Shown here: in pieces, positions 1 through 29,489 of the stretch | Layout: each line of letters starts with the position of its first letter | Numbering within the stretch: position 1 is the first letter of the stretch | Assembly: GCA_001817765.1 (NCBI GenBank) | Contig: MHIZ01000037.1 | Coordinates: 3,952 to 33,440, forward strand | DNA from: Candidatus Colwellbacteria bacterium RIFCSPLOWO2_02_FULL_44_20b | GTDB lineage: Bacteria; Patescibacteriota; Minisyncoccia; UBA6257; Colwellbacteraceae | Direction of reading: 5' to 3' | Length of the DNA stretch: 29,489 nucleotides | Position numbers and translations under genes: made by a program | Notes under the pieces: model-generated | Told to the model about the DNA's origin: nothing | What the model saw: only the letters and a program-made list of their open reading frames with translations | Database searches by the model: none

Positions 1-442
1 GAATGCTGAAGAATTGTGGCAGTACTTTCAAGACGTGATTGCATGGGCACGAAAAACTTTTACAAATTATCGCCGAGAAATGAATAGTGTGCAATGGGGT
101 GAGCTGTATAACAAGTTTAAAGATAAGAGACTGAACGCTGGCAAACTAGAAGCCGAAATCAAAGAATTAATGCAAGACGAAGATGTAACCAAAAAGTCAG
201 GCATTTATCCGTATGTTTTGACGAGGCAGGAAAAATACCTTTCGATCCGCGCCTTTACCGACAAAATGAAGCGTGAGGCTTACGAGCGACAAAATGGTAT
301 CTGTCCGTTCTGTAAGAAAAAGTACGATATTGCTGAAATGGAGGCAGATCACATTACTCCTTGGTACGAGGGTGGCAAGACGACTGCAGAAAATTGTCAG
401 ATGCTATGTAAGCAAGATAACCGAACAAAATCTGGAAAATAA
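1..442 (+). CDS. HNH endonuclease, C-terminal part (5' truncated by the window); resembles DUF262/GmrSD-HNH fusion proteins
   Basis: Frame open from position 2. C-terminal CPFC...EADHITPWYEGGKTTAENCQMLCKQDNRTKS is a Zn-binding HNH signature. Confidence 0.8.
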   Translation, partial: NAEELWQYFQDVIAWARKTFTNYRREMNSVQWGELYNKFKDKRLNAGKLEAEIKELMQDEDVTKKSGIYPYVLTRQEKYLSIRAFTDKMKREAYERQNGICPFCKKKYDIAEMEADHITPWYEGGKTTAENCQMLCKQDNRTKSGK

Positions 443-513
443 ATCGAAGTGCAAAATACTCTTACGATTTTTCAATGAAAGGGTGGGAAGTTTTTGAGAT
501 GAAATAAATCTAA

Positions 514-1344
514 ATGGCTTTGTCCATAAGAGCAACACCTCTCGACTTTGCAAAAGCATCTTTTCGTACACACCTTAATTACATCAAATGCTTAGAAAAA
601 TTATTTGCCAGTAGTACGCTTTCAGTATCTCGGACGGGCATATTTACAAAGCGAAACGTAGAAATTACACGATTTCGAAAACTCTATAAAGTCACCCTAA
701 AAAGTATCAAGAAAGATATTGAACTAGCACGAGAAGATTCAGCATTTGCAGTTATTGCGGCGCCATGGTTTCCAGTTAAGTGCTATTACGCACTTTATTA
801 TCTGGAGAGCATTTTGACACATTTGTTAGATGGGAGTGTGCAGGGATTTGGAAAAGGAGGTCATGCCGGAATAAGGAAGAAAATTTATTCACTTGTAGAT
901 ATGGGGTTTATAGTATTTTCTGTTGCAGAACTCAATCGTGTTTATGAACTTACACAGATACGCGCGTTGCCTGCTATAAACGTGGGACAAAATGCACGCT
1001 CTGATTATTGGCAGAAAACCGATTGCATAAATTCAGTTGCAAAGAAATTGATGGATTATAAATTGCACGATGTAAAAATTGGTCGTAAATGGAATTTGCG
1101 TACAAAGAAACATCGAGACGAGCAGAAATCGTTTGTTGGAGTAGAACGCCTAATGATTGCTGATTTTTTCTTTTGGTATCGTATTAAAGCAAATTATCGC
1201 GATCTGGACTATATAGATTTTGAAAATGGTATTACAGAGACCGAGGTGTTGGAGTATTTAGAAACTTATAACAAAGTTTTTGAATATTATCGGATACAAT
1301 TAATAAGGCAGATTACCAAATTAGAACCACCCGCTGTGGTATAA
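514..1344 (+). CDS. Hypothetical protein, probable HEPN-superfamily domain
   Basis: 276 aa ORF with KCYYALYY, GGH and YRIKANY (R-x4-Y) in the order typical of HEPN domains; directly downstream of the HNH gene. Confidence 0.5.
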   Translation: MALSIRATPLDFAKASFRTHLNYIKCLEKLFASSTLSVSRTGIFTKRNVEITRFRKLYKVTLKSIKKDIELAREDSAFAVIAAPWFPVKCYYALYYLESILTHLLDGSVQGFGKGGHAGIRKKIYSLVDMGFIVFSVAELNRVYELTQIRALPAINVGQNARSDYWQKTDCINSVAKKLMDYKLHDVKIGRKWNLRTKKHRDEQKSFVGVERLMIADFFFWYRIKANYRDLDYIDFENGITETEVLEYLETYNKVFEYYRIQLIRQITKLEPPAVV

Positions 1345-1345
1345 T
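1337..1345 (+). promoter_or_regulatory. Extended -10 promoter (TGgTATAAT), probably leaderless
   Basis: Perfect TGnTATAAT ending 7 nt before the ATG at 1353; overlaps the upstream stop codon. Confidence 0.65.
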
Positions 1346-1352
1346 AAAAATT

Positions 1353-1925
1353 ATGAATTTAAAAAATATCATCATTATTTTTCTTGCCGTGGCTATTGGG
1401 GGATGGGTTGCCTACAACTACTACACAAAGCCGGTGGAGGTTGTTGAAGAGCCAATTCAGAAGGTTGTTTTTAATCCCCTTAATGCCACGTATTCGATTG
1501 AGGGGGAGTTGATTACGCTTGAGAATGGCAGGGCAGAGCAGGAGAGCGAGCCGGGTTCGGCGATAAAAATTGAGACGACAGTTTTTGGAGAGCCGGCGAT
1601 GGGCGATCTTGATGGTGATGGGGCGCAGGACGCGGCTTTGATTCTTGTTTATAATCCAGGCGGGAGCGGAACATTTTATTATGTCGCAACAGCTCTTCAA
1701 AACTTAGAGAGCGGAGGGGCAACCGGAACGAACGCTGTACTTTTGGGAGATAGAATCGCACCGCAAAATATTTCGATTGAAAACGGCGTTGTGTTTGTAA
1801 ATTATGCCGATCGGGCGGCGGACGAGCCGATGAGCGCGCAACCGTCTATCGGAGTTTCGAAATGGCTTGCTGTAGAGAATGGCGTACTTTCTGAAGTAGA
1901 TCCGGCGGAGGAAGCAAATCAATAG
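1353..1925 (+). CDS. Membrane-anchored hypothetical protein
   Basis: N-terminal TM helix, acidic extracellular domain with GDLDGDG and GGSGTFYY motifs. Confidence 0.8.
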   Translation: MNLKNIIIIFLAVAIGGWVAYNYYTKPVEVVEEPIQKVVFNPLNATYSIEGELITLENGRAEQESEPGSAIKIETTVFGEPAMGDLDGDGAQDAALILVYNPGGSGTFYYVATALQNLESGGATGTNAVLLGDRIAPQNISIENGVVFVNYADRAADEPMSAQPSIGVSKWLAVENGVLSEVDPAEEANQ

Positions 1926-1964
1926 TGTTTCACTTTTTAGTGGACATTGGTTTAAACTGAAGGT

Positions 1965-2657
1965 ATGAAGAAACCTCTTTTAGTTATTATTCCGTTACTT
2001 ATCATTGTCGCGTTTTTTGTTCTTAAGGGGAGTTCGGAAGATAGTTGGGTTTGCTCTGATGGGAATTGGGTTAAGCACGGGAATCCAAGCGCGCCGATGC
2101 CGATGTTCGGTTGCGGAAGTGGTGAAGAAGCGATTGATGGCGAAACAATTACATTCGCGAAAGCGGGCGTTATTACTGTTAATAATCCGGGACTTGAGCT
2201 TGGGGTGCCGTATCTTGTTTATGAAGAACCTGGGAAGCCGGCGATTACTCAACAGCTTGTAATTAGTGAGATGAGTGTTTGTGTTTCGGGGACGGGCTCT
2301 TTGCCATGCGTTGCGATGAGCGTTTCGCCGGATGTTGCTTTTCACGGGAAACAGGCGGTTGTTGAAGGAATTATTGATGGCGACGTTGTCGCGGTTCGGG
2401 TTTTACGAATTTTCGGTGAAAACGATCTGCGTTTTGTGCCGGAGCCGGGCAGATTGTTTATTTCGTGGGCGGACGCGCAAACGCTGATTCGAAAATGTAA
2501 TGTTCGTCAGGTAAGTCAGGCACATTCGCTTGCAATTTATCTTGAACGGAAAGACGGCAAGGAATTTTATACAATTGAGCCGATGATTGATGATATTTTT
2601 GAGGTTGTTCAAGAAAATAGCGTAGCATGCGGGGATATTATTATGGCGACTGAGTAA
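1965..2657 (+). CDS. Membrane-anchored hypothetical protein with WxCxxGxWxKHGxP motif
   Basis: N-terminal TM helix, WVCSDGNWVKHGNP; TAAACT -10 box 6 nt upstream of the ATG. Confidence 0.75.
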   Translation: MKKPLLVIIPLLIIVAFFVLKGSSEDSWVCSDGNWVKHGNPSAPMPMFGCGSGEEAIDGETITFAKAGVITVNNPGLELGVPYLVYEEPGKPAITQQLVISEMSVCVSGTGSLPCVAMSVSPDVAFHGKQAVVEGIIDGDVVAVRVLRIFGENDLRFVPEPGRLFISWADAQTLIRKCNVRQVSQAHSLAIYLERKDGKEFYTIEPMIDDIFEVVQENSVACGDIIMATE

Positions 2658-2664
2658 TTCTTAT

Positions 2665-3180
2665 ATGAAGAAAAAAGTTAGTAACCAGAATAATTACGCT
2701 TTTATTGATAGTCAGAATCTCAACTTAAGCATTCGTGAATTAGGTTGGAAATTAGATTTTAAACGTTTTCGCACATATCTTACGGATAAGTATGGAGTTA
2801 CTAAAGCGTTCCTATTTATTGGATATATTGAGGGTAATAACGATCTTTACGCGTATCTCCAGGACGCGGGTTTTATTTGTATTTTTAAACCCACATTAAA
2901 ATATAAGGATGGTTCTACGAAGGGCAACTGTGATGCCGAGCTTGTTTTGCAAACAATGGTGGAATATACGGAGTATGATCGGGCGATTATTGTGACGGGA
3001 GACGGAGATTTTTATTGTCTCGTTAAATATCTTATAGAACAAAAAAAGCTCGAAGCTGTAATTGTGCCAAACAGGTTTAAATTTTCCGCTTTACTTAAGT
3101 TCAAGATTTGTAGGTCGTACTTGAGATTTATGAATGATTTTGAGAGGAAGTTAGCCTATAAAAAAGAAAAGACCCCATAA
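2665..3180 (+). CDS. NYN domain protein (LabA/DUF88, PIN-like RNase fold)
   Basis: FIDSQN, KGNCDAEL and TGDGDF carry the acidic active-site residues of the family. Confidence 0.9.
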   Translation: MKKKVSNQNNYAFIDSQNLNLSIRELGWKLDFKRFRTYLTDKYGVTKAFLFIGYIEGNNDLYAYLQDAGFICIFKPTLKYKDGSTKGNCDAELVLQTMVEYTEYDRAIIVTGDGDFYCLVKYLIEQKKLEAVIVPNRFKFSALLKFKICRSYLRFMNDFERKLAYKKEKTP

Positions 3181-3218
3181 GGACGAAACCTTAGGGGGCA
3201 CTCTTTTCCGTTGGTGAT
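3160..3218 (-). ncRNA. Candidate small RNA convergent with and overlapping the 3' end of NYN gene 1 (about 59 nt)
   Basis: Predicted AUCACCAACGGAAAAGAGUGCCCCCUAAGGUUUCGUCCUUAUGGGGUCUUUUCUUUUUU: long hairpin plus U6, directly after a sigma70-type promoter; paralogous copy at 5962-6018. Confidence 0.6.
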
Positions 3219-3224
3219 ATTATT

Positions 3225-3253
3225 ATGCTAGTCGCTTGGCGGGTAGGAGTCAA
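3225..3253 (-). promoter_or_regulatory. Antisense sigma70-type promoter TTGACT-N17-TAGCAT
   Basis: -35 at 3248-3253, 17 bp spacer, -10 at 3225-3230; same geometry at 6025-6053. Confidence 0.65.
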
Positions 3254-3425
3254 GATTGCTGTGAATTGTCGAATTGAGTAATAATTTGATCGATTACTTT
3301 ATGAACTATTAGTTTGGATTTACTAAACTATCTCTAGAGGTAGAGGCATTCAGATTAAGGATAAGAGCATGATAGGTTTTTGAGTAATACGCGCTGTACC
3401 CGGCTTTGTGGTAAACTAAAGGAGT

Positions 3426-4322
3426 ATGAAAAAAGCAATAATTTTACTTTTAGTCGTTATTGTCGGTGTTGGCGCGTACTTTTTGTTCCAGAGCTCGTCT
3501 GATATGGCGGACGTGGTTATTGATACAACCCCGTCGGGCGATGAGCAGACGGATGCAGTTAATACAGGGCAAGACGAGGGGGACGTGGTAGTTATCGGAA
3601 AATCGGTTGAAGGAAGGGATATTACTGCTTATCACTATGGTACTGGTGATAAAGAAATTTTGTTTGTCGGCGGTATTCACGGCGGGTACTCATGGAACAC
3701 AGCTCTTGTTGCTTATGAATTGATGGATTATTTAGAGGCGAACGCTGGTGCTATTCCTAGTAACGTTGAAGTAACCGTTATACCAGTATTAAATCCGGAT
3801 GGTCAGAATAAGACTCTTGGTACTGCCGGTCGTTTTACTAAAGTGGATGTGCCGTCCTCACAAGATAAGAAAATATCGGGACGTTTTAACGCGCACAACG
3901 TAGATCTTAATCGTAATTTTGATTGTGATTGGCAATCTACCGGGACATGGCAGAACACGACTGTAAGCGGTGGAAACGAAGCTTTTTCTGAACCTGAGAG
4001 TCAAGCATTTCGAGATTATGTCGTAACGCGTAAGCCAAGCGCGGTTGTTGTTTGGTATAGCGCCGCTGGTGGGGTGTTTTCTTCAAGTTGCGGCGCTGGC
4101 ATTCTTCCTGAAACTCGCACGATCACGAATACTTACGCGCAAGCATCCGGCTATCCGGCGTACGAAAGTTTTGATTTCTATAAAACTACCGGCGATATGC
4201 CAAATTGGCTTGCCAAAGAAAAGATTCCCGCGATCAGCGTTCTTCTTTCTACGCACGAAGATACCGAATGGAGCAAAAATAAGGCAGGTATAGAGGCACT
4301 TCTTCTTCACTACGCTCAGTAA
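3426..4322 (+). CDS. M14 zinc carboxypeptidase homologue (MpaA-like), predicted catalytically inactive, membrane anchored
   Basis: N-terminal TM; DLNRNF retained; HGGYS, WYS and ISVLL replace HGGYE, WHS and ITVEL of the adjacent paralogue. Confidence 0.85.
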   Translation: MKKAIILLLVVIVGVGAYFLFQSSSDMADVVIDTTPSGDEQTDAVNTGQDEGDVVVIGKSVEGRDITAYHYGTGDKEILFVGGIHGGYSWNTALVAYELMDYLEANAGAIPSNVEVTVIPVLNPDGQNKTLGTAGRFTKVDVPSSQDKKISGRFNAHNVDLNRNFDCDWQSTGTWQNTTVSGGNEAFSEPESQAFRDYVVTRKPSAVVVWYSAAGGVFSSSCGAGILPETRTITNTYAQASGYPAYESFDFYKTTGDMPNWLAKEKIPAISVLLSTHEDTEWSKNKAGIEALLLHYAQ

Positions 4323-5203
4323 TGCGATCATTTTTTACGAAGCGTGTTATTACGGTACTTCTTGTTAGTGTCGCGCTCGGTAGCGTTCTGCTTCTTTTTG
4401 TTTTATGGAATTCCGTTACGCCGGAATCAGCGGTGGTGGAACCCGGACTTGGTCCAGAACGTAGTGTCATTGGTTTGTCTGTAGAAGGACGTGAGATAGA
4501 AGCGTATACGTATGGGAATGGAAAAGAACACCTTGCGTTTATCGGCGGCATACACGGCGGTTATGAATGGAATAGCGTACTTCTCGCGTATACGTTTATG
4601 GATTATTTGGACGCGCATCCCGAGGTTATTTCTCAAAATCTAACTGTTACTGTGATCCCATCCGCCAATCCCGATGGGCTCTATAAAATAGTTGGTAAGG
4701 AAGGCCGTTTCACAGAGGCGCATGTGCCGGCTAATAAATCTGCAGTGCCTGGGCGATTGAACGCGCACGACGTTGATCTTAATCGCAACTTTGATTGCAA
4801 ATGGAAGTCGGAGGGTGTGTGGCGGGAAAATCCGGTAAGCGCCGGCTCGGCGCCATTTTTTGAGCCGGAAGCCGCGGCTATCCGAGATTTTGTTTTAGAA
4901 AATAATCCGGCTAGCGTTATTTTCTGGCATAGTCAGGCTAACGCGGTTTACGCGTCGGAGTGTGAGGAGGGTATTCTTCCGGAGACGCTTATGATTATGA
5001 ATGAGTACGCGCGCGCGTCAGGGTATTCAGCAGTTGAGTCATTCGGCCAGTACGAGGTTACGGGCGATGCCGAGGGATGGCTTGCTTCGATAGGTATTCC
5101 AGCAATTACCGTAGAACTTAAAACTCACGAAACTATTGAGTGGGAGGAGAACCTGGCCGGTATTAAGGCGCTTTTTGAATACTATGAAAGTAAAGTAGAA
5201 TAG
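4322..5203 (+). CDS. M14 zinc carboxypeptidase (MpaA-like), membrane anchored, intact active site
   Basis: IHGGYEWN, GRLNAHDVDLNRNF, FWHS, ITVEL; TAATG overlap with the upstream paralogue. Confidence 0.88.
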   Translation: MRSFFTKRVITVLLVSVALGSVLLLFVLWNSVTPESAVVEPGLGPERSVIGLSVEGREIEAYTYGNGKEHLAFIGGIHGGYEWNSVLLAYTFMDYLDAHPEVISQNLTVTVIPSANPDGLYKIVGKEGRFTEAHVPANKSAVPGRLNAHDVDLNRNFDCKWKSEGVWRENPVSAGSAPFFEPEAAAIRDFVLENNPASVIFWHSQANAVYASECEEGILPETLMIMNEYARASGYSAVESFGQYEVTGDAEGWLASIGIPAITVELKTHETIEWEENLAGIKALFEYYESKVE

Positions 5204-5204
5204 T

Positions 5205-5471
5205 ATGAACTATTGGTTCAAACCTAAACGGTTTTGGAAGTGGTTCGCGTTTTATTATCCTGTGAATTTAAAAGGGTGGATTGTTACGATTGTACTTTTT
5301 GTTTTCGCGGTACTTATCTTTTGTCGGATTGATAGCACGTCGCATTCAGTGAGTGATACGCTTTTTTCTTTCGCGCCGTGGATTATCGGACTGATGCTCA
5401 TTTACGACTTACTTTGTTTTCGGACAGGGGAGTATCCGAGCTGGTGGAGAAGAGATATAATGCGGAATTAG
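5205..5471 (+). CDS. Small two-TM membrane protein
   Basis: 88 aa, Trp/Phe-rich, two hydrophobic segments, closely coupled to both neighbours. Confidence 0.75.
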   Translation: MNYWFKPKRFWKWFAFYYPVNLKGWIVTIVLFVFAVLIFCRIDSTSHSVSDTLFSFAPWIIGLMLIYDLLCFRTGEYPSWWRRDIMRN

Positions 5472-5472
5472 T

Positions 5473-5963
5473 ATGGTTTCTGCAGAAAAGAACTTTGCGT
5501 ACATTGATGCCGCCAACCTTCATAAGGGGTTGAGAATCTAGGTTGGCTACTCGACTATAAGAGATTCCGTGTGTGGCTCAGGGACAAATACGGCGTTGAA
5601 AATACTTATCTTTTTATCGGTTTAGTGCCAGGTAATAAAGACTTATATACGCGTTTACAGGAAATGGGGTATGTCCTTGTCTATAAAGAAGTAACGTACG
5701 ACGGGGCGGGAAAAGTAAAGGGTAACCGCGATGCCGATCTCGTACTTAAAACAGTTGTCGACTACTACGAGAAACGTTTTAGCAAGGCGACTCTTGTTAC
5801 AAGCGATGGCGATTATGCTGGACTCGTCAAATTTCTGAGAGAAAGAGATTCTTTTCAATCTCTTATTTCTCCCAGCAATAAGTGTTCTTATCTCTTGAGA
5901 AAGCTTGATATTCCTATTGTCTACCTTGATACACAAAAAGATAAACTGAAAAAGCGATCCTAA
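5473..5963 (+). pseudogene. NYN domain protein interrupted by a single-base frameshift in a G4 run (5526-5529)
   Basis: ATG 5473 gives MVSAEKNFAYIDAANLHKG then TAG at 5539. Adding one G gives ...HKGVENLGWLLDYKRFRVWLRDKYG, collinear with NYN gene 1. DADL and SDGDY are intact. Confidence 0.85.
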
Positions 5964-6018
5964 AAAGAAAAAGCCCCCGGTGGGAACGAAATCCCATAAG
6001 GGTCTTTTCCATGGTGAT
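5962..6018 (-). ncRNA. Candidate small RNA convergent with NYN gene 2 (about 57 nt)
   Basis: Predicted AUCACCAUGGAAAAGACCCUUAUGGGAUUUCGUUCCCACCGGGGGCUUUUUCUUUUU; same 5' end and loop as copy 1, different but still pairing inner stem. Confidence 0.6.
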
Positions 6019-6024
6019 ACTAAT

Positions 6025-6053
6025 AGACTACTTAGATTCTAGCTATTAGTCAA
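6025..6053 (-). promoter_or_regulatory. Antisense sigma70-type promoter TTGACT-N17-TAGTCT
   Basis: -35 at 6048-6053, -10 at 6025-6030, 6 nt gap to ATCACC exactly as in copy 1. Confidence 0.65.
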
Positions 6054-6135
6054 GATAGATGTTTACAAGTAATAGGCCCTTGTGAACAAGGGAGTATCCA
6101 AGTTGGTGGAAGGAAAAGGAATATAACAACTAAAG

Positions 6136-6783
6136 ATGAAGATTCTTTCGAAGTCTAAGAGAGAGGTGTTGTTAATCATTGTATTTATCTTTGTGGTTAT
6201 TTTAAGTTATTTCATATTTTTTGAATTTCAGGCTCAGCCATTGGAAAACACCAAATCGAATGTTGATCCTTGGAACAACCAATCATCGGGGGTTGGACGT
6301 GAGATATATTCCGAAATATTTGATCCGTCTATCAAATTGGATTTGGAATCGGATAGATACACTGCAGTTTTTGAAAACATCCGAACAATGGTAAAGATAC
6401 CTGTTATATATCCTCAGACCTTGCCGAACGGATATGGATTATACGAAATAGAAGTTCATCGAGCAGAGGAAGCTAGTGATTTTCTTGGACAGACGTTTAT
6501 CAAATATCGAGAAAGTGAAAAAGAATTTGTATTGAGTGGAACCGCAAATTTGAGCGATCCTGAGGGTGGAGAAACGGTTGAGCTTGAAAATGGTTCTTTT
6601 ATCGGGATTTTTCAAAGATTTGAGAACGGGAAGGAAATTTATTCGTCAGCTTGGTTCGTCGATGAATCCGGGTCCGCTTATCAATATTATCGGTATCAGT
6701 ATTCTCTTTATACATCCGGATTGACGAGATTAGAATTTCTAGAGCTTGCTAATCTTGTTTTTGATAAAGCTAAAATTCAGTGA
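6136..6783 (+). CDS. Membrane-anchored hypothetical protein
   Basis: N-terminal TM; soluble domain with IPVIYPQTLPNGY motif. Confidence 0.75.
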   Translation: MKILSKSKREVLLIIVFIFVVILSYFIFFEFQAQPLENTKSNVDPWNNQSSGVGREIYSEIFDPSIKLDLESDRYTAVFENIRTMVKIPVIYPQTLPNGYGLYEIEVHRAEEASDFLGQTFIKYRESEKEFVLSGTANLSDPEGGETVELENGSFIGIFQRFENGKEIYSSAWFVDESGSAYQYYRYQYSLYTSGLTRLEFLELANLVFDKAKIQ

Positions 6784-6845
6784 GATTAAATTGTATTTCT
6801 TATCTCGCTTTAGACGATTTTTGTTTTGAGTTTGCAATTTTTTGT

Positions 6846-6874
6846 TTGACTTCTAGATACTATTATTGTAGTAT
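6846..6874 (+). promoter_or_regulatory. Sigma70-type promoter TTGACT-N17-TAGTAT for the sigma factor gene
   Basis: -35 at 6846-6851, -10 at 6869-6874. Confidence 0.65.
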
Positions 6875-6967
6875 ATGAGTCTCCGGTATCTATCGAATGA
6901 ATAAACGATTGATACTGTTTGCTCTTTTTCCCAATAGATTTTTACTGGCCTTTAACATTCTTTTTCT

Positions 6968-8023
6968 ATGTCACAGTTACAAGAGACGACAGCTCAACAT
7001 TGCGTTCTCGATATTGTTCTGGATTCTATGAGGAAACCTCAGTCCGATGATCTTTTTATTCGGCCAGACGAGGTGTTGCCCGGGAGGGTTATGCGACATA
7101 AGACTCCTCACGGTTGGGGAGTTCTTAGGAGAGAATTTTTCGATTGCACGACGATGTGTTTGCACGATTTTTCCCGTATTCCTCTTCTTACTCCTGAAGA
7201 AGAACCAGAGGTCGTACGAAGAGCTCAAGAGGGAGACAGAGAAGCGTGGGAGCGGATGATTTGCAGCAATTTGAGGCTTGTGATTTTTGTAGCGAAACGT
7301 TATATCCCTTATACATCTACTACCTGGTCTTTTCATCGCTTTTCGTATCTCGAATTTATTGATCTTGTTCAAGAGGGAGTTCTTGGACTCATTCGCGCGG
7401 TTGAAAAGTTTGATCCTGATCAAGGGTATAGATTTTCGACATATTCCTACTGGTGGGTGTGGCAGGCGGTTACTCGTGCCCTTAGCAATACCGGACGGGC
7501 GATCCGAATCCCGATTCATATGATTGAGGAGCTCTCGAGGTACAGCCGGACGCAACAGATGCTTACACAGGAACTCTGGCGTTCGCCACTTCCGCACGAG
7601 ATTGCCGCTGAGATGGGCATCTCGATCGAGAAAGTTTACGAACTTCAAGGGTTTTCTGATCTCAGGGAAGTTACGTCGTTTGAAACCTTGGCTGGCAGAA
7701 TTTTCGGATCAGAATCCGATGAGGACTTTGCGGATCGTCTGGGAGCTCTTAGAGATGAGCGGATGATTTCTCCTCAAGAGTTTGCGGAGCACGAGATGCT
7801 TGTCGATGAGCTTAAGGAACTCATCGAGCAGTTACCCGGCCGCGAATCGCAGATTGTTGTGATGCACTTTGGGTTGTTTGGCACCCCGCGTCATACGCTT
7901 GAGGAGATAGGACAGGATTTTGGTTTGACTCGCGAGCGAATACGACAGATTGAGGAGCGGGCTCTTGAGCGGCTTCAGACTATCCAAGGGTTTGATCGCT
8001 TGAAGGCGTATCTTCCGCTGTGA
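6968..8023 (+). CDS. Sigma70-family RNA polymerase sigma factor (RpoD/RpoS-like, divergent, no recognisable region 1.1)
   Basis: PLLTPEEE (1.2), NLRLVIFVAKRY (2.1), DLVQEGVLGLIRAVEKFDP (2.2), RFSTYSYWWVWQAVTRAL (2.3/2.4), TLEEIGQDFGLTRERIRQIE (4.2). Confidence 0.92.
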   Translation: MSQLQETTAQHCVLDIVLDSMRKPQSDDLFIRPDEVLPGRVMRHKTPHGWGVLRREFFDCTTMCLHDFSRIPLLTPEEEPEVVRRAQEGDREAWERMICSNLRLVIFVAKRYIPYTSTTWSFHRFSYLEFIDLVQEGVLGLIRAVEKFDPDQGYRFSTYSYWWVWQAVTRALSNTGRAIRIPIHMIEELSRYSRTQQMLTQELWRSPLPHEIAAEMGISIEKVYELQGFSDLREVTSFETLAGRIFGSESDEDFADRLGALRDERMISPQEFAEHEMLVDELKELIEQLPGRESQIVVMHFGLFGTPRHTLEEIGQDFGLTRERIRQIEERALERLQTIQGFDRLKAYLPL

Positions 8024-8042
8024 AGCTGTGACAGAAGTTTTG

Positions 8043-8078
8043 AGGACTCTCTTTAGAGGGAGTCCTTTTTGTTTTTTT
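8043..8078 (+). terminator. Intrinsic terminator
   Basis: AGGACTCTCT-TTAG-AGGGAGTCCT followed by a T-tract. Confidence 0.85.
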
Positions 8079-8168
8079 GAGGTTAGAGACTATTCGAACC
8101 AGTGGAGGAAGAAAAGGTATACTAAATAGAGATTAAGGATTTTTTAGGGAGTTGCGAGTTTAATCACT

Positions 8169-8492
8169 ATGGAAAAATTTACTGATTTCTTCGAGAGTGG
8201 GATGTATGCGTGCAAAAAGTGCGGGAATGTTTTGTTTCCGTCGGATGCGAAATTTAAATCTGGCACGGCATGGCCTAGTTTTCGGAAAGCATTACCCGGC
8301 GCGATTGCGATGAAGCCGGATCATTCTTTGGGAATGGAACGGACAGAAGTTGTATGCGCCAAATGTGAGGAACACTTGGGACATATCTTTCCTGATGGGA
8401 AATTGTGCGGGGATACTGACCCGAACGCGGGAGATCGATTTTGTATTTTGTCGGACTCTTTGGACTTTTCTCAGAAAGAGGAAAAGTCGTAA
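8169..8492 (+). CDS. msrB: Peptide-methionine (R)-S-oxide reductase
   Basis: CKKC, KFKSGTAWPSF, RTEVVCAKCEEHLGHIFPDG, RFCILS. Confidence 0.9.
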   Translation: MEKFTDFFESGMYACKKCGNVLFPSDAKFKSGTAWPSFRKALPGAIAMKPDHSLGMERTEVVCAKCEEHLGHIFPDGKLCGDTDPNAGDRFCILSDSLDFSQKEEKS

Positions 8493-8520
8493 AGGTCGTC
8501 TCAATTAACAGAATAATTTT

Positions 8521-8877
8521 ATGAACTGGAAAAAGGCAGTTTTGTATGGATTGGCGCTTTGGGTTTTGATGTTTGTGATTATTTCGATTTTTGTGGCGTT
8601 TAAGATTTATGAGAACGTTGTTATGCAAGTCATCGGTGCTTTGATTGGCGGAGGCATTTCATATTTCTTTGTACGAAAGATTGGCGCTTCGAGTATGGTG
8701 AACGCGCTTACGTATGGCGCTTTGTTTATTATTATCGGGCTTATCCTTGATTTTGCTGTAACGAAGCGATTTAATGATCAGATTTTCGGAATGTGGTCGC
8801 TGTGGCTTGGGTATGGGTTGGTATTTCTTACGCCGCTTGCGGCGGTGAAGAAGAGTGTGCCTACGCAGGTTTCATAG
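8521..8877 (+). CDS. Four-TM membrane protein
   Basis: 118 aa with four hydrophobic helices. Confidence 0.75.
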   Translation: MNWKKAVLYGLALWVLMFVIISIFVAFKIYENVVMQVIGALIGGGISYFFVRKIGASSMVNALTYGALFIIIGLILDFAVTKRFNDQIFGMWSLWLGYGLVFLTPLAAVKKSVPTQVS

Positions 8878-8995
8878 GGGGCTTATTTGAAACGAATTGA
8901 CAAAAACTACCACTACGTGGCATTGTTTTTGTTGTCGAGATTTTATTACCTTGAGCAATCACTGATTTTTAGTCAGTGAGAAGGAGATCTTTAAT

Positions 8996-9187
8996 ATGAA
9001 CTCTTTTCTATTCGCTATATTGGTGGCGGCAGCATTTTCTATGGCGATTGTAGGCATCACCATTTCATATCGAGGATTTCGTTATGCAACGGCGGTAGCT
9101 CTTGTGTCCTTTATTTTTTTACTTCCGTTGTGGTTTATAGCTTATTTGTTGCAGGGGATTAGTTTTGCTTTGAGGAGCGGTTTTTGA
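8996..9187 (+). CDS. Small two-TM membrane protein
   Basis: 63 aa, hydrophobic; AAGGAG about 10 nt upstream; terminator overlaps the stop. Confidence 0.6.
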   Translation: MNSFLFAILVAAAFSMAIVGITISYRGFRYATAVALVSFIFLLPLWFIAYLLQGISFALRSGF

Positions 9188-9206
9188 CCGCTCCTTTTTG
9201 TTTTTT
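9173..9206 (+). terminator. Intrinsic terminator
   Basis: AGGAGCGGT-TTTTG-ACCGCTCCT plus a T-tract. Confidence 0.85.
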
Positions 9207-9220
9207 GGTATACTAGGGCT

Positions 9221-9904
9221 ATGCGGAAGGTAGCTGTATTTGATATTGACGGGACGTTGTTTCGATCGAGCCTCCTTATTGAGCTTGTGGACGCGCTTAT
9301 CCAGGAGGGGATTTTTTCGCCTGATGTGGGAAAACTTTACGAGAAGTCTTATAAAGACTGGCTTAATCGAAAAGATAGCTACGAAAATTATATCTGGGCG
9401 GTGATTATGGCTTTTAACAGCAATATTAAGGGTGTGCCGTACGGGCAGTTTCTTGAGGTCGCGCAGAAAGTGGTCGCGTTTCATAAGAGCCGTGTGTATC
9501 GCTACACACGGGATTTGATTCAGGATTTGAAAAAGAAGAATTATTTTTTACTCGCGATTTCGCAATCGCCAAAAACAGTGCTTGACCCGTTTTGCGAAGA
9601 ATTCGGGTTTGATAAAGTGTACGGGCGGTTGTATGAGACTGATGATAATGAGATTTTTACCGGAAATGCGATGTACGATACGTTGATGCAGGATAAAGCA
9701 AAAGTTTTACAACGGGCGGTTGCGAAAGAGGGGCTGACTTTGAAAGATTCATATGGAGTCGGGGATACCGAGAGCGATATTCCGCTTTTGAAGCTTGTTG
9801 AACATCCTGTTTGTTTTAATCCGAATCAAAAACTCTACACCTACGCGAAACACGCGGGGTGGCCAATTGTCGTGGAGCGGAAGGATGTTGTTTATAAATT
9901 ATAA
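9221..9904 (+). CDS. HAD-IB family hydrolase (SerB-like)
   Basis: FDIDGT motif I, ISQSP, K, GVGDTESDIP motif IV; TGgTATACT 6 nt upstream. Confidence 0.9.
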   Translation: MRKVAVFDIDGTLFRSSLLIELVDALIQEGIFSPDVGKLYEKSYKDWLNRKDSYENYIWAVIMAFNSNIKGVPYGQFLEVAQKVVAFHKSRVYRYTRDLIQDLKKKNYFLLAISQSPKTVLDPFCEEFGFDKVYGRLYETDDNEIFTGNAMYDTLMQDKAKVLQRAVAKEGLTLKDSYGVGDTESDIPLLKLVEHPVCFNPNQKLYTYAKHAGWPIVVERKDVVYKL

Positions 9905-9913
9905 ATTTACGCT

Positions 9914-10363
9914 ATGACTGTTGATATAAATTATTTGGCGGTGCTTGCGTTGGGAGTTGCAGCAATGGTTATTGGGAGTTTGTGGTATTCGCCAATTTTA
10001 TTTGGGAAGCCGTGGATGAAGTTAACCGGACTTACGGACGAGAAAATGGCGGACCCTCCTTCGCTAAAGCTTCGGACGGGCGAGGGAGAAGAAAAGAAGG
10101 GAGTTGCAGGCGCGTATATAGGAATGTTTATCGCGGCGCTTCTTACGGCGTACGTGATGGCGCATTTTGTTTCGCTCTTGGGAATTGTCGATTTCATGGG
10201 CGCGTTTCAACTCGCGGTATGGTCGTGGCTTGGATTCACGGCGGCGACAACAGCGGGGGATTATCTTTTCCTCAAAAAGCCGTTCACGCTTTATCTTATC
10301 AACGTCGGTTACTACTTACCGATATCTATCGTGATGGCGACGATTCTTACATTTTGGAAGTAG
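9914..10363 (+). CDS. DUF1761-like membrane protein with a short in-frame palindromic insertion
   Basis: INYLAV...GSLWYSPILFGKPWMKL N-terminus; ADPPSLKLRTGEG segment encoded by a repeat element. Confidence 0.85.
   Translation: MTVDINYLAVLALGVAAMVIGSLWYSPILFGKPWMKLTGLTDEKMADPPSLKLRTGEGEEKKGVAGAYIGMFIAALLTAYVMAHFVSLLGIVDFMGAFQLAVWSWLGFTAATTAGDYLFLKKPFTLYLINVGYYLPISIVMATILTFWK
10054..10086. repeat. Short palindromic REP-like element inside a CDS
   Basis: CCCTCCTTCGCTAAAGCTTCGGACGGGCGAGGG shares a 13 nt core (GCTAAAGCTTCGG) with the intergenic copy at 28691-28703. Confidence 0.7.
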
Positions 10364-10369
10364 ATTTTT

Positions 10370-10843
10370 ATGAAATACATTTTATTTTTTATTGTTGGGT
10401 TTCTCGCGCTCATTTTTCTCTTTCCGTTAAGCGCTCCAGTTGTTCCTTTCCAGGATTGGACGAGTTTTAATGTTTACTTTTTGAGTGAGGTTTTGGATCC
10501 TGAGGTAACGTGTGCGAAAGTTTTTCCGGTTTCACGAACGGTTCCTTATACTGAAGCGATTGGTCAGGCGACGCTTCAAGAACTTTTTAAAGGACCGACA
10601 GAAGGGGAACAAGAGGGCGGATATGGGACAAGTATACCCTCGGGAGTTCTTGTTCAGTCACTTAGTATTCGAGAAGGTGTCGCGTACGCTGACTTTAACG
10701 AGGCGCTTCAATTTCAGATCGGCGGATCGTGCCGAGTTTCGGCAATCCGCGCGCAGATTACCGAGACGCTCAAACAGTTTCCGACAGTTTCTAGTGTTGT
10801 GATTTCAATTGACGGACGGACAGAAGATATCTTACAACCTTAA
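10370..10843 (+). CDS. GerMN domain protein
   Basis: LQELFKGPTEGE...TSIP...AYADF...GGSCRVSAIRAQITETLKQFPTVSSVVISIDG. Confidence 0.88.
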   Translation: MKYILFFIVGFLALIFLFPLSAPVVPFQDWTSFNVYFLSEVLDPEVTCAKVFPVSRTVPYTEAIGQATLQELFKGPTEGEQEGGYGTSIPSGVLVQSLSIREGVAYADFNEALQFQIGGSCRVSAIRAQITETLKQFPTVSSVVISIDGRTEDILQP

Positions 10844-10871
10844 AAGGTCGTTCGATTTTTAATTTATTACT

Positions 10872-11054
10872 ATGAAAAAAATTTATTACATTCTTATCGC
10901 GGTCATTATTCTTTTGGTTCTTGGATTCTTCTTGTGGAAGGGTTCGGGTACGGATAAGGAGGTTTCTCCAACAGGAACAGCAACAAACCAAGAAGAACAA
11001 ATTCCGTCGCTTCCTTTTCCTCAAGAAGAAATTCCCGCAGAAGGCAAGGGTTAA
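10872..11054 (+). CDS. Small single-TM protein
   Basis: 60 aa, MKK plus TM plus acidic Pro-rich tail; AAAGGTCG 21 nt upstream. Confidence 0.65.
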   Translation: MKKIYYILIAVIILLVLGFFLWKGSGTDKEVSPTGTATNQEEQIPSLPFPQEEIPAEGKG

Positions 11055-11091
11055 TTTACAGACTTTTATTTTCGCTGTACGATAGGGCGTT

Positions 11092-12657
11092 ATGCATAAA
11101 CGCCATTTTTCGACGAGGTATCTTATTTTTATCGTTCTCGGGCTTTTCGCAGTTGGGCTTCTTATTGGTTATCTGGTTTCTGGTAACGGCGAACCGATTC
11201 AGGATTCGATTACCGTAGAGCGGGGAGTTATTTCTCAAGAGGTTATTATTACTGGCAAGGTGCGGCCGGCGGAAGACGCGAATCTTGCGTTTCAGACGAG
11301 CGGACGCGTGAACGCTCTCCCTGTTAGTGTCGGGGATCATGTTGTCGCGGGACAGATGCTCGCGCGGCTTGACGCGAGCGAATTGTATCCTCAGCTTGAG
11401 GAAGCGCAGGGAAGTCTCGCGGCACAGCAGGCGAAACTTGATGAGGTAAAACTTGGGGCACGAACTGAGGATATTGACGTAAAGCGAAGCGAATTTCAGA
11501 AGGCAGAACAGGATTTTGTTAATTACTACGCTGGAGCTCCTGACGTTCTTCAAGACGCGTACGCGAAAGCGGATGACGCGGTTACGCTTTATATCGACGC
11601 ACTTTTTACCAACGATGATTCTTCAACTCCCCAACTTTCTTTTATAACCGGCAATTCTCAGGCGGAAATTGACGCAGAGTCTTTACGATCTCAATCCGGA
11701 ACAATGCTTAGCGCGTGGCGTACGGAGCTCGGACCGCTTACGCCAAACTCTCCTCGAGAGAGTATCGACGCGAATCTCGCTCTCGGGATTCAACATCTTT
11801 CGCTTGTGCGTGAACTTCTCGCGCGCCTTCTTGATGCTCTTAATAGTTCTGGAGGCCTTTCAACCGCGACTATTGAGGCATACAAGACTGATGTGGGCAC
11901 GGCACGGACGAATGTGAATACGGCAATGTCGAATGTTAATACCCGCATTCAGACACTTGCGGCACAGAAGGTTACTGTTTCAAAACTTGATAACGAACTT
12001 ACTTTAAAGCTTGCCGGACCAACACTTGAGGCGCTTCGCGCGCAGGAAGCACAGGTTAACCAAGCTGAAGCACGCGTCCGTCTTATTGAGGCCCAACTTG
12101 CGAACACGTATCTCCGGGCGCCCTTTACCGGTGTTGTCACGAAGAAAAATTTTTCAGTCGGAGAAGTTGTAACCGCGCAGTCTTCGGTTATTTCGATGAT
12201 ATCGGAAGGAACGCTTGAGATTGAAACAAATGTTCCTGAGACGGATTTCGTAAGTATTTCTCCCGGGAATCCCGTGCGTATCACTTTTGACGCCTTACCT
12301 TCAGAAACATTTGACGGACTTGTTTCCTTTGTTGATCCGGCGGAGACAATTATTGATGGCGTTGTCAATTTTGCCGTAACGATTTCTTTTGCCTCGGCTG
12401 ATCCGCGCATCAAAAGCGGACTTACTGCGAATCTTACGATTGAAACACTTACACAAGCGGATATATTATTTGTTCCGCAAGCGGCACTTCTTGAGGATGA
12501 TCGAGGGGTTTTCGTGCAAAAGGTTGTTGATGGCGAAGTTGTGGAAACTTCAGTTACGGTTGGTATCCGCAGTCAAACTGGTATGGTTCAGCTTCTTTCA
12601 GGAGTTTCCGAGGGCGATACAGTCTTGAATGTTGGTGCTCGCCCGACGACTAACTAG
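11092..12657 (+). CDS. Periplasmic adaptor/membrane fusion subunit (MacA/HlyD-like)
   Basis: N-terminal TM, lipoyl-like motifs (SGRVNALPVSVGDHV; LRAPFTGVV), long alpha-helical hairpin. Confidence 0.9.
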   Translation: MHKRHFSTRYLIFIVLGLFAVGLLIGYLVSGNGEPIQDSITVERGVISQEVIITGKVRPAEDANLAFQTSGRVNALPVSVGDHVVAGQMLARLDASELYPQLEEAQGSLAAQQAKLDEVKLGARTEDIDVKRSEFQKAEQDFVNYYAGAPDVLQDAYAKADDAVTLYIDALFTNDDSSTPQLSFITGNSQAEIDAESLRSQSGTMLSAWRTELGPLTPNSPRESIDANLALGIQHLSLVRELLARLLDALNSSGGLSTATIEAYKTDVGTARTNVNTAMSNVNTRIQTLAAQKVTVSKLDNELTLKLAGPTLEALRAQEAQVNQAEARVRLIEAQLANTYLRAPFTGVVTKKNFSVGEVVTAQSSVISMISEGTLEIETNVPETDFVSISPGNPVRITFDALPSETFDGLVSFVDPAETIIDGVVNFAVTISFASADPRIKSGLTANLTIETLTQADILFVPQAALLEDDRGVFVQKVVDGEVVETSVTVGIRSQTGMVQLLSGVSEGDTVLNVGARPTTN

Positions 12658-12658
12658 T

Positions 12659-13369
12659 ATGATCGAGGTTTCGAAACTTTCAAAAGATTATCGGGATGAC
12701 GGAACGGTAACGCACGCGCTCCGCGATGTTTCATTTTCTATTAAGCCCGGCGAGTTTGTGGCGATTATGGGGCCTTCCGGTTCCGGTAAATCAACATTGC
12801 TACATATTTTGAGTTTTTTAGATCGACCGACACGGGGTATCTATACATTTTTAGGGAACGATATGCAGACACTCGTGGATCACGAGCTCGCGTACACGCG
12901 AAATAAGGAGATGGGGTTTATTTTTCAGTCATTTAATTTGCTTTCACGCGCTTCGGTCTATGAGAATGTCGAGTTGCCTTTGCTCTACGCGCATATGCCG
13001 GTTGGGGATCGACGGCACCTTGTCGAGGCGGCTATCGAGAGCGTTGGGCTTAGCGATAAAATTTTAGTTGAAGCGGGCAAGCTTTCCGGCGGACAAAAAC
13101 AGCGGGTCGCGATCGCGCGGGCGCTTGTTAACAAGCCGCAGATTATTTTCGCGGATGAGCCAACGGGGAATCTTGATTCGCATTCGGGCGCCCAGGTGAT
13201 GGAGATTCTTCAAAAACTTAACGACGAGGGACACACTATTATTCTCGTTACTCACGAAACGTATACCGCGGAGTTCGCAGATCGGCTCATTAAGATTCGC
13301 GATGGTATGGTCGAGTCTGACATAAGAATAGAAAAACGGCGGCACGGCGGCAAAGATTTTTTCAAATAA
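12659..13369 (+). CDS. ABC transporter ATP-binding protein (MacB/LolD-like)
   Basis: [39 protein letters not shown]; ATG at 12659 preferred over 12629. Confidence 0.95.
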
Positions 13370-13384
13370 CAAAACCTATTTCTA

Positions 13385-14629
13385 ATGCTTCTTCGAGATT
13401 CATTCAAAACAGCGGTTCATGGACTTCGACACGCGAAAGTGCGATCGCTTCTCACAATGCTTGGTATTGTTATCGGTATCGCGTCCGTGATTTTGCTTAT
13501 GTCGATCGGTTCTTCGGCGCAGAGTCTTATCCTTGATCAGGTGCGGGGGATCGGTTCGGATCTTGTTTTCATTGTTCCGGGAGCGACAAAGGGTTCGCGA
13601 TTTTCTTCACCGCCTTCAGCACAAGGGATTATTATCAAAACACTTACGGAACGGGACGCGGACGCGCTTCGACGCGAACAATCGCTTCTCGCGGTTGCGC
13701 CTGAAGTGCGGGGACAGACAAAGGTTGTTTATCAGAACAATGATCTCACCGTTACTTTCGGCGGCGTGACACACGAATTTTTTATTGTCCGAAACCTAGA
13801 GCTTAGCTCGGGCAGAACGTTTACAGAGACTGATGTCCGTTCGTTCAATCATGTCGCGGTTATCGGTTCGAAACTCGCGGAAACATTATTTGGATCACAA
13901 ACAGCGGTTGATAAGACAATTCGCGTCAAAAACTTATCGATCCGCGTTATCGGCGTGCTTGACGAAGAGGGACTGGGACCCATGGGTGTTGATCAGGATA
14001 ATATGGTTCTTTTGCCGCTTTCGGTCGCACAAAAGCAATTACTTGGCATCGACTACTACAATCTTGTAACAGCGCAGGCGAATAGTGCCTACACCGCAGA
14101 ATTTGCTCAGGGTAGAATCGTCTCTGTTCTGCGTCAGAACCATCGCATCACAGATCCTGATAAGGATGATTTTACCGTGCAGACGCAAGAAGACGCGCTC
14201 TCGCTTCTTGGGGACATTACCTCAATTATGACTGTGTTTCTTACCTCGATTGCTTTTATCTCACTTGTTGTCGGCGGTATCGGGATTATGAATATTATGC
14301 TCGTGTCGGTTGTTGAGCGGACAAAAGAAATTGGGCTTCGTAAGGCGCTTGGCGCCACGAACGGGGATATCCTCCAGCAATTTTTACTTGAATCAATGCT
14401 TCTTACATTTCTTGGCGGTGTTATCGGTATTCTTATCGGCGCGTTTTTCGTGACGCTTGCCTATCTTATTCTTTCGAATACACTCGCGACCGGATGGGCA
14501 TTTTCGCTACCGCCTTCGGCGATCGGGCTCGCGGTTACGGTTTCAACTCTTACAGGCGTTGTGTTCGGATTGTACCCGGCACGGAAAGCGTCGCGTAAAG
14601 ATCCCATAGAAGCGTTGCGTTACGAGTAG
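13385..14629 (+). CDS. ABC transporter permease (MacB/FtsX family)
   Basis: RSLLTMLGIVIG...GGIGIMNIMLVSVVERTKEIGLRKALGA...YPARKASRKDPIEALRYE. Confidence 0.95.
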   Translation: MLLRDSFKTAVHGLRHAKVRSLLTMLGIVIGIASVILLMSIGSSAQSLILDQVRGIGSDLVFIVPGATKGSRFSSPPSAQGIIIKTLTERDADALRREQSLLAVAPEVRGQTKVVYQNNDLTVTFGGVTHEFFIVRNLELSSGRTFTETDVRSFNHVAVIGSKLAETLFGSQTAVDKTIRVKNLSIRVIGVLDEEGLGPMGVDQDNMVLLPLSVAQKQLLGIDYYNLVTAQANSAYTAEFAQGRIVSVLRQNHRITDPDKDDFTVQTQEDALSLLGDITSIMTVFLTSIAFISLVVGGIGIMNIMLVSVVERTKEIGLRKALGATNGDILQQFLLESMLLTFLGGVIGILIGAFFVTLAYLILSNTLATGWAFSLPPSAIGLAVTVSTLTGVVFGLYPARKASRKDPIEALRYE

Positions 14630-14696
14630 TACAGTAACGGGAAACTTATAAATACGTTATTATTAAGGCGACTACTTATTATTAATCCTTATATTT

Positions 14697-15470
14697 ATGG
14701 ATACATCACTTCTTAATAGAAATTTACTTGTTCCGGCTATTATTGTTTTAGTCATACTTCTTGGTATCAGTATTTGGGGACTTATGCTTCCTCGGAACCA
14801 ATCGGTTGAAATTCAAAATTTTAATCAATGCGCGGCGGCAGGAAATCAGGTTATGGAATCGTATCCGCGACAATGTCGATCGGCTGACGGACGCCTCTTT
14901 GTTGAGGAAATTACCCCGCCTGTTAGCGAAGATATGTCGTCACTTATTGTTGTTGAGACACCACAACCAAACAAGCTTGTTACTAGCCCGCTTTTTATTG
15001 AAGGACGGGCACGCGGTTCGTGGTTTTTTGAAGCATCATTTCCTTTGCGACTTTTTGATGGCAACGGCAAAGAAATTCTTGTTACTCCAGTTCAGGCACA
15101 GGATGAGTGGATGACTGAAGATTTTGTACCGTTTAGTATTCAGCTTACTTTTGAAATGCCTGAGACTGACACAGGGACGCTTGTATTTCAAAAGGACAAT
15201 CCATCGGGCTTGCCGGAGTATGACAAGCAGCTTGAGGTTCCTATTCGTTTCAAACCAGATATTACTAAAGCGTGTGTTCCAACGGGGTGTAGCGGGCAGG
15301 TTTGTTCAGATACAAAAGTTTTTACCACGTGTGAATACAAACCAGAATATGCTTGCTATAAAAACGCGATATGCGAGCGACAGGCAGATGGCGTCTGTGG
15401 GTGGACAGAGAACCCAATGTTTACAAGTTGTATTCAGAAAAATAAGACAAGCGGACCAGCGCTTCAATGA
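14697..15470 (+). CDS. Membrane-anchored protein with Gmad2-like Ig domain and C-terminal eight-cysteine domain
   Basis: NFNQCAAAGNQVMESYPRQC; VTSPLFIEGRARGSWFFEASFP; GCSGQVC...TTCEY...CY...CGW with 8 Cys. Confidence 0.8.
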   Translation: MDTSLLNRNLLVPAIIVLVILLGISIWGLMLPRNQSVEIQNFNQCAAAGNQVMESYPRQCRSADGRLFVEEITPPVSEDMSSLIVVETPQPNKLVTSPLFIEGRARGSWFFEASFPLRLFDGNGKEILVTPVQAQDEWMTEDFVPFSIQLTFEMPETDTGTLVFQKDNPSGLPEYDKQLEVPIRFKPDITKACVPTGCSGQVCSDTKVFTTCEYKPEYACYKNAICERQADGVCGWTENPMFTSCIQKNKTSGPALQ

Positions 15471-15589
15471 AAAATTACGCGAAAGTCGGAAATCGAAAAG
15501 GACTTCCTGCGTATAGAACGTCTTCGCAGTTTCGATATCGGCAGTTCGTGAAACTTCAGAAAGTTGCTCGACGCGATAAAAAGCGGTAA
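15467..15589 (+). CDS. Possible 40 aa basic microprotein (not in the ORF track)
   Basis: MKNYAKVGNRKGLPAYRTSSQFRYRQFVKLQKVARRDKKR; ATGA overlap with the upstream stop; fills the gap before truB. Confidence 0.35.
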   Translation: MKNYAKVGNRKGLPAYRTSSQFRYRQFVKLQKVARRDKKR

Positions 15590-15598
15590 CTTTCCTTT

Positions 15599-16258
15599 GT
15601 GGAAAACATTTTTGCGGTTTGGAAACCAAAGGGACCAACATCGAATGATGTTTTGAACGTGATTCGCAAATTCGCGGGCACACGGCATATAGGCCACGCC
15701 GGGACACTTGATCCTTTAGCGGAAGGCATTCTTGTCGTCGGTATAGGGCGTGACGCGACAAAGAATTTTCACGAAGTGGTGCAAAAAGAGAAGGAGTATT
15801 TGGCGGTTATTAAACTTGGAGTAACGAGCACGACTGATGATGAAGAGGGAGAGAAAACAGAACATCGAGTTGTAACTCTTCCTCATAGAGGACTTGTTGA
15901 GGAAACTACACATTATTTTAAAGGCGTATACAACCAAGTTCCTCCTGTTTATAGCGCTATCAAGGTTCAGGGAGAGGAGGCATATAAACGAGTTCGGCGT
16001 GGAGAAAAAGTCGTACTTCAAGCCAGGCCCGCTGAAATAAAAGAGATTGCAGTACTTTCGTATACGTGGCCGGAGCTTCGGATTCGCGTTGTGACCGGGC
16101 CAGGCGTATACGTTCGCGCGCTTGCGCGGGATATCGGTGATCGGCTTTCTACAGGTGGGTATCTTACGAACCTTGTTCGAACTCGGGTTGGTGAGTTTAC
16201 GAAAGAAAAAAGCTTTACACTTCAGGAGATTGAACGGCGCTTTGTCTCGAAATCTTAA
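15599..16258 (+). CDS. truB: tRNA pseudouridine(55) synthase
   Basis: KPKGPTS, GHAGTLDPLAEG, PPVYSAIKVQG, GVYVRALARDIG; short form without PUA domain; GTG start. Confidence 0.95.
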   Translation: MENIFAVWKPKGPTSNDVLNVIRKFAGTRHIGHAGTLDPLAEGILVVGIGRDATKNFHEVVQKEKEYLAVIKLGVTSTTDDEEGEKTEHRVVTLPHRGLVEETTHYFKGVYNQVPPVYSAIKVQGEEAYKRVRRGEKVVLQARPAEIKEIAVLSYTWPELRIRVVTGPGVYVRALARDIGDRLSTGGYLTNLVRTRVGEFTKEKSFTLQEIERRFVSKS

Positions 16259-16275
16259 TCAGGTACTATAGATAT

Positions 16276-16614
16276 ATGATTATTGATTTACGAACAAAAA
16301 AATGCGTTCCGTGCGAAGGCGGCGTGCCACCGATTACAGGCGCGCACATCCAGGAATATCTTCAGGCGCTTACACTTCTATGGGAAGTTGTTGAGGAGAA
16401 AAAGATTCGACACGAGTTTGTGTTTAAGAATTTCAAAGAAGCAATGATTTTTGTAAACCGCGTCGCGGAACTTGCTGAAGCTGAAGGACATCATCCCGAT
16501 GCGCATATTTCTTATAATAAGGTTGTTTTAGAACTTTGGACGCACGCTATCAGCGGCCTTTCTGAAAATGATTTCATTTTAGCCAGTAAGATTGAGGCTT
16601 TCTTGACAGTTTAA
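16276..16614 (+). CDS. phhB: Pterin-4-alpha-carbinolamine dehydratase
   Basis: AEAEGHHPD...LWTHAISGLSENDFILA. Confidence 0.92.
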   Translation: MIIDLRTKKCVPCEGGVPPITGAHIQEYLQALTLLWEVVEEKKIRHEFVFKNFKEAMIFVNRVAELAEAEGHHPDAHISYNKVVLELWTHAISGLSENDFILASKIEAFLTV

Positions 16615-16695
16615 CCTCTTTATGGGTTTTGTATTGACAATTCGGCCCCCTATACTAGAGTAAGAGCAGATTATAAACCAATAAACGTCGCTTTT

Positions 16696-17325
16696 ATGGA
16701 TCAAAACAACAACACAGGTGGACAACACCAGCATCCTCATCAGCAACAGCAGATGTCGATGAACCGCGGTGGTCAAGGGGGAACGACCCAAGCGGCGACG
16801 GAAGGGGCAACGCATTCAACACGCAAGGTCGTCATTATTGCAATCATTGCTTTTCTTGTCGGTCTTTTAATCGGCAATATCAGCAGAGATCGCTCAATGG
16901 ATTTGACAGACGATACGGTTTCTGGAGGGGAGGAGATTGTGCAAAACGGCAATGAGCTTACTGAGGGTGAGTCGGCGGCGAACGTCATAGTCGTTAATGA
17001 TCAGCCGGCTGGGAACAAGATTGTCGTCGCTTCAGTTACTTTAGAAGAGGACAGTTGGATAGCGATTCAAGAAGATCGGGACGGCAGTCTCGGTAATATT
17101 CTTGGCGCGCGACTCTTTGCCGCTGGCACGAACGCGGGCGAGGTTCGCCTTATGCGGAGCACAGCCGTAGGAGGAATGTACTATGCAGTTATTCGTCCTG
17201 ATGACGGCAATCCCGATGACTTTGATTTTCGAGGCGTGGATGCTCCACTTCAAGACGCGGAAGGAAATGTTGTGATGGCGAAGTTCACGGCGACTGGCCC
17301 TCAGCCGGAACCGATTGAGCAATAA
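16696..17325 (+). CDS. Membrane-anchored hypothetical protein with low-complexity Q/H/G N-terminus
   Basis: NNNTGGQHQHPHQQQQ, one TM, C-terminal beta-rich domain; TTGACA-N16-TAGAGT at 16634-16661. Confidence 0.75.
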   Translation: MDQNNNTGGQHQHPHQQQQMSMNRGGQGGTTQAATEGATHSTRKVVIIAIIAFLVGLLIGNISRDRSMDLTDDTVSGGEEIVQNGNELTEGESAANVIVVNDQPAGNKIVVASVTLEEDSWIAIQEDRDGSLGNILGARLFAAGTNAGEVRLMRSTAVGGMYYAVIRPDDGNPDDFDFRGVDAPLQDAEGNVVMAKFTATGPQPEPIEQ

Positions 17326-17360
17326 CATCAAGAATATAGAAGTTAGAATATAGAATATAG

Positions 17361-17392
17361 GAAAAGATGGCGGAAACGCCATCTTTTCTTTT
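17361..17392 (+). terminator. Intrinsic terminator
   Basis: Perfect 12 bp stem GAAAAGATGGCG-GAAA-CGCCATCTTTTC plus TTTT. Confidence 0.9.
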
Positions 17393-17409
17393 GCAGTATA
17401 CTTGGTCTT

Positions 17410-18231
17410 ATGAATCCGTTTGAGTTCAGAAAAGTTGTTTATGCGTATTATAAGAAGTACAAGCGGGAGCTTCCGTGGAGAAGGAATATTAATCCGTATC
17501 GCATTCTTGTTTCAGAAATTATGCTTCAGCAAACGCAGGTTAGCCGTGTTGTTCCGAAGTATAAGGAGTTTTTGAAATCATTTCCTACGTTTAAAGCTCT
17601 TGCGGTTGTGCCGCTTCGAGACGTGGTGCGTGTTTGGCAAGGATTGGGATATAACCGGCGGGCAATCGCACTTCATCGCATCGCGCGGATTGTTATGGAT
17701 CAGTACCACGGAAAGCTGCCGCGTACTCCTGAAGCGCTTCTCGAACTTCCGGGTATTGGGCCGGCGACAGCAGCATCAATCGCGGCTTTTGCTTTCAATA
17801 TACCGACGGTTTTTATCGAGACAAATATCAGGAGTGTTTTTATTCATTTCTTTTTTAAAGGACAAGACAAGTTCGCCCGAGGGCGAGATAAAATTTCTGA
17901 TTCTGATATTTATCCGCTTGTTGAAAAGACGCTTGATAGGAAGAATCCTCGCGAGTGGTATTACGCGCTTATGGATTATGGCGTGATGCTGAAGACGAGT
18001 CAGGAGAATCCCAGCCGACGGAGCAAACATTACACGAAACAAAGTCGATTCAGGGGTTCGCATCGCGAACTTCGAGGAAAGATTCTTAAAGCGCTTATTT
18101 CTTCGCCGTTTTCTGAAAAGCAAATTATCACAGAAACAGGACGGAACACGCAGGACGTGAGACGAGCGCTTGACGATCTCCGGGAGGAAGGGTTTATTAC
18201 AAAGAAGCGAATTACGTTTTATCTTCAATGA
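17410..18231 (+). CDS. mutY: A/G-specific adenine glycosylase, Fe-S cluster-less type
   Basis: LPWR, VSEIMLQQTQV, WQGLGYNRRA, HhH LPGIGPATA; no cysteine in the protein. Confidence 0.85.
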   Translation: MNPFEFRKVVYAYYKKYKRELPWRRNINPYRILVSEIMLQQTQVSRVVPKYKEFLKSFPTFKALAVVPLRDVVRVWQGLGYNRRAIALHRIARIVMDQYHGKLPRTPEALLELPGIGPATAASIAAFAFNIPTVFIETNIRSVFIHFFFKGQDKFARGRDKISDSDIYPLVEKTLDRKNPREWYYALMDYGVMLKTSQENPSRRSKHYTKQSRFRGSHRELRGKILKALISSPFSEKQIITETGRNTQDVRRALDDLREEGFITKKRITFYLQ

Positions 18232-19364
18232 TTGATTTTAAAGTTTTGAAACAATCGAAAAAAAGTCGGGCACGGCTTGGAATTTTAAAAACACCGCACG
18301 GCGAGATTGAGACTCCTGCGTTTGTCGGGGTCGCGACGCAAGCGGCGGTTAAGACGCTTTTTGCCCATGAGGCGGAACATACGAATACCCAGTTGCTTAT
18401 TTGTAATACGTTTCATCTTCATTTGAAGCCCGGGGAAAAAATCGTTAAGGCGGCGGGAGGGCTGCACACATTTATGCAGTGGAAGCGGCCGCTTATGACT
18501 GATTCGGCGGGATTTCAGGTTTTTAGCTTGGGGTTTGGAAGTGATCACGGGGTTGGTAAAATTCTCAAAGAAAAACGAGACATTGTTATCGGCGAAGGAG
18601 CTCAGCCGAAAAAGATCAAAATTACCCGTGACGGCGTTTGGTTTCGGTCGCCGATTGACGGCGTACAGGTTTTTATCGGTCCTAAGGAATCAGTCAAAAT
18701 TCAGGAAGCGCTCGGGGCAGATATTATCTTAGCGTTCGACGAGTGCACATCGCCGGTCGCGGGATACGAGTATACAAAGCAATCACTTCGGCGAACACAT
18801 CAATGGGCGGAAGTTTGCCTTGCTGTTAAAAAATCCAAGCAGGCGCTTTACGGTATTACACAGGGAGGGAAATTTAAAGATTTGCGAATCGAAGGCGCGA
18901 AGTTTATCGGCTCGTTGCCCTTTGACGGGTTTGCGATTGGCGGAGAATTCGGTGATAACAAGAACGCGATGATAAAAATGATCGAATGGACCATTCGTGA
19001 ATTACCGAAAGAAAAGCCCCGGCACCTCTTAGGCATCGGTCATCCGGAAGATATTGTAAAAATTATTAAAGCGGGGATTGATACGTTTGATTGTATCGTG
19101 CCAACCCATTACGCGCGGCACGGCACGGCGTTTACGTCGAAGGGGAGGATAGATTTTAAAAAATCCGCGCTTGTTAAAGATCGGAGACCACTTGATTCAA
19201 AATGCGATTGTTTTGTCTGTACCGATTACACGCGGAGTTACATTGCGCATCTTTTTAAAGCAAAAGAGATTACGGCGCTTAGCTTGCTGACGTTCCATAA
19301 TCTTTATTTTTTCAATAAGCTCGTAGCGAAGATTCGGGGGGATATTAAAAAAGGAAAGGTATGA
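18228..19364 (+). CDS. tgt: tRNA-guanine transglycosylase
   Basis: NTFHL, TDSAGFQ, FDECT, HLLGIG, DTFDC, Zn site CDCFVC...H. Confidence 0.95.
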   Translation: MIDFKVLKQSKKSRARLGILKTPHGEIETPAFVGVATQAAVKTLFAHEAEHTNTQLLICNTFHLHLKPGEKIVKAAGGLHTFMQWKRPLMTDSAGFQVFSLGFGSDHGVGKILKEKRDIVIGEGAQPKKIKITRDGVWFRSPIDGVQVFIGPKESVKIQEALGADIILAFDECTSPVAGYEYTKQSLRRTHQWAEVCLAVKKSKQALYGITQGGKFKDLRIEGAKFIGSLPFDGFAIGGEFGDNKNAMIKMIEWTIRELPKEKPRHLLGIGHPEDIVKIIKAGIDTFDCIVPTHYARHGTAFTSKGRIDFKKSALVKDRRPLDSKCDCFVCTDYTRSYIAHLFKAKEITALSLLTFHNLYFFNKLVAKIRGDIKKGKV

Positions 19365-20398
19365 GCTCTCAATTTGAAAATTTACTCAAGCGGTATGATT
19401 ATATTTTGCCGCCAGAGCTTATCGCGCAAAAACCGGCTTTGCCACGAGATAGCGCAAAGCTCCTTGTCTATAATAAGAAAAATAAAAAGGTTTCTTATGA
19501 TACATTTTTTAATCTTCCAAAGTACTTGCCGGAACGAGCGGTTTTAGTTTTTAACGAAACAAAAGTTGTTCCGGCGCGACTCACACTTATGAAGGAGACA
19601 GGCGGGAAGGTTCGTATTCTTTATTTGCGGACAGTTGGAAATCTTATTGAAGCTATGGTGGATCGCCGAATTGAAATCGGATCACGATTATCACTCACTT
19701 CGAAACTCTTTTTTATAGTGACACGACGAGGTAAATATTACTTTTTAAAACCGTCGTTTCCGATTTCGAGACTTTCTTCCATTCTTGAACGCTATGGATC
19801 AACACCGATTCCGCCTTATATCAAGGACTCACCACTTTCAGAATCGGCTCTACGACGTGAATATCAAACAATTTTTGCCCGGCAGGAAGGATCGGTGGCG
19901 GCACCGACAGCATCACTTCATTTTACTCATCGGCTTTTTCAGAAACTCAAACGGGCGGGATTCGACGTACGATTTGTTACGCTTCATGTGAATTTAGGAA
20001 CGTTCGCGTCGCTTACTGAAGAGCAAGTCAAGGAAAAGAAACTTCACAAAGAATGGTATGAGATTTCGAAAGAGACGGCTCGATTTTTGAATCGAGCTAG
20101 AAAAGAAGGGAGACCGATTATTGCTGTTGGAACAACTGTTACGCGAACACTTGAATCCGCTTCCGATTCCCGAAGTGTTCTCAAACGGCTGACTGGAGAG
20201 ACAGATTTGTTTATCAATGAGAAATATAGATTTAAATTTATTGACGGGTTGATTACTAATTTTCATGTGCCGAAATCGAGTTTGTTAATGCTTGTTTCGG
20301 CTTTTGTCGGGAGGGATCAATTATTTGATCTTTATCGAAAGGCGATTCGGAAAAAATTTCGTTTTTTCTCGTTTGGAGACGGGATGCTTATTGTCTGA
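19361..20398 (+). CDS. queA: S-adenosylmethionine:tRNA ribosyltransferase-isomerase
   Basis: LIAQKP, VFNETKV, PIPPYI, GSVAAPTASLHF, VGTTVTRTLES, TNFHVPKSSLL, RFFSFGDGM. Confidence 0.95.
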   Translation: MSSQFENLLKRYDYILPPELIAQKPALPRDSAKLLVYNKKNKKVSYDTFFNLPKYLPERAVLVFNETKVVPARLTLMKETGGKVRILYLRTVGNLIEAMVDRRIEIGSRLSLTSKLFFIVTRRGKYYFLKPSFPISRLSSILERYGSTPIPPYIKDSPLSESALRREYQTIFARQEGSVAAPTASLHFTHRLFQKLKRAGFDVRFVTLHVNLGTFASLTEEQVKEKKLHKEWYEISKETARFLNRARKEGRPIIAVGTTVTRTLESASDSRSVLKRLTGETDLFINEKYRFKFIDGLITNFHVPKSSLLMLVSAFVGRDQLFDLYRKAIRKKFRFFSFGDGMLIV

Positions 20399-20415
20399 TT
20401 TGCTATAATAAAACT

Positions 20416-20595
20416 ATGGATATATGTAAAAAGTGCGGTAGGGCGACGGAGGGTTATAAATGCGATATGTGTGGCGCGGAGGCGGCAGTACACGATCCGA
20501 ACCATGCGTGTGGCGCGGAACATTGTGTGCCGAAGTGCGCTGCGCGCAAGCAAGCAGACGGTAAGTGTACCTGCGCGGCCGTAGGAACCTCGTAG
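20416..20595 (+). CDS. Cys/His-rich metal-binding microprotein, 59 aa (not in the ORF track)
   Basis: MDICKKCGRATEGYKCDMCGAEAAVHDPNHACGAEHCVPKCAARKQADGKCTCAAVGTS, 9 Cys and 3 His; TGcTATAAT 6 nt upstream; terminator downstream. Confidence 0.75.
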   Translation: MDICKKCGRATEGYKCDMCGAEAAVHDPNHACGAEHCVPKCAARKQADGKCTCAAVGTS

Positions 20596-20626
20596 TTTTT
20601 TGAGCGAGGTATTTTTTAGAGATAGT

Positions 20627-20658
20627 AAGAGGGGGCGGCAACGTCCCTTTTTATTTTT
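20627..20658 (+). terminator. Intrinsic terminator
   Basis: AAGAGGGGGCG-GCAA-CGTCCCTTTT plus a T-rich tail. Confidence 0.75.
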
Positions 20659-20734
20659 CTTGACTTAGGGAAATACTTGGCTAATTATAAAGAGCTAAGA
20701 TTTCTGATCTTTACTAATTTATCTTGTAGTATTT

Positions 20735-21136
20735 ATGTCTTCTTTTATGCCTTACGCTCGTTCTCATTTTCGTCGAAGCGTTAAACCTCTTTACGAGATT
20801 TACAAGAAAATTGGCCGAGTCTATTGCCCAGCTCTTAAAACTCACGTTTTTTTTGATAAACAAGGCTTTAGTCATTTTTTCTATAAAGGAAAATCTCGAA
20901 ATTACAAACTTCGGAACCATACTGTGGCGTGGGAACGTGTTAATTGTTTACCAGAGGTAATCCGGATTCTTCGTGAGAAGCCAGTTGTTCGAAGAACCAT
21001 TCGTAAGGATGGTACGATTTTTTATATCTTTCTTGGTTATGACTCTGAAGTTGTCGTAGTTGAAAAGGAAGTAGAGGGTCTTATGCGCTTGCCATTTTTT
21101 CTCAGCGTGTTTCCTCTCAAGTCTCGACGAACTTAA
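20735..21136 (+). CDS. Hypothetical protein, candidate BECR/RelE-like ribonuclease; paralogue of 23985-24479
   Basis: YKKIGRVYCPALKTHVFFDKQGFSH...ERVNCL...FFLSVFP aligns with YRQIEYVESPELKDRVYFDDYGLIH...ERLELL...YFWSVFQ. Confidence 0.6.
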   Translation: MSSFMPYARSHFRRSVKPLYEIYKKIGRVYCPALKTHVFFDKQGFSHFFYKGKSRNYKLRNHTVAWERVNCLPEVIRILREKPVVRRTIRKDGTIFYIFLGYDSEVVVVEKEVEGLMRLPFFLSVFPLKSRRT

Positions 21137-21166
21137 TACCGTTTTCTTTTTGGAAGCGGTATTATT

Positions 21167-21175
21167 TTATCCACA
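21167..21175 (+). promoter_or_regulatory. Isolated consensus DnaA box
   Basis: TTATCCACA exact match; no cluster. Confidence 0.35.
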
Positions 21176-21284
21176 TAGTCTTCGTTGCGTTTCGGGAATG
21201 GTGAGGTATTATAGATTTAACATCATCAGATGTGATTGTAACGATGTTACGATTGTTCAGCTCAATATTTTGTGTGCGATACAC

Positions 21285-21325
21285 AAAAAAACAGGACTGC
21301 CGGTGAGGGGCAGTTTTGTTTTTTT
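21285..21325. terminator. Bidirectional terminator-like hairpin
   Basis: AAAAAAACAGGACTGCC...GGCAGTTTTGTTTTTTT. Confidence 0.7.
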
Positions 21326-21419
21326 AAGATCCTATGTGAGACGACTCTTTTACTACAAGACGAACTGTTGTCTTGTATAGGGTTTTGCTTGGTTTTGGTT
21401 CGTGGTACATTATCATAAT

Positions 21420-21872
21420 ATGAGATTAACGAGTTTTGCTTTTAAAGACGGAGGGGTGATGTCTGCAAAATATACCTGTGACGGAGACAATGTTAGTCCT
21501 CCGCTTATTATTTCCGATGTGCCGAGTGATGCGGTAAGTCTTGCTCTTATTGTTGATGATCCTGATGCTCCCGGGGAAGTTTGGGTGCATTGGACGCTGT
21601 GGGGGATTAGTCCTGAAACTGACGAAATCGAGGAGGATACAGTTCCTCAAGGCACGACTGAAGGACTTACAAGTTTTGGTGGTACGGGGTACGGCGGCCC
21701 TTGCCCACCAACGGGATCCCATCATTACTTTTTCAAGTTGTACGCGCTTGATATCGAACTTGAGCTTGATTCTGAAGCGGATAAGAAAGAGATTGAGGAC
21801 GCGATGCGAGAGCATATTGTTGAAGAAGCGCGGCTTATTGGAATATATTCACGTGAAAAAAAGAAGCAATGA
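21420..21872 (+). CDS. YbhB/YbcL family PEBP (Raf kinase inhibitor-like) protein
   Basis: DGDNVSPPL, DDPDAP, WVHW, YGGPCPP, HHYFFKLYALD; ATG 21420 chosen, TGgTACATT 8 nt upstream. Confidence 0.92.
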   Translation: MRLTSFAFKDGGVMSAKYTCDGDNVSPPLIISDVPSDAVSLALIVDDPDAPGEVWVHWTLWGISPETDEIEEDTVPQGTTEGLTSFGGTGYGGPCPPTGSHHYFFKLYALDIELELDSEADKKEIEDAMREHIVEEARLIGIYSREKKKQ

Positions 21873-22189
21873 TCAACTACGAGACGTTTCAGAATATTGA
21901 GTTGCGGATAGCGAAAGTTCTTGAGGCGGAGCGGGTTGAGGGATCTGATAAACTTCTAAAACTTTATATAGATCTCGGGGAAGAAAAGCGCCAGCTTGTA
22001 GCGGGCGTAGGTAAGGTTTATGACCCTGTTTTGCTTGTTGGGAGAGAAATTGTGATTGTTGCGAACCTCGAACCAAGAATGCTTATGGGATTAGAAAGCC
22101 AGGGAATGCTTCTCGCGGCCGATAGTGAAGCAGGACCGGTTTTACTTCAACCTGATAAAGAAGTCTTGCCGGGTTCAAAGGTCAAATAG
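21869..22189 (+). CDS. Stand-alone OB-fold tRNA-binding protein (Trbp111/CsaA/MetRS C-terminal type)
   Basis: ELRIAKVLEAERVEGSDKLLKL...RQLVAG...VANLEPRMLMGLESQGMLLAA. Confidence 0.92.
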   Translation: MINYETFQNIELRIAKVLEAERVEGSDKLLKLYIDLGEEKRQLVAGVGKVYDPVLLVGREIVIVANLEPRMLMGLESQGMLLAADSEAGPVLLQPDKEVLPGSKVK

Positions 22190-22206
22190 TTTTAATAATT
22201 TTATCT

Positions 22207-22425
22207 ATGGCTCCAGAACAGTATTTTGTTGATAATATGGTATGGCTTTTGCCGCTTATTCTTTGGACATTCGCGTGGAAGGGTGTCGCGCTTTGGAAGG
22301 CGGCACAACGGCACGATCTTGCCTGGTACATTGTTTTACTTCTTGTGAATCTTGGCGGCGTGCTTGAGATTCTTTACGTCGCATACTTTAGTAAGCGGAA
22401 AAAAGACGGCGAACCGCAAGCGTAA
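22207..22425 (+). CDS. DUF5652-like membrane protein
   Basis: WKGVALWKAAQRHDLAWYIVLLLVNLGGVLEILY. Confidence 0.8.
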   Translation: MAPEQYFVDNMVWLLPLILWTFAWKGVALWKAAQRHDLAWYIVLLLVNLGGVLEILYVAYFSKRKKDGEPQA

Positions 22426-22426
22426 G

Positions 22427-22457
22427 ATAAAGATCCCGCTTTAAACGGGATTTTTAT
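22427..22457. terminator. Terminator hairpin
   Basis: ATAAAGATCCCG...CGGGATTTTTAT. Confidence 0.7.
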
Positions 22458-22511
22458 TCGTTATTTTCTCTTCTTGTGTCGTGGAGTCTTTTAGGGTACA
22501 TAATTAAGTAT

Positions 22512-23360
22512 ATGCAGCCACTTATCGGAGGACATGTTTCTACGGCGGGAGGGCTTTGGAAGGCTATCGAATATGCTGGGGAACTTGGCGCTACCACGAT
22601 TCAGATTTTCGGCGCTTCACCACGACAATGGGGTGTTAAGATGCCTGGACAAGCGGACATCGAGCGATATGGTGAGGCGCTTCGAAAGAGCAATATCCAA
22701 TCTGTGTATCTTCACGCGGCGTATCTTGTTAATTTAGCGAGTCCGGATGAAGCACTTCGCGCGAAGTCTGTAAAAAGTTTGACTGAACATCTTCAAATCG
22801 CAGAAGCAATTGGCGCGCAGGGACTTATTTTTCACGTTGGTTCCGGCAAGGAGGCGCCGAAGGGGGAAGCGGCAAAGAAAGTTGTTTCAGGAATGAAAGA
22901 GGTTTTAAAAGCGGTGCCCGGACGCGCTCAGCTTATTTTGGAAAATTCGGCCGGTGGGGGAGCAAAACTTGGATCAAATGCCAAGGAAGTTGGTAGTATT
23001 TTAAAACGAGTTGAATCACCACGCGCGAAAGTTTGTTTTGATACAGCACACGCCTACGAGGCGGGCGTTATCGAACGGTACACGCCCCCGCTTATTAAAC
23101 AGATGCTTATTGAGTGGGACACGGAGGTAGGTTTAGATAATATCGTTGTTTTGCACGCGAATGATTCGAAAACGCCCTTTGACTCTCATAGCGATCGGCA
23201 TGAAAACATCGGTGAAGGCTACATCGGGATGCAGGGGTTTCGAAATTTAGCGCACGAGCCACGGCTTAAAACAAAACCATGGATTTTGGAAGTACCAGGG
23301 TTTCAGGGTTTGGGACCGGATCGAAAAAACATTGAGTTACTTAAAATGTGTTTTGAGTAA
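22512..23360 (+). CDS. nfo: Endonuclease IV
   Basis: IGGHVS, HAAYLVNLAS, FHVGS, LENSAG, CFDTAHA, HANDSK, DRHENIGEG; ATG at 22512. Confidence 0.95.
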   Translation: MQPLIGGHVSTAGGLWKAIEYAGELGATTIQIFGASPRQWGVKMPGQADIERYGEALRKSNIQSVYLHAAYLVNLASPDEALRAKSVKSLTEHLQIAEAIGAQGLIFHVGSGKEAPKGEAAKKVVSGMKEVLKAVPGRAQLILENSAGGGAKLGSNAKEVGSILKRVESPRAKVCFDTAHAYEAGVIERYTPPLIKQMLIEWDTEVGLDNIVVLHANDSKTPFDSHSDRHENIGEGYIGMQGFRNLAHEPRLKTKPWILEVPGFQGLGPDRKNIELLKMCFE

Positions 23361-23363
23361 ACA

Positions 23364-23960
23364 ATGAGCAATTCAGAACTTCTTAAAAAAATTCGGGACG
23401 AGGTTTGGGACGGTGAACATCTGCCGCTTTATAGCGAGCGAATACGAAATGGCGTTTATCCCGTGCTTGGTGAGGGGAGTCATGAGGCAAAAATTATGTT
23501 TATCGGCGAGGCACCGGGGCGAAACGAGGCGCTTCAGGGAAGGCCATTTTGCGGAGCGGCGGGAAAGGTGCTTGATGAGTTACTTCTTTCAGCCGGGATC
23601 CTACGAGCATCGGTTTATATTACAAATATCGTGAAAGATCGGCCTCCGCAGAATCGCGATCCATTGCCGGAAGAAATTTCCGCGTACGGGCCGTTTCTCG
23701 ATCGGCAGATCGAAATTATTAAACCCGCGGTTATTGCGACACTTGGGCGTTTTTCAATGCGCTATATCATGGAAAAATTCGGATTAGCTGATTATGTGAC
23801 TTCGATCAGTCAAATGCACGGCAAGCAATTTAATGCGGAGACGTCTTTTGGAAAACTTATAATCATTCCACTATATCATCCGGCAGTTGCGGTTTATGAC
23901 GCGGGCACTAAAGAAGTTTTAAAAAAAGATTTTGAGGTATTGCAAGAGTTTTCGGTATAA
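23364..23960 (+). CDS. Uracil-DNA glycosylase, family 4-like, lacking Fe-S cysteines
   Basis: IGEAPGRNE, GRPFCGAAG, YITNIVKDRPPQNRDP, YHPA. Confidence 0.9.
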   Translation: MSNSELLKKIRDEVWDGEHLPLYSERIRNGVYPVLGEGSHEAKIMFIGEAPGRNEALQGRPFCGAAGKVLDELLLSAGILRASVYITNIVKDRPPQNRDPLPEEISAYGPFLDRQIEIIKPAVIATLGRFSMRYIMEKFGLADYVTSISQMHGKQFNAETSFGKLIIIPLYHPAVAVYDAGTKEVLKKDFEVLQEFSV

Positions 23961-23983
23961 AGAAACCGCCCCGAAGGGGCGGT
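23960..23983 (-). terminator. Hairpin between the convergent udg and nuclease-like genes
   Basis: ACCGCCCC-GAA-GGGGCGGT; U-rich tail on the minus strand. Confidence 0.7.
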
Positions 23984-23984
23984 C

Positions 23985-24479
23985 CTATCTTGCGTATGCT
24001 AGTGCTGTTCTTCTTCGGATTTTCTGGGTTAGCCAGGGAGCTATTGCTCGTTTTTTTGGTTTTGACAGCGGGGACTGGAAAACGCTCCAAAAATACTTGC
24101 AAGAACCGTCTTTCCTTGGTCCTTCGCGAACTACAACAGTTGTTCGGTGATTATTTATGTATGCTTTAAAAATCCAGTAGTTGCCTTTTGATCCATTTCC
24201 TCTTCGCTGGAGAATTACAGGAATATCCCTGTATTGTTTCTCGCACTGCGAGGGGATTTTTCCTTGGAGAATTTCTTTTGCCTCGTGTAAGAGTTCTAAT
24301 CTCTCAAGCTGTTCTTTTTCAGCGCGTTCCCCCAAGCGACTGTCGTGGCTTAGATGGATTAAGCCATAGTCATCAAAGTAGACCCTATCCTTTAACTCGG
24401 GCGACTCTACATATTCTATCTGGCGATAGTACTCTTGTCCCTCAAAGAGTTTTTCCGAGTACGGAGACATTTTTTGCAT
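23985..24479 (-). CDS. Hypothetical protein, candidate BECR/RelE-like ribonuclease; paralogue of 20735-21136
   Basis: Shared Y-x-x-I...P-x-LK-x-x-V-x-FD-x-x-G-x-x-H, ER and F-x-SVF motifs; TGaTAAAAT at 24527-24535. Confidence 0.6.
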   Translation of the reverse strand: MQKMSPYSEKLFEGQEYYRQIEYVESPELKDRVYFDDYGLIHLSHDSRLGERAEKEQLERLELLHEAKEILQGKIPSQCEKQYRDIPVILQRRGNGSKGNYWIFKAYINNHRTTVVVREGPRKDGSCKYFWSVFQSPLSKPKKRAIAPWLTQKIRRRTALAYAR

Positions 24480-24701
24480 ATAGCGTTTACTACGTTAGTT
24501 TTTAAGGTTCTCGGCCTTTCAGATTCATTTTATCACTTATATCCACGGGGCTTTTCCCCAACTAAAAAACAACCTTTGCGGCTGATTGCGTGGTGCTCTT
24601 AAAAAACAAGAACCCGCTTAGAGCAGGTCTGTTTTGTGTCGATTTTTTCTCGGAGCGTGTCTAGGTTCTGGGCGGGGGCGAATTCCGTTATTTTTCTAGT
24701 C

Positions 24702-24727
24702 AAACAAAAAGCGGCTTTTAGCCGCTT
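24702..24727 (-). terminator. Intrinsic terminator
   Basis: AAGCGGCT-AAA-AGCCGCTT plus TTTGTTT on the minus strand, overlapping the stop at 24726. Confidence 0.8.
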
Positions 24728-25052
24728 AAAGTTCTTTCAGGAGGTAGTACTGTTCGACTACAACATTATGGTTTCGTTCGGTTTTCTCGAATATTTTTTC
24801 CACGAGATTTACCAGTCCGGGTTTCGGGATCTTGCTTTTTTGTTCAAGTCTCCATTCTTTTGTCGCGCGGCGCATTATGCCGATGTCTTTTATCGCTGCT
24901 ATAGTGATGAGAAGAAAGAGGAACCAGGCGCCGGCAATGTACAGGCATATCCGGCCGAGCAACCAAAAAGGGAACCAAATAATTGAAGCAACGAGACCCA
25001 CGAATGAGTAGATCAACCATCCCCCGTATATTATCGGGTAGGGAATTTGCAT
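24726..25052 (-). CDS. Two-TM membrane protein
   Basis: 108 aa with a hydrophobic N-terminal half; TATACT upstream; terminator at the stop. Confidence 0.7.
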   Translation of the reverse strand: MQIPYPIIYGGWLIYSFVGLVASIIWFPFWLLGRICLYIAGAWFLFLLITIAAIKDIGIMRRATKEWRLEQKSKIPKPGLVNLVEKIFEKTERNHNVVVEQYYLLKEL

Positions 25053-25141
25053 ATATTTTTATATTAAGTAACTTATTAATTAAACCTTTTGTCCTGAACT
25101 TGGACATTTCTTTGGTAGTATAAAGAAAAAATAAAGACAAT

Positions 25142-25165
25142 AAAAAATCCCACCACACGGTGGGA
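25142..25165 (-). terminator. Intrinsic terminator
   Basis: TCCCACC-GTGT-GGTGGGA plus TTTTTT on the minus strand. Confidence 0.8.
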
Positions 25166-25201
25166 CTTAGCGGGATCAATTATGTTCTCCAACATTCTTC
25201 T

Positions 25202-25372
25202 TTAAGCGCCTTTTGTGAATTCCTCAAATTCATTGCCAAAAGTGGGGCTGGTTTCCGGGGATTTCTTCTCTTTATTAGGTTTCTTTACTGCGACTACTCG
25301 TTGCTTTACACCGATAAAGTAACCGAAAACAAAAGCGCCTAAAATAAGACAAATTACTAATAGCGAACTCAT
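25202..25372 (-). CDS. 56 aa single-TM microprotein (not in the ORF track)
   Basis: MSSLLVICLILGAFVFGYFIGVKQRVVAVKKPNKEKKSPETSPTFGNEFEEFTKGA, bracketed by its own promoter and terminator. Confidence 0.7.
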   Translation of the reverse strand: MSSLLVICLILGAFVFGYFIGVKQRVVAVKKPNKEKKSPETSPTFGNEFEEFTKGA

Positions 25373-25440
25373 ATACTCTGATATTTAAGAACTGCTAAGA
25401 TCCTTTTGAGGATCACATAGTGACCTTTGGGATGTGTTTC

Positions 25441-25469
25441 TTATTATCACTTGTACAACGGCTTGTCAA
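25441..25469 (-). promoter_or_regulatory. Promoter TTGACA-N14-TGa-TAATAA
   Basis: -35 at 25464-25469; same geometry at 25737-25765 and 26414-26442. Confidence 0.55.
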
Positions 25470-25484
25470 AAACCCGGATTAGTT

Positions 25485-25516
25485 AAAAATAAAACCCGCG
25501 CCTAGGCGCGGGCTTC
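25485..25516 (-). terminator. Intrinsic terminator
   Basis: 18 bp palindrome CCCGCGCCTAGGCGCGGG plus a T-tract on the minus strand. Confidence 0.85.
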
Positions 25517-25517
25517 T

Positions 25518-25664
25518 TTATGGAGCAACCCTTTTCTGATCATTTCCTAATTTATATTTCATTTCTGATTTACCCCAGAAAAATCCAATTGTCGTTGCGA
25601 TTACTCCATAGATCACTATACCGAGGTATAGTGATGTAAACTCGGGTATTTCAGGGTACCACAT
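25518..25664 (-). CDS. 48 aa single-TM microprotein (not in the ORF track)
   Basis: MWYPEIPEFTSLYLGIVIYGVIATTIGFFWGKSEMKYKLGNDQKRVAP, with its own promoter and terminator. Confidence 0.65.
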   Translation of the reverse strand: MWYPEIPEFTSLYLGIVIYGVIATTIGFFWGKSEMKYKLGNDQKRVAP

Positions 25665-25736
25665 ATGAGGTATAAAAAATTGAGAATGTAATAACCAAGT
25701 GACCTTTGTTAAATTATTAAAATTACTTAGTGTCTT

Positions 25737-25765
25737 CTTGTATCATTTCGACTTCTCTTTGTCAA
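25737..25765 (-). promoter_or_regulatory. Promoter TTGACA-N14-TGa-TACAAG
   Basis: -35 at 25760-25765; flanking GTTTTTGACAA identical to the unit at 25464. Confidence 0.5.
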
Positions 25766-25784
25766 AAACTGGGTCTGACTCGAT

Positions 25785-25816
25785 AAAAAACAAAACCCGC
25801 CTTTATGGGGCGGGTT
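25785..25816 (-). terminator. Intrinsic terminator
   Basis: AACCCGCC...GGCGGGTT plus TTGTTTTTT on the minus strand. Confidence 0.8.
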
Positions 25817-25824
25817 GCTCTTTT

Positions 25825-26340
25825 TTAACCTTCTCGAAGCCACTGTTCCAACTTTTCTAGTTCTGTTTCAGAGAAGTCGCCGAGGTTTTTTCCTCCCCAT
25901 GCGTTTTCTATTCTAAACTTTTCAATAGCGTTTTTGCTTAAAAAGACCTCGACGTTGCCACTATTGTATATGTGCATTACGCTTCCCTTCTTTTCAATCT
26001 TCTCGATGCCCTCCCCTCTAGCTTTTTGGAGGATTTTACCGAGCAGAGATCCTTTCTCGATGATTTCTCTAATCCGCTTTTCACGAAGATTCTCTTTTTC
26101 TTTTGCTTCTTCTTCTCTCAGCTTTTCTTTTCGGAGAATACCATCAATGATCTCGTCTTCCGCGGGTCCCTCTTTTGTTTCTTTTCCATCATCTTTCTCT
26201 GATTTGTCTATTACTCTTTCTATCTTTTCGGCGACCCGGCGGATTACTTCCACACTCTCACTAATTTGAATCAGGCCTACGATTACTATCATTACCAGGA
26301 TAAGGAATGCGACGAATGCTATGACCAGGATTAATTCCAT
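25825..26340 (-). CDS. Single-TM protein with charged coiled-coil region
   Basis: 171 aa, hydrophobic N-terminus, E/K-rich helix. Confidence 0.75.
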   Translation of the reverse strand: MELILVIAFVAFLILVMIVIVGLIQISESVEVIRRVAEKIERVIDKSEKDDGKETKEGPAEDEIIDGILRKEKLREEEAKEKENLREKRIREIIEKGSLLGKILQKARGEGIEKIEKKGSVMHIYNSGNVEVFLSKNAIEKFRIENAWGGKNLGDFSETELEKLEQWLREG

Positions 26341-26413
26341 ATGTGAAAGGTTATTTAATTATTGTTAAGGATCCATTCGACCTTTGATTTTATAGATACA
26401 TCAAAGCGGTTTT

Positions 26414-26442
26414 TTTATAACACTTTGGTAGAAGTACGTCAA
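26414..26442 (-). promoter_or_regulatory. Promoter TTGACG-N14-TGt-TATAAA
   Basis: -35 at 26437-26442, -10 at 26414-26419. Confidence 0.6.
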
Positions 26443-26476
26443 CTTATTCTTTATTCTTTTTGGAAGATACTCTACA

Positions 26477-26525
26477 ATGGCTTTCATACCCCCTAGAGAG
26501 CCGCGGATGGGGGCGTTTCGGCTAT
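26477..26525. mobile_element. Possible IS200/IS605-end-like hairpin remnant
   Basis: ATGGCT-TTCATA-CCCCC-N15-GGGGG-CGTTTC-GGCTAT; resemblance recalled from such ends, no transposase nearby. Confidence 0.25.
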
Positions 26526-26567
26526 TTTCCTGTTTTGTTTGAGTAAAGCGAAATTACAAAATAGAGA

Positions 26568-26602
26568 ATCCCGAACGCCGAGTTTACTCGGCGCTGAGGG
26601 AT
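26568..26602. repeat. Palindromic REP-like element (elongated variant) just upstream of uvrB
   Basis: ATCCC-GAA-CGCCGAG-TTTA-CTCGGCG-CTGA-GGGAT; same GAA bulge and TTTA loop as the reverse complement of the 10054/28682 element. Confidence 0.5.
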
Positions 26603-26612
26603 AACTAAGGAT

Positions 26613-28646
26613 ATGTTTAAATTAGAATCGAAGTTTCAACCGGCGGGAGATCAGCCTCAGGCGATTGCATCGCTTATTTCTGGTTTAGAGAAAGGGTACA
26701 AACACCAGACGCTTTTAGGAGTTACTGGATCAGGAAAGACTTTTACAATCGCGAATGTTATTGCCGAGGTTCAGAAGCCGACTTTAGTTATCGCGCACAA
26801 CAAAACTTTAGCGGCGCAGTTGTGTAATGAATTCCGAGAATTGTTTCCAAATAATGCCGTTCATTATTTTGTTTCGTACTACGACTATTATCAGCCAGAG
26901 GCGTATATTCCTTCTTCGGATACCTATATAGGAAAGGAAGCGATGATTAATGATGAGATTGATAAATTGCGCCACGCGGCGACAACGGCGCTTTTGACGC
27001 GGAAGGATGTAATTATCGTTGCTTCGGTTTCGTGCATTTACGGTTTAGGGGCGCCGGAGGTTTATAAAGAAAATATTTTTCATTTGAAAGTCGGGGATGT
27101 TGTTGATCGGAAGAAGTTTCCGCGAAAGCTTATCGAGCTTCAATTTACTCGAACAACGGCGGATCTGAAACGAGGAACGTTTCGTTTACGCGGAGATAAT
27201 TGGGAAATTATGCCGCCGGATCGAGAGATGATTTATAACCTTGTTCTTAACCCTTCGACAGGCTCAGGGCAAGCTGGTGCGATTTCAGAAATATATGAAA
27301 TAAATCCAGTTGAAGGATTTCGACCGGGAAAAACGCCGAAACTTCAAGAAGTATTTTTCGCGCCGGCAAAACATTTTATTACCGAGGTTGAAGAACGAAA
27401 TCGGGCGATTGAGGATATTCTTATTGAGCTTAAAGAACAACTTGCGCGTTTTGAAAAAGAAGGGAAGCTACTTGAAGCAGAACGGCTCGAGCGGCGGACT
27501 AAAGCGGATATCGCGATGATGCGGGAGATTGGCTATTGCAACGGGATTGAAAACTATTCACGGCACCTTTCGGGACACAACGCTGGTGAGCCGCCGGATA
27601 CGCTCCTGAATTATTTCCCTGATGATTTTCTTTTGGTGATTGATGAATCGCATGTTACGGTTTCGCAGATCGGCGGGATGTATGAGGGCGACGCATCGCG
27701 CAAACGGACGCTCATTGAGTATGGATTCCGATTACCTTCGGCGGCGGACAACCGACCACTTCGTTTTGATGAGTTTAAAAAGCGTATTGGACAGACATTG
27801 TATACGTCGGCAACACCGGGAAAGTACGAACTTGAACACAGCGATTCTTCAACGGGTTCAGGGCAGATTGTCCAACAGATTGTTCGTCCGACAGGACTTG
27901 TTGACCCGGAAATTATCATTCGTCCGGTTCGCGGGCAGATTGATGATTTAATCGAACGCATTAAAGATCGGATTTCGAAAAAAGAACGGGTGCTTGCGAC
28001 AACGCTTACGAAACGGATGGCAGAAGAGCTTAGCGACTATCTTGAGAACTTAAAAATCAAAGTTACGTACCTTCATAGTGACGTTGCTACACTTGATCGA
28101 ATTCGGATTTTGAGTGATTTTCGGCGAGGAAAATTCGATGTCTTGATTGGTGTTAACTTGCTTCGCGAAGGATTGGATTTGCCGGAGGTTTCGCTTGTTG
28201 CTATTCTCGATGCTGACAAAGAAGGATTCTTGCGGAGTGAAACATCACTTATTCAGACGATGGGACGGGCGGCGAGAAACGTGAACGGACAAGTTATTTT
28301 GTACGCGGATCACGAGACGGGTTCGATTAAACGGGCGGTTTCAGAGAGTACGCGGCGACGCAAGATTCAACTTGCATACAATAAGAAATACGGGATTACT
28401 CCAAAAACGATTGAGAAACGTATTCACGATATTATCGCGAGCGAGGAGCAGGAAGCGTACACGCGCGCGAAGAAGATTGAGCGGGTCGAACGAGTTGGGT
28501 ATACTGGGCGGAAATTGACTGACGTGCTTCGCGAAAAAGAAAAAGCAATGAAAGAGGCGGCGGACGAACTTGATTTTGAGCTGGCGGCGATTTTACGGGA
28601 TGAGATTATGGTGCTTAAGAAGCAGGAGAAGACTAAAAGTAAATAA
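26613..28646 (+). CDS. uvrB: Excinuclease ABC subunit B
   Basis: [47 protein letters not shown]-terminal UVR domain. Confidence 0.98.
27251..27272. repeat. Short palindromic element in frame in uvrB (encodes PSTGSGQ)
   Basis: CCCTTCGACAGGCTCAGGGCAA; degenerate second copy at 27845-27866. Confidence 0.7.
27845..27866. repeat. Degenerate copy of the same element in frame in uvrB (encodes SSTGSGQ)
   Basis: TTCTTCAACGGGTTCAGGGCAG; 16/21 nt identical to copy 1, with four synonymous differences over STGSGQ. Confidence 0.6.
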
Positions 28647-28681
28647 TTGTGAAGAAAACAGTAAATAAAATAAACATGGGG

Positions 28682-28708
28682 TCCACCTATGCTAAAGCTT
28701 CGGCGGAT
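28682..28708. repeat. Intergenic palindromic element between uvrB and uvrA
   Basis: TCCACCTATGCTAAAGCTTCGGCGGAT; core identical to the copy in DUF1761. Confidence 0.7.
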
Positions 28709-28750
28709 GCTCATATTTATAGATAAATTTAAAAGTAAATTTATATAAAT

Positions 28751-29489
28751 ATGGCAAAAGATAAAATAATCATTCGTGGAGCACGCGAGCATAATTTAAA
28801 AAACATTAATTTAGAGATTCCGCGCGATAAGATGGTTGTATTCACGGGGCTTTCCGGTTCGGGTAAATCGAGCTTGGCTTTTGATACGATTTTCGCGGAG
28901 GGACAGCGGCGATATATCGAATCACTCTCAGCGTATGCGCGGCAATTCTTAGGGAAGCTCGATAAGCCGGATGTTGACGATATTCAGGGATTATCGCCTG
29001 CTATTTCAATTGATCAAAAGAGCCATTCGGCGAATCCGCGTTCGACGGTCGCTACGATTACCGAGATTTACGATTACCTTCGGGTACTTTTCGCGCGCGC
29101 GGGAACGCCGCATTGTCCGCAGTGTGGCAAAGAAATTCGCAAGATGACGATTGAAGAGATTGTTGATTCGGTTATTGCCATTTCAGAACAAAACAAAGCT
29201 CAGAAGAATATTGTATTGCTCGCGCCAGTTGTGCGGGGACGAAAAGGAGAATATTACCAGTTGCTTTATGATTTTTTGAATTCCGGTTTTTCTGAGGCAC
29301 GGATTGATGGAAAAATGGTTTCTTTACGGGAACGGATTGAATTGAGTCGTCACAAACAGCATACAATTGAACTTGTTGTGGATCGGATTCCCTCAGGATT
29401 GGATTTTACCGATAAAGATAATCGGTTGCGGCTCTCGGAAGCGGTTGAGTCAGCAGTTAAGTACGGAAATGACGTTGTGACGATTATTA
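28751..29489 (+). CDS. uvrA: Excinuclease ABC subunit A (3' truncated by the window)
   Basis: [19 protein letters not shown]...[36 protein letters not shown]...[11 protein letters not shown]. Confidence 0.97.

Follow-up and report, generated by a model that had tools for sequence, protein, structure and literature searches.

We analyzed a 29,489-nt stretch of DNA, hereafter the window, in which two plus-strand genes of the NYN family each converge at their 3′ end with a putative small RNA gene on the minus strand. NYN1 (2665..3180, plus strand) is an intact open reading frame (ORF) of 171 aa predicted to encode an NYN (PIN-like) nuclease, and NYN2 (5473..5963, plus strand) is a frameshifted NYN pseudogene. 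On the minus strand 3′ of both genes, we found the layout described in an earlier, sequence-only reading of this DNA: TTGACT, 17 bp, TAGnnT, 6 nt, AUCACCA, a long hairpin with a UUUCGU loop, and a U-tract. At NYN1, the predicted promoter (3225..3253, minus strand) comprises a −35 box TTGACT at 3253-3248, a 17-bp spacer, and a −10 box TAGCAT at 3230-3225. Small RNA 1 (3157..3218, minus strand, ~59 nt) would begin with AUCACCA at 3218 and continue through an imperfect long hairpin with the UUUCGU loop to a 3′ U-tract ending at ~3157-3160. At NYN2, the promoter (6025..6053, minus strand) has TTGACT at 6053-6048, a 17-bp spacer, and TAGTCT at 6030-6025, and small RNA 2 (5959..6018, minus strand, ~57 nt) would run from AUCACCA at 6018 through its hairpin to a U-tract ending at ~5959-5962, at the NYN2 stop.

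The NYN1 stop codon (3178-3180) falls within the hairpin of small RNA 1, which overlaps the last ~7 codons of NYN1, and a terminator-like site lies within small RNA 2 (5987-5973, minus strand). The predicted folds have energies of −22.0 kcal/mol (z = −3.45) for small RNA 1 and −21.4 kcal/mol (z = −2.45) for small RNA 2. The two RNAs are identical in loop and tail; their inner stems differ in sequence, yet are complementary in each, and the promoter spacers are unrelated. A pattern search of the whole 589-kb assembly with TTGACT-N17-TAGNNT-N6-ATCACC returned exactly two matches, both at these sites, and its reversed-pattern control returned 0 matches. Contig C5 of the same genome carries one more NYN/RNA pair, the third, which belongs to a different family and was missed in the sequence-only reading.

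The only Pfam family matched by NYN1 is NYN (PF01936; E = 7.5e-12, 46.4 bits, cut-off 24.2), and residues D15, N18, D90, and D113-G-D115 show no variation among 8 diverse relatives. The closest fold matches of its AlphaFold2 model (pLDDT 87.6) are 2qip (VPA0982; Foldseek E = 2.5e-8, TM 0.70), which is also matched at the profile level (E = 6.6e-15), and the NYN domain of MARF1 (TM ~0.6). By profile, acidic active-site residues, and modeled fold, NYN1 belongs with the NYN nucleases, its catalysis being predicted. That NYN2 is a pseudogene was overlooked in the sequence-only reading. NYN2 reads for 22 codons to a TAG at 5539-5541; from 5529 on, its other 144 codons lie in a different frame, a break that fits the loss of ~1 base from the G-run at 5526-5529. 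Its 130-aa ORF still matches the Pfam NYN family (E = 5.9e-6, 27.3 bits). We rejected the idea that NYN1 and NYN2 are recent duplicates, since NYN2 is closer to the NYN protein of another genome (L009, 54% identity) than to NYN1 (43%). Copy 1 would be live, and copy 2 is a dead nuclease whose RNA survives.

The RNA is under clear constraint across homologues. A covariance model of the downstream region, which had been suggested as a check, shows strong covariation: pairing extends to 89.7% of cells and both sides have changed in 17 of 18 pairs, whereas none of 500 shuffles came up to the observed values and slid controls gave 43-66%. The structure belongs to the minus strand: 149 G-U pairs form on the RNA strand vs 72 when its complement is read, and 59 of 78 sequences fold more stably as the RNA strand. 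Positions 1-5 and 7 of the tail (A-U-C-A-C-S-A) are 85-99% conserved, and a UUYYGU loop with GG/CC closure is present in 67 of 78 sequences on stems that vary. The promoter reaches at least 10 of 12 consensus matches at 57 of 77 homologous loci, compared with 8 of 142 shuffled controls, and near-consensus −35 and −10 boxes stand at a fixed 6-9 nt from the AUCAC start in ~75% of loci. As proposed in the sequence-only reading, conservation concerns the promoter boxes, the 5′ AUCAC tail, the loop, and the pairing; a loss of the boxes and AUCACC among homologues, which would have spoken against that reading, is clearly not what is seen. The covariance model R1 recovers small RNA 1 (E = 1.2e-8) and small RNA 2 (E = 1.8e-11), and also gives weak matches on plain terminators (e.g., L110). 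The 150 nt upstream of NYN are almost like shuffled sequence in promoter signal; the predicted RNA promoter is strong and that of NYN weak or absent. The description of both NYN genes as promoterless last genes of operons suits NYN1 and NYN2; as a general rule it fails, because among 142 relatives 52 come immediately after an ORF in the same direction, and for 41 the neighbor is divergent.

The RNA accompanies its nuclease far beyond this genome. A convergent RNA behind a near-consensus promoter is found at ~78 of 80 NYN1 relatives, and R1 detects the RNA at E ≤ 0.01 at 53 of 79 NYN loci of a second set, which supports the proposal that the RNA is a conserved gene moving with NYN as a compact cassette. 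The NYN1 relatives come from Patescibacteria, Omnitrophota, Chloroflexota, Nitrospirota, Elusimicrobiota, WOR-3, Bacteroidota, and other phyla; overall, the pair is found in hundreds of bacteria, most of them uncultured. Across relatives, the RNA overlaps the NYN coding sequence by a few to ~40 nt. A second NYN subfamily, to which the copy on contig C5 belongs, has its own convergent RNA family with a covarying hairpin and a different conserved tail, ACUAAACGUGA, indicating that tail type tracks nuclease type. The core NYN gene, present once per genome, had no such RNA in any of 8 sampled cases. No protein-coding neighbor of the NYN relatives is conserved (the largest upstream-neighbor cluster holds 5 of 125), which bears out the earlier view that no protein antitoxin is adjacent. 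NYN1 relatives are present in 8 of 52 same-family genomes, at ≤57% identity, and relatives with 73-78% identity occur in other candidate phyla. The accessory NYN thus appears, from its distribution, to be a horizontally moving gene that is patchy, multi-copy, and often decayed.

The tail-to-tail, terminator-sharing geometry is common to at least two deeply diverged NYN/RNA families and has one exception in ~250 loci. In that exception, G009, an intact NYN is preceded by the RNA on the same strand, where the RNA cannot be antisense. The closest relatives of the G009 NYN (62-75% identity) are all convergent, and this singleton arrangement may therefore be a recent accident.

Decay of the pair is asymmetric. 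In an RNA-anchored census of ~59 true RNA copies, ~46 face an intact NYN, 4 face a truncated or internally deleted NYN, and ~7 are orphans, all of which keep the hairpin and most a recognizable promoter. The RNA likewise survives beside decayed NYN genes in same-family genomes and at NYN2, and we met no intact NYN of the NYN1 subfamily that clearly lacked an RNA. RNAs that outlast decayed NYN genes, the lack of a clear RNA-less NYN, and the promoter asymmetry are genetic signatures that favor an antidote role for the RNA. A gene of 60 nt, however, offers mutation far less of a target than one of 500 nt, and the decay asymmetry could be partly neutral.

What the sequences show is the gene pair with its promoter and covarying RNA structure, the co-occurrence of the two genes, and the asymmetry of their decay; from these we infer transcription, toxicity, inhibition, and binding mode. 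The reading we favor, tentatively, is that NYN and its RNA form a mobile toxin/RNA-antidote-like cassette in which the RNA acts on the NYN protein; we prefer this to an RNA acting in cis as antisense to the 3′ end of the NYN mRNA or as a cofactor of the nuclease. The unit would be a self-contained two-gene cassette of ~620 bp, made of an accessory NYN (PIN-like) ribonuclease and its own RNA of ~57-60 nt. The RNA would be transcribed from a near-consensus sigma-70 promoter in the direction of the NYN 3′ end, as far as the hairpin and U-tract that abut or overlap the NYN stop codon. In such a module, of an addiction or defense type, abundant RNA would render a weakly expressed nuclease harmless. 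Neutralization would be direct, as in type III systems: NYN may recognize the single-stranded 5′ tail (A-U-C-A-C-S-A) and the loop (UUYYGU with its GG/CC closure) displayed on a helix of variable sequence, and the tail could sit in the NYN active site as a pseudo-substrate. That tail and loop are conserved beyond what antisense pairing needs counts for such protein-directed action.

Type III systems (ToxIN, AbiQ-antiQ, CptIN, TenpIN) are similar in pairing an endoribonuclease solely with a small structured RNA and no protein antitoxin, in giving that RNA its own strong promoter and an intrinsic terminator between RNA and nuclease, and in a mobile, patchy distribution with excess RNA proposed to hold the RNase inactive. 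They differ as follows. The fold here is NYN/PIN-like (NYN being the sole Pfam match and the fold neighbors being NYN domains), not that of ToxN/AbiQ; the known antitoxins are tandem repeats processed by ToxN-family toxins, whereas here there is a single hairpin with a 5′ tail; and their antitoxin RNA lies upstream on the toxin strand, unlike the convergent RNA overlapping the nuclease 3′ end at every locus but G009.

A protein-binding RNA has no obvious need for a near-invariant tail-to-tail geometry, which a cis-antisense RNA would need. We considered whether the RNA, as a perfect complement of the NYN mRNA 3′ end (the last codons and the shared bidirectional terminator), controls that mRNA in a type I-like manner. 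Loop-loop and tail contacts would seed a duplex, RNase III would cut it, and the NYN mRNA, deprived of its 3′ hairpin, would be degraded or silenced. Convergent antisense RNAs have precedents in par of pAD1 (Fst, RNA I/RNA II) and in txpA/RatA and bsrG/SR4 of Bacillus subtilis, which share with our loci the tail-to-tail geometry, a strong constitutive promoter, and, by prediction here, a small RNA that can pair with the toxin mRNA at its 3′ end, with complementary terminator loops. The complementarity to the last codons and 3′ region is set by DNA geometry, provided that the mRNA runs through the hairpin. A small RNA whose 3′ end falls at or within the NYN stop region, as it does in at least two families of ancient divergence, the overlap with the coding sequence, and an RNA/NYN promoter strength ratio that fits antitoxin excess all agree with antisense control, as do the hairpin flanks, A-rich 5′ and U-rich 3′, which allow termination in both directions, and the stems private to each copy, by which each RNA would match its own mRNA only. 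Yet a cis-encoded antisense RNA needs no set sequence, whereas the tail and loop seen here keep their sequence from phylum to phylum and change with the NYN subfamily, in an RNA that amounts to little beyond a terminator and a 7-nt tail. Hairpins this stable (~−22 kcal/mol) hinder duplex formation; promoter-bearing orphans and the co-directional G009 copy beside an intact NYN have no pairing partner; and the tail is not complementary to the region where NYN translation starts (mean z = 0.04). The RNAs of the type I convergent loci are also longer and contact 5′ regions, and their toxins are small hydrophobic membrane peptides (usually <60 aa) rather than a 171-aa soluble nuclease. SymE/SymR and RalR/RalA do place a nuclease-type toxin under a small RNA rather than a protein, but their antisense RNA targets the 5′ or translation-initiation region or depends on Hfq, their protein folds are unrelated, and they are not known outside enterobacteria. 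We regard antisense control as somewhat less likely than protein binding.

An RNA that helps NYN rather than restraining it seems to us somewhat unlikely. As a cofactor, scaffold, fixed-seed guide, or matured substrate, it would form with NYN an RNP acting on a conserved cellular or invader RNA. Strict co-occurrence and the match of tail type to NYN subfamily suit such a partner, and a conserved single-stranded tail beside a helix resembles a nuclease substrate or a short seed. NYN enzymes are known for RNA processing, the fold matches MARF1, and a CRISPR-associated NYN RNase has reportedly been the subject of one paper. However, a fixed 7-nt tail in hosts of many phyla carries little targeting information, a cofactor useless alone would not be expected to outlive its nuclease, as this RNA does, and still keep most of its promoter and structure, and the patchy, multi-copy, often decayed spread is that of a selfish or defense cassette, not of a housekeeping RNP. 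Very improbable, finally, is that the hairpin is just the bidirectional intrinsic terminator of NYN, with boxes that are incidental or otherwise used, e.g., for read-through insulation. The conserved GGAAAAGA block complements the U-tract of the plus strand, hairpin and flanks resemble an ordinary two-way terminator, and plain terminators such as L110 draw weak R1 matches, but a bare terminator explains neither boxes held at a fixed distance from AUCAC far more often than in shuffled sequence, nor a conserved tail and loop on covarying stems. The element moreover remains after NYN loss, is missing from the core NYN genes, and recurs as a composite pattern at just two sites in the genome.

In comparisons with known RNAs, Rfam 15 gave no match in the window at gathering thresholds; the sole overlapping match below threshold was rli56 (20 bits vs a gathering score of 47, E = 6.6). 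We found nothing alike described in Rfam 15 or the literature searched. PADLOC-DB 2.0 returned partial matches only, which fall on positions 150-286 of a generic 310-position model, 'LabA-like NYN', and, weakly, on HEC-09. VapBC, LabA/VPA0982 (2qip), and the NYN domains of MARF1 share the PIN-like/NYN metal-dependent RNase fold, but VapC is neutralized by the protein VapB, and no dedicated RNA partner is known for LabA-like and MARF1 proteins. The drum and skipping-rope motifs associated with DUF3800 are structured RNAs, closed by intrinsic terminators, that are linked to one protein family, with different RNA structures accompanying different protein subgroups and a function that is unknown (Weinberg et al. 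2017, PMC5737381). The NYN-linked RNAs resemble them as conserved, terminator-ended RNAs tightly linked to one protein family with structures that follow its subgroups; the family there is DUF3800, not NYN, and NYN has 0 occurrences in PMC5737381.

Taken together, the locus is most likely an undescribed nuclease-with-RNA-antidote cassette. Possibly, and this is tentative, it represents a new class of RNA-neutralized or RNA-gated nuclease module, distinct from types I and III. Such a class would comprise several co-evolving protein/RNA families, in each of which the protein reads the conserved 5′ tail and loop of its RNA, and it would move horizontally as a ~600-bp cassette among Patescibacteria and no fewer than eight further phyla. 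Nature already supplies half-experiments in the form of pseudogenes, orphans, and a single inverted arrangement, and a two-part cassette this small lends the hypothesis to a direct test in E. coli. An RNA that inhibits a compact RNase in a sequence-specific way could also serve as a tool. Should the RNA prove to be the nuclease's antidote, a widespread RNA-controlled toxin family would join the short list of RNA-antitoxin systems, with a fold, NYN/PIN-like, otherwise known under protein control. The mobile elements and immunity of Patescibacteria are poorly understood, and the cassette would then be among the few recognizable conflict- or defense-type modules in their tiny genomes.

We examined the two NYN nuclease genes of the window together with the minus-strand RNA gene that faces each of them. 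The ORF of NYN1 (2665-3180, plus strand) is intact; its 171-aa product has an evident NYN domain and is a bona fide member of the NYN fold. The sequence-only reading had described two NYN genes with the same cassette; both RNA layouts are confirmed, but NYN2 (5473-5963, plus strand) is frameshifted, with 22 codons running to a TAG at 5539-5541 and the other 144 codons in another frame from 5529. The break fits a one-base deletion from the G-run at 5526-5529, and the frameshift (5526-5541) marks a true pseudogene or else is a homopolymer error. Behind both genes the minus strand carries TTGACT, 17 bp, TAGCAT or TAGTCT, 6 nt and AUCACCA, as had been claimed, and the rest of the described RNA body is also present: a purine-rich arm is followed by a long, imperfect hairpin, whose loop is UUUCGU, and by a U-tract reaching the NYN stop region. 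The candidate RNAs have fold energies of -22.0 kcal/mol (z = -3.45) for copy 1 and -21.4 kcal/mol (z = -2.45) for copy 2, and the pattern TTGACT-N17-TAGNNT-N6-ATCACC matches the 589-kb assembly at these two sites only (reversed control, 0). A search of Rfam 15 returned no matching family at gathering threshold, nor at E <= 10. The two cassettes did not arise by recent duplication: NYN2 is closer to a NYN of another genome (L009, 54% identity) than to NYN1 (43%). Tandem paralogous M14 zinc-carboxypeptidase genes occupy 3426-5203. The two genes keep their synteny in the genomes of three relatives (G028, G050 and G004) but their flanking genes do not, and an empty-site comparison for the cassette ends was dropped since synteny is limited to the peptidase genes.

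To see how general the pairing is, we inspected the 150 nt 3' of the gene at 80 loci with NYN1 relatives from reference genomes. The opposite-strand layout recurs in nearly all of them, and an HMM built from 12 copies places the RNA at the expected position in ~78 of the 80, the only loci missed being contig ends or a handful of divergent variants. A second NYN-anchored set, collected around a different query, gave a convergent match to the covariance model of the partner RNA (R1) in 53 of 79 loci at E <= 0.01, the E-values of this model being rough. Hosts of RNA-paired NYN genes include many classes of Patescibacteria as well as Omnitrophota, Chloroflexota, Nitrospirota, Elusimicrobiota, WOR-3, Actinomycetota and Bacteroidota. 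Among the protein neighbours at 125 non-redundant loci, the largest cluster reaches 5 upstream and 3 downstream; the conserved unit consists of the NYN and RNA genes and nothing else. At one locus (L007:2013-2339, also L107), a 99-aa GIY-YIG nuclease-like ORF separates the NYN stop from the partner RNA gene and looks like an insertion in the cassette. Some NYN relatives (L013:1441-2046 and L014:1492-2046, both minus strand) have a Cys-rich insert (CxxC ... CxC) after the first strand and pair with a variant RNA that keeps the AUCA tail and has a different inner hairpin, GGAyCCGAAAGGUGUUAGUGCCUUAGG.

Covariation, which the sequence-only reading had proposed to look for, is seen in both alignments that we used. 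In a 26-sequence seed, pairing at the 18 proposed pairs stands at 85.5%, with changes on both sides in 14 of them. In 59 model-aligned sequences, 89.7% of cells are paired and double changes occur in 17 of the 18 pairs (147 cells); this alignment was fitted to the model and somewhat favours the structure, a bias of which the seed is free. All 500 shuffles of the 59-sequence alignment fall short of every observed measure, and pairing falls to 43-66% once the partners are displaced by 1-3 columns. G-U pairs number 149 on the minus-strand RNA versus 72 on its complement, and the minus-strand fold is the stabler one in 59 of 78 sequences; selection therefore acts on the structure of the minus-strand transcript and not on that of the NYN mRNA. 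Tail positions A1, U2, C3, A4, C5 and A7 are 85-99% conserved, a UUYYGU loop with GG/CC closure is found in 67 of 78 sequences, and the helix between tail and loop varies freely in sequence. Three readings of the tail or the transcript were set aside. The tail lacks complementarity to the region where NYN translation starts (mean z = 0.04 over 74 loci). Likeness of AUCACC to the 16S rRNA 3' end was judged a coincidence, about half of the copies reading AUCACG and the likeness ending after 6 nt. That the RNA encodes a small peptide was rejected by eye: an AUG-led mini-frame in some Omnitrophota copies is broken in close relatives and has no ribosome-binding site.

A third NYN gene, on contig C5 of the same assembly (L003:1486-2109, plus strand, 207 aa), is ~30% identical to NYN1 and belongs to a different subfamily. 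It is faced on the minus strand (L003, ~2110-2185) by a perfect TTGACA-17-TATAAT promoter and a ~45-nt hairpin RNA unlike the NYN1-type RNA in sequence. Among 250 genomes of the order, homologues of this NYN occur in 17, and nearly all intact ones are accompanied by the second RNA. That RNA combines a conserved ACUAAACGUGA tail with a U-tract and a hairpin of 12 bp, 8 of which covary. This second NYN/RNA family is conserved across the order; different NYN subfamilies therefore have different cognate RNAs in a shared geometry. A separate 'core' NYN/LabA-like gene of 175-180 aa (G014:C11:6993-7445, for example), with a full-length Pfam match at E ~1e-33, served as a negative control. Of 52 genomes of the family 47 have it, usually in one copy; a search of the present assembly, which is 89% complete, did not find it. 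All eight sampled core loci (L429-L436) have a co-directional gene directly 3', and none has a convergent promoter or hairpin; the partner RNA is therefore specific to accessory NYN subfamilies. The gene 3' of the core NYN at these loci has a PNPase-like N-terminus.

An RNA-anchored census with a strict pattern, for which ~1-2 chance matches were estimated, returned 61 genomic loci, 3 of them chance matches within genes. Of the ~58 remaining RNA copies, ~46 face an intact NYN, 4 a truncated or internally deleted NYN, and ~7 are orphans, all with hairpin and U-tract and most with a promoter. Among the strong RNA matches in same-family genomes, one adjoins a NYN remnant of 69 aa and another a NYN with internal stops; two are orphans, one of these in a 100%-complete genome without an accessory NYN. 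The broken NYN2 fits this persistence of the RNA, and among the loci examined no intact NYN of the NYN1 subfamily clearly lacks the RNA. Such decay is the pattern that would be expected if loss of the RNA were harmful while the nuclease is alive, and the asymmetry could be partly due to a 60-nt gene being the smaller target for mutation. Individual loci show several forms of decay. Beside intact RNA genes, L302 has a NYN in which an internal deletion joins some 30 initial codons to the C-terminal tail, the NYN genes of L261 and L283 are 5'-truncated, and L105 retains only 69 C-terminal NYN codons. Three nearly identical orphan RNA genes with promoters (L299, L300 and L313) lie on three unrelated contigs without NYN; the one at L299 faces a 90-aa XRE-HTH (HigA-like) ORF that is preceded by a 135-aa ORF.

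Only 8 of 52 same-family genomes have a relative of NYN1, with identity no higher than 57%, and relatives of 73-78% identity are found in other candidate phyla. This patchy presence, the closer relatives in other phyla, and the multiple and decayed copies per genome indicate horizontal movement. No NYN1 homologue was found in PLSDB plasmids or GenBank phages, and IMG/VR contigs hold 13 NYN relatives, with convergent RNA in 3-4. A loose RNA pattern gave at least 116 matches in viral contigs, which we attribute to chance because none of 80 retrieved loci passes the covariance model; the single strict match lies inside a coding region, lacks promoter and terminator, and is likewise ascribed to chance.

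The hairpin might be a mere terminator, as the sequence-only reading had allowed should promoter boxes and AUCACC prove not to be conserved among homologues. The boxes and the AUCAC tail are kept, and we regard this explanation as highly improbable. A -35/-10 pair with >=10/12 consensus matches lies in the 50 nt upstream of the RNA at 57 of 77 loci, a score reached by 8 of 142 shuffled 150-nt controls, and in 68 of 77 loci the distance from the end of the -10 box to the conserved A of AUCAC is 6-9 nt. The 150 nt upstream of NYN score nearly as shuffled sequence does, which suggests that the RNA gene, and not the nuclease gene, is built for strong autonomous expression. The contexts of NYN vary, with the gene directly after a co-directional ORF in 52 of 142 loci and next to a divergent neighbour in 41.

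The explanation that we favour, tentatively and with less than even confidence, is that the RNA neutralises NYN by acting on the protein, in a type III-like manner. A cis-antisense, type I-like action, which is not mutually exclusive with it, seems rather unlikely. The tail-to-tail, terminator-sharing geometry common to deeply diverged families is nearly invariant (one exception in ~250 loci), which speaks for antisense action. Three points speak for action on the protein: tail and loop are conserved across phyla, although a cis-encoded antisense RNA requires no set sequence; the tail type tracks the NYN subfamily; and orphan copies with promoters occur. The exception also speaks for the protein: in G009 the RNA lies upstream of an intact NYN, on the same strand and 18 nt from its start (L103:982-1560, also L008 and L318). 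We do not take this order for a conserved alternative, as it is a singleton and the closest relatives of G009 are all convergent. That the RNA serves NYN as a positive cofactor, guide or substrate is, in our judgement, a little less probable than antisense, and a small share of the probability goes to none of the readings named here.

The nearest precedent is the set of DUF3800-associated RNAs, terminator-ended RNAs tied to one protein family, in a paper that does not mention NYN (Weinberg et al. 2017, PMC5737381). We found no description of a NYN/small-RNA pair in the searchable full-text literature, a scope that leaves out most subscription journals. Type III toxin-antitoxin systems have a ToxN-family toxin and upstream tandem repeats, and type I systems a small hydrophobic toxin, all of which are absent here. 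The cassette is best described as one that would work like an RNA-antitoxin system and that belongs to neither type I nor type III.
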